Assembly (NCBI GenBank): GCA_965200125.1
Contig: OZ241332.1
Location: forward strand, 2,627,260 to 2,691,259
Length of the DNA stretch: 64,000 bases
Reading direction: 5' to 3'
DNA from: an uncultured Candidatus Binatia bacterium
GTDB lineage: Bacteria > Desulfobacterota > Binatia > Bin18
The notes beneath the pieces were generated by a model. The model ran no database searches, was not told the origin of the DNA, and saw nothing but the letters and a program-made list of their open reading frames with translations. The position numbers and the translations under genes are program-made. Shown piece by piece: positions 1 to 64,000 of this stretch. Position 1 is the stretch's first letter; each line of letters opens with the position of its first letter.

Positions 1-319
1 GGACGGCGGGGTGCTCGGTATTAAGCGTCACGATCTCGTTTCTGTCATTAGCTGTCTTGGCCGCGCCTCTGAGAGCTATATTACAGGACTCCGTGGCGCC
101 AGAAGTGAAAACAATTTCGTCGTCGTCTGCGTGGATGAATTGAGCGACTTGAGCACGGGCCTCTCTTACAGCGTCGGCCGCTTTCCAGCCATAGATATGG
201 TCCGCGGAGTGCGGATTCCCGAATCCAGAATATCGGTCAAATTCAGCCAGAGTTTCTCGAACCCTGGGGTCGAGAGGGGTAGTAGCCTGATAGTCCAGAT
301 AGATTGGAAGACGTTGCAT
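1..319 (-). CDS. Cysteine desulfurase (IscS/DndA/SspA-like), N-terminal part; gene runs off the left edge of the window
   Basis: Not in the ORF track. Manual translation from ATG 319: MQRLPIYLDYQATTPLDPRV...GNPHSADHIYGWKAADAVREARAQVA...EIVFTSGATESCNIALRG...TEHPAV. These are class-V PLP aminotransferase/IscS motifs (YLDxxATTP, GNPxS, FTSGATE, EHPAV). Starts 5 nt after the upstream stop. Confidence 0.92.
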   Translation of the reverse strand, partial: MQRLPIYLDYQATTPLDPRVRETLAEFDRYSGFGNPHSADHIYGWKAADAVREARAQVAQFIHADDDEIVFTSGATESCNIALRGAAKTANDRNEIVTLNTEHPAV

Positions 320-324
320 GAGAT

Positions 325-1701
325 TCAGTCCGTACAATCGCAAGGAAGAAAAGCATTATCTTCGGTAAATGCCTCTGAACCCTTTTCGGCAATGTCCCTA
401 TAGGTGAGCCGATTCGCTCCGAAAAACCCAAAGAATTCAATCCCATCCTTAGCATTTCGGTCCTCGGCTTTCATGTCGCGTCCATATTCCTGCTCGATAC
501 GAGTCCACCAACGGATATCTGCGGGTGTTTCTTCATGTCCCTTTGGAAGAGTCCGTGGATCATCGTACACTTTGGCGAGGTTGCCGGTCCCTTTGAGAAA
601 ACAATAAACGCAGTTGGAAAGATGTCCCGAAGGAGGGAGCGTCAGATTCCAATCCTGATTGTCCCAGAATTGCCGTACATCCTCATTGGAAATGTGCATG
701 TCAGCGAGCGGCATGTAGATGTGTTCACCTTCGTACCCCTGGGACTCCCTCCCATTGGACGCCCTGGACCTTACCCTTTCAACTCGTAACGGTTCGTCGT
801 CCCGTAAGCCAAGAAAGGCGACGTATTCGACACCTCCAGGACCGAAGTCGGCATTTTCTCCATACGCCTTCCCATTGAGGATAGGATTCTCGATGGCAAT
901 TGGGGCTCTCGTAAAGTCCTGGTATCGTTGTTCTGGGCGGTAGGTTGGGCGGGTAAGTACGAATTGCTTCTTGCGAAGGTATATTCCTCTTGGTACTCTG
1001 CCGTTGTTTTGAATATGCTGTCTATACAGAGCGTCTTCGTCTACTTGAGCAGTATCTTGCCAGTGACCTAAACGTGGGAGTGCTTTCTTGCAAGCGAGCC
1101 AATCCCGCAGGAACATCCGAGTACTTTCCAGTTTGAGAGTATAGGTGCAGGTCCGGCGAAATTGATTAGGGACGTACCCGGACAAAGAAAGCATCTCTTC
1201 AAAAGGTTCGCCTTTATAGTGATAACCGTCAGGGTTTTCTGGAGACCACGGGGTAGAGTTAGTGAGGCGATATGATGGAAGACGGGTCCACTCGCCATTC
1301 CGAGCATCTTCGTAGGTCTGATATTCAACCCAGAAGAAAGGAATGCCGTATTCGATTTCGGTCAGATCTTTACATTTATTTGCAAATTCATAAGTTTCTG
1401 GATGTTCGGCGGCCGTATTATTAAAAATGACAACGTCCCCTCTTCTGGCATCAAGAATTTTGTTTTGAAGAAGCGCGCAGAGAAGCATACCGCTTGAGCG
1501 ACCGCCAGAGAATTTCACAATATGGGGCATCTTGGTATGGCGTTTAGCTCTATAACGGAACTTATACTCATGGTCTGGATCATATTGCTTCGTCTTCTTG
1601 ACACGATTGGAAACGGTGAGTTTTGGTGCCCTTTTGATTCGGAATCGTGACTCTGCTGTCCCCTTGGTGCGACTTTTGGTGACCGATTGGCGTGCGGGCA
1701 T
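325..1701 (-). CDS. PAPS-reductase/PP-loop family protein (DndC/SspD-like adenine nucleotide alpha-hydrolase)
   Basis: PP-loop-like FSGGRSS, NTAAEHPETYEF, RTCTYTLK, GLRDDEPLR, NCVYCFLKG and C-terminal CDCTD. ATG 1701 has GGGGAGGG upstream (track start 1770). Lower GC than the rest of the window. Confidence 0.8.
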   Translation of the reverse strand: MPARQSVTKSRTKGTAESRFRIKRAPKLTVSNRVKKTKQYDPDHEYKFRYRAKRHTKMPHIVKFSGGRSSGMLLCALLQNKILDARRGDVVIFNNTAAEHPETYEFANKCKDLTEIEYGIPFFWVEYQTYEDARNGEWTRLPSYRLTNSTPWSPENPDGYHYKGEPFEEMLSLSGYVPNQFRRTCTYTLKLESTRMFLRDWLACKKALPRLGHWQDTAQVDEDALYRQHIQNNGRVPRGIYLRKKQFVLTRPTYRPEQRYQDFTRAPIAIENPILNGKAYGENADFGPGGVEYVAFLGLRDDEPLRVERVRSRASNGRESQGYEGEHIYMPLADMHISNEDVRQFWDNQDWNLTLPPSGHLSNCVYCFLKGTGNLAKVYDDPRTLPKGHEETPADIRWWTRIEQEYGRDMKAEDRNAKDGIEFFGFFGANRLTYRDIAEKGSEAFTEDNAFLPCDCTD

Positions 1702-1933
1702 ATCTTTTCCCTCCCCAAACTTGTTCATCCGCTTAGTGCTCATGGAGGCAGGTATCCTTCTCAACGTCACACTCTGTTAGGGGAAAGCCCCTCTTCAACC
1801 CATGGGGGACTTTCCCCTTACCCCAGAAAAACATCTCTGGCAAGATATTGCCGCCAACGACAATTTTTCGTCTCATCCCGAAACAGTTCTCGGAGTATAG
1901 AACACAGAAAGCAGGTGTCGGGGAACCTCCTAC

Positions 1934-1962
1934 TTGACAACGTTGTCATTCTTGACAACATT
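1934..1962 (+). promoter_or_regulatory. Probable TA promoter/operator
   Basis: TTGACA at 1934-1939, overlapped by the perfect palindrome TGACAACGTTGTCA (1935-1948) and by TGTCA-N4-TGACA (1944-1957), directly upstream of the toxin start. Confidence 0.6.
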
Positions 1963-1970
1963 GCTTCATC

Positions 1971-2318
1971 GTGCGCGATACAAGACCCATCGGTTGGATT
2001 TCGGCGGCTCGGAGGGCATTCGAGAAATTCCCCGAGGCGGTTCGAGATCGCGTCAACGCAATCCTGACCATTGCTGCCGAAGGCGGTAAGGCGGATATCG
2101 TGAAACCGATGAAGGGATTCGGACCGGGCGTCATGGAGATTGCCCTCCGCTACCGGACCGACGCTTATCGCGCGGTCTACGTTACCGAGATTGCCGGGGA
2201 ATTATGGGTGGTGCACGCCTTTCAGAAGAAATCCAGGACCGGGATCAGCACGCCAAAAGCCGAGATTGACCTTATCCGAGCCCGGCTGAGCCGGTTGAGA
2301 AGGGAGTTGCTGCAATGA
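1971..2318 (+). CDS. Type II TA toxin, RelE/ParE (Gp49/HigB-like) family
   Basis: 115 aa with KPMKGFGPGVMEI...DAYRAVY...VVHAFQKKS..G..TP..EIDLI; ATGA overlap with the downstream HTH gene. Confidence 0.88.
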   Translation: MRDTRPIGWISAARRAFEKFPEAVRDRVNAILTIAAEGGKADIVKPMKGFGPGVMEIALRYRTDAYRAVYVTEIAGELWVVHAFQKKSRTGISTPKAEIDLIRARLSRLRRELLQ

Positions 2319-2638
2319 GCGGATGTGGTGAAGAACTGATCCGAGGAAGCGGGAACGTCTTTCGGGACTTCGGCGACCCGGTTGCGGACATCAAACAGGC
2401 CAAGGCGATCCTGGCGGCCCGGATCATCGCCGTGCTCGACGAGCGCAAGCTCACGGTACGGAAAGCCGCGAGCGTGACCGGCTTTGCCGCAGCGGACTTC
2501 TCGCGAGTACGCGGCGCAGACCTCGGGCGCTTCACCCTGGACCGGCTAATCAGAATGTTGTCTTCGCTGGACGACACCCTCGAAGTCACGGTGCGCATCG
2601 CGCCCAGATCAAATGTTCAGGGCTCCACCTCGTACTGA
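2315..2638 (+). CDS. XRE-family HTH antitoxin (HigA-like)
   Basis: GSGNVFRDFG N-terminus, HTH region ending RFTLDRLIRML; toxin-first gene order. Confidence 0.88.
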   Translation: MSGCGEELIRGSGNVFRDFGDPVADIKQAKAILAARIIAVLDERKLTVRKAASVTGFAAADFSRVRGADLGRFTLDRLIRMLSSLDDTLEVTVRIAPRSNVQGSTSY

Positions 2639-2662
2639 AAGATGAACGCGGCTGTGTATTCT

Positions 2663-2732
2663 CCCTCTCTCCAGAATCACGTCCGGGGCAGGCTCCAGCC
2701 TCTCTCACGAAGGGGAGGGGATGAGGGGTGGG
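2663..2732. repeat. Composite CCCTCTCCC-type palindromic repeat carrying a CCRGA-N5-TCCGG-GGCAGGCTC-like module
   Basis: ccctctctccagaatcacgtccggggcaggctccagcctctctc...gggagggg; related copies at 39471, 40957, 52454 and 55231. Confidence 0.6.
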
Positions 2733-2798
2733 GGACGACGCCCGGGGACGGATCTTCCCCCGGCGCGGAAAGCGGGGTATTTTCGCGCCGCCGGTCGG

Positions 2799-2893
2799 GG
2801 AGAAGGATGGGGCCCGGTGGCCCCACCGGTCTTCAAAACCGAGTTGCGGGGCGTAAGTCGCGCGGATGGTTCGACTCCATCCCTTCTCCGCCA
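2799..2893 (+). tRNA. selC: tRNA-Sec (anticodon UCA)
   Basis: 95 nt; 8-bp acceptor stem GGAGAAGG/CCTTCTCC plus G-CCA; 6-bp D stem GGGGCC/GGCCCC; anticodon loop CT-TCA-AA (TCA 2833-2835); long variable arm; TTCGA T-loop; adjacent to selA. Confidence 0.96.
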
Positions 2894-4323
2894 TCTCCCT
2901 CCGCCGATCGTTCCGCCGTCGGACCGCCGGACTTCGGGACGAGGTCGGCAGCGTCCTCTATTCCCCGGACGTCGAGCAGGAAAACGCCGTCGTGAATGCG
3001 GCCCAGGATCGGCGGGGCGGCCTGCCGGAACCGTTCGGCGATCTTTTGCGCGGACAGGCTGGCGTGCCGGACCGTGACGACGATGCTGGGCAGGGTGCGT
3101 TCGGGCAGGGCGCCGCTGCCGATCTGCGCCGGCGCCTCGGCCACACTCAGCATGAACTCCTCGCCGAGCGTGCGTTGCAACAACGGGAGGGCTTGGGTGG
3201 CGACGGCCTGCATGTCTTCGCGCGGGCGAGTCAGCCAGCGCAGGGTGGGCAGGTCGCGGCGCAGGTCGGGCGAACGGCGGTAGAGCCGCAGCGTGGCGCT
3301 CAGTGCGGCCAGCGTGAGCTTGTCGGGCCGCAGCGCCCGTTTCAGGGGGTTGCGCTTGATCTGGGCGATCCATTCCGCGCGACCGACGATGATGCCGGCT
3401 TGTGGGCCGCCGAGCAGCTTGTCCGCGCTGCACGTCACCACGTCGGCACCCTGGGCGACCCGTTCGGCTACGACCGGCTCCTTGGGCAGCCCGTACGTGG
3501 ACAGGTCGCGCAGCGCGCCGGCGCCGAGGTCTTCCATGACCGGCAGTTTGTGCGCGTGGCCGAGCGTAACGAGGTCGGTCAACCCGACCGCCGCGGTGAA
3601 GCCGACCACGCGGTAATTGCTGGTGTGGACCTTGAGCAGCACGCCGGTGCGCTCCGAAATGGCGGCGGCATAATCGTGGGCGTGGGTCCGGTTCGTGGTG
3701 CCGACTTCCCGCAGCACGACGCCGCTCTTGCGCATGACGTCCGGGATGCGGAACGAGCCGCCGATCTCGATCAGTTCGCCGCGCGACACGATACCTTCTC
3801 TGCCCTCGGCGAGCGTGTTCAGCGCCAGCAGCACCGCGGCCGCGTTGTTGTTGACGACCGTGCCGGCTTCCGCGCCGGTGAGCGCCAGCAGGTCGGCTTC
3901 GACCAGCGCGTCGCGGTCGCCGCGGCCGGCATGGTCCAGGTCGTATTCCAGGGCGACCGGCGTCCGGCCGGCTCGGACCACGGCATCGAGCGCGGTGTCG
4001 GCCAGCAGGGCGCGGCCCAGGTTGGTGTGCAGCACGGTGCCGGTGGCGTTCACGACCGTGCGCAGCGGGGACACGTCTGCGGCCAGCGTGGTCTCGACGC
4101 CGCGCACCACGTCGGCCTCGCCGACCGGGCCGGTGCGCGCACCGGATACGATGTCCTGGCGCAGCGCGTCGATGACGTGGCGCACGAGGCCGGTCACGTA
4201 GCCGCGGGCGTAGCGCGTCAGCAGCGGCGCCAGCGATTTCGCCTGCACGAGCGTTTCGACCGAGGGGAGGGAGCGCAGCAGCGCGTGCTGGGCGTGGTGC
4301 GTGGTGGAATCCGCGGACGGCAT
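2833..4323 (-). CDS. selA: L-seryl-tRNA(Sec) selenium transferase
   Basis: LRSLPSV, VVNATGTVLHTNLGRA, VNNNAAA, SRGELIEIGGSFRIPDVM, EVGTTNRT, SADKLLGGPQAG; likely start 4323 (track start 4377). Confidence 0.97.
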   Translation of the reverse strand: MPSADSTTHHAQHALLRSLPSVETLVQAKSLAPLLTRYARGYVTGLVRHVIDALRQDIVSGARTGPVGEADVVRGVETTLAADVSPLRTVVNATGTVLHTNLGRALLADTALDAVVRAGRTPVALEYDLDHAGRGDRDALVEADLLALTGAEAGTVVNNNAAAVLLALNTLAEGREGIVSRGELIEIGGSFRIPDVMRKSGVVLREVGTTNRTHAHDYAAAISERTGVLLKVHTSNYRVVGFTAAVGLTDLVTLGHAHKLPVMEDLGAGALRDLSTYGLPKEPVVAERVAQGADVVTCSADKLLGGPQAGIIVGRAEWIAQIKRNPLKRALRPDKLTLAALSATLRLYRRSPDLRRDLPTLRWLTRPREDMQAVATQALPLLQRTLGEEFMLSVAEAPAQIGSGALPERTLPSIVVTVRHASLSAQKIAERFRQAAPPILGRIHDGVFLLDVRGIEDAADLVPKSGGPTAERSAEGDGGEGMESNHPRDLRPATRF

Positions 4324-4434
4324 GGGCACGCCAAACTTGGCATACGGCCTGCCCGCGTGCAACGCGCGGCCTTGCACGCGGGCAGGCCGGGGAGTAGCTT
4401 CGCCGGGTCACGCACGGGAAGCCGGAAGCCAAAC

Positions 4435-5532
4435 ATGGACCGCGCCGCGGACCGCTATCACGAAACGACGACCCGCCACGCCGAACGGGTGCTGGGCTTC
4501 CTGCGTACGTTCGAAAGCCTCCAGGAACGGATTCATCTGGGAAAGATCCCGGAGCACCAGCGCGAACTGGTCGGCCAAGTCGGCGACCTGTTCGCGGAGC
4601 TGCGGGCGGAGACCGAGGCGCTCGACGTGCCGACGGAGCGTGCGACCGTGCATGCCACGTGGATGGAAGCCCTGGAGCATCTCGAAGACGCCTACACGAC
4701 GTTCCGCACGGGTGCCCCGCATAATTTCATCATCGCCTACATGCAGAGCCGGCGGGCGTTCTCGCTGGCGAAGTACGCGCTGTACGCCATCCGCGGCGAC
4801 CTGCCCGCGATTGCCCCGTACTGGTTTCTGGCGGACGACTTTGCGCGGCGGGCCGAGTTGGAAACGCCGGCCCCCGCCAACAGCGCCGCAACCGGGGTGC
4901 AGCACCGGCCGCAGACGAACAAGCACGCCGAGTACTCGCTGTACGTCCCGGAGCATTACGACGCGGGCCGGCGCTGGCCGCTGGTCATCAGTCTGCACGG
5001 CGGCCACGGCCGCGGGGACGACTATCTGCTCACCTGGCTCAGAACGGCCAAGAGCCGCGGCTTCCTCGTGCTGTCGCCCAAGTCGCTGGGCCGCACGTGG
5101 TCCATTCAGCAGCCGGGGCTGGACGTACGCTCCATTCTGTCCATGCTCGAAACGTTGCTGGACGAATACGCGGTCGATACGCGCCGCATTCTGGTCAGCG
5201 GGCTGTCGGACGGCGGCACGTTTTCGTACGCGTTGGGCTTCAGTTGCCCGAAACTGTTCGTGGGCATCGCGCCGATTGCCGGGGTGCTGCCGCCCGGGTT
5301 CGATTACGCCGCGGCGGCCGGCCTGCCCGTCCACATCGTGCACGGTGCCCAGGACTTCATCTTTCCGGTCGCGTCGGCGCGCATGTCGCGTGATTTTCTC
5401 CAAGGGCAGCAGTTCCAAAACCTGACGTACACCGAGTTGCCCGACTGGGGCCACGCGTACACGTATTCCATCAACGAAACGTTGGTGCTGCCCTGGTTCG
5501 AGAACCTGCCGGACCGGCCGGCACGGGCCTGA
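4435..5532 (+). CDS. Alpha/beta-hydrolase (phospholipase/carboxylesterase-like) with N-terminal extension
   Basis: LVISLHGG, nucleophile elbow GLSDGG, HGAQDFIFP, GHAY; real start ATG 4435, the upstream part of track ORF 2866 is a selA shadow. Confidence 0.82.
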   Translation: MDRAADRYHETTTRHAERVLGFLRTFESLQERIHLGKIPEHQRELVGQVGDLFAELRAETEALDVPTERATVHATWMEALEHLEDAYTTFRTGAPHNFIIAYMQSRRAFSLAKYALYAIRGDLPAIAPYWFLADDFARRAELETPAPANSAATGVQHRPQTNKHAEYSLYVPEHYDAGRRWPLVISLHGGHGRGDDYLLTWLRTAKSRGFLVLSPKSLGRTWSIQQPGLDVRSILSMLETLLDEYAVDTRRILVSGLSDGGTFSYALGFSCPKLFVGIAPIAGVLPPGFDYAAAAGLPVHIVHGAQDFIFPVASARMSRDFLQGQQFQNLTYTELPDWGHAYTYSINETLVLPWFENLPDRPARA

Positions 5533-5640
5533 CGCGGGATGGGAACCGTCACGTTGCCGTCCGCGGGCCGCACCGAGACCAGCCGAACCGCTCCGCTCCG
5601 GTTCATCCATCAGACACGGTTCTATGAGCACGCCAACCAA

Positions 5641-5665
5641 GTACCCTGAGCTTGTCGAAGGGTAC
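5641..5665. repeat. Invariant-loop hairpin repeat copy
   Basis: GTACCCT-GAGCTTGTCGA-AGGGTAC: perfect 7-bp stem around the family loop. Confidence 0.85.
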
Positions 5666-5728
5666 GGCGTGGGCATAACTCTTTTCGCCTCGTAGCGAAT
5701 GCAGTCAGGTGAGGGCGGCGCGGACACG

Positions 5729-7135
5729 ATGGCGACATCACAGGACAGACGACTCGGCGTCATCATCCTTGCGGCCGGCAAGGGCCGACGCATGCATTCC
5801 GCCCTTCCCAAGGTGCTGCACGAGGTCGCCGGCAAACCCTTGCTGAGCCATGTGATCCAGACCGCCCGCAGTCTGCATCCCGACCGGCTGGTGGTCGTCG
5901 TCGGGCATCGGGCCGAACTCGTGCAACGTGCGTGCGGAACGGACGGCATCGTCTATGCCCGGCAACGCGAACAGCACGGCACCGGCGACGCGGTACGCGC
6001 GGCGCGTCTGGACTTGGACGATTTTCGGGGGACGCTACTGCTCCTCAGCGGTGACGTTCCGCTGCTGAGCACCCCGACCCTCGAACGGTTCGTGGCCGCG
6101 CATGACGAAGCCCGGGCCACGCTGTCCGTGTTGACCGCGACGCTCGACGACCCGGCGGAGTACGGTCGCGTCATCCGCGGCGCCGACGGACACTTGGCCC
6201 GTATCGTGGAGGCCGGGGACGCGACCGAACAGGAACGGGCCGTGCGGGAGATCAACACCGGCATCTACTGTGCCGAAGCGGATTTCCTCTTTCCAGCGCT
6301 GGACGGTTTGCGCCCCGCAAACGCCCAAGGGGAATACTATCTGACCGACGTCGTGGCCGCGGCGGTCCACGGCGGACTTCCGACCTGCGCCGTGGCGACC
6401 GCGGACGCGCGGGAGGTGTGCGGCGTGAATTCTCGACAGGAGCTTGCCCGTATGGAAACGACGCGCCAGGAACAGTTGCGCCGCAAATGGATGGAGGCCG
6501 GAGTCACGTTCGAGGACCCGGCCACGGTCTATCTGAGCGAGGAGGCCACCATCGGCCACGATACGTTCATCGGGCCGAACACGCACGTCAAGGGGAAAAC
6601 CGTGATCGGGGCGCGCTGCCGCATCGACGGCAACGCCTACCTCACGGACAGCACGCTGGGGGACGGAGTGCGCGTGTATTTCTCGGTCGTGCTGAGCGAC
6701 TGCACGTTGGACGCGGGCGCGTCGGCCGGCCCGTTTTCGCACGTGCGCGGCGGCGCGGTGCTGGCCCCGCGGGCCGAGGTAGGCAATTTCGTCGAGGTCA
6801 AGAAATCGACCCTCGGCGAGCGGACCAAGGCCAAGCACCTCGCCTACATAGGCGACGCCGAGGTCGGGCGCCACACCAACATCGGGGCCGGGACCATCAC
6901 GTGCAACTACGACGGCTTCCGCAAGCACCGCACGCGGATCGGCGACCGCGTGCAGGTCGGGTCCGACACCACGCTCGTCGCTCCGCTGACGGTGCACGAC
7001 GACGCATACGTCGCCACGGCGAGCACCCTCCGCCGCGACGTGCCGGCCGGTGCGTTGGCGTTCAACCCGCGCGACCAGAAAGTCCGGCCCGGCTGGACCG
7101 CGGCCAAACGCGCCAAGGAAGCCGCGAAGTCGTAA
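5729..7135 (+). CDS. glmU: Bifunctional UDP-GlcNAc pyrophosphorylase / glucosamine-1-phosphate acetyltransferase
   Basis: ILAAGKGRRM, PKVLH, GTGDA, hexapeptide repeats, HLAYIGDA, NIGAGTITCNYDG. Confidence 0.97.
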   Translation: MATSQDRRLGVIILAAGKGRRMHSALPKVLHEVAGKPLLSHVIQTARSLHPDRLVVVVGHRAELVQRACGTDGIVYARQREQHGTGDAVRAARLDLDDFRGTLLLLSGDVPLLSTPTLERFVAAHDEARATLSVLTATLDDPAEYGRVIRGADGHLARIVEAGDATEQERAVREINTGIYCAEADFLFPALDGLRPANAQGEYYLTDVVAAAVHGGLPTCAVATADAREVCGVNSRQELARMETTRQEQLRRKWMEAGVTFEDPATVYLSEEATIGHDTFIGPNTHVKGKTVIGARCRIDGNAYLTDSTLGDGVRVYFSVVLSDCTLDAGASAGPFSHVRGGAVLAPRAEVGNFVEVKKSTLGERTKAKHLAYIGDAEVGRHTNIGAGTITCNYDGFRKHRTRIGDRVQVGSDTTLVAPLTVHDDAYVATASTLRRDVPAGALAFNPRDQKVRPGWTAAKRAKEAAKS

Positions 7136-7202
7136 GCGCGCTGCCGTCTCTATCCGCCCCGGTTGCTCCGAATCCGCGGACCAGACCAGAAAGACTCCGT
7201 CC

Positions 7203-9032
7203 ATGTGCGGCATCATGGGCTACGTAGGCAGGCGCGAAGCGGCTCCGCTGTTGTTCGAGGGGCTGCGGCGGCTCGAATACCGGGGGTACGACTCCGCGGG
7301 CATTGCCGCGTTCGCCAACGGCGGCATCGCGGTGCGCCGCGCCGCGGGCAAACTCGACAACCTGGGCCGAGTGTTACAAGCCGACCCCTTGTCGGGCACG
7401 GTCGGCATCGGCCACACGCGCTGGGCGACACACGGTCCGCCGTCCGAGGAAAATGCCCATCCCCACCGGGCCGGCGACGTGGTCGTGATCCACAACGGCA
7501 TCATCGAAAACTATCTCGACCTGCGCCACGAGTTGACGCGCGAAGGCCGGACGTTCACGTCCGAGACCGACACCGAGGTGATTGCGCACCTGATCGACTC
7601 CGCCTTGCAGGCCGGTGCGTCCTTCCCCGCCGCGGTACGCGCCGCCATCCACCGCCTGACCGGCTCGTTCGCGATCGTCGCGCTGAGCGAACGGGCGCCC
7701 GGCACCTTGTTGGCGGCCAAGAACGCCACGCCGATCGTCATCGGCGTCGGAACCGACGAAAACTTCGTGGCGTCCGATGTTCCCGCGTTGCTGGACTACA
7801 CCCGCGAGGTGGTGTTCCTGGAAGACGGCGAAATGGCCGAACTCGGCGCGGACGTGGTGGCGATTTCCGACTTCGCCGGCCAGCCGGTCAGCCGCACCCC
7901 GCGGCACATCCACTGGGACGCGCTCACCGCGCAGAAGGACGGCTACAAGCACTTTCTGCTCAAGGAAATCCACGAACAGCCGCAAGCCATCATCGACACG
8001 ATGCGCGGCCGGCTGCTGGAGGAGTCGGGCGACGTGGCGTTGGGCGAACTCGACGCGCAACTCCCTCTCCTGGACGGCATCCGCGGCGCCACGCTGGTCG
8101 CGTGCGGTACCGCGTGGCACGCCTGCCTGGTCGGAAAATTCCTGTTGGAAGAACTGGCCGGGCTGCGCACCGACGTGGACTACGGCAGCGAGTTCCGTTA
8201 CCGCCACGCCCCGCTCGACGCGGGCAGCCTGGTGATAGCCGTCTCGCAGTCGGGCGAGACCGCGGACACGCTGGCCGCGCTGCACGGCGGCAGGGACAAG
8301 GGCGCGCGCACGCTGGCCATCTGCAACGTGGTGGACGCCTCGCTGCCGCGCAAGGCCGACATGGTGGTCTATACGCACGCCGGCCCGGAAATCAGTGTCG
8401 CCTCGACCAAGGCGTTCACCACCCAACTGGCGGCCTTCTTCCTGTTGGCCCTGCTGTTCGGTAAGCGGCGCGGCGTGCTCGACGACGCCCGCGCCCGGAC
8501 GCTCATCGCCGATCTGGTCACCCTGCCAGCGCTGGTCCAACAGACGTTGGAACAGGCGGACGCGATTGCCCGCCTCGCCCGCAAGCACGGCCACGCCACG
8601 GACTTTCTGTACCTCGGCCGCGGGATCAACTATCCGATCGCGCTGGAGGGCGCGCTCAAGCTCAAGGAGATTTCCTACATCCACGCCGAAGGCTATCCCG
8701 CGGGCGAGATGAAACACGGGCCGATCGCCCTGATCGACGAAGACCTGCCGGTCGTCGTCCTGATCCCCAAGGACTCCGTGTACGACAAGACGTTGAGCAA
8801 TCTGAAAGAGGTGGAAGCGCGCGGCGGCCGGATCATCGCGCTGACCGACGCCCCGCCGCCTGCGCTGGGCAACTTGGCCGGCGACGTCGTGCGCATCCCG
8901 ACGACCAACCCGCTGTTGATGCCCATTCTGTTGACCATTCCGCTTCAGTTGTTGGCCTATCACGTGGCGGTCCACCGCGGCACCAACGTCGACCAGCCGC
9001 GCAACTTGGCCAAGAGCGTCACGGTGGAGTAG
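7203..9032 (+). CDS. glmS: Glutamine-fructose-6-phosphate aminotransferase
   Basis: MCGIMGY start, LEYRGYDSAG, GHTRWATHG, SQSGETADT, C-terminal DQPRNLAKSVTVE. Confidence 0.98.
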   Translation: MCGIMGYVGRREAAPLLFEGLRRLEYRGYDSAGIAAFANGGIAVRRAAGKLDNLGRVLQADPLSGTVGIGHTRWATHGPPSEENAHPHRAGDVVVIHNGIIENYLDLRHELTREGRTFTSETDTEVIAHLIDSALQAGASFPAAVRAAIHRLTGSFAIVALSERAPGTLLAAKNATPIVIGVGTDENFVASDVPALLDYTREVVFLEDGEMAELGADVVAISDFAGQPVSRTPRHIHWDALTAQKDGYKHFLLKEIHEQPQAIIDTMRGRLLEESGDVALGELDAQLPLLDGIRGATLVACGTAWHACLVGKFLLEELAGLRTDVDYGSEFRYRHAPLDAGSLVIAVSQSGETADTLAALHGGRDKGARTLAICNVVDASLPRKADMVVYTHAGPEISVASTKAFTTQLAAFFLLALLFGKRRGVLDDARARTLIADLVTLPALVQQTLEQADAIARLARKHGHATDFLYLGRGINYPIALEGALKLKEISYIHAEGYPAGEMKHGPIALIDEDLPVVVLIPKDSVYDKTLSNLKEVEARGGRIIALTDAPPPALGNLAGDVVRIPTTNPLLMPILLTIPLQLLAYHVAVHRGTNVDQPRNLAKSVTVE

Positions 9033-9122
9033 GTGCGGATTTTCAACGGGGAGAAGTCAGTAAGGGCGGCTGACTAAATTCGCGCTTGACAATTCAAGTT
9101 CCGCAAATATGCGGAGGTGATT

Positions 9123-9395
9123 ATGAAGACCATCTGCTTTACGGTCATCCTCAGTATGTTGATCGGGCCTGCCGTTTCCCTCGGGCAGCCTGTGCGATCC
9201 CGTGAAGATCTGCTCTCCCGACTCAAACCTAGAAAGCAGGCACGGGAAGCGCGTGAGGGACACCTCGCCGAACTGCGAGCCCGGCGTCAGCAACAGGAAA
9301 CGCTCTCCGGCGACGATCTGCGCAATGCGTTAACGATCGGCGTTGCAGGAGGAGCGGCACACCGGATCGTCACCGGCCCTCGACGCAGCAAGTAG
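9123..9395 (+). CDS. Small hypothetical secreted protein
   Basis: GGAGGT RBS, TTGACA upstream (~9086), signal-peptide-like MKTICFTVILSMLIGPAVSLG, basic helical body. Confidence 0.55.
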   Translation: MKTICFTVILSMLIGPAVSLGQPVRSREDLLSRLKPRKQAREAREGHLAELRARRQQQETLSGDDLRNALTIGVAGGAAHRIVTGPRRSK

Positions 9396-9543
9396 CGATT
9401 CGAAAGGATTGATGGCGTCAACGCCGAGCAGGGCAAAGTGGCGGGGGTTGCGCCTCCGCATCATCAGATCCCAACCTCTCGGGCGCTGCAGTTACCAGCG
9501 ACGAGAGTTTCGCCTCGGATTCGCGCAACTGAACTTCGTGCAT
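9396..9543 (-). pseudogene. Internally deleted Phd/YefM antitoxin-PIN (VapC) toxin relic
   Basis: GGAGG plus ATG 9543 gives MHEVQLRESEAKLSSLVTAA (Phd-like N-terminus); ~30 nt later another frame reads RNPRHFALLGVDAINPFE (PIN-like C-terminus). Confidence 0.6.
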
Positions 9544-9665
9544 TCCGACCTCCGAAAAAACCATAGCGGTCAGTCTAGGCCACTATGGAGAACCGAACAA
9601 AGGTTTTGGGTTACTCCTGCGGCCAACCCGACCTACAGGATGAAGATACCGGGCGAGAACGATTC

Positions 9666-10103
9666 TTACGCGGCTTGGGCCGCAACGACGAGCCGCCGGC
9701 CGAGGACGTTCAGCGCAGCCTCGATGTGTCCGATATGCGAGTGATGGTCGAGGTCGAGCAGACGTTGAACGCTTCCTTCGCTCTTTCCGATCCGTTCGGC
9801 CAAAACAGCGATACTGACTTTCTGTTTCTGCATCGCTTGGTACAGGGCGAGCTTTGCGGCAACGAGCGCCGGAAGTCGGACGAGATGACGACCGCGGGCC
9901 GGTGAAGGACGCGGAATGGCGCGATGGTCGTTGACGTAGCCGCCGAGTGCGGCGATGAGGCAGTCCACCGACTCATGGAGCGCTTCAGCCTGGGTCGCGC
10001 CGTCGGTCAGGGCTTCAGGGATGTCGGGAAACGTGACGAGTACTCTCCCGTCCTCCTGCACCTGCGGTTGCATCGGATAGGTGAACTGCGGGGATTTGTC
10101 CAT
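9666..10103 (-). CDS. HicB-family antitoxin (orphan)
   Basis: YP...EDGRVLVTFPDIPEALTDGAT..EAL, IPRPS, C-terminal HTH (RLLDLDHHS); no hicA adjacent. Confidence 0.85.
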   Translation of the reverse strand: MDKSPQFTYPMQPQVQEDGRVLVTFPDIPEALTDGATQAEALHESVDCLIAALGGYVNDHRAIPRPSPARGRHLVRLPALVAAKLALYQAMQKQKVSIAVLAERIGKSEGSVQRLLDLDHHSHIGHIEAALNVLGRRLVVAAQAA

Positions 10104-10112
10104 CGGGCGAAT

Positions 10113-10901
10113 CTACTTTCCCCGGAACTGCGGGCGGCGCTTCTCCATGAAGGCGCGGACCCCTTCCCGGTAGTCGTCGCTGCCGAAGCAGCGCGCCGAC
10201 CATGCCTTCACGGCGTCCATGTCGCGGAGAGTGGCGGCTTTGACGCTTTCGCGGATGAAGAACTTGTGGGCCGCGACGCTCAGCGGGGCGTTGTCGGCCA
10301 GTTTGGCGGCGTAGTCGCGGGTGTAGGATTCCAACTCGGCCTTGGGTAGCACGCGGTTGACGAGGCCCATGTGGACCGCTTCTTCGGCGTCGTAGCGGCG
10401 CGCGGTCATCAGGATTTCCGTGGCGTTGGCGACGCCGACGACGTGGACGAGGCGCTCGACGCCACGCTCCAGCGCGTAGGCGATGCCCAGGCGTGCGGCC
10501 GGAATGCCGAAGCGCGCGTCGTCGGCACACAGCCGCAGGTCGCACGCCACGGCGACCGAGCAGCCGCCGCCCATGCAGAAGCCGTGGATCATGGCGATGA
10601 CCGGTTTCTCCAGACCGGCGATGGCGTGCAACGCGCCGTCCACCGCACGGTCGTAGGCGCGCGTGGTTTCCGCGCCGGAGCGGACTTGGCCGAACTGCGA
10701 GATGTCGGCGCCAGAGACGAACGCCTCCTCGCCTGCCCCCCGCAGGAGCAGGACGCGTAAGGCGTCGTCCTCGGCGACTTCGGCCACGAGTGCGGGCAGG
10801 CGTTCCCACATCTGGAGATCGACCGCGTTGCGCCGTTCGGGTTTGTTGAACACGATCCAGGCCAGCGGCGCCTGTTTCTCGAGCAGAAGCGTATCCGACA
10901 T
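10113..10901 (-). CDS. Enoyl-CoA hydratase/isomerase family protein
   Basis: NKPERRNA, AFVSGADI, GFCMGGG, ACDLR, EGVRAFMEKRRPQFRG. Confidence 0.93.
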   Translation of the reverse strand: MSDTLLLEKQAPLAWIVFNKPERRNAVDLQMWERLPALVAEVAEDDALRVLLLRGAGEEAFVSGADISQFGQVRSGAETTRAYDRAVDGALHAIAGLEKPVIAMIHGFCMGGGCSVAVACDLRLCADDARFGIPAARLGIAYALERGVERLVHVVGVANATEILMTARRYDAEEAVHMGLVNRVLPKAELESYTRDYAAKLADNAPLSVAAHKFFIRESVKAATLRDMDAVKAWSARCFGSDDYREGVRAFMEKRRPQFRGK

Positions 10902-11306
10902 GGTGGACTCCTATGCGTGAACGGGAGACGTCTCCCCCTGACAAGGGGGGCGCGGGGGGTTTTCATGTGTCTGACGTCGTTGGCTCCTGTGGATGAACGG
11001 GAGTGCTCGGAGGAGCGGCAACCATATCCGGCTCGTCCGGCGCTTGTCCATGAACGGCAGGAAGCGAGGGTGCATCGGTTCGAGATTTCGGAGGTGATTC
11101 TACGGGGCTTTAGGACTCGCTCCCCCTGAGCCTGTCGAAGGGGAGAGGGGATTCGGAAGGGGGGTGGAATACGACTGGCTTTGCCGGGGCGAGCAGTGTA
11201 CTATCCGCGCCGAACGTTTCCGTACGCGCCTCTCTATGAGGCCGATCGACATTGCAATCCGCAAACGACCGCAAGCGGCCCGCGACAGGCGGGATTGGGG
11301 GCGAAC

Positions 11307-12377
11307 ATGGCTGACGGATGGAACACCCAGGGCGGCTCGTCGCCGGGTGACGAACTCATGCGGGGGTTGGAGGACGTCAAGCGGACGATCCAACGCTTCA
11401 CCAAAGGGCTCGGCGTGTGGCTCATCGTGGGCGTGGTGGTGGTGCTGTGGCTGGGCACCGGGCTGTACGTGGTGGGGCCGAGCGAACGCGGCATCGTGCT
11501 GCGCTTCGGCGCGGTCGTGAACGAGACCGCGCCCGGGCTGCGCTTTCATCTCCCCTGGCCCATCGAAAAACACGTGGTGGTCGATATCGCCCGCGTGCGC
11601 AGCGCCCAGGTCGGGTATCGGCCGTCCAGCACCCAGGGCAGCGCCGCCGGCCGCGGCAACGCCCGCACGATCCCGCAGGAAGCCCTCATGCTGACCGGCG
11701 ACGAGAACATCGTCGAGGTCAACCTGGTCGTCCAATACCGCATCCAGGATCCGGTCAAATATCTGTTCAGCGCGTACGAGCCGGAACGCATGTTGCACTC
11801 GTCCGCGGAGGTCGCGCTGCGCAGCGCGGTGGGCGGCAACACGATCGACTACACCATGACGGACGGGCGACTGGACGTGCAGGAGCAGGCCAAGCACGCC
11901 TTGCAGAGCCTGCTCGACGTGTACCAGACGGGGCTGTTCGTGACCGAGGCGCGGCTGCTGGCCGTGGACCCGCCCAACGAGGTGCGCGACGCGTTCAACG
12001 ACGTGGTGCGTGCGCTCGAAGACCGCGACCGGCTCAAGCAGGAAGCCGAGGGCTATCAGGAAGACGTCGTGCCCAAGGCGCGCGGCGAGGCGGCCCAGAT
12101 GGTGCAGCAGGCCGAGGCGTACAAGGCGCAGCGCGTGATCCGCTCCCAAGGTGACGCCGATCGCTTTCTGCGCATTCTGGCCGAGTACGAAAAGGCCAAA
12201 TCCGTCACCCGCGACCGCCTGTATCTGGAGAGCATCGAACGCATCATGCCGAACATGGAAAAGATCATTCTCGATTCCGAGGACGGCGGCGGGGTCGTGC
12301 CCCTGCTGCCGCTCAAGGACTTGGGCGCCACGGGCACGGCCTCTGCGGCTGCGGCCGTGAGCCGGGAGGAGCAATAG
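11307..12377 (+). CDS. hflK: FtsH protease modulator HflK
   Basis: SPFH domain with N-terminal TM, GIVLRFG, MLTGDENIV, TRDRLYLE; upstream of hflC. Confidence 0.93.
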   Translation: MADGWNTQGGSSPGDELMRGLEDVKRTIQRFTKGLGVWLIVGVVVVLWLGTGLYVVGPSERGIVLRFGAVVNETAPGLRFHLPWPIEKHVVVDIARVRSAQVGYRPSSTQGSAAGRGNARTIPQEALMLTGDENIVEVNLVVQYRIQDPVKYLFSAYEPERMLHSSAEVALRSAVGGNTIDYTMTDGRLDVQEQAKHALQSLLDVYQTGLFVTEARLLAVDPPNEVRDAFNDVVRALEDRDRLKQEAEGYQEDVVPKARGEAAQMVQQAEAYKAQRVIRSQGDADRFLRILAEYEKAKSVTRDRLYLESIERIMPNMEKIILDSEDGGGVVPLLPLKDLGATGTASAAAAVSREEQ

Positions 12378-12379
12378 TC

Positions 12380-13231
12380 ATGCTGCGCATCATCATCGGG
12401 TTGGGGTTGGTACTGGTCTTCGTGGCGTCGCAGGCCGCGTTCACGATCGGCCAGTGGGAACAGGGCATGGTCGTGCAGTTCGGAAACCCGAAACGCATCA
12501 TTCAGGAGCCGGGGCTGTACTTCAAACTGCCCATGGCCCAGAACTTGGTGCGGTTCGAGCAGCGCGTGCTGACCACCGACGCGCGCGAGTCCGAGTACAT
12601 CACCCTGGACAAGAAGCGCGTGCTGGTCGATCACGTATCGCGCTGGCGCATCGCGGACCCGCTCGAATTCTACCGCAGCGTGCGCGACCGAATCCGGGCC
12701 ATGGCGCGCCTGGACGACATCATCTCCGCACGGCTGCGCCAGGAGATCGCGACGCATAACTTCCTCGATCTGATCCGTGCCAAGCGCGAAGACATCATGG
12801 CCATCGTGACCAAGGACACGCGCGAGACGAGCAAGACGTTCGGCATCGAGGTGCTGGACGTGCGGATCAAACGGCTCGACCTGCCGGAGGAAGTCCAGGC
12901 CAGCGTGTTCGCCCGGATGCGGGCGGAGCGCGAGCGGATCGCCAAACGCTACCGGGCCGAGGGAGAGGAACAGGCCCAACAGATCCGGGCCGGCGCCGAC
13001 CGCGAACGGGAGGTGATCCTGGCCACCGCGTACGAGACGAGCGAGAAGCTCAAGGGGGAAGGCGACGCCGAGGCGACGAACATCTACGCGCAGGCGTTCG
13101 GCAAGGACGCCGAGTTCTACGCGTTCACGCGCCGGCTGCAAGCCTACGAAAAGATCCTCGCCAGCGATACGACGTTGGTCCTCAAACCCGACTCGGAACT
13201 GCTCAACTATCTGCAGAGCCCGGGCAGGTGA
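12380..13231 (+). CDS. hflC: FtsH protease modulator HflC
   Basis: PGLYFKLP, VRIKRLDLP, RMRAERERIA, FYAFTRRLQAY. Confidence 0.94.
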   Translation: MLRIIIGLGLVLVFVASQAAFTIGQWEQGMVVQFGNPKRIIQEPGLYFKLPMAQNLVRFEQRVLTTDARESEYITLDKKRVLVDHVSRWRIADPLEFYRSVRDRIRAMARLDDIISARLRQEIATHNFLDLIRAKREDIMAIVTKDTRETSKTFGIEVLDVRIKRLDLPEEVQASVFARMRAERERIAKRYRAEGEEQAQQIRAGADREREVILATAYETSEKLKGEGDAEATNIYAQAFGKDAEFYAFTRRLQAYEKILASDTTLVLKPDSELLNYLQSPGR

Positions 13232-13333
13232 GCAGCGGGATTGAGAAAGGCGGGCACAGCATCAACAAATTAAGGGAATTCCATACGAGACGCTCAGGAA
13301 GGCATTTCTTACCCCGTCATACCTGTCTTCCCT

Positions 13334-13393
13334 CGTCATACCTGCGGAAGCAGGTATCCATGCCCCGGATTCCCCGCTTCCGCGGGAACGACG
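13334..13393. repeat. CGTC-tagged palindromic (REP-like) doublet
   Basis: CGTCATACCTGCGGAAGCAGGTATCCA...GGATTCCCCGCTTCCGCGGGAACGACG: two inverted hairpins with CGTC ends. Confidence 0.7.
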
Positions 13394-13443
13394 CCGGGTG
13401 AGGTGATGAACACGGAATCCCCGACGAGAACGAGGCGCTGCGT

Positions 13444-13698
13444 ATGCCGGGACTCGTCCGCCTGCTGCTGATTGCCGGGCTGGTGTACTTGGTCGTGGCG
13501 GGCATCCGCCGCCTCGCTTCGGTCGGACGGAACCCTTCCGGTTCGTCCGGCGGACCCGACGCCGACAACGTTCCCCTCGTCCAGGACCCGCACTGCGGCC
13601 GGTTCATTCCACAGACCGAGGCGCTGACCGCCTCGCGCCGCGGGCAGACGATCTATTTTTGCAGCCGTGAGTGTCGGATCGCCTACCGTGCGTCCTGA
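13444..13698 (+). CDS. Small membrane-anchored YHS/TRASH-domain protein
   Basis: N-terminal TM; DPHCG....YFCSRECR metal-binding motif. Confidence 0.8.
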   Translation: MPGLVRLLLIAGLVYLVVAGIRRLASVGRNPSGSSGGPDADNVPLVQDPHCGRFIPQTEALTASRRGQTIYFCSRECRIAYRAS

Positions 13699-13721
13699 CG
13701 GAAGGTCGCGGGAGGCACGGC

Positions 13722-14108
13722 CTGAGTTTCGTCGCCGTCGCGTTCAGCCTCTTCGTTGCCAGCCTCGGGACGTTAGGGGTATGCGCGCCTATGCGGCTCG
13801 TCACCCTCGCACGGCGGTTTCAAACCCCCTCCGGACTGTACGTCGCGGCGGCCTCGCGTGTGATTTTCGGCGCCGCCCTGTTTCTGGCCGCGCCGGAGTC
13901 GCGGGCGCCAATGGCGATCCGTGTCGCCAGCGTCGTCGTCTTCGTCGCGGGTCTCGCCCTGCCCTGGATCGGCCACGAACGGCTGCGGGGTTTGTTCGAC
14001 TGGTGGGCATCGAGCGGGGCGTACGCCATCCGCGCGCTCGGGGCCGTCGTTCTCGCAAGCGGCCTCGTCCTGCTCTACGCCCTTCTCCCGGCTCTGCGGT
14101 CCGGGTAA
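13722..14108 (+). CDS. Hypothetical membrane protein (about 4 TM); start uncertain
   Basis: Hydrophobic ORF (track start 13671); GGAGG at 13711-13715 precedes an in-frame CTG at 13722. Confidence 0.6.
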   Translation: MSFVAVAFSLFVASLGTLGVCAPMRLVTLARRFQTPSGLYVAAASRVIFGAALFLAAPESRAPMAIRVASVVVFVAGLALPWIGHERLRGLFDWWASSGAYAIRALGAVVLASGLVLLYALLPALRSG

Positions 14109-14124
14109 TCGCCTGACGCGCGGC

Positions 14125-15039
14125 CTAGCGGAACGCGGGAATGATTTCCTCTCCGATCAGGCGCGTGTTCTCGTCGATGTAGTCCGCGGGGCAGGCCGAC
14201 GGCAGGATCACGGTCTTGGCGCCGGCGTCGATGTATTCCCGGAGCCGTTTGCGGCACTCGTCCGGCGTGCCGGCCAACGCGTACTTGCCGATGAGTTTGG
14301 AGAAATCCTGAGCGTACTGTTTGCTGAGCTTCGCGTTGGCCATCTCCCGGCCCGTGGCGCCGTCCGCGTGGACCGCGGTGAAGATGAAGACCCCGGGGTT
14401 GAACGATTCCACGTCCCGACCATGCTCCTTGCGCAGACGGGTGATGGTCTCGATGCTCGTGTGGAGTTGGTCGGGCGTGTACATGTACGGTAGCCAGCCG
14501 TCGGCGTATTTGGCCGTGCGCCGCATGGCGGGTTCCTTGCGGCCGGCGACCCATATCGGCGGACGCGGCTTCTGGACGGGCGTCGGTTCGATACCCACCT
14601 CGTCGAGTGTCGTGTAGCGGCCCGTGAAGCTCACCCGCGGCTCGGTCCACAGGCGGTGGATGACTTCCAGAGCTTCGTTGGTACGCGAGCCGCGCTGATT
14701 CACCGGGACGCCGCAGGCCGCGAACTCCTTGGGAAACTCGCCACCGATGCCCACCCCGAAGTTGTAGCGGCCGTTCGAGGCCACATCGAGCGCGGCGCCC
14801 ATCTTGGCGACGAGCGCCGCGGGATACAGCGGCAGCAGCACGATCGAGCTGAGCAGCTTGATCTTCGTCGTCGCGCCCGCGGCCACCGCCAGCGAGATGA
14901 ACGTATTGCCCACCGGCCCGTGGAACATGACGTGTTCCCCGCAGCCGAGCAGGTCGAAGCCGAGGTCCTCGGCCCGTCGGGCGAACGCCTCGATGTCGTT
15001 CTGCCCCGGTAACGCCGTACCGAATTCAACCGTTGCCAT
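14125..15039 (-). CDS. LLM-class flavin-dependent oxidoreductase
   Basis: GEHV, LDVASNGRYNFGVGIG, PVQKPRPPIWVAG, DGWLP. Confidence 0.92.
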   Translation of the reverse strand: MATVEFGTALPGQNDIEAFARRAEDLGFDLLGCGEHVMFHGPVGNTFISLAVAAGATTKIKLLSSIVLLPLYPAALVAKMGAALDVASNGRYNFGVGIGGEFPKEFAACGVPVNQRGSRTNEALEVIHRLWTEPRVSFTGRYTTLDEVGIEPTPVQKPRPPIWVAGRKEPAMRRTAKYADGWLPYMYTPDQLHTSIETITRLRKEHGRDVESFNPGVFIFTAVHADGATGREMANAKLSKQYAQDFSKLIGKYALAGTPDECRKRLREYIDAGAKTVILPSACPADYIDENTRLIGEEIIPAFR

Positions 15040-15157
15040 ACGTCCCCCTCTTTCTTCCTTCTCTCTTTCCAGGTTTTCCGTCGCGTTCCACGCTATGCCA
15101 ATCCACCCCTGTAACTATGGCTCCGGAGCGGAATCGAGCCGGCGCTGCATTCCACAC

Positions 15158-15496
15158 CTATTCGTCCGGCTTTTCGTCCATACCCTGCCACGTCCCTTTT
15201 TCCCGCAAATCGCGGACGTCGTGCGCGGTCTGTTCCGTGCGGATACCCATCGCCCCGAGCAGTTCGCGGCTCATGTCCGCGGTGATCTGATCCTTGACAC
15301 TGCCACGACCGTGCGGGTCCGCGTTCATGAACGCTTCGATTTTCGTGCGCGGCAGGCCGGTCTCGATGAACAGGTCGAGAAACTGGAGCAGGCCGAGTTG
15401 GCCCTTATGCTCGGTGAAGATGTCGTGGAGCCGTCCGCAGTCCGTGCACAGCCGTTTGAGCCAGCCCGCGGACTTCCGACAATACTCGCAGCGCAT
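15158..15496 (-). CDS. Hypothetical protein with N-terminal zinc ribbon
   Basis: MRCEYC...LCTDC (two CxxC pairs) from ATG 15496; the upstream part of the track ORF crosses a repeat. Confidence 0.65.
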   Translation of the reverse strand: MRCEYCRKSAGWLKRLCTDCGRLHDIFTEHKGQLGLLQFLDLFIETGLPRTKIEAFMNADPHGRGSVKDQITADMSRELLGAMGIRTEQTAHDVRDLREKGTWQGMDEKPDE

Positions 15497-15616
15497 GGTC
15501 GCGAACCTAGCGGTTCGCCCCGGAATGGACAACGCCGCGGCACTCCAGGAGAGCGTCTCCGTTCGAACGTCCTTCTCTCGGCGAACGGTGGCCCGGCAAG
15601 GGAGCTTTTCACCTAC

Positions 15617-15652
15617 CCCCTCTCCCCAACCCTCTCCCACCAGGGGAGAGGG
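15617..15652. repeat. CCCTCTCCC...GGGAGAGGG palindromic repeat
   Basis: Same family at 16724-16756, 23763-23798, ~37725-37750 and 55108-55142. Confidence 0.75.
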
Positions 15653-15770
15653 AATTAGGAAAAGAGGGGTGACGATGATTGCAACCCGCGGCGTCCCGCG
15701 GCGCGTTCGGCTGGACACCCGTGGGCGCGCATTGTAAAGCTGGGACCATTCCAAGCCGGGAGGGGAAACC

Positions 15771-16688
15771 ATGAGCGTCATGCGGCTCGGTTACGTACAC
15801 GCGCGCGAGACGAACCTGGACAAGGCCGTCTCCTACTACACCGCCGTCCTGGGCCTGCAAGAGGTCGCCCGCCAGGACGGCCGGCACTATTTCAAGTGCT
15901 GGGACGAATACGACCACCACAGCCTGGTGGTCGAGAACGGCGGGGTCGGGCTCGTGAAGATGGGTTACAAGGTCGCCTCGGTGGACGAACTCACCGATAT
16001 CGAAAAGAACGCGGAACGGTTCGGCGTCAGCGTCGGTCGCGTGGCCGCGGGGGAGAATCTGGGCATCGGCCAGGCGGTGCGTTGTACGTTGCCGTCCGAG
16101 CACGTGTTGGAACTGTACGCCGAGGCCGAGCAGTCCGGCACCCAGGTCGGCGTGCTCAACCCCGACCCGTGGCCGAGCGAACGCCCCGCGGCCTGCATCG
16201 GTCCCGACCGGCTCGACCATCTGCTGCTCACTGCGGAAGACGTGCAGACCAACGTCGATTTCTTCACCCGCGTGCTGGGCTTTCGGATGAGCGAACGGAT
16301 CATTCCCGACCCCGACAACGAGGAATTGCTGGGCGCCTTCCTGTTCTGCTCCAACAAGGCGCACGACATCGCCTTCGTCAAAGGCCCCAATGGCAAGCTG
16401 CACCATTTCGCCTTCTGGCTGGACAGTTGGAACGACATTCTGCGCGCCGGCGACATCCTGGGCCGCAACGACGTGGACATCGACTTCGGGCCGGCGCGGC
16501 ACGGCATCACGCGCGGCACCACGATTTATTTCCTCGGCCCCAACGGGAACCGCAACGAAGTCTTCTCGGGCGGCTACATGACCTATGCCGACTTCCCGTG
16601 CATCACCTGGACCGCGGACCAGATCGGGCGGGCCATCTTCTCCATCCACCGCGAGGTCAACGACCGCTTCAACACGCACGTCACCTGA
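15771..16688 (+). CDS. xylE: Catechol 2,3-dioxygenase (extradiol)
   Basis: RLGYV, KCWDEYDHHS, LDHLLL, HDIAF, LHHFAF, RHGITRGTTIYF..PNGNRNEVF; His/His/Glu iron ligands present. Confidence 0.92.
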   Translation: MSVMRLGYVHARETNLDKAVSYYTAVLGLQEVARQDGRHYFKCWDEYDHHSLVVENGGVGLVKMGYKVASVDELTDIEKNAERFGVSVGRVAAGENLGIGQAVRCTLPSEHVLELYAEAEQSGTQVGVLNPDPWPSERPAACIGPDRLDHLLLTAEDVQTNVDFFTRVLGFRMSERIIPDPDNEELLGAFLFCSNKAHDIAFVKGPNGKLHHFAFWLDSWNDILRAGDILGRNDVDIDFGPARHGITRGTTIYFLGPNGNRNEVFSGGYMTYADFPCITWTADQIGRAIFSIHREVNDRFNTHVT

Positions 16689-16839
16689 ACCGAGGAGGCA
16701 TCCCGGTCCAAGACTCCCTTTTTCCCTCTCCCTCTGGGAGAGGGCCAGGGTGAGGGTTCTCAGACCACGGCATTGAATCAGCCTGGGAATTTTCAAAGTG
16801 AGAGACCCCTGAATCCCGATCCGAGACAAAGGAGAACGT

Positions 16840-17052
16840 ATGGTCGAGAAAACCATCGAACTGACCGGCATGTCGTCCACCAGCATCGAAGAGGCGGTCG
16901 CGCTGGCAGTGTCGCGCGCCGCGGTCACGGTCAGCGGGATTTACGACGTGCAGGTGTCGGACGTCAGGGCCGTTGTCGAGGACGGCGCCATCGCCCGCTG
17001 GAAAGTCAAGATCAAGGCGACGTTTCCGATCAAGGACAGCGTGCACGAATGA
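16840..17052 (+). CDS. Dodecin (flavin-binding) family protein
   Basis: 70 aa; KTIELTGMSSTSIEEAV..AV.RA...WKVKIKATF. Confidence 0.85.
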   Translation: MVEKTIELTGMSSTSIEEAVALAVSRAAVTVSGIYDVQVSDVRAVVEDGAIARWKVKIKATFPIKDSVHE

Positions 17053-18074
17053 AACCGACCCAAGCCGCCCAAAAAAACGGAGCCCCTGCCTCCGCGCCGC
17101 CGGCCAAGGTCCGCGAAGTCGCCGCGGGCGTCTATCAGGTCTTCCTGCCGTTGCCCATGCGGCCCAGCATCGTCAACGTCTATCTCGTCACCGACGGCGA
17201 CGAGTGGGCGTTGATCGATACCGGCATGCACACCCCGGACAGCATCGCCACGCTGACCGGTGCGTTGGACGAGGTCGGCTGCCCACGCGACGCGGTCCGC
17301 AAGCTCATCTCCACCCACCACCACGCCGACCACTTCGGCACCTCGCAGACCTACCAGGAGTTGACCGGCGCCGAGGTGTATCTGAACGAGATGGAGTTGG
17401 CGCGCGTCGAGCGCCTGCAATCCACCGAACGCTCGCCGGAGGCGTTCGCCTTCTTTCAGCAACACGGGATTCCGCTCGACTCGCCCGAACAGTTGCCGAC
17501 GCCGGGCAGTTTCTACGGATCGCGCTACAAGCCGGCCGTACCGGATCGTTTTCTGGCCGACGGCGAATCCGTCTTCGTCGGCACGCGCGAACTGCGCGTC
17601 GTGTGGACGCCCGGCCATACGCAAGGTCACTGTTGCCTGTACCTGCCGCAGGACAAGATCATGATCGTGGGCGATCACCTGCTGCCCAAGATCACGCCAC
17701 ACGTCGGGGTGTACCATGCCGGGCCGGACAATCCCCTGCAGGATTTTCTGGATTCCCAGGAGAAGATCCAGGATTTCGACGTGGCACTCGTGCTGCCCGC
17801 GCACGGCCGCATCTTCAGCGACCACCGGCACCGCGCCAAGCAGATCATCCAGCACCACGACTACCGTCTGAAAGAAATGCGCGACCTCCTGCATGACACC
17901 CCGCGGTCCGCGTACGAGGTCGCCGCGCAGGTCTTCGACCTGCAGAAAGCCGACCTGCCGATCTTCCACGTGTTCGCCGCGACGTTCGAGACGCTGGCGC
18001 ATATCCACCTGCTGATGTACGCGGGTACGGTGCGCCGGCTGGAAGACGACGCCGTGACCCGGTTCGTGGTCTGA
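17049..18074 (+). CDS. MBL-fold metallo-hydrolase
   Basis: LIDTG, THHHADHFG, TPGHT.GH, GDHLL, LPAHG; ATGA overlap with dodecin. Confidence 0.92.
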   Translation: MKPTQAAQKNGAPASAPPAKVREVAAGVYQVFLPLPMRPSIVNVYLVTDGDEWALIDTGMHTPDSIATLTGALDEVGCPRDAVRKLISTHHHADHFGTSQTYQELTGAEVYLNEMELARVERLQSTERSPEAFAFFQQHGIPLDSPEQLPTPGSFYGSRYKPAVPDRFLADGESVFVGTRELRVVWTPGHTQGHCCLYLPQDKIMIVGDHLLPKITPHVGVYHAGPDNPLQDFLDSQEKIQDFDVALVLPAHGRIFSDHRHRAKQIIQHHDYRLKEMRDLLHDTPRSAYEVAAQVFDLQKADLPIFHVFAATFETLAHIHLLMYAGTVRRLEDDAVTRFVV

Positions 18075-18090
18075 CCGGCTCGGAAGGGGG

Positions 18091-18117
18091 AGGGGCGAAA
18101 GATTTTTAGCCCCTACG
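18091..18117. repeat. GTAG-tagged REP hairpin
   Basis: Reverse complement CGTAGGGGCTAAAAATCTTTCGCCCCT; sister of the copy at 19052. Confidence 0.7.
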
Positions 18118-18169
18118 GTCCCCCCGTTTTTCGAAAAGGACGCACGCCGGAAGATTCAGTCGTGACGTC

Positions 18170-18967
18170 ATGCGTTACACGGTTTTCGACATCGAAACGC
18201 GCATAGACAAGGCGCTAGTACGTGCGGTCTTTTTTCCGCAGGACGAGGAGTTGTCGGACGAGGACGCCTACCAACAGAAACGGCAGCAACTCTTAGAGCG
18301 GCAGGGCAACGACTTCTTTCCGCTCGCCTTCCACGTCCCCGTCTCCATCGCCATCGGCCAAGTCGATGATGCCTGCGTCCTGACCGCGGTCGAGACGCTG
18401 ACGTCTGACGCCACAGACGGGGCTTCCAGCGAAGCCGGACCGCCCGACGTTGCATCTCCCGATGCCGAAGCTGCGATGGTGCGGACGTTCTGGGAACGCC
18501 TCGAACGCTTTCCGGGCACGCTGGTGAGCTTCAACGGACGCGGCTTCGACCTGCCCGTGCTGGAACTCCAGGCCCTCAAGCACGGGTGCAGCATCCCGCG
18601 TTATTTCCGTGGCCGGGCACGCTACCGCTACTCGGACGAGGGCCATTACGACCTGTACGACTTCCTGACCAACTACGGCGTCCACCGCCTGCAGGGCGGT
18701 TTCAATGCCTTGGCGAAGCTCATCGGCCTGCCCGGCAAGACGGGCATGGACGGCTCCAAGGTCCAGTACTACTGGGAAGCCGGCCGGCTGGACGACATTC
18801 ACCGCTACTGCCGCACCGACGTCGTGCAGACCTACTTTCTGTTCCTGCGCGTCGAACTCCTGCGCGGCCACGTCTCCCAAGAGCAATACGAAACCGCCGT
18901 CGCCGCCTCCGAACCATTCCTCCAAGACGACGACACCCCGTCAACCGAAGATCCCCCAGCGCCGTAG
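18170..18967 (+). CDS. PolB-like 3'-5' exonuclease family protein
   Basis: VFDIET (ExoI), SFNGRGFDLP (ExoII), YCRTDV (ExoIII), GLPGK. Confidence 0.88.
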   Translation: MRYTVFDIETRIDKALVRAVFFPQDEELSDEDAYQQKRQQLLERQGNDFFPLAFHVPVSIAIGQVDDACVLTAVETLTSDATDGASSEAGPPDVASPDAEAAMVRTFWERLERFPGTLVSFNGRGFDLPVLELQALKHGCSIPRYFRGRARYRYSDEGHYDLYDFLTNYGVHRLQGGFNALAKLIGLPGKTGMDGSKVQYYWEAGRLDDIHRYCRTDVVQTYFLFLRVELLRGHVSQEQYETAVAASEPFLQDDDTPSTEDPPAP

Positions 18968-19079
18968 GGGCGACGCATGCGTCACCCCTACCAACGGAGC
19001 GATTCTCCCGCTCCCTTCTCCGTCAATCTCAGAGGTTGGCTTCAACAGGTCGTAGGGGCGAAAAATCTTTCGTTCCTAC
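18964..19079. repeat. Pair of GTAG-tagged REPs between convergent genes
   Basis: GTAGGGGCGACGCATGCGTCACCCCTAC (18964-18991) and GTAGGGGCGAAAAATCTTTCGTTCCTAC (19052-19079). Confidence 0.8.
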
Positions 19080-19774
19080 TCCTCCACATCAGGCAGACTG
19101 TCGGTGGCAAACCGGCTGACCGGCCTCGCGATGTGAGACACCCGGTCCAGAAGCAGCGAGAACGTCGGCAACGCTTCGAGCGACGGCAGGCTGATGTCCA
19201 CCCTGACAGTGTCCCCCCCGGTCACGGGCGACCACACAACGTCCGCCGACGAGCCGAAGTCTTCGCGGGTAAAAGGCCGAAACTCCTGTTCGGGATCGGA
19301 TGGGCTGGAAAAATGTATCGTAGCGCCCGCGGCCAGTTTCGTGCGCAGGCCGACCCGTATCGCCGTGGCCTCGGGCGATGTCACCGTCAGCGCGGCAGCC
19401 ACCGGCCCATTCTCCACGCCGGTTTCATTGCTCGAAAACCACTTCAGCCGCGCCGCCAAGTCGCCTCGATACTCGGTCGGGATGGTGCGCCCGAACCCGA
19501 TTTGCAGCGGGCCGCCCCGACCCGGCTCGGTCGGTTCCAGAGCCATTCGCTCGGCTTCGCTGACCCGCGGAAGCACAATGCTCAACGAAACCTGGGGGAG
19601 GGCGCTCGACGTGGATGGGGGGGCAAGCAGCCCGAGGCGACCGGTCTCGCCGTCTATACTGGTCTGTTGCAGATCGCTCACTGGCCGTTCATAGAATCCT
19701 ACCGGAGTCTGCTCCCGGGCGAGCGTCGGCCTAGACATAAGAAACACGAAAAGACAGATACTGAGAATATTCAC
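19076..19774 (-). CDS. Signal peptide plus protease propeptide only (truncated paralogue of the upstream protease)
   Basis: Shares GPLQIGFGR, RGDLA.RL.W, WSPV..GDTV.V.ISLPS and DRVSH with the N-terminus of 19777-22761; no catalytic domain. Confidence 0.7.
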   Translation of the reverse strand: MNILSICLFVFLMSRPTLAREQTPVGFYERPVSDLQQTSIDGETGRLGLLAPPSTSSALPQVSLSIVLPRVSEAERMALEPTEPGRGGPLQIGFGRTIPTEYRGDLAARLKWFSSNETGVENGPVAAALTVTSPEATAIRVGLRTKLAAGATIHFSSPSDPEQEFRPFTREDFGSSADVVWSPVTGGDTVRVDISLPSLEALPTFSLLLDRVSHIARPVSRFATDSLPDVEE

Positions 19775-19776
19775 GA

Positions 19777-22761
19777 TTATTTATGCTTTTCAAGCTGACG
19801 GGAGAGTGCTTGCACAATGTCAGCAATAGAATTGTTAGCTCCCTCTTCGAGACTAAAAGCGCGTGATGTCGATCTCCCTTTCAGTGACCGCTTTGCTTCT
19901 GATAGCTGAAGTTCAGCCCTTTCCTGGTCAGCGACTCCCGTCTGTGATCGCAATACGTCCGACTCGGATAGTGTCGAAAGACTGATTCTTCTGCCAGTCA
20001 TTGGATTGGGATCGAAAATACTACTTCCACTGCAATCTCCATTGTGAATAACATAGTGAAGCCCACGGACAGCGTCACTGCCTATTTTATTAAAAAGGTA
20101 AAAGGAGCAAAGAAATATCCCATCGTCCAACAGTGCATAGTCGTAAGGGAGATTTGTGCCCGGACGTATATCCTGAATCCGACCAGCAATAATGAGAGCG
20201 CCATATTCATCGGTCCCGGAAATAAGCGGAATCCCGGTGGTCGTGACCACCTGACTTAGCCGGTACGTGCGTGTGAATGTCGATATTATACGGTACGTGA
20301 ACCACCACGTTCCAAACAGGCTGCGCAGATTGGTGCTGCTCGGGGGTGCCGCAGCAAAACGCACGCGGAGGGTGTACGGTCCGATGTCCTCCTCATCGAA
20401 GCCTTCGACCTCGACGTAATACGTGCCAGTCGTGACGTGTTCCACGATCTGGAAATTTCTCCCTACACCGCCGTCATCGTTTTCCGCTAACGTCGTGCCT
20501 GCCGCATTCTGCAGATAGCCATACGTATCCGTCGTTCCGGTTGTCTCGACCGTCAGCGTCCCGGCTTGCGTGATCGTCATCCGAAAGTAGTCGGTGTCGT
20601 CGGCGTGCTCAATGGAACCCGCGGTGGTTGAGTTGAGCCCGACCCTGGTTGCCCGTCCCAAGGTATCGCCGTGATCGTCGGTCGCCGGACGGACGGTGAA
20701 AAAGGTCCGGAGGGTGTACGAGCCGGTCTCGTCCGCGTCGTAGCCCCTCACTGCTACGTAATACGTCCCGGCCGCGACTTGTTGCACGATCCGAAAGTTG
20801 CCGCCAGCACCGGCATCGTCGTTCTCCGCTAACGTCGTGCCGGTTGCCCTCAACAGGGAACCTTTCGTAGCTGTCGTCCCCCTCGTTTCGATCGTCAGCG
20901 TCCCGGCTTGGGTGACGGTCACCCGAAAGTAGTCGACGTCTCCGCCCCGCTCCAGGACGCCCGCGGTGGTTGAATCGAGACCGACTCCAGTCGCCTCCTC
21001 CGCGGTGTTGCCGTGGTCGTCGACCGGGCGATCCGGGGCCCCGACGACCCCCACGTAGTAGGTCCCTGCCGGAACCTGCCGCACGATCCGAAAATTGTCG
21101 TCCGCTCCGGTGTTGTCGTCCTCCGCCAGAGGCTGGCCCTGCGCATCTTGGAGATACCCGACGGTGTCCGTGGGACCGGTCGTTTCGACCGTCAAGCGGC
21201 CGGCTTCGGGGACCTCGATACGAAAGTAATCCACGTCCCCGGACCGATCCAGATCTCCGGCCTCCTCCGTATCCGGTTGGAGGGAAGTGGCTTCCGCGCG
21301 CGTGTCACCGTGATCGGAGGGACCCGAGGCCGGGGCCAGCCAGCGGCTCACCCGTGGATAGAAGAGGTCGAAGCGGCCATAGGAGGTGCTTCTGCTGAGA
21401 CCACATGCCGTTTGACCTACCGGTATTCCTGACAGGACGCCGCGCAGCCGGCCCCTCGTGTCGAACAAGCCGGACCCGCTACTACCTCCTTCGACCGTCC
21501 CCTCAGTCCATTCGACCCTGATGGCTGAAACGCGCTGGTCCTCATCTCGGAGAATGATCGTGGTATTGCGAACCGCCCTTCCCCGATTCCATTTCTTCAG
21601 GTCGCCGTCTGGATGATGAATCCCGATCACCTCGGTTGGATAGGGAAGCGGCTGGGGAGCCCATCCTGCATACCACGTGTCGGTGAGCGGCGTCTCGCGA
21701 AGTCTCAGCAAGGTGGAGTCCGTTCCGCGATCGGTCGCCAATAGATCGGCGCCTCCGGTCAGTTGGTTGACCCGAGACGGCGCAACACCTCCGCAAGAAG
21801 CGCGCTCGAACTCCCAATAGGTATCGAGCGTACGGGCCACCGTTTGCGTATTGATGCAATGGTTGGCGGTGAGGAAATACGGGATGGAAGACGAACCGTC
21901 CGTATCGTTCAGCAAAACCCCGGTGCACAGGAAGGATCCCCCGGTGGACTTGGTATAAATCATTTTTGCGGTTGCCGCGGCGAGATTCCGCGGAGTCGTC
22001 GTCCGACACGCCACGTCGATGTGGCAGGAGGCGGCATCTCCGATATCGGACCGTCGCTGAGGCGTGGCCTGCCGAACCGACGCCGAGAGATGCGAGACGC
22101 GGTCGATAAAAAGCGACACGTCGGATACCGCCGCGGGGGACGGCAGACTGATTTCCACCCCTACGGTGTCGCCCTCGACGACGGGCGACCAGAGGGGGGC
22201 CGATTCTTCCGCGGGCGCGCCTGCCGGTGTTTCGGCTGCGAGGCCGGGGGAGACATCCGCCGGTTGGACGGGAGGAAATCGCTGTTCCGGGTCAGCGGAG
22301 CTGAAGAATCGGACCTCCGCGCCGGTCGGCAAGGTTCCACGCAGAGCGACCCGCACTGCGCGGGCACCGGGCGACGATACGCTCAGCGCGCCGACTTGTG
22401 AGCCGTCACTCTGGGTCTCCCATGCCAGCCGCGGCGCCAGATCGCCTCGGTCGGTGTCCGGCATGTCGCGGCCGAAGCCGATTTGCAGCGGGCCGGGCCG
22501 TTCCGGCTCCCCCGTCTCGGTAGAGGCAGCCTGCTGCGCACGGGTGATGGGCGGCAGGGTGATCGTGAGGGCGACTGGCGTATGCGCATAATTCCGCTTG
22601 AGCCGATGGGAGTCCGGGGCACGAGCGGCGTGCGCCACTATGGGGCCGGGTGCGCCGTCAACGGCAGCGGCTTGAACGTCCTGTTGCGCCCAACCGGCGG
22701 GAACGAGGCTCAACCACCATGTGATGGTCAAAGTCAGGAATGGCAGAGTCCGGCGGGGCAT
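19777..22761 (-). CDS. Secreted S1 serine protease (lysyl-endopeptidase-like) with three PPC-like repeats and a distinct C-terminal domain
   Basis: Signal peptide; SCHIDVAC mature-start motif; triad LTANHC / TDSTL / GSSGS; three DHG...DYFR...GTYYV repeats. Confidence 0.88.
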   Translation of the reverse strand: MPRRTLPFLTLTITWWLSLVPAGWAQQDVQAAAVDGAPGPIVAHAARAPDSHRLKRNYAHTPVALTITLPPITRAQQAASTETGEPERPGPLQIGFGRDMPDTDRGDLAPRLAWETQSDGSQVGALSVSSPGARAVRVALRGTLPTGAEVRFFSSADPEQRFPPVQPADVSPGLAAETPAGAPAEESAPLWSPVVEGDTVGVEISLPSPAAVSDVSLFIDRVSHLSASVRQATPQRRSDIGDAASCHIDVACRTTTPRNLAAATAKMIYTKSTGGSFLCTGVLLNDTDGSSSIPYFLTANHCINTQTVARTLDTYWEFERASCGGVAPSRVNQLTGGADLLATDRGTDSTLLRLRETPLTDTWYAGWAPQPLPYPTEVIGIHHPDGDLKKWNRGRAVRNTTIILRDEDQRVSAIRVEWTEGTVEGGSSGSGLFDTRGRLRGVLSGIPVGQTACGLSRSTSYGRFDLFYPRVSRWLAPASGPSDHGDTRAEATSLQPDTEEAGDLDRSGDVDYFRIEVPEAGRLTVETTGPTDTVGYLQDAQGQPLAEDDNTGADDNFRIVRQVPAGTYYVGVVGAPDRPVDDHGNTAEEATGVGLDSTTAGVLERGGDVDYFRVTVTQAGTLTIETRGTTATKGSLLRATGTTLAENDDAGAGGNFRIVQQVAAGTYYVAVRGYDADETGSYTLRTFFTVRPATDDHGDTLGRATRVGLNSTTAGSIEHADDTDYFRMTITQAGTLTVETTGTTDTYGYLQNAAGTTLAENDDGGVGRNFQIVEHVTTGTYYVEVEGFDEEDIGPYTLRVRFAAAPPSSTNLRSLFGTWWFTYRIISTFTRTYRLSQVVTTTGIPLISGTDEYGALIIAGRIQDIRPGTNLPYDYALLDDGIFLCSFYLFNKIGSDAVRGLHYVIHNGDCSGSSIFDPNPMTGRRISLSTLSESDVLRSQTGVADQERAELQLSEAKRSLKGRSTSRAFSLEEGANNSIADIVQALSRQLEKHK

Positions 22762-22899
22762 GAAGCTCCCAATCCTCAAACAGCGCCGGGGTGTTGTCAA
22801 GGCTGGCGCCGCCTGCATGGACGTTGCGATTCCCGCCCAACGCTTTTACGGTCGAGCGCAGAACTGTGGGGACGGTTGCCTGTCCTGAAGGAGGCGCGG

Positions 22900-23712
22900 A
22901 TGTGGCCGGACGACCAACGGTGCGCCGTGGGGCTGAGTTTCGACTTCGATGCGGAAACCCTATGGTTCCGCACCATGCGGCAGCCGTTTCCCGGGCAGAT
23001 GTCGCGCGGCGAGTACGGCGCCCGGGCCGGGGTGCCGCGCATTCTCGCCCTGCTCAGAAAGTACGACGTCAAGGCGACGTTCTTCGTGCCCGGCTGGTCG
23101 GCCGACAAATATCCCCAACTCGTCGAGCAGATGGTCGCCGACAGCCACGAAATCGGCCACCACGGCTACGAACACGAGTTCGTCGGCAACAAGGGCCGCG
23201 AGGCCGAACTCGAAGTGTTGTTGAAAGGGACGGAGAGCCTCGCCCGCATCACGGGCCATGCCCCGGTCGGCTATCGTTCGCCCGCCGGCAATACCGGCCC
23301 GCATACCCTCGACCTGCTGCTGGACCACGGCTTCCGGTACGACAGCAGCCTGGTCGGCCACGACAACCCGTACTGGCTGAGCACGCCGCAGAGCGGGCGC
23401 CGGTTGTTGGAGGTGCCGTACAGTTGGGAGATGGACGACGCCGCGCACTTCTTCTTCAGCTTTTCGCCGTACTACGCCGGCATGTCGAGCCAGCACAAAG
23501 TGTACGAAATCTGGGAGGCGGAGTTCGACGGCGCATATGCGGACCGCGGCTTTCTGGGGATCGTGATGCACCCGCAGATCATCGGCCGCCGCTCGCGCAT
23601 GGCGATGCTGGAGCGGCTCATCCGGAACATGCGGCGGCACGCCGGCGTCTGGTTTGCGACCCACGCCGAGGTCGCCGAGGCGTGGCGCCGCACGTCCGAC
23701 CCGTCTGCATAA
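22900..23712 (+). CDS. Polysaccharide deacetylase (CE4/PuuE-like) family protein
   Basis: SFDFDAE, ATFFVPG, HEIGHHGYEH, YDSS, MHPQIIGR; GGAGG RBS. Confidence 0.9.
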   Translation: MWPDDQRCAVGLSFDFDAETLWFRTMRQPFPGQMSRGEYGARAGVPRILALLRKYDVKATFFVPGWSADKYPQLVEQMVADSHEIGHHGYEHEFVGNKGREAELEVLLKGTESLARITGHAPVGYRSPAGNTGPHTLDLLLDHGFRYDSSLVGHDNPYWLSTPQSGRRLLEVPYSWEMDDAAHFFFSFSPYYAGMSSQHKVYEIWEAEFDGAYADRGFLGIVMHPQIIGRRSRMAMLERLIRNMRRHAGVWFATHAEVAEAWRRTSDPSA

Positions 23713-23949
23713 TCAATCCCTCTGACCCACCGGAGAGAGCCGGAAAAGAATAAAGAAATATTCCCTCCCCCCTTGAGGGGGAGGGCTAGGGAGGGGGGTC
23801 GGGCGAGCCACGGCATAGAGTTCCAACGAGTACCAGACGTGCCGGATTTGTTTGACCCTAAACCGCCACGGGTGGTAGGTTCCGCCGGTATAGAGCCCAC
23901 AGCGTCGAGCAATCATGCTCAGCGTTGCAGCGACAAAGGAGCACGCGCC

Positions 23950-24621
23950 ATGAACGGGGTACACGACATGGGCGGCATGACCTGCTTCGGACCCGTCACG
24001 CCGGAAGAGAACGAGCCCGTCTTCCATGCCGCGTGGGAACGCCGGGTGTTCGCCATGACCATGCTCGGCATGGGCAGGCTGGATACGCTGGACGCGTTCC
24101 GCCACGCCATCGAACGCATGGACCCGGCCCACTATCTCTCCTCCACCTATTACGAACACTGGCTGGCGGCGCTCGAAACCCTGGCGCTGGAAAAAGGCGT
24201 GCTCACGTCGGAAGAACTGTCGTCCGGGAAGCCGACCGGCGGCGCACCGGCGGACCAAGCCGCACCACTACCGCCCGAAGCAGTGCCGACCGTCGTGCAA
24301 GGCGGCGCGCCGTGCGACCGTCAAGAAGGCCGCACCGAGGCGCGATTCGCGGTCGGCCGGCAGGTGCGCGCCCGCAACCTCAACCCCATCGGCCATACCC
24401 GGCTGCCCCGCTACGTGCGCGGCAAATGCGGCACGATTGCCGCCCTGCACGGTACGTTCGTCTATCCCGACACCAATGCCCACGGTCGCGGGGAGCAGCC
24501 TCAACCGCTGTACCAGGTGCGCTTTACGGCCCGGGACCTGTGGGGCGCAGAGGCCGCGGCGCGCGACAGCCTGTGCATCGACCTGTGGGAAGATTATCTG
24601 GAGCCGGTGGAAGCCGCGTAA
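23950..24621 (+). CDS. nthB: Nitrile hydratase beta subunit
   Basis: [40 protein letters not shown]. Confidence 0.96.
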
Positions 24622-24638
24622 CCGGAGGGAGCCGAACC

Positions 24639-25301
24639 ATGAGCAGCGAACACACCCACGCCGGCCACGCACACGATGCGCCGCCCAACCCCTATTTGGA
24701 GAAACACGCGACGCCGGCACAGATCGAAGCGCTGGAACAGCGGGTCGAGGCGCTCGAATCGTTGCTGGTCGCCAAGGGACTGGTCTCGTCCGACACGCTC
24801 GACGCGCTGGTCGAAACCTACGAGCACGACCTCGGGCCGGTGAACGGGGCCAAGGTCGTGGCGCGCGCCTGGACCGACCCCGCCTACAAACGCCGCCTGC
24901 TCGACGACGCGACCGCGGCGATTGCCGAACTGGGCTTCGGCGGGTTGCAAGGCGAACACATGGTCGTGGTCGAGAACACGCCCGACACCCACAACCTGGT
25001 CGTGTGCACGTTGTGCTCCTGCTATCCGTGGCCGGTGCTGGGCCTGCCGCCGACATGGTTCAAGGACGCCGCCTACCGTTCCCGTGCGGTCGTGGATCCG
25101 CGTGGCGTGCTGTGCGACTTCGGGGTGGAAGTAGGTACCGAGGTCGCCGTCGAGGTTTGGGACAGCAGCGCGGAGATTCGCTACATGGTGCTGCCCGAAC
25201 GTCCGGCTGGGACCGAGGGCATGAGCGAAGATGAACTCGCCGCCATCGTCACCCGCGACGCGATGATCGGCGTTGCCAAGGTGCCTCCTCCCTCGGCATG
25301 A
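24639..25301 (+). CDS. nthA: Cobalt-type nitrile hydratase alpha subunit
   Basis: [11 protein letters not shown]; [10 protein letters not shown] (Thr and Tyr flanks indicate the Co type). Confidence 0.96.
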
Positions 25302-25657
25302 CCCGCACGCCCGACCGCAGTATCTCCAACATGGAGGGCGCCTCGGCGCTGCCGCGCAGGAGCGGCGAACTGGTCTTCCACGACGCGTGGGAGCGCCGCG
25401 CGTTCGCGCTCGCCGTCGCCCTGTGCGAACAGGGGCATTACCGGTGGGACGAATTCCGCGACCACCTCATCGCGGAGATCGGCGCCGCGGACGCCGCCCG
25501 GTCGGTGGATCCGGACGCTGCCTTTCCGGGCTATTACGAACACTGGCTGGCCTCGCTCGAAAAGGTACTGATCGAAAAGGGCGTCTGTCGTCGGAACCAA
25601 CTCCCGATTTCCAACACGGAAATGCCCGCCCGAAAGACGCCACCGCGGCCAATCTAG
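25298..25657 (+). CDS. Nitrile hydratase accessory/activator protein (P14K-like)
   Basis: LPR..GELVF...[23 protein letters not shown]; overlaps the nthA stop. Confidence 0.88.
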
Positions 25658-25691
25658 CAGCCGCCTGCAAACGACCGGTGCGACGAGACGC

Positions 25692-26111
25692 CTAGGCGTC
25701 CAGCGCATCGAGGCCCGCCTGGGCGCACGCCACGTCCTCGTCCACCGTCCCGCCGCCGACGCCGATTCCACCGACGGTCTCGCCGCCGGACGAGATCGGC
25801 AGCCCGCCGCCGACCATCGTAGCGCGCCCGAAATGGGACAAGCCGACGACCAGGGACTGGTCGCCCTTGATCGCGTTGTACAGGTCCTTGGTGCCGACGC
25901 CGAACAGCGCGGTGAACGCTTTGCGTTGACAGCCTTCCACCCCCAACAGCGGAGCGCCGTCCATCCGGCCGAACGCTTTCAGATTGCCCCCGTCATCCAC
26001 CACGGCGACGTTCTGTTTGCAGCCCAATTCCTCCGCCTTGGCGATTGCCGCGGCGACCATCCTGGCCGCGGACTCGTACGAGATCGTATGCTTGGCGTAC
26101 GTGTTTGCCAT
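25692..26111 (-). CDS. GlcG/HbpS-family heme-binding protein
   Basis: AVVDDGG, RMDGA, KAFTA, GGLP, GGIGVGGG...D. Confidence 0.9.
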   Translation of the reverse strand: MANTYAKHTISYESAARMVAAAIAKAEELGCKQNVAVVDDGGNLKAFGRMDGAPLLGVEGCQRKAFTALFGVGTKDLYNAIKGDQSLVVGLSHFGRATMVGGGLPISSGGETVGGIGVGGGTVDEDVACAQAGLDALDA

Positions 26112-26300
26112 GCGTGGCCCTCCTTTTTACCAACCCGTAGGGCAGGTCGTGCGGTCAAGTCAAGCTGCGCCGGACCCGGGAGGAGCGTCTCATCTTCATT
26201 CCCGCGTTTGCCTTGCCCTCGAACAGTTGGGCAAGCTAGGGTCTGACCGTACATCCGACAGAAACAGCGCGTCACCGCATCGACGAAAGGAACCCCCGCC

Positions 26301-27236
26301 ATGCCGCTCCATCCGCAGGTCGCCCATGCTTTGGAGGCCATGACCGCGGCCGGCCCACCCATGCACACGCTCTCTCCCACGGAGGCACGCGCGGCGATGG
26401 AAGCCATGCGTGGGAACACGGGCGTGCCCGAGCCGGTCGGCCACGTCGAAGACCGGCTGATTCCAGGGCTGGCCGGCAAGCAGCCGGTTCGCATCTATAC
26501 GCCGAAAGGGGACGGCCCGTTCCCGCTGCTGGTGTATTTCCACGGCGGCGGGTGGGTGGTCGGCAGTCTGAATACCGTTGACGTGTCGTGCCGCGCACTG
26601 ACCAACCTGGCCGAGTGCATCGTCGTGTCAGCGGACTATCGGCTCGCCCCGGAGCACAAATTCCCCGCGGCGCTGGACGATTGTTATGCTGCCACGCGCT
26701 GGTCCGCGCTGCACGCCGCGTCGCTGAACGGCTCCGCAAACCGAATCGCCGTGGGCGGCGAGAGCGCGGGCGGTAATCTGGCCGCCGCGGTCGCTCTGAA
26801 GGCCGCGCAAAACGGGTTGCCCTCGCTGGCGTATCAACTGCTGCTCTACCCGGTCGTCGACTTCCGCTTCGACACCCCGTCGTACCGGGAAAACGCCGAG
26901 GGCTATTTTCTCACCAGAGACATGATGGAGTGGTTCTGGGCGCAATATATGGCGCGGCCCGAGGACGGCGACGACCCGCTGGCGTCTCCGCTGCGGGCCG
27001 CCGATGCACGACTTCGGGGCTTGCCGCCCGCGTTCGTGGCGACTGCGGAGTACGACCCGCTCCGCGACGAGGCCGCGGCGTATGCCGCCCGGCTGCACGA
27101 CGCCGGCGTCGCGGTGGAGCACCGGTGTTTCATGGGCTTGATCCACGGCTTCATGGGCATGGTCAAGACCGTCGAACCCGCCCGTTCGGCGTTGCAGACC
27201 GCGGCCGCGGCGCTGAAAACCGCGCTGCACGCCTAG
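26301..27236 (+). CDS. HSL-family esterase/lipase
   Basis: HGGGW, YRLAPEH, GESAGGNL, DPLRDE, HGF. Confidence 0.94.
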   Translation: MPLHPQVAHALEAMTAAGPPMHTLSPTEARAAMEAMRGNTGVPEPVGHVEDRLIPGLAGKQPVRIYTPKGDGPFPLLVYFHGGGWVVGSLNTVDVSCRALTNLAECIVVSADYRLAPEHKFPAALDDCYAATRWSALHAASLNGSANRIAVGGESAGGNLAAAVALKAAQNGLPSLAYQLLLYPVVDFRFDTPSYRENAEGYFLTRDMMEWFWAQYMARPEDGDDPLASPLRAADARLRGLPPAFVATAEYDPLRDEAAAYAARLHDAGVAVEHRCFMGLIHGFMGMVKTVEPARSALQTAAAALKTALHA

Positions 27237-27386
27237 CGTCCCGCGCGGCGTCGACGTCGGCGGGAAGGGAACACGTCCAGTCATCTGACGAACGCTCCCG
27301 GAAACGTTCGGAGAAAGCATCGAAGAAGAAGGGAATGCCGACCGAGAGGATCTTCGAGCATGGAACTTCCTCTCTTTTTCAAGCCG

Positions 27387-29000
27387 TTACCGCCCATCCC
27401 GCCCGCGAACCAGCCGCGAAACAGGTCCGCTCCGCGTAACGAACCGGACGAAGGTTCGGACTTCTTTCACTCCGCCCAGCCAACCCAACGCCAGGTACGC
27501 TCCCGTGGCGGCGAGCGTGATCCCCGCCAGCATCGCCAATCGTTCGGGCGTCATCAGCGAGCCGGGCACCGCGGCAAGCCAACGACCCGGCCAGTAGAGA
27601 CCACAACCTATGACCGCCGCCAGCAGGGCGTGCGCGCCGAAGGTGCGGCCCAGTCCGGCTTCGTCCAGCGGCCCGTGCCGTCGCCGGAAGATCGCGTACA
27701 GCGCGAGCGTATTCACGTACGACACGAGCGACGTGGCCAGCGCAATGCCCCAGTGGCTCCACCATTGCATCAGCAGCCAGCACGCCGCGGCGTTCAGCCC
27801 CATGCACCCTATTCCGACGAGGGCGGGAGTCCGCGTATCCTTCGTGGCGTTGAACAACCGCACCATGACCTGACTCGTACCGTAGGCCAGCAGGCCGACG
27901 GCATACGCTGCCAGCGCCGCACCGGTCATAGCCACGTCCTCGGATGAGAATTGCCCGCGCTCGTACAACACCCGCGTGATGGGGACAGCCAGTGCGCCCA
28001 ACACCGCGGTCGCGGGCAAGGCCACCGCGGCGAGCAGCGACAAGCCGGCCTCGGCCTGCCGTTTGAACGTCTCGACCCGCCCCGCGCCATGGGCGGCTGA
28101 CAGTTCGGTCAGCAACACCGTGTACACCGGCACCGCGGTCAGACTGACCGGCAGCAGGAAGACCCGGAAGGCATACGCCAGCGCGGAGATGCTGCCCTCG
28201 TCGAGCGTCGATGCCAGCGCCCGCGCCACGAAGGCGTTGATCGGCACGACCGCGGTGGCGACCAGGGCGCCGACCGCCAAACCGCCCATTTCGCGCAGCG
28301 CCGGGTGCGTGACCGCGCCCCAGACCGCGGACGGTCGGAACCGGATGCCGAACCGGGCCAAAGCGGGCAACTGTGCCAGCACCTGCACCACGCTGCCGGC
28401 CACGACGCCGATCGCCAGACTCGTAATCCCGTATGTCGGCGCCAAGCCGAGCGCGCAGGCGATCATGACCAGATTGAACAGCACGCCGGCGTACTCCGGC
28501 ATGGCGTAATGGTCGAGGCTGTTCAGCGTCCCCTTCATGACCGCCAACAGGCAGTGGAGCGCCAGCATGGGCAGCATGAAGCGGAACAGGAAGGTCGCCA
28601 ACTCGTGGTCCGGCCCGGTCAAACCGGGCGCCGCCACGGTCATCAGCCCGGACGCTGCGAGATAACACCCGCCGGCCAACAGCCCGGCGATCAGCAGGGC
28701 GCCGACCATCGCCACGCTGAAGATCGTGCTCAACTCCGCCTTGTGCTCGCGGTAGCGCGTCAGCACCGGCACGAAGAAATGGCTCAGCACCCCGCTGAAG
28801 AACAGGGTCTGGATCATCTCCGGCAGGTTGTAGGCGACCAGAAACGCGTCGGTCAGGCGCGAGGCGCCGAACAGCGCGGCCTGCACCGCCTCACGGACGA
28901 AGCCGAGCGGCCGGCTGAGCAGCGTGGCCAGCACGATCGGGGAGCCCTTCCGGGCAATGCGCGCTTGGGAGGCGCCCTCGGACGGGCCGGTCACGGGCAC
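27387..29000 (-). CDS. murJ: Lipid II flippase MurJ/MviN
   Basis: SRPLGFVRE, DAF.VAY.LP, ERGQF, KDTRTP; multi-TM. Confidence 0.9.
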   Translation of the reverse strand: MPVTGPSEGASQARIARKGSPIVLATLLSRPLGFVREAVQAALFGASRLTDAFLVAYNLPEMIQTLFFSGVLSHFFVPVLTRYREHKAELSTIFSVAMVGALLIAGLLAGGCYLAASGLMTVAAPGLTGPDHELATFLFRFMLPMLALHCLLAVMKGTLNSLDHYAMPEYAGVLFNLVMIACALGLAPTYGITSLAIGVVAGSVVQVLAQLPALARFGIRFRPSAVWGAVTHPALREMGGLAVGALVATAVVPINAFVARALASTLDEGSISALAYAFRVFLLPVSLTAVPVYTVLLTELSAAHGAGRVETFKRQAEAGLSLLAAVALPATAVLGALAVPITRVLYERGQFSSEDVAMTGAALAAYAVGLLAYGTSQVMVRLFNATKDTRTPALVGIGCMGLNAAACWLLMQWWSHWGIALATSLVSYVNTLALYAIFRRRHGPLDEAGLGRTFGAHALLAAVIGCGLYWPGRWLAAVPGSLMTPERLAMLAGITLAATGAYLALGWLGGVKEVRTFVRFVTRSGPVSRLVRGRDGR

Positions 29001-29112
29001 CCGCGCAGCCTACCAGTCCCCGCAGACGTTGCCCATTGCGGCGGTGGAGGGCTTCGTTCATCGTCGTCCTTGGCACGAGGCGTCCGCGGGCCGGCCATAC
29101 GGCACTGGTTCG

Positions 29113-30255
29113 TCAGCCGACGTTCTTTTCCAGCAGAAACAGAAATTCCAGGTTCGGACGTTCTCCGTCCCGCACCCACGTATGCGTCCACGTCATACCG
29201 GCCATGACGTTCTTCTTGTAATCCATCTCGACCACTTCGAGCAGCTTGCCATTGCGGCACAATACGTCGTGCAGGTCCGCGGCCGTGGCCCGTCCACCGG
29301 AGCTGTACGACAGGACGATCCAGCGCGCCCGAGTTTCTTTGATGAGGGTTTCTATGGCCTCGACCGCAACGAAGCGACCGTCCGGGCGACGGCGGAATTC
29401 TTCGAAGACCGACGCGGCCATCGGATCCGACGTATCCTTCCGCCGGTTGGCCTTTCCGAAAAGATCGGGTTCGTCGAAAAGGACGATACTCGTCCACAGG
29501 TGATAATAGGAGGCGTAACGTACCCGGGACGGTGGCATCTTCTCGTTGTTCGATCCGTAGGGCGGATCGAAATACGCCAGATCGACGGAGACGTTCGGGA
29601 CAAGGTCGAAAATGTCGCCGCGATACACTCGGTGTTTCCGTGATGAAGGGCAGATGTCGGGAATTTTGAGGACGAGATCGTTATAGGATCGGGAGGACCA
29701 ATCTTTGAGATAGGAGGAGAAATGCCCGAGGCTGCTGTCCACCCGGTCGAGCGCCAGGATCAAGCTCGTCAGGGCGACGGCTTTCTCGACCGGACCGAGG
29801 GCAAGTGCGTCGATCTCTTGCCGAACGGCGTCCAGCTTTCGCGTATTATGGACCTGCCAGGGCGCCTTGCGTCCGTCCGGACGTATCGCGCAGCCGTTGT
29901 TCGGGTGTCCACCGTAGTGCTCCGTGAACCAGCCGTCCACGGGTCGGACCGCGTTCAGATGGTCGATGAGAGGCTGGTACGCTTCTCGTTTCTTCGTGTT
30001 GAGCAGATAGCAGGATCCGAACACCTCGGACCATACGGCAAGATCGTTGCAGAGAACGGTATAACCGGACCCGGCGAGTGCTTGCGAGACGCGGGTCGTG
30101 CCCGAAAATCCATCCAGAACCGTCCGCGCATCAACTTTTCGGATCAATTGCAGTATCTGGGGAATCAATTTCAGCTTCGATCCCACATATTTGATGCCTT
30201 CCGTGGGGGGCGCTTCACGCACGAGGTCCCCGAAGAGCGGAAGCGATTGCGTCAT
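29113..30255 (-). CDS. N6-adenine DNA methyltransferase (D12 class)
   Basis: KYVGSK, DGFSGTT (motif I), YFDPPY (motif IV). Confidence 0.9.
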   Translation of the reverse strand: MTQSLPLFGDLVREAPPTEGIKYVGSKLKLIPQILQLIRKVDARTVLDGFSGTTRVSQALAGSGYTVLCNDLAVWSEVFGSCYLLNTKKREAYQPLIDHLNAVRPVDGWFTEHYGGHPNNGCAIRPDGRKAPWQVHNTRKLDAVRQEIDALALGPVEKAVALTSLILALDRVDSSLGHFSSYLKDWSSRSYNDLVLKIPDICPSSRKHRVYRGDIFDLVPNVSVDLAYFDPPYGSNNEKMPPSRVRYASYYHLWTSIVLFDEPDLFGKANRRKDTSDPMAASVFEEFRRRPDGRFVAVEAIETLIKETRARWIVLSYSSGGRATAADLHDVLCRNGKLLEVVEMDYKKNVMAGMTWTHTWVRDGERPNLEFLFLLEKNVG

Positions 30256-30659
30256 TCCAGGATTCCTGCTCCCCGTTTCAGTCTGGAAATGTCTTGTCGG
30301 ATTTCCACAAGTGCAGATTCATGTCCAACTTCCGAGGATACGAGGGCGTGGGAAAACAGTTTCACGAGAACTTTGTTGTGCGTGTACTCGATCCAGCCTC
30401 CGGTCAGGCTGTCGAAATACTTCAACCCGTTCTTCGTATGCGTCCAAAGGCCACGCTGAAGTGCATTTGCCGCCGTCCCACCGTAGCGGACTTCACATAC
30501 GTAATCTCCGCTCGTATCGTAGAATCGGTAAACGGGGTGTTTCCTTCCCTTCTTCCGATCTTCTTTGACAATGCGGACAGTTTCATTCAACGCACGGTCG
30601 TAATCGAACACGAGGATGTTGCAGCCGGTCCGTAAAATCCTTGTAAGGGTTCCGATGCT
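30252..30659 (-). pseudogene. Probable 5'-truncated cognate (restriction endonuclease-like) gene
   Basis: Lower-GC frame open from 30659 with no convincing start or RBS; ATGA overlap with the MTase. Function inferred from position only. Confidence 0.45.
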
Positions 30660-30667
30660 TCATCTTT

Positions 30668-30910
30668 TCACACGGCTTCCGGCGGGGCGTGGTAGCAGGC
30701 GCGGTCCGGTTGGCACCATGCGGCGTGGGCGGAGATGCCGTCCGGGCCGCAGACGTCCAGGCAGCGCACGCACCAGAAGCGCGAGGTCTCGTCGTATGCG
30801 GCCGGCCCGAGATGGAAGGCACCCTGCGAGCGCAGGTAGCGGCACGGCGGCCCGGGCGCCTGCATGGGGGCAAACGGGGAAGCGGTCGTGGCCGGCGTCT
30901 CGCGTTTCAT
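30668..30910 (-). CDS. Small Cys-rich hypothetical protein at the end of the molybdoenzyme operon
   Basis: GGAG RBS; CRYLRS...FWCVRC..VCGPDG....WC.P.R.CY. Confidence 0.65.
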   Translation of the reverse strand: MKRETPATTASPFAPMQAPGPPCRYLRSQGAFHLGPAAYDETSRFWCVRCLDVCGPDGISAHAAWCQPDRACYHAPPEAV

Positions 30911-30937
30911 GGCGTGCTCCGCGGGGTAGATGTGGAT

Positions 30938-31948
30938 TCACTCCAACTCGTCTTCGGCCGGCAGTTGGCCCGCGGCCTTGAGGACGGCGCGGCGGACGAG
31001 TTCGGCCAGCAGCGGCACCTTCTCGGCGTTGTGCGCCAGCGGCTGCGCGCCGCTCACGGCTGCCTGCCCGGCGCGTTCGGCGACGTCAAGATCGACGGCC
31101 TGCCCGATCAATGCGGCTTCGGCCGCGGCGGAGCGTAGCGGCGTGGGCGCAACCGAACCGAGCACGATGCGCGCCCCGCGGACCACGCCCGCCCTCTGCG
31201 TCAAGACGACCGCGGCTTCGGCCAGCGGCCAGTCGAACGACTGTTTATGTTTCAGGTTCAGATAGGCGACCGCGGTCCCGTCGGACGGTTGCGGGAGCGT
31301 CACCGCGGCGATGACGTCGCCCGCGGCCAAGACGTTTTCGCGCCGCACGTCCTGCTCCGGGGTCACGAAGAAATCGGCCAGCGGCAACGTCCGCATGCGG
31401 CCGGTGACGTCGAGCACGTCGAGCGCAGCATCGTAGGCCAGCAGCGGGACCGCGGCACCGGACGGGTGCGTCATGGCACAGGTCCGGTTGCCGAACACGG
31501 CGTGATAGCGGTTGTCGCCCTCCTGTGCGTAACACGTCGCCCCGCCCTTTTTGCGGCAGACGTATGCGACTTGGCGGAAATACCAGCAGCGCGGGCGCTG
31601 ACACAGGTTGCCGCCCAGCGTCGCCTGGTTGCGGATCTGCGGCGTAGCGGCCCCGCGGGCCATGTCCGCCAAGGCAGGCCAACCGGCGCGGACCGCGTCC
31701 GCCACGGCGACTTCGGCCAGCGTGGTCAAACTGCCGATGCGCAGCGCACCTGTGGCCGCATCGCGCCGGACCCCGCGACACTCGTCGATGCGGTCGAGAT
31801 CGACGATCACCTCGGGCGCGACCAGCCGTTCCTGCATCAGGTCGAGCAGGTCCACCCCGCCGGCCTTCAACGCCGCGTTCGGATACGCGCGCAACGCCGC
31901 GGCGGCCTCGGACAAGGTGCGGGGCTGGGTGTAGGCGAACCGCTGCAT
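30938..31948 (-). CDS. FAD-binding subunit of an XDH-family oxidoreductase (PaoB/YagS-like)
   Basis: AGGVDL, ATPQIRNQATLGGNLCQRPRCWYFR with further Cys (4Fe-4S insert), HPS. Confidence 0.92.
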   Translation of the reverse strand: MQRFAYTQPRTLSEAAAALRAYPNAALKAGGVDLLDLMQERLVAPEVIVDLDRIDECRGVRRDAATGALRIGSLTTLAEVAVADAVRAGWPALADMARGAATPQIRNQATLGGNLCQRPRCWYFRQVAYVCRKKGGATCYAQEGDNRYHAVFGNRTCAMTHPSGAAVPLLAYDAALDVLDVTGRMRTLPLADFFVTPEQDVRRENVLAAGDVIAAVTLPQPSDGTAVAYLNLKHKQSFDWPLAEAAVVLTQRAGVVRGARIVLGSVAPTPLRSAAAEAALIGQAVDLDVAERAGQAAVSGAQPLAHNAEKVPLLAELVRRAVLKAAGQLPAEDELE

Positions 31949-31961
31949 CCGCCGTCTCCGC

Positions 31962-34283
31962 TCAGGCGACCGGCTGGGCCGCGGCGCGGTCGCGTGCGGC
32001 CAGCGCCGCCAGCACGCGGCCGGGCGTGATGGGCAGGTCGGTGATCCACGCGCCGGTCGCGTTGTGGATCGCGTTGACCACCGCGGCGATCGTGGCGACC
32101 TTGGCCGGCTCGCCCAGATTCCGCGCGTCGGTACTCGTCCGACCGTGATAGACGTTGAGGAAGACGGTCTCCAGTGCGGGCATCTCGCGTGGTCCGGCCA
32201 GCTTGTAGAACAGGAAGTCGGGGTTCAACATGCGGCCCTCGGCCTCGTCCATCACGCGCTCCTCGAACAGGCCGAAGCTCAGCGCGTTGACGATCCCGCC
32301 CTGCAACTGGCTTTCGGCCAGCAGCGGATTGATTACCCGGCCGCAGTCCTGCACCGCGACGATCCTCTCCACCGTCACCCGGCCCAGCCGTTCGTCCACG
32401 CTGACTTCCGCGAACTGCACGCCGGCCATCAGGTCGTGGCCCAGGGAGACGCGCGGGAACACGGCCGCGGGGCCGCCGTAATCGTCCGTCCGCTCGCCCA
32501 GGGCCGCGGTCTTGCCCCCGGGCAGCAGGGCGCAGGCTTGCCGCCAGCCCAGATGTTTCCCCCCCGGCCCAACGACGCGCCCGCCCGTCTCCAGCGTCAG
32601 CGCGTCCGGGTCGGCGACGTGCAGCGCACGGGCCGCATGGCGCAACAGCGTGCGTTTGACCCGCGCCGCGGCCTGACGGGCCGGCGGAGTAACGCTCGAC
32701 GTGACTTTGCTGCCGCCCGGCGCGGGCGAGAACGGATAGTCCGCATTCGCCAGCCGCACGTCGATCTGCGCGGCGTTCAGACCCAACTCCTCGGCTACGG
32801 TCTGCGCGATCACGGTGCGCGCGCCGGCGCCCGGCTCGGTCGTGCTGGTCAGCGCGACCACGCTGCCGTCCCTGTTGAGTTGGACTTCCACCTGCGTGCC
32901 GGGCGTGTACACGCTGTACCACACGCTGTTGGCCACGCCGATGCCGCGCTTGATCGGCCCGTCCGCGGCGCCGGGCATGGGGTCGCGGCGTTGTTGCCAG
33001 CCGATCCGTTCCGCACCGATCCGCAGTTCGTCCGCGCGCCACGGCGTGCGCGCGCAACTGTTCCGCAACCGGAATTCCACGGGGTCCTGTCCCAGCCGCA
33101 AACACAACATGTCGATGGCGACTTCCAGAGCGAACGCGCCCTGCGGATGCCCGGGCGCCCGGAAGGCGCACGCCGGGCCGGTATTCATCAGCACGTCGTA
33201 GTCGGCCGCGCGCACGTGGGCGCAATCGTAGATGCTGTAGAACGGCCTGGACGCGCCCCCGCCGAAGCCGGCGCCCGCGGACCCGTAATTGGTCAGCTCT
33301 ACCCCGGCCAGCGTACCGTCGCGCATCCCCGCCACGCGCACCTGCATTCTGTTCTGGGGCCGGTTGCCGCCGGTCAGGTGCTCGTCCTTACGCGACAGGG
33401 CGATCTTGACCGGCCGGCCCGCCTTTTTCGCCAGATGGGCGGCCAGAGCCGCGTACGGCAGGCTGGAGCCTTTGGTTCCGAAGTGGCCGCCGACGAAACT
33501 GTTGACCACGCGCACCCGGGTGTAGGGCAGGTCGAAATAATCGGCCAGTTCGGCGCGCGCCTTGGTGACCGATTTGGTGCCGCAGTGCACGACCAGCCGG
33601 CCCGCGGCGTCCCAGTCGGCGACCGCGGCGTGGGTCTCCAGACAACTGTGGGTCTGGACCGGCGTGGAAAACTCCTGCTCGACGACCGCGTCGGCGATCT
33701 GGACCGCGTGCGGCACGTCGCCCCGGTCCGCGCCGAACAGCGAGCGCGTGGCCGGGCCGAATACGTTACCGTTCTGCTGCGGGGCGGACTTCCGCCCGTT
33801 TCCTCCTCCAGGCATGACGACCGGCGCATCCGGGCGCAGCGCGGCCTCGAAACTCACCACGAACGGCCCGGGCCGGTAGCCGACGCGGACCGCGGCCGCG
33901 GCCTCCTCGGCCTGTTGCGGCGTGTCCGCGGCCACGGCTGCCACCTCGTGCCCCTGATAGCGGACTCGGCTGCGGTTGAGCACGTGCACGGCCCGCACTC
34001 CGGGCAGACGTTCGGCCGCCGCGGTATCGACGGATTCAATCCCAGCCGCGGGATACGGCGAGCGGACGATGACGCCGTACAGCATGTCCGGCAACTGCAC
34101 GTCGCGGGTGTACACGGCGTGGCCGGTGACCTTGGAACGGGCGTCCACACGCGGCACCGGTTTGCCGACGACGCGCAGCCGCGCCGCGGCGTCCCACGGG
34201 CGCGGCTCATCGTCCGGGATGCCGCGCGTTTGTACGGATAGCGCGCTGCCGTACCCGACCTGCAGTTCAACCTCGCGCGGCAT
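31962..34283 (-). CDS. Molybdopterin-binding subunit of an XDH-family oxidoreductase (PaoC/YagR-like)
   Basis: KVTG.A.Y..D, VGGHFGTK, FRAPG, DCGRVINP, LGEP. Confidence 0.92.
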   Translation of the reverse strand: MPREVELQVGYGSALSVQTRGIPDDEPRPWDAAARLRVVGKPVPRVDARSKVTGHAVYTRDVQLPDMLYGVIVRSPYPAAGIESVDTAAAERLPGVRAVHVLNRSRVRYQGHEVAAVAADTPQQAEEAAAAVRVGYRPGPFVVSFEAALRPDAPVVMPGGGNGRKSAPQQNGNVFGPATRSLFGADRGDVPHAVQIADAVVEQEFSTPVQTHSCLETHAAVADWDAAGRLVVHCGTKSVTKARAELADYFDLPYTRVRVVNSFVGGHFGTKGSSLPYAALAAHLAKKAGRPVKIALSRKDEHLTGGNRPQNRMQVRVAGMRDGTLAGVELTNYGSAGAGFGGGASRPFYSIYDCAHVRAADYDVLMNTGPACAFRAPGHPQGAFALEVAIDMLCLRLGQDPVEFRLRNSCARTPWRADELRIGAERIGWQQRRDPMPGAADGPIKRGIGVANSVWYSVYTPGTQVEVQLNRDGSVVALTSTTEPGAGARTVIAQTVAEELGLNAAQIDVRLANADYPFSPAPGGSKVTSSVTPPARQAAARVKRTLLRHAARALHVADPDALTLETGGRVVGPGGKHLGWRQACALLPGGKTAALGERTDDYGGPAAVFPRVSLGHDLMAGVQFAEVSVDERLGRVTVERIVAVQDCGRVINPLLAESQLQGGIVNALSFGLFEERVMDEAEGRMLNPDFLFYKLAGPREMPALETVFLNVYHGRTSTDARNLGEPAKVATIAAVVNAIHNATGAWITDLPITPGRVLAALAARDRAAAQPVA

Positions 34284-34320
34284 ATTCACCCCTGGACCGA
34301 ATCTGCTCCCATCCCCGCAG

Positions 34321-34992
34321 TTACCCCCGTTCCCCACCGCGGTCCACGGCCTGACCGGACGCAGCCAGCACTGCATCGAACACGTGGGGATAGCTGCCGC
34401 AGCGACACACGTTGCCGCTCAGCGCGGCTTTCACTTCGGAGAGCGAAGGCTCGGCATTGCGGTCCAGTAGGGCGCGGCAACTCATCAACATGCCGGGCGT
34501 ACAATAGCCACACTGGAGCGCGTCGTGCGCAATGAACGCCTCTTGCAGCGGGTCGAGACGATCCGCATCGGGCGCGAGTCCTTCCACCGTACGGATCGCC
34601 TTTCCCTGCACGGCCGCGGCCAGCAGCATGCACGATACGACCGGCACGCCGTCCAACAACACGGTACACCCACCGCACGCCCCGCGCTCACAGACGACCT
34701 TGGTGCCCGTCAGCCCCAGGTGGTCGCGTAACGCCTCGGCCAAGCTCACACGCGGTTCGACCGTGACGGTCCGCTCCCGGCCGTTGACGTGCAGCGTGAC
34801 CTGCGTCGGCCCCGGCCCCACAAGTGGCGGTGCCCCTTCCTCGTCCCCCGCCTGCGCCCCGGCCAACGGCACCTGCAGCGCGGCCACCCCGGCCGCTCCT
34901 ACGCCGGCGCCTTTCAGAAACGACCGGCGGCTGATCCCCGCGGCCGGCGCGTCGTCCGCCCGTTCGGTAGCCTTTCTCGACGTCTCGCTCAT
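34321..34992 (-). CDS. 2Fe-2S subunit with Tat signal (PaoA/YagT-like)
   Basis: SRRSFLK twin-arginine signal; CERGACGGC, QCGYCTPG, CRC. Confidence 0.93.
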   Translation of the reverse strand: MSETSRKATERADDAPAAGISRRSFLKGAGVGAAGVAALQVPLAGAQAGDEEGAPPLVGPGPTQVTLHVNGRERTVTVEPRVSLAEALRDHLGLTGTKVVCERGACGGCTVLLDGVPVVSCMLLAAAVQGKAIRTVEGLAPDADRLDPLQEAFIAHDALQCGYCTPGMLMSCRALLDRNAEPSLSEVKAALSGNVCRCGSYPHVFDAVLAASGQAVDRGGERG

Positions 34993-35030
34993 TTTCTGCG
35001 TGCTCTGGCTTTTATTGGCATTACGTACCA

Positions 35031-35055
35031 GCCCGTTGAGCCTGTCGAAACGGGC
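35031..35055. repeat. Invariant-loop hairpin repeat copy
   Basis: GCCCGTT-GAGCCTGTCGA-AACGGGC. Confidence 0.85.
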
Positions 35056-35155
35056 GCGGGACGAATTTCGTCTGGCATTCCTTTATTTCCGTTTCCTCTT
35101 CAACCTCTGCGTCTCGTTCTTCCTCAATCCACAATCAGCAATCCACAATCCAAAA

Positions 35156-36703
35156 TCAAACCCCCTCGGCTTCCCGCCCCAACGCCACCAACTTCCCCCG
35201 CTCCACCTTCCCCATCGCGTTGCGCGGAATCTCGTCCAGAAACCGGTACCGCCGCGGCCGTTTATAGGGCGCCAAGTCACGTTCCACGCGCTGCCGCAGC
35301 CGCGCTTCCAACGCCGTTGGGTCCTCACCGTCTTGTGGTACGACGAACGCGGCGACCGTTTCGCCCAGGTCGGTATCCTGCACGCCGGCGACCGCCACCT
35401 CGCGCACCCCGGCCTCGGGCTCCAGCGCGGCCTCGACCTCGCCCGGAGTCACGTTCGTGCCGCCCACGATGATGAGTTCCTTCATCCGCCCGTCGATCGT
35501 CAGGTAGCCATCCGTGTCCAGCACGCCCATGTCGCCGGTCCGGAACCAGCCGTCGTGGAACGCCTCGGCCGTGGCCGCGGGGTTCCGCCAGTAGCCGCGG
35601 AACACGTTCGGCCCGCGCACCCGGATTTCTCCGCTCTCCCCGTGCGGCAACGGACGGTGAGCGGTCGCGTCGAACACACCGACCTCGATGCCCGGCAGCG
35701 CGGTGCCGACCGTACCAGCGCGGCGTTCGCCGGCGAGCGGGTTGGACGTATTGATGGCGGTTTCGGTCAGCCCGTAGCGTTCGACGATGCGATGTCCGAA
35801 GCGCGCCTCGAACCGCCGGAACGTCTCGACCGACAGCGGAGCCGAGCCCGAAATGCAGAGCCGCACCGAGTCGAGCGCGAAATCCCCCCCGGTCTCGACC
35901 ATCCGGTGGTACATGGTGGGCACCCCCATGAAGACGCTGATCCGCTGCGCACTCAGGCCGGCCAGCACCACGGCCGGGTCGAAACGCTCCAGCAGCACCG
36001 CGGCCCCGCCCGTGAACAGCGTGCCGTACAAGCCCAGGGCCAAACCGTGCAGGTGGTGGGGCGGCAGCGCGTGCAGCAGACGGTCGTCCTCGGTCATTCG
36101 CCACGTCTGGACCAGCAGGGCGTGCAGGTTGGCGGCGAGGTTGGCGTGGGTGAGGCCGACGCCTTTGGGTTGGCCGGTCGTGCCGCTGGTGAACAGCAGC
36201 AAGGCGTCCTTGTCCGCTGCGCCGGTGCGGGGTTCCGTTCCGCTTCGAGAATCGGCCAGCACGTCCGACAGCGATTCGGTATCGGACGGCGCGTCCCCGT
36301 CGGCCACCCACCACGGCCCACGCACCGCGCGTCTCGTCTCCGGCGCGCGGGTCAGCAGCACGGCGTTGGTGATCGCCAGCGCAACGTCGGCCTGGCGCAG
36401 GACGGCGTCGGTCTCGGCCGCGGACAGGGCCGGATTGAGCGGCACGACGCATGCCCCGACGCCCAGCGCCGCCAGATGCGCGGTCACCAGCCCCGCGGAT
36501 TTTCCGAGAGACAGCGCCACGCGATCGCCCGGTCCGACGCCCGCGGCATGCAGCGCGGCCATCCAGCGCGCGGCCTCGTCCAACAATTCCCCGCGGGTTT
36601 GCCGCCACTTAATGGCGCCGGACGGATCGAGACGTTCGAACAGGATTCGGTCGGGATCACGGGCCAGACGGCGCCAGAACGCGGCGGCAAGGTGCATGGA
36701 CAC
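35156..36703 (-). CDS. AMP-dependent acyl-CoA synthetase (MatB malonyl-CoA synthetase-like)
   Basis: FTSGTTGQPKG, GVPTMY.R, ISGSAPL, ERYGLTE, PRNAMGK. Confidence 0.9.
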   Translation of the reverse strand: MSMHLAAAFWRRLARDPDRILFERLDPSGAIKWRQTRGELLDEAARWMAALHAAGVGPGDRVALSLGKSAGLVTAHLAALGVGACVVPLNPALSAAETDAVLRQADVALAITNAVLLTRAPETRRAVRGPWWVADGDAPSDTESLSDVLADSRSGTEPRTGAADKDALLLFTSGTTGQPKGVGLTHANLAANLHALLVQTWRMTEDDRLLHALPPHHLHGLALGLYGTLFTGGAAVLLERFDPAVVLAGLSAQRISVFMGVPTMYHRMVETGGDFALDSVRLCISGSAPLSVETFRRFEARFGHRIVERYGLTETAINTSNPLAGERRAGTVGTALPGIEVGVFDATAHRPLPHGESGEIRVRGPNVFRGYWRNPAATAEAFHDGWFRTGDMGVLDTDGYLTIDGRMKELIIVGGTNVTPGEVEAALEPEAGVREVAVAGVQDTDLGETVAAFVVPQDGEDPTALEARLRQRVERDLAPYKRPRRYRFLDEIPRNAMGKVERGKLVALGREAEGV

Positions 36704-36839
36704 CGACCTACCACGCTGCCGAAGACGGGAACAAGCAGCGGCCGCATAACCGTTTGCTTGTAATCTCAGTCCGGCTGATTTACCCCTCGGAGACTATTCA
36801 TGGCTACAAGAAACTACACGAGCAAGTTAGGAGGGATGT

Positions 36840-37637
36840 ATGGCGGGAACGTTCGAGGGACAGGGCGTCGTGGTGACCGCGGGCGGGTCGGGAATCGGGG
36901 CGGCCGCGGCGACGCGATTCGCACAGCAAGGCGCCGGAGTGGTGGTCGCGGACCTGAGCGGAACGCGGGCCGAGGCGGTCACGGCGCAGATCGCCGACGC
37001 GGGCGGGAAAGCCACGGCGCTCAAGATGGACGCCTCGGATCCGGACGGGGTACAGGCCGCCATCCGTCTGGCGCTGAACACCTACGGCCGGCTGGACGTC
37101 ATGTTCAACAACGCCGGCCACGGCGAACCCGCGCTCCTGGAAGAGACCTCGCTCGAAAGCTGGCAACGCACCCTGGCCGTCAGCCTCACGGCGACCTTTC
37201 TGGGCATCAGATACTCTCTGCCCGTGATGCGCGACCAGGGCAAAGGGGCGATCGTGAATACCGCGTCGGTGTCTGGCATGGGCGGCGACTACGGCATGGC
37301 CGCCTACAATGCGGCCAAGGCGGGTGTCATCAACCTCACCCGCGCCGCGGCGCTGGAGAACGCCCGCCACAATATCCGCGTCAATTGCGTGTGTCCGGGG
37401 GCGATCGATACGCGCGTGGCGCAGTTGCTCGGCGGCGACCGGGCCGACGAATTCCGGCGCGTGCAGGCGCAGGCTCACCCGCTCGGACGCATGGGGCGAC
37501 CCGAGGAGGTCGCCGAAACCGTGCTTTTTCTGGCGTCCGACGCCGCGGCATTCGTCACCGGCCAGGCGTTGGCCGTCGATGGCGGCCTCACCGCGCATAC
37601 CGGCCTGCCCGACATGGTGAAGATCACCGCGGGGTGA
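36840..37637 (+). CDS. SDR-family oxidoreductase
   Basis: TAGGSGIG, NNAG, YNAAK, VNCVCPG. Confidence 0.94.
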   Translation: MAGTFEGQGVVVTAGGSGIGAAAATRFAQQGAGVVVADLSGTRAEAVTAQIADAGGKATALKMDASDPDGVQAAIRLALNTYGRLDVMFNNAGHGEPALLEETSLESWQRTLAVSLTATFLGIRYSLPVMRDQGKGAIVNTASVSGMGGDYGMAAYNAAKAGVINLTRAAALENARHNIRVNCVCPGAIDTRVAQLLGGDRADEFRRVQAQAHPLGRMGRPEEVAETVLFLASDAAAFVTGQALAVDGGLTAHTGLPDMVKITAG

Positions 37638-37809
37638 ACCCGAACCCCTGTTCCGTGGCGGCAGGCTCGTCGGTCCTGCCCCGGTTTGAAATTCCCGGGT
37701 GCATTCAATGCTGAGTCGAACCCGCACCCTTCCCCAAAGGGGGAGGGGATAAACGGTAGTCCCCTTTTCCCTCCCCTTCGAAAGGGAATTAGAGACAAGA
37801 CGGTTCTTC

Positions 37810-37857
37810 GCCCGTTTCGACAAGCTCAACGGGCTGCTCCCTGAGCTTGTCGAAGGG
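37810..37857. repeat. Inverted doublet of invariant-loop hairpins
   Basis: GCCCGTT-TCGACAAGCTC-AACGGGC followed by CCCT-GAGCTTGTCGA-AGGG. Confidence 0.85.
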
Positions 37858-37947
37858 TTTTCAACCAACGGGAGTGGGGATGTACGCGATAGCGAATCCT
37901 AGGATCGTCTCGTCCGTCGTACCGTTTTCAGACTTGACGTGAGACAG

Positions 37948-38943
37948 TTACTCGTCTGCCGCTGCCAGAACCTCCGGGTTTACCGGCGTCGGGACCCGCT
38001 CGCCGCGGAGAAAGGCGGCGACGTTTTCCGCGGCCAAGCGTGCCATGCGCGTGCGAGTCGCTACGCTGGCGCTGCCCACGTGCGGGACGATCAGACAGTT
38101 GTCGAGCGTGAGCAGCGGATGATCCGCGGGCAGCGGCTCCGGATCGGTCACGTCCAACGCGGCGCCGGCAATCCGCCGGTCGCACAGGGCTCGGTACAGC
38201 GCGTCGGAATCCACCACCGGCCCGCGGGCGGCGTTGATCAGATAGGCCGTCGGTTTCATGGCGGCCAACCGCGTTGCGGAGATGAGGTGGCGCGTCTCGG
38301 GAGTCAGCGGCGTCAGGACGACGACGAAATCCGCGCTGCCCAGCAACGTGTCCAAGGGGACCCACGTACAGCCCAGCCGCGCTTCCGCGTCCGGGTTCCG
38401 GCCGCGGTTGTGGTAGAGCACGCGCATGTCGAAGCCGCGGGCGCGCTTGGCGACCTCGGCGCCGATGCGGCCCAGGCCGACGATGCCCAAGGTGGCGTGA
38501 TGCACGTCCGCCCCCAGAAAGCGGAACGGGCTCCAGATCGGCCAGCGGCCCGCCCGCACGAGGCGTTCACCCTCACCGATGCGCCGGGCGATGCCCAGCA
38601 GCAAGGCGAACGTCAAGTCCGCCGTCGTTTCGGTCAACACGTCCGGCGTGTTGGTGAGCAGGATGCCGCGGCGGGTGAGCGCCGGCACGTCCACGTTGTC
38701 GTAGCCCGCGGCCATGTTGGCAACCAGCTCGAGCCGCGGGGCGCGGTCGAGTAGCAATGCGTCCACCTTCTCGCTGACCATACTCAGCAGCGCCGTGGTG
38801 TCGCGGATTTCGCGGAGCAGGGTGTCGCGCGGAATCGCGTCTTCGGAGTCCCACACGCGCAATCCGGGCTCGGCCGCAATCGGCTCCAAGCCGGCGGGCG
38901 TCAGCCGGCGCGTGACGTAGATTTCGGGCGAAGATGTGGACAT
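37948..38943 (-). CDS. D-2-hydroxyacid dehydrogenase (glyoxylate reductase/D-glycerate dehydrogenase)
   Basis: GYDNVD, TNTPDVL, GLGRIG, INAARG, LDVTDPEP, PHVGSA. Confidence 0.93.
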   Translation of the reverse strand: MSTSSPEIYVTRRLTPAGLEPIAAEPGLRVWDSEDAIPRDTLLREIRDTTALLSMVSEKVDALLLDRAPRLELVANMAAGYDNVDVPALTRRGILLTNTPDVLTETTADLTFALLLGIARRIGEGERLVRAGRWPIWSPFRFLGADVHHATLGIVGLGRIGAEVAKRARGFDMRVLYHNRGRNPDAEARLGCTWVPLDTLLGSADFVVVLTPLTPETRHLISATRLAAMKPTAYLINAARGPVVDSDALYRALCDRRIAGAALDVTDPEPLPADHPLLTLDNCLIVPHVGSASVATRTRMARLAAENVAAFLRGERVPTPVNPEVLAAADE

Positions 38944-39059
38944 CAGCTACCGCGCGGCAGGGTGGCATACGCACGGACGAAAGACTAGATTGACGCGGTA
39001 CGGCATACGGATAGCCGAGCCGAAACGTGCCGGACAATAACGAGAGCGGGAGGCGAACG

Positions 39060-39449
39060 ATGGACGGGCCCTCGGAGAAAAGCATCAAGCGCATGCGCAT
39101 CTACGTGGACAAATACCTGCGGAAGACCGGCACCGCGCGGCACCCGGACGCCGAGGTCACGGAGTCGGTCATTCTCGGCTTGGCCAACAACATCGACGAG
39201 ACCGGCCGGCCGCTCTGCCCGTGCAATTTCTATCCCGACAAGAAGGCCGAACTCGAACGCAGCCGCGAATGGGTGTGCGCCTGCGACGAAATGAAGAAAT
39301 GGAAATATTGCCACTGCCTGTTGTTCGTGGCGCCCGACGGCCGGCCGATCACCGAACATCTTCCCGACGACCACGAAGGCCGCCGGATATACGGCCTCGT
39401 CCCCGACCCGACGCCCGACCGGGGCCGCGAATTGGGGGACAAGGGGTAG
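39060..39449 (+). CDS. Ferredoxin-thioredoxin reductase catalytic subunit
   Basis: CPC, CAC and CHCLLF motifs. Confidence 0.88.
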   Translation: MDGPSEKSIKRMRIYVDKYLRKTGTARHPDAEVTESVILGLANNIDETGRPLCPCNFYPDKKAELERSREWVCACDEMKKWKYCHCLLFVAPDGRPITEHLPDDHEGRRIYGLVPDPTPDRGRELGDKG

Positions 39450-39470
39450 GAGGAGGCGCGGCGGTCAAGA

Positions 39471-39545
39471 CCCTCTCCCCCGGATCACGTCCAGGGCAGG
39501 CTCTAACCCTCCCCCTGGTCCCTGAGCCTGTCGAAGGGGAGGGGA
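39471..39545. repeat. Composite palindromic repeat with two 24-nt modules
   Basis: ccctctccc[ccggatcacgtccagggcaggctc]taaccctccc[ctggtccctgagcctgtcgaaggg]gagggg. Confidence 0.75.
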
Positions 39546-39615
39546 TTTGCTTTTTATGGGGAGGTCATAGGCAAGCCGGTGAGATGCGGCTCGGAGAACG
39601 GGACGTCGCGGCTGC

Positions 39616-40734
39616 TCATGCCAGCGTGCGGAGAAACTCGACCGCGGGCATCGCCCGGATCCCCTCCGGCGTTCGATAGTCGCGGCGACCGGACAAGGCG
39701 ATCTGAACGGCGTCCGCGGCCGGGAAGCGCGTCTTCAGATAACGCAGCCCGCGGGCGATGTCGCGGTCCGTCACCTTGCACTCCACGAACAGGATCGGCT
39801 GTCTGTCCTCGGTGACCACGAAGTCGACTTCCCGTAGGTCCACGTCCCGGAAGAACCGCAGTTCGAGTTCGCGGCCGCGCGCGTCCTGCTCGAAGTGCAC
39901 CCACTTCAACAGGTGACACGCGACGAGATTCTCGAAGCGCGCTCCCTCGTTGCGCACCACCGACCAGTCGAAGTGGTAGTGCTTGCGCTCCTGCTTCACG
40001 GCGCGGATACGAGGGGCGCCGAACGGGGCCACGCGGAAAATGGCGAACAGACGTTCCAACGCGTCGAGCCAAGCCGCGGCGGTCTTGTGCGCCACTTGCA
40101 GATCCTCGCGCAGGGCGTTGACCGACAGCGGCGCCCCCACCAGGTCCGGCAGACGCAGCAGCATCTCTTCCAACCTGCCCAAGTCCTGGATACGCGCCAG
40201 CGAGGCGACCTCTTCCTCCACCAGGCGTGCGCGGTACTCGCGCGACCAGCGCCGCGCCTCGGTCTCGCTCCCGCGGAGAAACGGCTCCGGGAATCCGCCG
40301 AGACGCGACAGCGCCGCGAGTCCCTCCGCGTCTTCGATGCCGATCTCGGCGACGGAGAACGGATGCAGCCGCAACAGGTGATAGCGGCCCTGCAAGGAGT
40401 CGCCGCCGAAACCGAACAGTTCCAGGCGACCACCCCCGGTGACGAGGATGCGCCGCTGCTCCCCGCCGGCGTCGGAGAGCCCTTTGAGGAAATCCCGCCA
40501 GCGGCGATACTTGTGGATCTCGTCGAACACCCACAGATCGGCAGTCGGGAGCTCCCGCCGCAAGATGCGTTCCCGGTCTGCCGGGACGTCCCAGCTCAGA
40601 TAGCCGCTCGCGGCGTCCGGCAAACGCCGCGCCAACGTCGTCTTGCCGACTTGCCGAGGCCCGGCCACGAACACCATCTTGCGTTCGAGGTCGCGGATGA
40701 CTTGTGCTTCCAAGTAGCGGGATGTGGTCACCAT
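39616..40734 (-). CDS. AAA_14 ATPase with DUF4143-like and C-terminal PD-(D/E)xK-like region
   Basis: Walker A GPRQVGKT, FDEIHK, DSLQGR, GGFPEP, EVDFV...VECK. Confidence 0.88.
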   Translation of the reverse strand: MVTTSRYLEAQVIRDLERKMVFVAGPRQVGKTTLARRLPDAASGYLSWDVPADRERILRRELPTADLWVFDEIHKYRRWRDFLKGLSDAGGEQRRILVTGGGRLELFGFGGDSLQGRYHLLRLHPFSVAEIGIEDAEGLAALSRLGGFPEPFLRGSETEARRWSREYRARLVEEEVASLARIQDLGRLEEMLLRLPDLVGAPLSVNALREDLQVAHKTAAAWLDALERLFAIFRVAPFGAPRIRAVKQERKHYHFDWSVVRNEGARFENLVACHLLKWVHFEQDARGRELELRFFRDVDLREVDFVVTEDRQPILFVECKVTDRDIARGLRYLKTRFPAADAVQIALSGRRDYRTPEGIRAMPAVEFLRTLA

Positions 40735-40823
40735 CGACCGAAAATACGACCAATTTACACCAGAGTCAAAATTGCACGCGAGTTATTTCGGCTCGGGTTT
40801 CGTGCGGGCGGGCTTTTTCATTC

Positions 40824-40918
40824 GGGAATTACATACAAGACGGTCCGAGATTCTTCCCTGACCTCTATATCGTGCCCCCGGTCGAAACGGGCAGGGGATC
40901 ATCCTGTATGTAATTCTC
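40824..40918. mobile_element. Possible MITE-like element with terminal inverted repeats
   Basis: GGGAATTACATACAAG (40824-40839) versus CCTGTATGTAATTCTC (40903-40918): 14/16 inverted match; no ORF inside. Confidence 0.4.
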
Positions 40919-40956
40919 TATTCATTTTGAAAGGGGATCTATCGGTTCGAGGGGGA

Positions 40957-41038
40957 CCCTCTCCCCCGGATCAAGTCCGGGGCAGGCTCTAACCCTCCCC
41001 CTGGTCCCTGAGCCTGTCGAAGGGGAGGGGGAGAGGGG
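40957..41038. repeat. Composite palindromic repeat with two 24-nt modules
   Basis: ccctctccc[ccggatcaagtccggggcaggctc]taaccctcccc[ctggtccctgagcctgtcgaaggg]gagggggagagg. Confidence 0.8.
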
Positions 41039-41142
41039 CTCCGGAAGTCGCCTCGGCGTTCCGAGCCGAGAGGCTCCCCGGACTTCGCGAAACGCAGATG
41101 CTCCGCGCCGCCTAGTCGAAAACGGACGGGCGGAGGGCGCGC

Positions 41143-43467
41143 TCAGACGCCGCGGAAATTGTAGGTCAGTTCCAGGCCGAAGGTGCGGCCCCGCTCCAAT
41201 GCCGAAATGCTGCCGAGGGTCGGCGAGACGGTCAGGTCTTCGCCGGCCCGGGCGAAGTTCAGCAGATTCCTGCCGTAGAGACCTACCACCCACTGCCCGT
41301 CGTCGAGGTACAGGTCCATGCCCGCGTCCACGATCTTCTGCTGCCGGTTGAAGCCCAGATTGTCGGCCGTGTCGTACGACTTGTCCCGGTAGGCGTAGTT
41401 GGCCCGCGAGACGAGCCGGTGGCGGGCGCCGATCCGCAGCGTATGCTGCACGCCCAAGCTGTACGTCCAGGTCGGGACGCGTGGCAGCTCGACGTCTTCG
41501 TCCCGCCCATCCACCTGCCCGTCGTAGGTGAGGTCGTACGCGACCTTGGTGTAGTCGGCCTCCAGGTACCCGGCGGAGCCGAGCAGGGTCAGGTCGGGGG
41601 TGACGGCGAAACTGCCCTCGACCTCGAACCCCCACGTTTCCGCGTCGCCAATGGTCCGGGTGAACGGCACGTATAAGGGCGGCAACGACGGTACGGGCAC
41701 ACGCTGGAGGAGAAACACCTGACGTCGCACGTCGTCGATGAAGTTGTAGAAGAACGCCGCGTTGACGTAGGTCCCCGGGCCGAACGTGTGCTTGACACCG
41801 AGCTCGAACGTGTCCACCCGCTCGTCGTCGAACGACAGATCGTCGAATTCGTCGGTCACGGCCAACCCGGCGAGTTGCTCCGGGGACAGGATGCGGTGGA
41901 GCTTGACGGATCTGTCGCGCAGATTGTAGCCGCCGGGCCGGAAGCTGCGCCGCCAATGCCCGTAGAGCAGTGCCTGCTCGTCGAACCGGTAGGTCAAGCC
42001 GACCTTGGGCGACCAGTAGTTCCAGCTTTCGCCGTCTTCGTAATCGGGGGAGCACTCGGGGCCGTCCACGACGTGGCACGATGCGAGGTTGAACGCCGAA
42101 CCCGTGACGGTCGCGTCCTTCTCGTCGCGGGTCCAGCGCAGCCCCGCGGTCAACGTCAGGCGGTCGGTCAGGTCGTAGTCGCCGTTCAGGAACAGGGCGA
42201 ACGATTCGAGGTCGTGATGGCCGCCACCGTTCTGCTCGAGTCTGCCGCCCGGAAAGGCGGTCAGATACCGGTCGTGGTTGATCGTCTCGTTGGTGAAGTA
42301 ATAGAAGCCGGCGGTCAGGAACAGCCGGTCGAAGAACACTCCGGTGTAGCGCAGTTCGTTGCTGACCTGTTCCGCGGTGTGGGCGATCTGGGTATCGAGG
42401 GTGGGTTGCGGCGTCGCGTCGAGGTCGACCGCCTGATCGAGCCGGCTGTCGCGCCAGCCGAAGATGTTGGTGACCGTGCCGTTGCCCAGCGCCACGTCCC
42501 AGTCCGCCCGCAGGCGGAAGAAGTGCACTTCGGCCCGGTTGTAGCCCTCTTCGTCGATCGCGAAGTCGTGGCTGTCGCGATCGAAGACGGCGCTCCGGTC
42601 GAAGTAGCTCGCGCGGTTCTGGGTGGGGCGGCCGTCGCCGTCGCCGTCCTGCCATTCGTAGCGCAGCGTCAGGTCGAGGTTCTCCGTGGGTCGCCACGAG
42701 ACCACCGGCCGCAGCGAGACGTAGTCCCAGGCGCCGAACGCCTTGCCGTTGTGCCGGTTCTTGAACCAGCCCTGGTCCTGGTTGGAGTACACGTTCAGGC
42801 GGGCGCCCAGCGTCTCGGTCAGCGGAGCGTTCAGCATCCCCGACACGTACACGTTGGGGGCCTTGCCGCCGCCTTCCACCGAACTGCGCACCGTGGCTTC
42901 GTAGCGGTCCGTGGGCCGTTTGGTTTCGAGCAGCACGGCGCCGCCGACCATGCTGCGGCCGAACAGCGTGCTCTGCGGACCGCGCAGGATTTCGATGGAT
43001 TCCAGGTCGTACACGTCGTGCAGGGCCGTGAAGCTGGTGCCCACGTACACGCCATCGACGAACAGACCGACGCTGTGGTCCACGGCCGGGAGGGAATTGT
43101 TGGCGCCCAGCCCGCGGATGGAGAAGTGGGCGACTCCGCGCGCGACGTTGCGGTCGTCCAACTGCACGTTGGGCAGGCCGATGGACAGATTGGTCAGATT
43201 CCGCACCTTCATCACGTCGATCCGCTCCGCCTCGAACGCGGTGACCGCTCCGGGCACCTCCTGCGGGGGCAATTCGAGTTGTCTTTCCGCGGCGACTTCC
43301 ACGGCTTCCAGCCGCTGGGGTTGCGCGGCCGCTCGTGATTCCGTCTCGGCCGCGGGCGGACTGGCGGTCTGCGCCTGGGCCGGCAGTCCGCCCAGCGTCA
43401 GCACGGCGCCGAGCGCGAAGGCCCGCAGGGCGGCGGGCGTGGCAGTGCTCCGATGCGTGGTGTCCAT
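41143..43467 (-). CDS. TonB-dependent receptor (paralogue 1 of 5)
   Basis: Signal peptide; plug motifs FSIRG, VGLFVDGVY, IEILRGPQSTLFGR; C-terminus GRTFGLELTYNFRGV. Confidence 0.93.
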   Translation of the reverse strand: MDTTHRSTATPAALRAFALGAVLTLGGLPAQAQTASPPAAETESRAAAQPQRLEAVEVAAERQLELPPQEVPGAVTAFEAERIDVMKVRNLTNLSIGLPNVQLDDRNVARGVAHFSIRGLGANNSLPAVDHSVGLFVDGVYVGTSFTALHDVYDLESIEILRGPQSTLFGRSMVGGAVLLETKRPTDRYEATVRSSVEGGGKAPNVYVSGMLNAPLTETLGARLNVYSNQDQGWFKNRHNGKAFGAWDYVSLRPVVSWRPTENLDLTLRYEWQDGDGDGRPTQNRASYFDRSAVFDRDSHDFAIDEEGYNRAEVHFFRLRADWDVALGNGTVTNIFGWRDSRLDQAVDLDATPQPTLDTQIAHTAEQVSNELRYTGVFFDRLFLTAGFYYFTNETINHDRYLTAFPGGRLEQNGGGHHDLESFALFLNGDYDLTDRLTLTAGLRWTRDEKDATVTGSAFNLASCHVVDGPECSPDYEDGESWNYWSPKVGLTYRFDEQALLYGHWRRSFRPGGYNLRDRSVKLHRILSPEQLAGLAVTDEFDDLSFDDERVDTFELGVKHTFGPGTYVNAAFFYNFIDDVRRQVFLLQRVPVPSLPPLYVPFTRTIGDAETWGFEVEGSFAVTPDLTLLGSAGYLEADYTKVAYDLTYDGQVDGRDEDVELPRVPTWTYSLGVQHTLRIGARHRLVSRANYAYRDKSYDTADNLGFNRQQKIVDAGMDLYLDDGQWVVGLYGRNLLNFARAGEDLTVSPTLGSISALERGRTFGLELTYNFRGV

Positions 43468-43587
43468 ACGGGTCCTCCGTTTCAGCCGCGGCGTGGCCGG
43501 CGCATTCGTTCATCGTGTGCGAACGATTCCCGCGCCGCCTGCCCCGACTCTCCTTACTATGACCGTCGGAAAAAAGGAAGGAAGGGA

Positions 43588-43616
43588 ATTACATACAAGA
43601 GGATACTAACGGTCAA
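43588..43616 (-). promoter_or_regulatory. Putative sigma70 promoter of TBDR 1
   Basis: TTGACC-17 nt-TGTAAT on the minus strand, ~120 nt upstream of the ATG. Confidence 0.55.
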
Positions 43617-43635
43617 AGGCCGGGGTGACAGCGGG

Positions 43636-43820
43636 GTTCGTTTCGACAGGCTCAACGAACTTAGGGGGGAGCGGGGAAGGTCCTTGAGCCTGCGATGCTC
43701 TGAGCTTGTCGAAGAGTCGAAAGGCCGGGGGCGGGGGATAGTGTGAGAATGGGGGTCCCATCGGGGTCCGTTTCTACCCTTCGACAGGCTCAGGGACCAG
43801 GGGGAGGGCTGGGGAGAGGG
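43636..43820. repeat. Cluster of invariant-loop hairpins including a nested 24-nt insertion (43693-43716)
   Basis: GTTCGTT-loop-AACGAAC; CCTT-GAGCCTG[24 nt]TCGA-AAGG; CCCT-loop-AGGGACCAG. Confidence 0.85.
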
Positions 43821-43882
43821 TCCCCCGAGGGTCCCCCGAAGTCGCCTCGGCGTTCCGAACCGAGGCGCTCCCGAACCCCCGT

Positions 43883-46252
43883 TCAGACGCCGCGGAAATT
43901 ATAGGTCAGTTCCAGGCCGAAGGTGCGGCCCCGCTCCAACGGCGAAGTGGTGCCGCCGGGGACGAACGGCACAATCGCGCTGTCCGTGCCGGCCCGGGCG
44001 AAGTCCAACAGATTCCTGCCGTACAGCCCGACCACCCACTGCCCGTCGTCGAGGAACAGGTCCATGCCCGCGTCCACGATCTTCTGCTGCCGGTTGAAGC
44101 CCAGATTGTCCGTCGTATTGTACGCCTTGTCCCGATACGCGTAGTTGACGCGCGAGACGAGCCTGTGGCGCAGGCCGAGTGGCAGCGTATGCTGCACGCC
44201 CAGGCTGTACGTCCAGGTCGGGGCGCGCGGGATCTCCAGGTCCTCGTCCTGTCCATCGACCCGCCCGTCGAGGTTGAGGTCGCGCACCGTCCTGGTGTAG
44301 TCCGCCTCCAGGTAGCCCGCGGAGCCGAGTACGGTCAGATCGGAGGTGACGGCCACGCTGCCCTCGATCTCGAAGCCCCACGTTTCGGCGTCGCCCGCGT
44401 TCCGGGTCAACGGCACGAATCTCGAACCCGTCACCACGTTCCCCCTCTCGTCCAGGACCAGCGTCCTGTTCAAGACGGTGATAGTCCGTTCGGTGAACAG
44501 GATGTGGCGTTGTACGTCGTCGATGAAGTTGTAGAAGAACACCGCGTTGACGTAGGTCCGCGGGCCGAACGTCTTCTTGACCCCGAGCTCGAACGTATCC
44601 ACCCGCTCGTCGTCGAACGACAGGTCGTTGAACTCGTCGGTCAGGACGAGCCCGCGCTCCGCCAAGAAGGCGCGTTGCCCCGGCCCGTAGAACGCATAGA
44701 GGTTCACGGACAGATCGCGCAGATTGTAGCCGCCGGGCCGGTGGCCGCGGCGCCAATGCCCATAGACCAGCGTCTGCTCGTCGAAGCGGTAGCTCAGCCC
44801 GACCTTGGGCGACCAGTGGTTCCAGCTTTCGTCGTAGGTGTGATGGCGGGGACAGGTCGGGCCGTCCACGACGTGGCACTCCGTCCGGTGCCGATACATG
44901 CTCGTGACGGTCGCGTCCTTCTCGTCGCGGGTCCAGCGCAGTCCCGCGGTCAGCGTCAGACGGTCGGTCAGGTCGTAGTCCCCGTTCAGGAACAGGGCGA
45001 AGGATTCGAGGTCCAGGTCGCCGCCGCCGACGGCATCAAATCCCGAGGTGGGAAAGTCGTGCCGGTCGTGGTGGAGGAGCTCGTTGGTGAAGTAGTAGAA
45101 GCCGGTCGTCAGGAACAGGCGGTCGAAGAACACGCCGGTGTAGCGTAGTTCGTTGCTGACCTGTTCCGCGGTCTGGGTCGCGCCGGAGGTGAAGAGGGGT
45201 CGCGGCGTCGCATCGATGTCGCCCAGCGTGTCGAGCCGGGCGTCGCGCCAGCCGAAGATGTTGGTGACCGTGCCGTGACCAAGCGCCACGTCCCAGTCCG
45301 CCCGCAGATTGAAGAAGTGCGTCTCGACCCGGGTGTAGCCCGCTTCGTCGATCGCGAAGTCGTGGCTGTCGCGGTCGTACAGTCCCCGGCTCTGGGCCGC
45401 GGGGCCGTCGCCGTCGCCGTCCTGCCATTCGTAGCGCAGCGTCAGGTCCAGCGTCTCCGTGGGCTGCCACGAGACCACCGGGCGCAGCGAGACGTAGTCG
45501 TGCGTGCCGAAGGCCCGGCCGTCGTGCTCGTTCTCGAACCAGCCCTGGTCCTGGTTGGAGTACACGTTCAGGCGGACGCCCAACGTCTCGGTCAGCGGGG
45601 CGTTCAGCATGCCCGACACGTACACGTTGGGGGCCTTGCCGCCGCCTTCCACCGAACTGCGCACCGTGGCTTCGTAGCGGTCCGTGGGCCGTTTGGTTTC
45701 GAGCAGCACGGCGCCGCCGACCACGTTGCGGCCGAACAGCGTGCTCTGCGGACCGCGCAGGATTTCGATGGATTCCAGGTCGTACACGTCGTGCAGGGCC
45801 GCGACGGTGGTGCCCACGTACACGCCATCGACGAACACGCCGACGCTCGGGTCGATGCCCGGGTCGAGGGCCGGGAGGGAACTGTTGGCGCCCATCCCGC
45901 GGATCGAGAAGTGGGCGACCCCGCGCGCAACGCTCCGGTCATCCAACTGCACGTTGGGCAGGCCGATGGACAGGTTGGTCAGATTGCGCACCTTCAGGAC
46001 GTCGATCTGCTCGGCTTCGAACGCGGAGACCGCCGCGGGCATTTCTTGCGGGGGCAATTCGAGTTGCCTTTCCGCGGCGACTTCCACGGCTTCCAGGCGT
46101 TGGGGTTCCGCGTCCGCTCGTCGTTCGGTCTCGGCCGCGGGTGGACTGGCGGTCTGCGCATAGGCTGGCAGCGCGCCCAGCGTCAGCGCCACGCCGAGCG
46201 CGAAGGCCCGCAGGGCGGTGGGTGTGGCGGTGTTTCGATGCGTGGTGTCCAT
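43883..46252 (-). CDS. TonB-dependent receptor (paralogue 2 of 5)
   Basis: Same motifs; close paralogue of TBDR 1 including the leader; GGAGG RBS before ATG 46252. Confidence 0.93.
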   Translation of the reverse strand: MDTTHRNTATPTALRAFALGVALTLGALPAYAQTASPPAAETERRADAEPQRLEAVEVAAERQLELPPQEMPAAVSAFEAEQIDVLKVRNLTNLSIGLPNVQLDDRSVARGVAHFSIRGMGANSSLPALDPGIDPSVGVFVDGVYVGTTVAALHDVYDLESIEILRGPQSTLFGRNVVGGAVLLETKRPTDRYEATVRSSVEGGGKAPNVYVSGMLNAPLTETLGVRLNVYSNQDQGWFENEHDGRAFGTHDYVSLRPVVSWQPTETLDLTLRYEWQDGDGDGPAAQSRGLYDRDSHDFAIDEAGYTRVETHFFNLRADWDVALGHGTVTNIFGWRDARLDTLGDIDATPRPLFTSGATQTAEQVSNELRYTGVFFDRLFLTTGFYYFTNELLHHDRHDFPTSGFDAVGGGDLDLESFALFLNGDYDLTDRLTLTAGLRWTRDEKDATVTSMYRHRTECHVVDGPTCPRHHTYDESWNHWSPKVGLSYRFDEQTLVYGHWRRGHRPGGYNLRDLSVNLYAFYGPGQRAFLAERGLVLTDEFNDLSFDDERVDTFELGVKKTFGPRTYVNAVFFYNFIDDVQRHILFTERTITVLNRTLVLDERGNVVTGSRFVPLTRNAGDAETWGFEIEGSVAVTSDLTVLGSAGYLEADYTRTVRDLNLDGRVDGQDEDLEIPRAPTWTYSLGVQHTLPLGLRHRLVSRVNYAYRDKAYNTTDNLGFNRQQKIVDAGMDLFLDDGQWVVGLYGRNLLDFARAGTDSAIVPFVPGGTTSPLERGRTFGLELTYNFRGV

Positions 46253-46372
46253 ACGTGTCCTCCGTTTCAGCCGCGGCGTGGCCGGCGCGTTCGTTTCACC
46301 GTGTGCGAACGATTCCCGCGCCGCCTGCCCCGACTTTCTTTCCATGATCGTCGTAAAAAAGGAAGGAAGGGA

Positions 46373-46401
46373 ATTATATACAAGAGGTCTCTAACGGTCG
46401 A
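46373..46401 (-). promoter_or_regulatory. Putative sigma70 promoter of TBDR 2
   Basis: TCGACC-17 nt-TATAAT, positionally equivalent to the TBDR 1 promoter. Confidence 0.55.
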
Positions 46402-46420
46402 AGGCCGAGGTGACATTGGG

Positions 46421-46575
46421 GTTCGTTTCGACAGGCTCAACGAACTTAGGGAGGAAGCGGGGAAGGTCCTTGAGCCTGTCGAAAGGCCGGGGGCGGGGGA
46501 TATAGTGTGAGAATAGGGGTCCCATCGGGGTCCGTTTCTACCCTTCGACAGGCTCAGGAACCAGGGAAAGGGTCC
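46421..46575. repeat. Cluster of invariant-loop hairpins, paralogous to 43636-43820 but without the nested insertion
   Basis: CCTT-GAGCCTGTCGA-AAGG at 46468-46486 is uninterrupted. Confidence 0.85.
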
Positions 46576-46633
46576 CCCGAGAGCCCCCGCAGTCACCTCG
46601 ACATTCCGAACCGAGACCCTCCCGAACCCCGGC

Positions 46634-49036
46634 TCAGACGCCCCGGAAATTATAGGTCAGTTCCAGGCCGAAGGTGCGGCCCTTCGCCAGCGGGGAGAAG
46701 GTGCCGGCCCCGAGCGAGGCCGGCAACTGCGTATCACCGCCGAAGCGGGCCACGTCCAGCAGGTTCTTGCCGTACAGGCCGATGATCCACTGCCCGTCGT
46801 TGACGTACAGGTCCACGCCGGCGTCGAGGATCTTCTGCTGGCGGTTGAACCCGAGATTGTCGTCGCTGTCGTACCACTTGTCGCGGTACGCATAGTTGAT
46901 CCGCGAGGCGAGCCGGTGGCGATGGCCGAGCCGCAGCGTGTGCAGCAAACCGAAGCTGTACGTCCAGCGCGGGGCGCGCGGCGGGTCGAGGTCCTCGTCC
47001 CGGCCGTTCACCTCACCGTCGCGGTTCAGGTCGAATTTGACCTTGTCGTACTCCGTGTCCACGTAGCCCGCGGACCCGAGCAGAACCAAGCTGGGCGTCA
47101 GGGCGAAACTGCTTTCGACCTCGAAGCCCCACAGTTCGGCGTCGGCCGTGTTGCGGATCACCTGCACGACGTTCCCTTGCGTCCGCAGACTGGGCCGCCC
47201 GCCGACGAAGTCGATCACGGGGGCGCCGGTCGCCGGATTGATGACGGGAAGCTCCTGCGGGAACACCAGTTCGCGCTGCATGTCGTCGATGAAGTTGTAG
47301 AAAAAGGCCGCGTTGACGCGGGCGCGCGTGCCGAACGTCTTCTTGAGGCCGATCTCGAAATTATCGATCTGCTCTTCGTCGAACGCCTGGGCGTCCAGGT
47401 CGCGGGGAATCACCAGCCCGAGCGCTTCGAGTTGCGCGACCTGCACGGCCGGCAGCGTGCGGCGCAGATTCAGGAACGTGTCGCGCAGGTTGTAGCCGCC
47501 GGACCGGAAGCCGCGCGTCCAGTGCGCGTACAGCAGGGTGTCGTCGTCGAAGCGGTAGGTCAGCCCGATCTTGGGCGACAGGTTGCTCCAGCTTTCGTCG
47601 TCTTTGAAATGGGTGGGGCAGTCGGGGCCATCCACGATGTGGCACGGCGCGGCGTTGGTATTCCGGGTCAGGTTGGTGATGGCGGCTTCCTTATCCTCAT
47701 GGGTCCAGCGCAGACCCGCGTTGAACGTCAGCTTGTCGGTCAGGTCGTAATCGCCGTTCATGAACAGCCCGAAGGTTTCGACGTCGTAGTCGCCGCCGCC
47801 GTGCTGCCGCACCGTCCCGAAGGCCAGGTCGCGCGACTCGTGGTATTTGATCTCGTTGTTGAAATAGTAGAAGCCGGTCGTCAGGAACAGCCGGTCGAAG
47901 AACAGTCCGGCGTAGCGCAGCTCGTTGCTGAACTGTTCCGCGGCCAGGTCGGCGCCGCCGTGGAACAGCGGCCGCGGCGTGGCGTCGATGTCGCTCAGCG
48001 CGTTCCCCTCGCTGTCGCGCCAGCCGAAGATGTTGGTGACCGTGCCGTTGCCCAACGCCACGTTCCAGTCCGCGCGGAAGTTGAAGAAGTGCACTTCGGC
48101 CCGGTTGTAGCCCTCTTCGTCGATCGCGAAATCGTGGCTGTCGCGGTCGTAGTTGGCGAACGGGTTGGCGCGTCCCAAGCCGTCGGTATGGTTCTGGGCG
48201 GGCGGGCCGTCGCCGTCGATGTCCTGATATTCGTAGCGCAGCGTCAGGTCGAGGTTCTTCGTGGGCTGCCAGGAGAAGACCGGGCGCAGCATCAGCGTGT
48301 CCTGCGCGCCGAACGCCTTGCCGTTGAGCCGGTTCTTGAACCAGCCCTGGTCCTGGTTGGAGTACACGGTGAACCGGGCGCCCAGGGTGTCCGTCAGCGG
48401 GGCGTTCAGCGTGCCCGACACGTACACGTTGGGCGCCTTGCCGCCGCCTTCCACCGCACTGCGCACCGTGGCTTCGTAGGAGTCGGTCGGCTTCCTGGTG
48501 TTGAGCAGGACGGCGCCGCCGACCACGTTGCGGCCGAACAGCACGCCCTGCGGGCCGCGCAGGACCTCGATGCCCTCCAGGTCGAAGGTGTCGTACAGCA
48601 CCGTGGCGTTGGTCCCCATATACACCCCGTCGACGAACACGCCGACGGTCGGGTCGATGGACGGAATGGAACTGTTGATCCCGAGGCCGCGGATGGAGAA
48701 GTTCGCCACGCCGCGCGTCGTCCCCACGTCGTCCAGCGTGACGTTGGGCATGTTGATGGACAGGCTGGTCAGGTCGCGCACCTTCAGGGCGTCGATCCGT
48801 TCCGCGTCGAAGGCGGTGACGGACACGGGCACGTCCTGGAGCAGTTGCTCCCGCTTCTGGGCGGTGACCACGACGTCTTCGAGCAGCAGGGGCGTCTCTG
48901 CGGCCGCCGCCTCACCCCCCCCCGTCTCGCTTTCCTGGGCCGCGGCCGGCAACGCGCCGACCGTCAGCGCGAGGCACAGGACGAGGACGCGCAGAGCGGC
49001 TGGCATTCCGTCGATACGATGTGGTGTCTTCTCCAT
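46634..49036 (-). CDS. TonB-dependent receptor (paralogue 3 of 5)
   Basis: LEDVVVTAQKRE TonB-box region, IEVLRGPQGVLFGRN, C-terminus GRTFGLELTYNFRGV; likely start 49036. Confidence 0.94.
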   Translation of the reverse strand: MEKTPHRIDGMPAALRVLVLCLALTVGALPAAAQESETGGGEAAAAETPLLLEDVVVTAQKREQLLQDVPVSVTAFDAERIDALKVRDLTSLSINMPNVTLDDVGTTRGVANFSIRGLGINSSIPSIDPTVGVFVDGVYMGTNATVLYDTFDLEGIEVLRGPQGVLFGRNVVGGAVLLNTRKPTDSYEATVRSAVEGGGKAPNVYVSGTLNAPLTDTLGARFTVYSNQDQGWFKNRLNGKAFGAQDTLMLRPVFSWQPTKNLDLTLRYEYQDIDGDGPPAQNHTDGLGRANPFANYDRDSHDFAIDEEGYNRAEVHFFNFRADWNVALGNGTVTNIFGWRDSEGNALSDIDATPRPLFHGGADLAAEQFSNELRYAGLFFDRLFLTTGFYYFNNEIKYHESRDLAFGTVRQHGGGDYDVETFGLFMNGDYDLTDKLTFNAGLRWTHEDKEAAITNLTRNTNAAPCHIVDGPDCPTHFKDDESWSNLSPKIGLTYRFDDDTLLYAHWTRGFRSGGYNLRDTFLNLRRTLPAVQVAQLEALGLVIPRDLDAQAFDEEQIDNFEIGLKKTFGTRARVNAAFFYNFIDDMQRELVFPQELPVINPATGAPVIDFVGGRPSLRTQGNVVQVIRNTADAELWGFEVESSFALTPSLVLLGSAGYVDTEYDKVKFDLNRDGEVNGRDEDLDPPRAPRWTYSFGLLHTLRLGHRHRLASRINYAYRDKWYDSDDNLGFNRQQKILDAGVDLYVNDGQWIIGLYGKNLLDVARFGGDTQLPASLGAGTFSPLAKGRTFGLELTYNFRGV

Positions 49037-49344
49037 GCGTATGCTCCATTTCGGCCGCGGTGTGGTGCCGCGGGTGCGGGTGTGGTTGGAAAATTCCGTA
49101 TCGAGAGACCGGAGCGGGGAACGCGTGCGTCGCGCTCGGCGAAACGCTGACGGAGGCGCTGCCTCCGTCAGTCGCCGTAGAGACCCCTCCAAGGCCGCAA
49201 CCCTACGCAGAATCCGGGAGCGGGTAAAGTGCTGCTTCCTGCTTTCATTCCGGTCTTGATGCGTGTCTCGGTGGAAAATTCTCGGTTGATTGGACGTTGG
49301 TGCCGTGGTCGGGGACCCTCTCCCTGGTCTCCGAGTCTGCGGTG

Positions 49345-50100
49345 TCCTGAGCTTGTCGAAGGGCCGAGGGTGGGGGCGAAGGCCGAGGTGCCGTCGGGGT
49401 TCGTTTCGATGTTTCGACCTTTCGACAAGCTCAAGGCACCGCAAGCTCAACGAACTTGGGGGCGGCGAGGTCCCTGAGCTTGTCGAAGGGCCGGGGCGGG
49501 GGGCGAAGGCTGAGGTGCCGTCGGGGTTCGTTTCGATGTTTCGACAAGCTCAACACATCGCAGGCTCAACGAACTTGGGGGCGGCGAGGTCCCTGAGCTT
49601 GTCGAAGGGCCGGGGCGGGAGCGAAGGCCGGGGTGCCGTCGGGGTTCGTTTCGATGTTTCGACAAGCTCAACACATCGCAGGCTCAACGAACTTGGGGGC
49701 GGCGAGGTCCCTGAGCTTGTCGAAGGGCCGGGGCGGGAGCGAAGGCCGAGGTGCCGTCGGGGTTCGTTTCGACAAGCTCAACGAACTTGGGGGCGGCGAG
49801 GTCCCTGAGCTTGTCGAAGGGCCGGGGTGGGGGGCGAAGGCTGAGGTGCCGTCGGGGTTCGTTTCGACAGGCTCAACGAACTTGGGGGCAGCGAGGTCCT
49901 TGAGCTTGTCGAAGGGCCGGGGCGGGGGGCGAAGGCCGAGGTGCCGTCGGGGTTCGTTTCGACAAGCTCAACGAACTTGGGGGCGGCGAGGTCCCTGAGC
50001 TTGTCGAAGGGCCGGGGCGGGGGGCGAAGGCCGAGGTGCCGTCGGGGTTCGTTTCGACAGGCTCAACGAACTTGGGGATGGGAAGGTCCCCGAGCTTGCG
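49345..50100. repeat. Tandem array of seven ~95-127 bp palindromic units (BIME-like, not CRISPR)
   Basis: TGAGCTTGTCGAAGGG starts at 49348, 49475, 49594, 49712, 49806, 49901 and 49996 (partial copy at 50091); intervening sequences are near-identical. Confidence 0.93.
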
Positions 50101-50163
50101 CTGCTTTGCTCTTGGTTGGTGAGCCTGCGCCGCCGGCTCGAAAGCGGCATGGCGGAGACGCGC

Positions 50164-52410
50164 TCAGACGCCCGCGAAGTTATAGGTCAACTCCAGGCCG
50201 AAGGTGCGGCCTTTCATCAGCGGGGAGAAGTCGCCGAACGAGGAGACGAAGTTGATGCCGTGGCCGACCTCGTCCAGCAGGTTCTTGCCGTACAGGCCGA
50301 TCGCCCAGCGGCCGTCGGCGAGATGCAGGTCCACCCCGGCCTCCAGCTTCTTGAGTTGGCGGTTGAATCCCCGGTTGTTGTCCTGGTGGTATTCCTTGTC
50401 CCGATAGGAGTACTGCACCCGCGTGTCGAGCCGGTGCGCGTGGCCGAGAGGCAGGCGGTGACGCAGCCCCAGGCTGTACGTCCAGGTCGGCGCGCGGATC
50501 GGGTCGAGGGCTTCGTCCTTCCCGTCCACCGCGCCGTCGCCGTTCAAGTCGCGCCAGACGTCGGTATAGTTCGTGTCCAGATAGCCGAGCGAGCCGTGGA
50601 GCACGAGGCCGTCCGCCAGCGCCACGGACCCGTCGAGTTCGACGCCGAACAGATTCAGGTCCGCGGTGTTGAGCGTGTTCTGTACCGCGGACCCGGTCGC
50701 GCTGCCCGTCAGCACCACGCGCTGCAGGTCTTCGACCATGTTGAAGAACACCGCACCGTTGAGCCGCGCACGCGCCCCGAACGTGCGTTTGAAGCCCAGC
50801 TCGAAATTGTCCACCTTCTCCTCGTCCGTCGGGCCGGGGTCGGTGCCGTCCGCGGTGATGCGCACGTTGTAATTGCCGGACCGGAACCCGCGCGTCCAAT
50901 GCCAGTACACCAGCGTGTGCTCCGCGGGCCGCCACGTCAGCCCGACCTTGGGCGAAAAGCTGTTCCAGCGTTCCTCGTCCGTGAAATCGCTCGGGCAGCG
51001 CGGGCCGCGCACCATGTCGCAGCCGGGGGCGGCCCGGTCGGTCCGCCGGTTGCGTTGCACGTAGGCCACGTCGACTTCCTTCTCCTCGTGCGTGTAGCGC
51101 AACCCCGCGGTCAGCGTCAGCCAGTCGGTCAGGTCGTAGTCCCCACTCACGAACAGCCCCAGCGTGTCCACGTCGTAGTAGCCGCCGCCGAACTGGTCGT
51201 ACGGGGCGAACTCCTGCCATTGGTGGTAGTCGAGGTCGTTGGTGAAATAATAGACGCCGGTGGACAGGCGCAGCCGGTCGAAGAACACGCCGGTGTAGCG
51301 CAATTCGTTGCTGAACTGTTCGGACTCCTGCCGCGTCCCCAGGTTGTAGGCGAACTGGTCCATCGGCGTGCCGTCGAGGTCGCTCAGGGCGTGGCTGCGC
51401 GTGGTGCGCCAGCCGAAGATGTCCGTCAGCGTGCCGTTGCCCAACGCCACGTCCCAATCCAGCCGCGCGTTGAAGAAGTGCACCTCCGCGTCGAGAAAGC
51501 CGTCCTCGTCCACGAAGAATTTATGGTCGCGGCGGTCGTAATAGCGCGTGTTCTGGCTGGCCGGCCCGTCGGCGTCGATGTGCTGGCATTCGTAGCGCAG
51601 CGTCAGGTCCACGTTCTCGGCCGGCGCCCAGTTCACGACCGGGCGCAGCATCAGCGTGTCCTGCGCGCCGAACGCCTTGCCGTCGCGCCGGTTCTCGAAC
51701 CAGCCCTGATCCTGATTGGAATACACCGAGAAGCGGACTGCCAGCCGCTCGGCCAGCGGCGCGTTGAGCGTGGCGGACGTGAAGAAGTTCGGCGCCTTGC
51801 CGCCGCCCTCCACCGCGCTGCGCACTTTCGCTTCGTACCGGTCGGTCGGGGCTTTGGTATTGAGCAGCACGGCGCCGCCGACCACGTTGCGGCCGAACAG
51901 CACGCCCTGCGGGCCGCGCAGCACCTCGATGCCGTCCAGGTCGAAGGCGTCGTACAGCATCACCGTGCTCGTGCCCATATAGACCCCGTCCACGAACACC
52001 CCCACGGTCGGATCGACGGAGGGGACCGAACTGTTCACGCCCATGCCGCGGATGGAGAAATTCGCGGTGCCGCGCGAGGTGCCGATCTCGTCGAACCCCA
52101 CGTTGGGAATGCCGACGGTGAGGTCGCGCAGGTCGCGCAGCTTCGTCGCGGCGAGTTGCTCGGCATCGAAGGCGGTGATGGACAGCGGCACGTCCTGAAT
52201 GAGTTGCTCGCGTTTCTGCGCGGTCACGACGACGGCGTCCAGCAGCGCGGTGTCCTCTTCGGCCGCGGACTCCGCATCGGCTGTGGACGGAGCATCTTGC
52301 GCCGCGGCCGGCAGCGGAGCGGTCGCCAGTACCAGCGCCGTTCCCAACGCGAGCAGGCGCCGGAGCGGGGTGCGGTCGGGGAGGCGGAGCGTGCTGTGGA
52401 CGGGGCTCAT
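50164..52410 (-). CDS. TonB-dependent receptor (paralogue 4 of 5)
   Basis: LDAVVVTAQKRE, plug motifs, C-terminus GRTFGLELTYNFAGV. Confidence 0.94.
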   Translation of the reverse strand: MSPVHSTLRLPDRTPLRRLLALGTALVLATAPLPAAAQDAPSTADAESAAEEDTALLDAVVVTAQKREQLIQDVPLSITAFDAEQLAATKLRDLRDLTVGIPNVGFDEIGTSRGTANFSIRGMGVNSSVPSVDPTVGVFVDGVYMGTSTVMLYDAFDLDGIEVLRGPQGVLFGRNVVGGAVLLNTKAPTDRYEAKVRSAVEGGGKAPNFFTSATLNAPLAERLAVRFSVYSNQDQGWFENRRDGKAFGAQDTLMLRPVVNWAPAENVDLTLRYECQHIDADGPASQNTRYYDRRDHKFFVDEDGFLDAEVHFFNARLDWDVALGNGTLTDIFGWRTTRSHALSDLDGTPMDQFAYNLGTRQESEQFSNELRYTGVFFDRLRLSTGVYYFTNDLDYHQWQEFAPYDQFGGGYYDVDTLGLFVSGDYDLTDWLTLTAGLRYTHEEKEVDVAYVQRNRRTDRAAPGCDMVRGPRCPSDFTDEERWNSFSPKVGLTWRPAEHTLVYWHWTRGFRSGNYNVRITADGTDPGPTDEEKVDNFELGFKRTFGARARLNGAVFFNMVEDLQRVVLTGSATGSAVQNTLNTADLNLFGVELDGSVALADGLVLHGSLGYLDTNYTDVWRDLNGDGAVDGKDEALDPIRAPTWTYSLGLRHRLPLGHAHRLDTRVQYSYRDKEYHQDNNRGFNRQLKKLEAGVDLHLADGRWAIGLYGKNLLDEVGHGINFVSSFGDFSPLMKGRTFGLELTYNFAGV

Positions 52411-52453
52411 CGTCTTCTCCTTCTCATTCAGTTGCGATGCTGCGGCCGGGGGA

Positions 52454-52632
52454 CCCTCTCTCCCGGATCGAGTCCGGGGCAGGCTCTAATCCTCCCCCGG
52501 AGGGGGAGGGGACGGAAAGGGATTACAGACAGGATAGTTTCCAAGACTCACCCCAGCTTGCCCCTCCTTATCCCAATAAAAAGCAAATCCCCTCTCCCTC
52601 CCCTTCGACAGGCTCAGGGACCAGGGAGAGGG
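52454..52632. repeat. Composite palindromic repeats between TBDR 4 and TBDR 5
   Basis: cccggatcgagtccggggcaggctc module and cccttcgacaggctcagggaccag module inside CCCTCTCCC-type repeats. Confidence 0.75.
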
Positions 52633-52722
52633 TCCTCTTGGAGTCGCCTCGACATTGTACACTCGAACACTCCAGAACACTCCGTTCTTCCCCCGCTCGC
52701 AGGCGGAATGGCGGAGACGCCC

Positions 52723-54981
52723 TCAGACGCCCCGAAAACGATAGGTCAACTCCAGGCCGAAGGTGCGGCCCTTCATCAGCGTCGAAAAGACGCCGAACGA
52801 GGTGCGCAGGTTCCCGCCGTGACTGACCTCGTCCAACAGGTTCTTGCCGTACACGCCGATCGCCCAGCGGCCGTCGGCGAGATACAGGTCCAGCCCGGCC
52901 TCCAATTTCTTGAGTTGGCGGTTGAATCCCGTGTTGTCGTCCGAGTGGTACTCCCGGTCCCGGTACGCATACTGCACCCGCGCGTCGAGCCGGTGCCGGC
53001 GGCCGAGGGGCAGGCGGTGGAGCAGCCCCAGGCTGTACGTCCAGGTCGGCGCGCGGATCGGGTCGAGGGCTTCGTCTCTCCCGTCCACCGCGCCGTCGCC
53101 GTTCAGGTCGCGGCGGACTTCCGTGTAGTCCGTGTCCAGATAGCCCAGCGATCCGTGGAGCACGAGGCCGTCCGCCAGCGCCACGGACCCGTCGAGTTCG
53201 ACGCCGAACAGATTCAGGTCCGCGGTGTTGAGCGTATCCTGTACCGCTATGGCCGTGCCGATGTCGCTGCGCACCACCACGCGCTGCAAATCCTCGACCA
53301 TGTTGAAGAAGACCGCGCCGTTGAGCCGGACGCGCGAACCCGGCGTGCTCTTGAAGCCGAGCTCGAAGTTATCGACCTGCTCCTCGTCGGTCGGGCCGGG
53401 ATCGGTGCCGTCGGCCGTGATGCGCACGTTGTAGTTGCCCGACCGGAAGCCGCGCGTCCAATGCCAGTACACCAGCAGGCGGTCCGCGGGCCGGAGCGTC
53501 AGCCCGACCTTGGGCGAAAAGCTGTTCCAGCGTTCGTCGCCCGCGAAATCGCTGGGACAGCGCGGGCCGCGCACCATGTTGCAGCCGGGATCGTCCAGGT
53601 CGGTCCGCGGGTTGCGTTGCAGATAGGCGACGTCCGCTTCCTTCTCCTCGTGGGTATAGCGCAGCCCCGCGGTCAGCGTCAGCCAGGCGGTCAGGTCGTA
53701 GTCCCCGCTCACGAACAGCCCCAGCGTGTCCACGTCGTAATAGCCGCCGCCGAACTGGTTGAGCTCCGCGAACTCCCGCCACTCCTGATAGTCGAGGTCG
53801 TTGGTGAAGTAATAGACGCCGGTGGACAGGCGCAGCCGGTCGAAGAACACGCCCGTGTAGCGCAACTCGTTGCTGAACTGCTCCGCGGCCTGCTCGGTGC
53901 CGAAATCCAACCGGAACTGCTGCCTGGGCGTGCCGTCCAGGTCGCTCAGGGCGTGGCTGCGCGTGGTGCGCCAGCCGAAGATGTTCGTCAGCGTGCCGTT
54001 ACCCAAGCCGACGTCCCAATCCAGCCGCGCGTTGAGGAAATGCACCTCCGCGTCGAGAAAGCCGTCCTCGTCCACGAAGAATTTGTGATCGCGGCGGTCG
54101 TAATACCGCTGGTTCTGGGCGGCCGGCCCGTCGGCGTCGATGCTTTGGTACTCGTAGCGGAGCGTCAAATCGACGGTGTCGGTCGGCCTCCAGTGCACGA
54201 CGGGGCGGAGCATCAGCGTATCCTGCGCGCCGAACGCCTTGCCGTCGCGGCGGTTCTCGAACCAGCCCTGGTCCTGGTTGGAATACACCGAGAAGCGGAC
54301 CGCCAACGTGTCCGCCAGCGGCGCGTTGAGCGTGGCGGACGTGAAGAAGTTGGGCGCCTTGCCGCCGCCTTCCACCGCGCTGCGGACCGTGGCTTCGTAC
54401 CGGTCGATCGGGGCTTTGGTATTGAGCAGCACGGCGCCGCCGACCACGTTGCGACCGAACAGCACGCCCTGCGGGCCGCGCAGCACCTCGATGCCGTCCA
54501 GGTCGAAGGCGTCGTACAGCATCACCGTGTTCGTGCCCATATAGACCCCGTCCACGAACACGCCCACGGTCGGATCGACGGACGGGACCGACCCGCTGAC
54601 GCCCATGCCGCGGATGGAGAAATTCGCGGTGCCGCGCGAGGTGCCGATCTCGTCGAGCCCCACGTTCGGAATGCCGACGGTCAGGTCGCGCAGGTCGCGG
54701 AGCTTCACGGTGTCGAGATGTTCGGCGTCGAAGGCGGTGATGGACAGCGGCACGTCCTGAATGAGTTGCTCGCGTTTCTGCGCGGTCACGACGACGGCGT
54801 CCAGCAGCGCGGCGCCGGCTTCGGGCGCCGTATCAGCCGCCGGCGGAGGGTCCTGCGCCGCGGCCGACGCCGGAAGGATCGCCAACGGCAGCAGGACGCC
54901 CAGCGTGAGCAGGCGCCACACGGGCGAAGGTCCATATGCGCGGTTCGGTCGGTGCGCGTCCATTCGAGGGATGGGAGACAT
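52723..54981 (-). CDS. TonB-dependent receptor (paralogue 5 of 5)
   Basis: Close paralogue of TBDR 4; C-terminus GRTFGLELTYRFRGV; start uncertain (54981 or 54963). Confidence 0.94.
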   Translation of the reverse strand: MSPIPRMDAHRPNRAYGPSPVWRLLTLGVLLPLAILPASAAAQDPPPAADTAPEAGAALLDAVVVTAQKREQLIQDVPLSITAFDAEHLDTVKLRDLRDLTVGIPNVGLDEIGTSRGTANFSIRGMGVSGSVPSVDPTVGVFVDGVYMGTNTVMLYDAFDLDGIEVLRGPQGVLFGRNVVGGAVLLNTKAPIDRYEATVRSAVEGGGKAPNFFTSATLNAPLADTLAVRFSVYSNQDQGWFENRRDGKAFGAQDTLMLRPVVHWRPTDTVDLTLRYEYQSIDADGPAAQNQRYYDRRDHKFFVDEDGFLDAEVHFLNARLDWDVGLGNGTLTNIFGWRTTRSHALSDLDGTPRQQFRLDFGTEQAAEQFSNELRYTGVFFDRLRLSTGVYYFTNDLDYQEWREFAELNQFGGGYYDVDTLGLFVSGDYDLTAWLTLTAGLRYTHEEKEADVAYLQRNPRTDLDDPGCNMVRGPRCPSDFAGDERWNSFSPKVGLTLRPADRLLVYWHWTRGFRSGNYNVRITADGTDPGPTDEEQVDNFELGFKSTPGSRVRLNGAVFFNMVEDLQRVVVRSDIGTAIAVQDTLNTADLNLFGVELDGSVALADGLVLHGSLGYLDTDYTEVRRDLNGDGAVDGRDEALDPIRAPTWTYSLGLLHRLPLGRRHRLDARVQYAYRDREYHSDDNTGFNRQLKKLEAGLDLYLADGRWAIGVYGKNLLDEVSHGGNLRTSFGVFSTLMKGRTFGLELTYRFRGV

Positions 54982-55230
54982 GACGTTTCTCTTTTCCGAT
55001 TCCGAATCCGTCGCCAAGGCGCGGAACTACAACATGGGGTCCGCGGGCGGACAAGGTGGGGGTGTTTCTGGGAACGCGCGTTTTGCAATGCCGAGGGCGA
55101 ATCCGGGGGACCCTCTCCCTAGCCCTCTCCCAGAGGGAGAGGAGATTTGCTTCTTATTGGGAAAATAGAGGCAAGCTAGGGTGGGGCACAGGCTCATCTC
55201 GTCTCTCTTTCCCTTCCCTTTCTGCCCCTT

Positions 55231-55306
55231 TCCTCTCCCCTTCGACAGGCTCGGGGACCAGGGAGAGGGCTAGAGCCTGCCCCTGACTTGATCCGGGGGA
55301 GAGGGG
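55231..55306. repeat. Composite palindromic repeat with two 24-nt modules (reverse orientation)
   Basis: cccttcgacaggctcggggaccag...gagcctgcccctgacttgatccgg. Confidence 0.75.
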
Positions 55307-55446
55307 CCGACGCGGCATCGCATGAGTCCATGAGTTTCAAAATGGTACAGTATAGACTCTCGAAGGCAACGGCGCCGCAAGCCTTGCGCCCGATGAACGG
55401 CCTCCGATACAGTGCGCGGCAATCTCGTACGAGGAGGAGAACGCAC

Positions 55447-56331
55447 ATGCAGATCGGATATTTCGCTATCGGGGTGGGGCTCGCCGCCGATCCCGACGTG
55501 GTCAGCCTGACCGCCCGGACGGTCGAACAGGCGGGCTTTCATTCGCTGTGGGCGCCGGAGCACGTGGTCCTGCTCGACCAATACGGCTCGAAGTACCCGT
55601 ATTCGTTGGACGGCAAAATGCCCATGCCGACGATGCAGATCGACTTTCTCGACCCGTTCGCCGCGCTGACGTACGCCGCGGCGCAGACCTCGACCCTGCG
55701 GCTCGGCACCGGCATCTGCCTGGTGCCCGAACGCAACCCGCTGGTGACCGCCAAGGAAGTCGCCAGCCTGGACAAGCTGTCGGGCGGGCGCTTCGACTTC
55801 GGCGTGGGCGTCGGCTGGCTGGCCGAGGAATTCACCGCGCTCGGCGTACCCTGGGAACGCCGCGCCCAGCGCACGCGCGAGTACCTGAAAGTCATGAAGA
55901 TGCTGTGGACCGAGGAAGAGTCCGAGTTCAGCGGCGAGTTCTGCAGCTTCCCCAAGGTCCGGTCGTATCCCAAGCCCGTCCAGAGCCCGCACCCGCCGAT
56001 CATCTTCGGCGGCGAGAGCGCGCCCGCGTTGCGGCGCGTCGGCGAGGTGGGCGACGGCTGGTTCGGCGTCAACGTGACGCCGGAGTCGTGCAAGGCGCAC
56101 ATCGCGCGCATGGCTGGCTATGCGGAGGCCGCGGGCCGCGACCCGACCGCGCTGCACTATTCGGTGTCCACGGGCATCGGCAAGCCGATCGACATGGACG
56201 AGGTGAAGCAGTTCCGCGACCTGGGCGTGCACCAGATCATCGTCGGCGGCTTCGCGGCCAGCGTGGACGAGATGAAGCGCGACATCGAGACCATGGCCGA
56301 AAAGATCGTGGTTCCCTCGGCCAGCCTGTAA
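55447..56331 (+). CDS. LLM-class (possibly F420-dependent) oxidoreductase
   Basis: SLWAPEHVV, RNPLVTAKEVASLD.LSGGRF..GVGVGW..EEF, PKPVQSPHPPI; GGAGGAG RBS. Confidence 0.9.
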   Translation: MQIGYFAIGVGLAADPDVVSLTARTVEQAGFHSLWAPEHVVLLDQYGSKYPYSLDGKMPMPTMQIDFLDPFAALTYAAAQTSTLRLGTGICLVPERNPLVTAKEVASLDKLSGGRFDFGVGVGWLAEEFTALGVPWERRAQRTREYLKVMKMLWTEEESEFSGEFCSFPKVRSYPKPVQSPHPPIIFGGESAPALRRVGEVGDGWFGVNVTPESCKAHIARMAGYAEAAGRDPTALHYSVSTGIGKPIDMDEVKQFRDLGVHQIIVGGFAASVDEMKRDIETMAEKIVVPSASL

Positions 56332-56364
56332 GCCTGCCGTTTCATCGAAACTGCCACCAAAAGA

Positions 56365-56406
56365 AAGGCGGGGCGCACCCGAATGCGCCCCGCCTTCTCA
56401 TTTTTC
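56365..56406 (+). terminator. Probable intrinsic terminator
   Basis: AAGGCGGGGCGCA-CCCGAA-TGCGCCCCGCCTT followed by CTCATTTTT. Confidence 0.7.
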
Positions 56407-56421
56407 ATTCCCCCTCCCTAA

Positions 56422-56645
56422 GTTCGTTGAGCCTGCGGCGCCTTGAGCTTGCGGTGTCCTGAGCTTGCGGTGCCTTGAGCCTGTCGAAAGGTCGAAACAT
56501 CGAAACGAACCCCAAGGGGACTCCTGCTCTCACACGCTACCCCCCGCCCCCGGCCTTTCGACAGGCTCAAGGACCTTCCCCGCCTCCCCCCTAAGTTCGT
56601 TGAGCCTGTCGAAACGAACCCCGATAGCACCTCGGCCTTCGCACC
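56422..56645. repeat. Multiply nested invariant-loop hairpin cluster
   Basis: Nested structure at 56422-56510 plus two plain copies; reverse-orientation relative of the 49.3-50.1 kb unit. Confidence 0.85.
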
Positions 56646-56660
56646 CCACTCCGCACCCCC

Positions 56661-57800
56661 CTACGCCGACGCCTGTACCTGCCCGGCCGCGGCGGTCACC
56701 GCGACCTGCCCTTCGGGCAACGCGAACGCCGGATCGTTCTGCAACACCGGCAGAACCTTCTCCGCGAACAGGTCGAAACTCCGGTTCAGCTTCGGCGCGG
56801 GCAGGCCGCCGAAGGCGAACGTCCCCACCATGTGTTCCAGCGGCACGGTCTCGTGAATGGCGCGGATCTTTTCCAGCACCTGGTCGGGCGTGCCCGAAGC
56901 GTGCAGGCTGCGGAAGAACTCGACCGCCTTGGCCTTGGCCTCGGCGTCCGCGTTCAGCTTCGAGAACGTCTTGGCCATCTTGCCGTAGAACTCGTAGCCC
57001 TTGACGTTCTTCAGCCGGCCCGTCGAAAACCCGTAGTGGTTCTCGATCGAGTCGAACAACGTCCCCATGTACCGCTGGGCCAAGTCCTCGGCCTCCTGCG
57101 CGTCGTCGGACACCAGCACGTTGAACAGCCCGATCGGCGGCCGCGGCGCGATGCCGCTGGCCTGCGCGGTGGCGACGTAGCGCCGGTAGTCGGCCGCGGT
57201 GTCCTCCCAACTCCGCTGGGCGATGATGAGCACCCCGAAGCCCATCTTCGCCATGATCTCGGCCGACTCCGGGCTGACCGACGAGGCGTAGAAGCGCGTC
57301 TCCGGGTGAGAGATGGGCCGCGGGCGGATCTGGATGTCGGGAATCCGATAATACTTGCCCTCGTAAGAGAAGCTCTCCTGCGTCAGCCCGCGGCGGATGA
57401 TGTCCGCGCATTCGACGAACCGCTCGCGCGACTCGTCCATCGGAATCCGAAAGCCGGCATACTCGACCGTCGCCGCGCCGCGGCCGAAGCCGAAGATCGT
57501 CCGCCCGCCGGACACCAAGTCGAGCAGCGCGATCTTCTCCGCGACCTCGACCGGGTCGTGCCAGGGCAGGACGATGACCGCGGTGCCGAGTTGGATCTTC
57601 CTGGTCCGCCCGGCCATGTATGACAACAATTGGCAGGGGTCGGGCGACATGACGTAGCCCGTGAAGTGGTGATCCAGGCTCCACAGCGAATCGAACCCAT
57701 AGTCTTCCGCCTTATCGGCGACCGACAGTTCCTCCTGATACGTCTGCAGATCCGGCTTCCCGTCGAAGCTGGTCAACTGCATGATGGTGCCGACTTTCAT
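56661..57800 (-). CDS. LLM-class flavin-dependent monooxygenase
   Basis: SLWSLDHHFTGY..SPDP, LPWHDP..VAEKIALLD..SGGR..FGFGRG; GGAGGAG RBS. Confidence 0.92.
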   Translation of the reverse strand: MKVGTIMQLTSFDGKPDLQTYQEELSVADKAEDYGFDSLWSLDHHFTGYVMSPDPCQLLSYMAGRTRKIQLGTAVIVLPWHDPVEVAEKIALLDLVSGGRTIFGFGRGAATVEYAGFRIPMDESRERFVECADIIRRGLTQESFSYEGKYYRIPDIQIRPRPISHPETRFYASSVSPESAEIMAKMGFGVLIIAQRSWEDTAADYRRYVATAQASGIAPRPPIGLFNVLVSDDAQEAEDLAQRYMGTLFDSIENHYGFSTGRLKNVKGYEFYGKMAKTFSKLNADAEAKAKAVEFFRSLHASGTPDQVLEKIRAIHETVPLEHMVGTFAFGGLPAPKLNRSFDLFAEKVLPVLQNDPAFALPEGQVAVTAAAGQVQASA

Positions 57801-58087
57801 GGTGCGCTCCTCCTTTTTCGCTTCTGCCTTTCTGGCCGTGAAACAGGCGTGCACTATACGCGCCCCGCGGCGGGCGGGGAAAGAGAAACCCGGTTCGGGT
57901 CGTATCGCGGTTTTCGATTTCCGGGCTCATTGGGAGCACTACATATAAGAGGATTCCGCGCCCATGTCGAAGGGGCGGGGTGCGAAGGCCGAGGTGACGT
58001 CGGGGTTCGTTTCGACCCTTCGACAGGTCCAAGGGTGTCGAAACGGGCACCCCGTCTTCCCGCTACTCGCTCGTCCTCTATGTCAGG

Positions 58088-59929
58088 TCATTTCCCGCGG
58101 CGTTGCAGCATCGCCCGGACCTCGTTCCGGTTGGTGCGGATGTCCGCCCGTGTCGGGTCCAGGGCCAACGCCCGTTCCAGATGTTCGAGTGCCTCGTCGA
58201 GTCGGCCCAGGTGATACAGCGCGGTGCCGACGCCGCGGTGGGCGCTCGGGTTGCGGGGATCGATCTCGACGAGACGGCGGTACAGGTCGAGCGCGGCGTC
58301 GTAGCGGTGCCACATGACCTCCGCCGCGGCCAGATTCTGCAGGGCATGTGTCGAGTGCGGGTCGCGTTCCACGGCGTGCCGCAACGGTGCCTCGGCCTCG
58401 TCGAGCCGCTCCAGCATGATGAGCGTGGCCCCGACGTTGGTGTGGCCTCGGGCGTCGTCCGGGGCATGCTCCGTGGCGATGCGGAAGGCGGCGAGCGCCT
58501 CTTCCCAGCGTCCTGTCTTGGTCAGGGCTTCGCCCAGGTTGAGATGCGCTTCCCGCGCTGTGGGATTGTGCGCGATGACGTGACCGAAGAACGTCACGCC
58601 GTCCCGGTAGAGACCCGCCTGTCTCCACGTCAGCGTTCCCAGGACGAGGAGTACGACCGCGGCGACGCCCGCCGCGGCTTTTCGCCACCCTTCCGGCAAC
58701 TTCCCCGTCCCGTACGTCGCGGTGCCGACGACCACCGCGATCACCCCGATGCCTGCCAAGTATTGGTACCGATCCGCCACGAACGAGAACTGCATGTAGC
58801 CGAAGTCCACGAAGCCGAGCACCGGCGCCAGTGTCACCGCGAAGAACAGCACACCTGCCAGCGGACCCCGACCGATGCGGTCCCGAAGCAACCAGAGCCC
58901 CGCGGCGACTACTATTGCAGCCACCAGAGAGCCCCACGCCCACGGGTCCGCGGCGCCGACCTCCCAATGCGGATAGATGACGGCCAACCCCGTCGGCCAC
59001 AACAGTTTCCCCAGGTAGAACCACAGGGCGCGCGCCGCGATCAACGTCCGCTCGACCATCGAATAGTCGAAGGAAACGGGTTCCCTGGAGGCGGCGAACG
59101 CCACGTCCAGCGCCGCGGCGACCAGCCCCACCGCGAAGAACGGCGCCAGCCGGAGCAGGTCGGCGCCCGTTGTTCCTGCGAGAGCCCCACGCTCCCCATC
59201 CGAGGGCTCCTGCCCCCGTCTCCACCAGTGCCAGATCAGCAGGGCCGCGGGCAGGGTGACGACGATGGACTTGCTGAGCAGCCCGAGCATGAACAGGGCG
59301 AGCGCCGAGCCATAGCGTCTCGTGCGGCCCTTCGCCTTCGGGTCGTCCACGAAGCGGACCCACGCCGAAAACGCGGCCAGATAGCAGAGCCCCGACAGGA
59401 CGTCCTTGCGCTCCATGACCCAGGCGACGGATTCCACGTGCAGGGGATGAACGGCGAACACCGCGGCGATCGTCCATGCGCCGGGGACGGCCAGCCGTGC
59501 GAGCAGGCGCCACAGCAGCAGCGTGTTGGCCAAGTGCAGCAGGACGTTGACGACGTGATAGCCGGCCGGGGCGTAGCCCCACAGCTTATGCTCCAGCCAG
59601 AGGGTCGTGTACACGAGCGGCCAGTAATGCGCCTCGTTCCTGATCTCCGCGGGCGAGAACCAGATGCGCCACAGACCGGACCACTCCCGAACCGCGGGTG
59701 CCTCGGTAAAGATTCGGTCGTCCCAGACGAAGCCGGCGAAGAACGCCGGAACGTAGCTGCCGATCACCAGCAGGCCGAGCGCCGGCGCCGCGAGGGCGTA
59801 CCCGCGGACGGGCTCATGCTCCGCTGCCGTCCGCGGGGCCATGTCCTCCCGCGGCGGAGACTTCGACGGCGGAGCCGATTCCCCGCGGCGTCCCTTCCGC
59901 TGCCTTTTCCCCCTGCTCGCCCTGCCCAT
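58088..59929 (-). CDS. TMTC-like membrane glycosyltransferase (GT-C) with C-terminal TPRs
   Basis: FVWDD, HPLHVESVAWVMERKDVL, ADRYQYL, multi-TM N-terminal half, several TPRs. Confidence 0.82.
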   Translation of the reverse strand: MGRASRGKRQRKGRRGESAPPSKSPPREDMAPRTAAEHEPVRGYALAAPALGLLVIGSYVPAFFAGFVWDDRIFTEAPAVREWSGLWRIWFSPAEIRNEAHYWPLVYTTLWLEHKLWGYAPAGYHVVNVLLHLANTLLLWRLLARLAVPGAWTIAAVFAVHPLHVESVAWVMERKDVLSGLCYLAAFSAWVRFVDDPKAKGRTRRYGSALALFMLGLLSKSIVVTLPAALLIWHWWRRGQEPSDGERGALAGTTGADLLRLAPFFAVGLVAAALDVAFAASREPVSFDYSMVERTLIAARALWFYLGKLLWPTGLAVIYPHWEVGAADPWAWGSLVAAIVVAAGLWLLRDRIGRGPLAGVLFFAVTLAPVLGFVDFGYMQFSFVADRYQYLAGIGVIAVVVGTATYGTGKLPEGWRKAAAGVAAVVLLVLGTLTWRQAGLYRDGVTFFGHVIAHNPTAREAHLNLGEALTKTGRWEEALAAFRIATEHAPDDARGHTNVGATLIMLERLDEAEAPLRHAVERDPHSTHALQNLAAAEVMWHRYDAALDLYRRLVEIDPRNPSAHRGVGTALYHLGRLDEALEHLERALALDPTRADIRTNRNEVRAMLQRRGK

Positions 59930-59950
59930 ACGTGCGCCTCGTGTGCGCGG

Positions 59951-62083
59951 CTAGGGATCGCTCGGCTGGAGGTTTTGCCGCATGGCGTCGCGGTTGGCGC
60001 GCGCCTCCTCCAGCGTCGGGTCGAGAGCCAACGCGCGGTCGAGGCTCGCCAACGCGTCTTCGACTCTGTCCAGATAATACAGGGCGACGCCCATGCCGGA
60101 GTAGGCTTCCGCGTGGTCGGGATTCATCTCGACGAGGCGGCGGTAGAGGGCGAGCGCCTCATCGTACCGCTGCCGCCGAAGCTGTAACAGGGCCAGGTTC
60201 TGGAGGGCGGGCGTATAGGCCGGATCGATCTGCAGGACGTAGCGCAAGTGCTTCTCCGCCTCGTCGAGTCGTCCCCGTTCCATGTGCGCGAGCCCGGCAT
60301 CGGCATGCGTCCTGACCTGCGGCATCAGTTCGCGGTTGACCAGCGCCTCCGCATACGTCGGGTCCAGGGCCAACGCCCGGTCGACGCTCTGCAGCGCCTC
60401 GTCCGTCCTGCCCAGATAATGCAGCGCGACCCCCATACCGGAGTGCCCCCCCACGTGGCGGGGGTCGATGTCGAGCAGCCGCCCGTAGATGTCCAGCGCC
60501 TCTTCGTGACGCTGCTGTCTGATCCGCACCAGAGCGAGATTCTGGAGAGAAACCGTGTGGCGGGGATCCATTTTCAGCGCGTATCGCAGGCACTCCGCGG
60601 CCTCGTCGAGCCGGTTCAGGTCCATGAGCGCGCGGCCCGTATTGGAATGCGCGTCCACGCTGTCCGGCCGTTGGGCCGTGGCGATGCGGAAGGCCGCGAG
60701 CGCCTCCTCCGGGCGCTGCGCGGTAATCAGCGCATTGCCGAGATTGTATTGCGCGCTCCGCGCCGTCGGGTTGTGCGCCAGGATATGCGTGTAGAACGTC
60801 ACGTTGTCCCGATAGATGCCGGCCTGCCGCCACGTCAGCGTCCCCAAAACCAGCAGCACGACGGCGACGGTTCCCGCGGCGCCCCATTGCATCCTCCCTG
60901 GCAGTCGGCCTCCCCAGTATGCGGCCGAACCGACGACCACCGCGATCACGCCGATACCGGCCAGGTATTGGTAACGGTCCGCTACGAACGAGAACTGCAT
61001 GTAGCCGAAATCCACGAAGCCGAGCACCGGCGACAGCGTCACGGCGAAGAACAGCGCGCCGGCCAGCGGCCCCCGGCCGACCCGACCCTGCAGGAACCAG
61101 AGCGCCGCGGCCGCGGCTAAGGCTGCAACGAAGTAGCCCCATGCCAACGGGTCTGCGACGCCGACTTCCCAATGCGGATAGATGACGGCCAGGTCGATCG
61201 GCCACAGGAGCTTGCCGACGTAGAACCACAGGGCGTGCGCCGCGATTTGCACGCGCTCGACCAGTGTGTAATCGAAAGAGATGACTTCCTTGGACCGGTA
61301 GAATGCGGTGTCCGCGGCCGCGATCGCCGCCCCCACGACGAAGAACGGCGCGAGCCGGACCAGATCCGGCCCGGCGACGCGGCCACGCTTCCACCAGTGC
61401 CGAATCAGCAACGCCGCGGGGAGCGTCACCACGACAGACTTGCTCAGCATTCCCAGCCCGAACAACGCCAACGTCAGGACGTAGCGCCTCGTCCGGCCTC
61501 TCGCGTGTGGTGCTTCTCCGAAGCGCACCCACGTCCGGAACGCGGTCAGATAGAACAGGGCCGAGAGGACGTCCTTGCGTTCGAGGACCCAGGCCACGGA
61601 CTCCACGTGCAGGGGATGAACGGCGAACACCGCGGCCACGCCCCACGCGCCGGGGACGGCCAGCCGCAGCAACAGCCGCCACAGCAGGACGGTGTTCACG
61701 GCGTGCAGCAGGACGTTGACGGCGTGATACCCGGTCGGGGCGAAGCCCCACAGTTTATGTTCGAGCCAGAAGGTCGTGTACACGAGCGGCCAGTAATGCC
61801 CCTCCCAGAATTCGAGGTCGCTCGGCGAGAACCAGATGCTCCACAGGCCGCCCGCATCCCGGATGGGCGGTGCCTCGGTAATGACCCGATCGTCCCAGAC
61901 GAACCCGCCCCACAGCATGGCGGGCGCGTAGCTGACGGCGACCAGCACCCCGAGCGCCAGCATCCCTAGAACACGCTCCGCAGCAGAGGACGGTTTCTGC
62001 GTTATGGATCGGGACGATTTTCCCGGCGGTGAAGAAGCAGGGGTCGCTTTTCTGGCCTTCTTTCCTCTGCTCGCCCTGCCCAT
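59951..62083 (-). CDS. TMTC-like membrane glycosyltransferase (GT-C) with C-terminal TPRs (tandem paralogue, longer TPR array)
   Basis: Same motifs as the neighbour; both start MGRASRGK. Confidence 0.82.
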   Translation of the reverse strand: MGRASRGKKARKATPASSPPGKSSRSITQKPSSAAERVLGMLALGVLVAVSYAPAMLWGGFVWDDRVITEAPPIRDAGGLWSIWFSPSDLEFWEGHYWPLVYTTFWLEHKLWGFAPTGYHAVNVLLHAVNTVLLWRLLLRLAVPGAWGVAAVFAVHPLHVESVAWVLERKDVLSALFYLTAFRTWVRFGEAPHARGRTRRYVLTLALFGLGMLSKSVVVTLPAALLIRHWWKRGRVAGPDLVRLAPFFVVGAAIAAADTAFYRSKEVISFDYTLVERVQIAAHALWFYVGKLLWPIDLAVIYPHWEVGVADPLAWGYFVAALAAAAALWFLQGRVGRGPLAGALFFAVTLSPVLGFVDFGYMQFSFVADRYQYLAGIGVIAVVVGSAAYWGGRLPGRMQWGAAGTVAVVLLVLGTLTWRQAGIYRDNVTFYTHILAHNPTARSAQYNLGNALITAQRPEEALAAFRIATAQRPDSVDAHSNTGRALMDLNRLDEAAECLRYALKMDPRHTVSLQNLALVRIRQQRHEEALDIYGRLLDIDPRHVGGHSGMGVALHYLGRTDEALQSVDRALALDPTYAEALVNRELMPQVRTHADAGLAHMERGRLDEAEKHLRYVLQIDPAYTPALQNLALLQLRRQRYDEALALYRRLVEMNPDHAEAYSGMGVALYYLDRVEDALASLDRALALDPTLEEARANRDAMRQNLQPSDP

Positions 62084-62536
62084 GCCGCGCCCTGCTCATT
62101 CCCTATCCAAAACGGTATCGTAGCCTTTTGCCTGACGAAACTATACGTTCTGCCTCGGTTGGAGGATTTTCCTCGTCCTCATTAATTCTGTCGGAGAGAG
62201 AAAACGAAGAAAGGCAAGAACAACAGTACAAATCGGGCATACAGTGGACATAAGAGGCCAAGCACATCGTTGACGGCGACGGGACGGAGGATCCTTCGGC
62301 GAGGAGTCGCAACCCATGCCGAGGGAAACGCGCGTGCCCGCCGGAGTTTAGAGAGGACAGAGGATCGCGGTGGCGATAACAGCCGCCCGTTTACGGCATC
62401 CACAAGCCCCGACCGCACGAAATCGTGCAAACCGATAACCCCGGCCGGCGGCGCTCTATACGGCAGGGGCCCCGATCCGGCGAATTGCGAAACGCCCGCG
62501 AATGGGCGTATATCCCCGGCAACGGGAGGGAACCGT

Positions 62537-63757
62537 ATGCAGAACGGAGTGCTGTCGGGATTGCGGGTCGTGGACTGCGGCACGTATATCGCCGGCCCGG
62601 CGTCCGCGACCATCATGTCGGACTTCGGGGCCGAGGTGTTCAAGATCGAACGCACGCAGGGCGGCGATCTGTATCGCTCGCTGGCGGACCTGCCCGGCTT
62701 CGCCAAGGCGGACGTCAACTGGGGCTGGGTGCTGACCAGCCGCAACAAGAAGAGCGTCGGGCTCGACCTGCGCACCCCGCGGGGCCGCGAGGTGCTGATC
62801 AAGCTGGTTCGCACCGCGGACGTGTTCGTGACCAATTACCAACGCCCGCTGCTCGAAAAGTTCCGCCTGACCTGGGAGGACTTGCAGCCCGAGAACGCGC
62901 GCCTGATCTACGCCCATCTGACGGGCTACGGCGACACGGGCGCCGACGCGGACGCGCCGACGTTCGACGCGCTGGCCTATTGGGCGCGGTCTGGTCTGAT
63001 GATGAGCGTGGTCGGCATGGACGGCACCCCGGGCGGGCCGCGGCCCGGCATGGGCGACCATCCGACCGCGATGTCGCTGTTCGGCGCCATCATGCTGGGG
63101 CTCTATCAACGCGAACGCACCGGCCGCGGCTCCAAGGTCGGCACGTCGCTGATGGCCAGCGGCGCGTGGGCGAACGCCTGCGACCTGCAAGCCAAATTCT
63201 GCCGCGCCGAGTTTCCGCAACGCGGCGCGGACGGCACGCCGGCCAACCCGCTGGCGGCCGGCTACCGCAGCCGCGACGGCAAAGCGTTCCTGGTCGTGTT
63301 GCTCGACCCGGACGTCGAGTTCCCGCGGCTGTGCGCGGCCCTGGGTCAGCCCGAGTTGGCGGACAACCCGCTGTTCGCCACCAATGCGGAGCGCGCGGAC
63401 AACGCCGAAGCCCTGTTCGCGATTCTGCAGGGGCAATTCGAATCGCGCGACCTGGACGACTGGCGGGACCTGTTTCGCGAGGCGGACATCAAGTGGGCGC
63501 CACTGCCCACCCTGGACGAGGTGGTGGAGGATCCGCAGATGCACGCGGCGGGCGCCTTCATCGACATGGACGGCCCGGACCGTGGCCGGCTCACCACCAT
63601 CGACAGCCCGATCTACTCGTCGGCCAGCGAAAAACGGCGGCCAAGCGCGCCGCCCGAGCTGGGCGCGCATACCGGGCAGGTGCTCAAACAACTCGGCTAC
63701 GAGACGGGGGAAATCCGTGCGCTGGCCGAGGCCGGCGTCGTCACGCTGGATCGGTAA
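62537..63757 (+). CDS. CaiB/BaiF family III CoA-transferase
   Basis: LSGLRVVD, IAGP, DFGAEV.KIE, RNKKSVGLDL, PPELGAHT. Confidence 0.93.
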   Translation: MQNGVLSGLRVVDCGTYIAGPASATIMSDFGAEVFKIERTQGGDLYRSLADLPGFAKADVNWGWVLTSRNKKSVGLDLRTPRGREVLIKLVRTADVFVTNYQRPLLEKFRLTWEDLQPENARLIYAHLTGYGDTGADADAPTFDALAYWARSGLMMSVVGMDGTPGGPRPGMGDHPTAMSLFGAIMLGLYQRERTGRGSKVGTSLMASGAWANACDLQAKFCRAEFPQRGADGTPANPLAAGYRSRDGKAFLVVLLDPDVEFPRLCAALGQPELADNPLFATNAERADNAEALFAILQGQFESRDLDDWRDLFREADIKWAPLPTLDEVVEDPQMHAAGAFIDMDGPDRGRLTTIDSPIYSSASEKRRPSAPPELGAHTGQVLKQLGYETGEIRALAEAGVVTLDR

Positions 63758-63777
63758 CGCGAACGGAGGAAAGGGTC

Positions 63778-64000
63778 ATGCAAATCGTGACCAACGATCA
63801 CGTCGTGCGCAGCTTCGACCGCGCCCATCCGCCCGCGGCGCGGGTCCGGCCCGGGGAAGTCTTCGTGATGCAGACCAACGACCGCTTCCGCGACTGGACC
63901 GATGGGGCGACGTGGCCGGTCGAACAATTGTCGATGATGACCGGACCGGTCTTCGTCGAGGACACCGAGCCCGGCGATACACTGGCAGTCGACGTGCTGG
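63778..64000 (+). CDS. Acetamidase/formamidase family protein, N-terminal part (runs off the right edge)
   Basis: Not in the track. MQIVTNDHVVRSFDRAHPPAARVRPGE...MTGPVFVEDTEPGDTLAVDVL; GGAGG RBS. Confidence 0.8.
   Translation, partial: MQIVTNDHVVRSFDRAHPPAARVRPGEVFVMQTNDRFRDWTDGATWPVEQLSMMTGPVFVEDTEPGDTLAVDVL

Follow-up and report, generated by a model that had tools for sequence, protein, structure and literature searches.

A 24-nucleotide hairpin module nested in loops of its own kind: a candidate non-autonomous mobile element

The window (the whole stretch of 64,000 nucleotides analysed here) holds two similar intergenic regions, each lying upstream of a gene for a TonB-dependent receptor (Pfam Plug and beta-barrel). 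Aligned to each other, the two regions are identical in 90% of columns and contain one 24-column gap, which falls at a short insert in the first of them (Table 1). The earlier note had described this insert (43693-43716) as a hairpin module placed in GAGCCTG^TCGA within the loop of another hairpin, and had called the paralogous site at 46468-46486 empty; direct reading of the sequence bears out both statements, the second site being an uninterrupted CCTT GAGCCTGTCGA AAGG. The insert sits between G7 and T8 of the host loop, and its own 11-nt loop is identical to the loop that it interrupts. All 7 copies of this CTCT module parsed genome-wide (7/7) are identical. Three further inserts listed in the note (49537-49560, 49655-49678, and 49418-49441) were found as well; read on the minus strand, each of them is a 24-nt insert at the identical G^T position. 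They lie in a tandem array of composite units that repeat every 118-119 nt if the GTTCGTT loop holds an insert and every 94-95 nt if it does not; four empty loops lie at 49765-50068. In the multi-level nest of Table 1 (at genome position 2683687), the innermost 24-nt CCTT module occupies 56468-56491.

Table 1. Hairpin hosts, modules, and nests in the window (window coordinates).
Feature	Position	Strand	Details
Filled host hairpin	43682..43724	+	CCTT GAGCCTG (24-nt insert CGATGCTCTGAGCTTGTCGAAGAG) TCGA AAGG
24-nt CTCT-family module	43693..43716	+	CGATG prefix, CTCT/AGAG stem, loop GAGCTTGTCGA
Empty paralogous host hairpin	46468..46486	+	loop intact
Empty GTTCGTT/AACGAAC host hairpin	43636..43660	-	composite-repeat partner of filled hairpin 43682..43724
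Tandem array of composite units	49290..50110	.	hairpins alternate in orientation
GTTCGTT-type host hairpin, filled	49529..49571	-	24-nt TGTT module at 49537-49560
GTTCGTT-type host hairpin, filled	49647..49689	-	24-nt TGTT module at 49655-49678
Decayed nest	49410..49452	-	CCTT 24-nt module 49418-49441 and orphan 8-nt TGTT half, GTTCGTT host
Multi-level nest	56428..56520	+	left halves CGTT > CCTT > TCCT > CCTT

The predicted folds of the hosts are unequal. The empty GTTCGTT/AACGAAC host, measured on the paralogous copy of 43636..43660, folds at -5.2 kcal/mol (z = -2.95), and the CCTT host gives z = 0.03, its 4-bp stem with an 11-nt loop not being predicted as stable. In the TGTT nests (49525-49575, minus strand), the prefix and first stem base (CGATGT) can pair with ACATCG, which is made up of the end of the insert and the TCG of the host; the resulting longer helix has a predicted energy of -9.3 kcal/mol (z = -2.8), and the other module families have no such extension. 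The array, together with the start of a 1668-aa open reading frame without a Pfam match (50116-55122), belongs to a segment of about 3 kb (49290-52266) that is repeated about five further times in the genome.

The genome holding the window (G000) is a single contig of 4,127,328 bp with 64.9% G+C. The window contains 32 copies of the core GAGCYTGTCGA where chance would give 0.09, and the whole genome contains 688 (349 on the plus strand and 339 on the minus strand), of which 524 are enclosed by a perfectly complementary 4-nt stem. When we searched for GAGCYTG and TCGA split apart between matching outer stems, the gaps were 0 nt in 524 cases, 24 nt in 105, and 23 nt in 38, with further clusters at 47-48 nt and beyond; the deepest stacks reach six levels. 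The hosts with a 7-bp GTTCGTT/AACGAAC stem follow the same steps: their loops measure 11 nt in 150 of 365 matches, 34-35 nt in 116, and 58-59 nt in 34 (counts cover both strands, since the stems are palindromic). Of 184 such hosts, 111 are filled, and all but a few of the empty loops are clean copies of the consensus 11-mer.

From these data the module can be defined as a prefix (CGRTG or YGGT) followed by a 4-bp stem and the 11-nt loop GAGC-N-TGTCGA, 23-24 nt in all, which enters in a single orientation between G7 and T8 of the loop. The earlier note had given every insert a length of 24 nt and a single insertion point. A recursive parse yielded 215 loop insertions in total, and the stated length holds for 143 of them but not for the others, of which 66 measure 23 nt and six measure 22, 25, 26, or 27 nt. 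Similarly, G7^T8 stands as the main point, but the 23-nt class also uses a second one, GAGCY^TGTCGA (Y5^T6), located two bases upstream and unambiguous in one orthologous pair of filled and empty sites (c326). The claim that no target duplication accompanies the insert was upheld, as neither the loop parse nor the clean orthologous events contained a duplicated flank. In G000, the only target is the loop of another hairpin with the same 11-nt loop. Since each inserted module brings a new intact loop that is itself open to insertion, nested stacks arise, with loop contents of 11, 34-35, 58-59, or 82-83 nt.

The modules fall into families by prefix and stem: CGGTG-CCTT, CGGTG-TCCT, CGATG-TGTT, CGATG-CTCT, and CGGTG-CCCT among those of 24 nt, and YGGT-CCCT and YGGT-TGGT among those of 23 nt. 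Consistent with the site-specific, self-targeting behaviour proposed in the note, the small families are found almost exclusively inside the loops of other copies (intact copies so placed: TCCT 27/29, TGTT 19/20, CTCT 9/9, and TGGT 23/26). The CGTT (GTTCGTT) host, part of a composite repeat of about 100 nt with hairpins in alternating orientation, is nested in 0 of 133 cases. Modules of the CCCT, CCTT, and TCCT families each occupy at least four host stem types, which indicates that they home on the loop itself and not on homology in the flanks. TGTT modules lie in one host type in 19 of 21 cases and CTCT modules are restricted likewise; these two may have been carried along with their host or copied by gene conversion. 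Neither covariation between prefix and target bases nor linkage of the module family to the host loop base next to it (Y pairs) was detected.

The 24-mers are near-invariant except in two hypervariable columns, the third of the prefix (G/A) and the fifth of the loop (C/T). The changes in both columns (window positions 43695 and 43706, for example) are transitions, the other 22 columns hardly vary, and this pattern could reflect cytosine deamination at bases that are unpaired when either strand folds. Set against a genome divergence of about 10% from the one relative found to carry the repeat, the near-invariance may point to youth or to constraint.

That relative is a sister species (G013), which is syntenic with G000 and about 88-90% identical to it, with values of 82-93% over long blocks. 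Only these two genomes carry the hairpins and nests, that is, 2 of 28 in the genus and 2 of 41 searched (G000 and 40 relatives). We compared 1.6 of the 4.19 Mb of the sister genome, in which 149 of 444 G000 repeat clusters could be paired. Of 36 well-flanked indels of 15-80 nt between the two species, 12 fall exactly at the loop step (nine with the extra sequence in G000 and three with it in G013), and at least four more indels of 23-24 nt are further cases in which the loop is degenerate or the -2 site was used. Some differences span several levels at once (indels of 42, 48, and 68 nt). Of the 28 host loops that could be matched as orthologues, neither species has an insert in 15, G000 alone has one in seven, G013 alone in two, and both species in four; three of those four carry different families (TCCT versus TGTT) between well-aligned flanks. 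Thus, the comparison of filled and empty alleles that the earlier note had called for produced clean orthologous differences in both directions. These states imply that the host hairpins are older than the split of the two species and that most modules were inserted after it, independently in each lineage, with the reservation that insertion and precise excision are not polarised, as the genomes searched include no outgroup with the repeat. The host composites of the window (43560-43800 and 46350-46560) are absent from the syntenic intergenic sites of the sister species, which suggests that the composites of about 100 nt were themselves gained or lost between the species; the syntenic region there also contains extra receptor paralogues.

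The same architecture recurs far outside this genus. Searching one genome per species with the pattern GAGCYTG-N9-GAGCYTGTCGA-N4-TCGA, we found the nest in at least 105 stretches from many phyla, and the same loop with the 23/24-nt rule recurs in genomes from nine or more further phyla or classes. By record title, the matches listed include isolates and MAGs of Comamonadaceae, Chloroflexota, several isolates of Actinomycetota, Bacteroidia, Vicinamibacteria, Thiomargarita, a Leptospira MAG, a Cylindrospermum strain, Planctomycetota, and Latescibacterota; isolates of Polaromonas and Xenophilus are listed too. Ten of these genomes each contain 9-327 copies of the 13-mer TGAGCYTGTCGAA, against 0-2 of the reversed control; the one Nostocales genome examined contains only 19 copies. 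When the prefix length was left free (4-14 nt) in five of these genomes, all 55 nests were of 24 nt (45) or 23 nt (10). The prefix varies by lineage (CGRTG, GCCTG, CGCCG, CGTTG, GACTC, and others), and the loop and the architecture are constant. Within one family, the repeat is patchy: in a sample of 151 genomes from the family around G044, 20 genomes have 17-252 copies and the others at most 13. Among viral contigs, the nest pattern was found in one contig only. The 15-mer occurs in at least 120 viral stretches, a count that by itself is near a rough chance estimate; however, at the 80 loci examined the 4-bp stem is complete in 57 of 91 occurrences, frequently in inverted doublets, and this complementarity shows that some of the viral copies are real. 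Stand-alone copies in other taxa and in viral contigs often follow a CCGTTCG; as this flank is imperfectly complementary to the 3' arm GTCGAAGGG, a second fold register is possible.

We propose, with a probability of roughly 0.6, that the module is a non-autonomous, loop-homing hairpin element of single-stranded DNA, moved in trans by a nick-and-join activity. A contiguous unit with a fixed orientation and a fixed insertion step, no duplication, stacks in mirrored order, gains after the split of the two species, and presence in unrelated hosts all fit a mobile element, and these same facts exclude slippage and assembly artefact. Because 24 nt cannot encode a protein, mobilisation in trans follows from the size. 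The target would be recognised as a folded single strand, whose stem, by inspection, could be extended by G.A, A.G, and G-C pairs that close a C-N-T-G-T pentaloop. The activity acting in trans would cut in this pentaloop and at both ends of a donor copy, and the module would then be pasted or copied into the cut loop. In our reading, the nick-and-join activity is not an enzyme of the RAYT/IS200 Y1 type. What counts against the proposal is that the search described below found no enzyme, the sister species having no match to Y1_Tnp, IS110, the relaxase family PF03432, or RVT_1. Other points weaken it as well: nests show no bias by replication direction, contrary to what a lagging-strand mechanism of the IS608 type would predict, although the GC skew is weak; no stable fold is predicted for the CCTT host; and TGTT and CTCT modules are restricted in their hosts. 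A bolder and more tentative form of the idea, which we regard as possible, is a pan-bacterial self-homing hairpin of 23-24 nt that has no transposase of its own and whose pentaloop is cut and resealed by a nick-and-join or break-repair activity on single-stranded DNA, either ubiquitous in hosts or brought in transiently by visiting phages or plasmids. Such an activity would explain why the loop is the same in at least ten phyla or classes and in some viral contigs, and why it also occurs in genomes with no recognisable hairpin transposase.

The alternative that survives best requires no dedicated enzyme: structure-specific nucleases break the loops, and templated repair over short homology then copies the contents of a filled loop, the 7-nt and 4-nt loop halves serving as homology arms. 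The conserved loop would follow directly, since only identical loops could donate or receive. Such repair agrees with the insertions found only in the sister species, which has no transposase candidate, with the lack of a replication-strand bias, with species differences that span several levels, and with the concentration of TGTT and CTCT modules in one host type; the orphan 8-nt right halves and other slippage products likewise show that the arrays recombine readily. Nevertheless, repair from a filled loop leaves the first nest of each family unexplained, as well as the constant prefix of 5 (or 4) nt across unrelated phyla and the use of two separate points by the 23-nt class. Arms of 7 and 4 nt are also very short, the stems and flanks of the hosts entered by CCCT, CCTT, and TCCT modules are unrelated, and the module family is unlinked to the neighbouring base of the host loop. 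On balance we consider templated repair rather unlikely as the source of the nests.

By comparison of sequences and protein families, no known transposase appears to account for the module. One candidate is an enzyme of the REP/REPIN type of repeat, namely a RAYT or an IS200/IS605-type Y1 HUH transposase, and several features would suit it: hundreds of intergenic hairpins, inverted doublets and arrays, entry without duplication on the 3' side of a set short sequence, as in IS200/IS605, and, in G000, one RAYT-like Y1 open reading frame with HUH and Y motifs (24.6 bits). Yet the motif does not flank this reading frame, and of the 27 other genomes in the genus, the 10 that hold a homologue of it all lack the repeat. 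In the sister species, which does carry the repeat, neither a homologue nor any match to Y1_Tnp (even at E 0.1) was found. The earlier note had suggested correlating the motif with a nuclease or recombinase family across genomes; run for Y1/RAYT, this comparison was negative. Y1_Tnp was detected in 113 genomes of the 151-genome sample and in 17 of its 20 repeat-rich members, and two genomes with 151 and 171 copies lack it. An IS608-type mechanism on lagging-strand single-stranded DNA would, moreover, predict a strand bias, and none was seen among the nests (62 versus 50 by replication direction, with origin and terminus placed from a weak GC skew). Taken with the absence of a GTAG or CGTC tag and a unit that consists of a single hairpin, these results make movement by a Y1 enzyme very unlikely. 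The RAYT-like reading frame, the only one in the genome, lies outside the window in an island (G000:C1:1117655-1122300) that also encodes an N6 DNA methylase/Eco57I-like protein and an HNH endonuclease, and that corresponds to a G000-specific gap in the synteny with the sister species.

Other candidate enzymes fared no better. IS110 and the relaxase family PF03432 were not found in G000 or G013, RVT_1 has one match in G000 (G000:C1:1644867-1645505) and none in G013, and the TnpB zinc-ribbon family gave sub-threshold matches only. The searches for IS91 Y2 and Rep_1 returned nothing in G000 or G013, but they also returned nothing in any control genome and hence carry little weight. An autonomous copy, sought as loops split by long inserts, yielded just chance pairings of neighbouring elements. 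G000 contains no multi-copy insertion sequence, its multi-copy regions being autotransporter-like and other paralogues, and the genes in the densest repeat regions are of the housekeeping kind. Clustering of open reading frames at 80 loci from other phyla revealed no shared transposase, and no Rfam family matches the repeat. Three further mechanistic ideas were set aside. The rule of type IA topoisomerases, a C at position -4, fits the cut in the target and fails at the right end of the module; base pairing between prefix and target is not borne out by covariation; and integron-attC-like as well as conservative site-specific recombination would yield tandem rather than nested loops.

Replication slippage, in the form of independent tandem duplication of 16-nt left and 8-nt right units, would account for the fact that the left halves (period 15-16 nt) and the right halves (8 nt) are tandem repeats, and for unbalanced forms with a surplus TCGAARGG (21 at gap 8 and 17 at gap 16). 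It does not account for different stems in mirrored order, as in CGTT[TCCT[CCTT..AAGG]AGGA]AACG, and this order refutes slippage for the bulk of cases. The length variation expected from slippage, which the note had named as the outcome that would overturn its reading, was not seen; lengths are quantised, and each species difference is one contiguous block of 23/24 nt. Since nesting like in like creates direct repeats that slip, the extra 8-nt right halves are best read as decay, and slippage, highly improbable as the origin of the nests, explains decay products only. That the nested forms are assembly artefacts, the other doubt voiced in the note, is a practically negligible prospect: short-read contigs from public runs do break at the repeats, but the same architecture is present in the independently assembled sister genome and in cultured isolates of several phyla, and contigs of four runs cover the insert (depth at 43697).

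A mobile hairpin of this kind belongs with the very small non-autonomous hairpin repeats, of which the SDRs of Nostoc and the REP/REPIN elements are closest. SDR1-8 of Nostoc punctiforme, in the work of Elhai and colleagues from 2008, are said to be gene-less, dispersed repeats of 21-27 nt, each entering a short host sequence at one exact point. The module, gene-less and dispersed as well, falls with its 23-24 nt within that size range. SDR5 is stated to enter the palindrome HIP1 (GCGATCGC) between its third and fourth nucleotides (PMC4390886), whereas the target of the module is a loop of its own kind, GAGCYTG^TCGA. The module also occurs in many phyla. REP, BIME, and REPIN elements are likewise short hairpins that lie between genes in hundreds of copies; they form inverted doublets or alternating arrays and are believed to move as single-stranded DNA (PMC3116915; PMC3733652). 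The module resembles them in its abundant intergenic hairpins, inverted doublets, and alternating arrays (49290-50110, for example). REP sequences, however, are described as having a conserved stem, a 5' GTAG or CGTC tag, and short loops (PMC3733652), whereas in the module the 11-nt loop is conserved, the stems vary, and the flanks are CGRTG, YGGT, or AGTT, with neither tag. Furthermore, no RAYT is flanked by the module or distributed with it, and the mobile unit of a REPIN is a doublet, as opposed to a single hairpin of 23-24 nt that lands in the loop of another copy.

Other small or hairpin-directed elements share single traits with the module. IS200/IS605 elements and their gene-less PATE derivatives use single-stranded DNA hairpins, always enter in one orientation on the 3' side of a set tetra- or pentanucleotide, and duplicate no target sequence; they have two different subterminal hairpins, measure at least 100 nt, need TnpA (Y1), and prefer the lagging-strand template. 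The module likewise inserts 3' of GAGCYTG^ in one orientation with no duplicated flank, but it consists of one hairpin with a prefix of 4-5 nt, and no Y1 enzyme was detected in G013. Insertion sequences of the IS1397/ISKpn1 type are aimed at the loop of REP (palindromic unit) sequences, and are kilobase-sized, protein-coding elements that make target duplications. They share with the module the hairpin of a dispersed palindromic repeat as a target and differ from it in that the module has 24 nt and enters its own loop. Compared with MITEs, which derive from DDE transposons, the module has neither terminal inverted repeats (its ends are not inverted repeats of each other) nor a target-site duplication. 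Mitochondrial hairpin elements and GC clusters are described as small gene-less invaders of intergenic regions with conserved stems and variable loops (PMC2800124). The module reverses this pattern, with a conserved loop and free stems, and self-nesting in loops is not part of that description. Our literature comparison, to which Elhai 2008 and its supplements did not belong, yielded no paper with the motif or a description of it. The module may be categorically new if its mechanism needs no dedicated transposase.

If the proposed loop-homing element is real, it would rank among the smallest mobile DNAs known and set a new lower size limit for mobile genetic elements, its 24 bases being both the passenger and the next target. 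It would also point to an unrecognised cutting and joining of DNA on hairpin loops in very different bacteria, and a loop that crosses phyla with one defined cleavage point offers a ready substrate for the biochemical discovery of the enzyme. On a practical level, the nests break short-read assemblies and inflate the intergenic regions upstream of genes such as those for TonB-dependent receptors. Translations of the repeat are presumably the source of recurrent spurious peptides in annotations, of the VRPELVEG and PFDKLRANG types, and similar strings were seen among the open reading frames of the loci from other phyla. Finally, public runs containing at least half of the words sampled from the window at 43000-50500 come from several studies and carry sponge or marine metagenome labels; in Logan contigs of four public runs, the genes are covered at 95-100% identity and the contigs end at the repeats.
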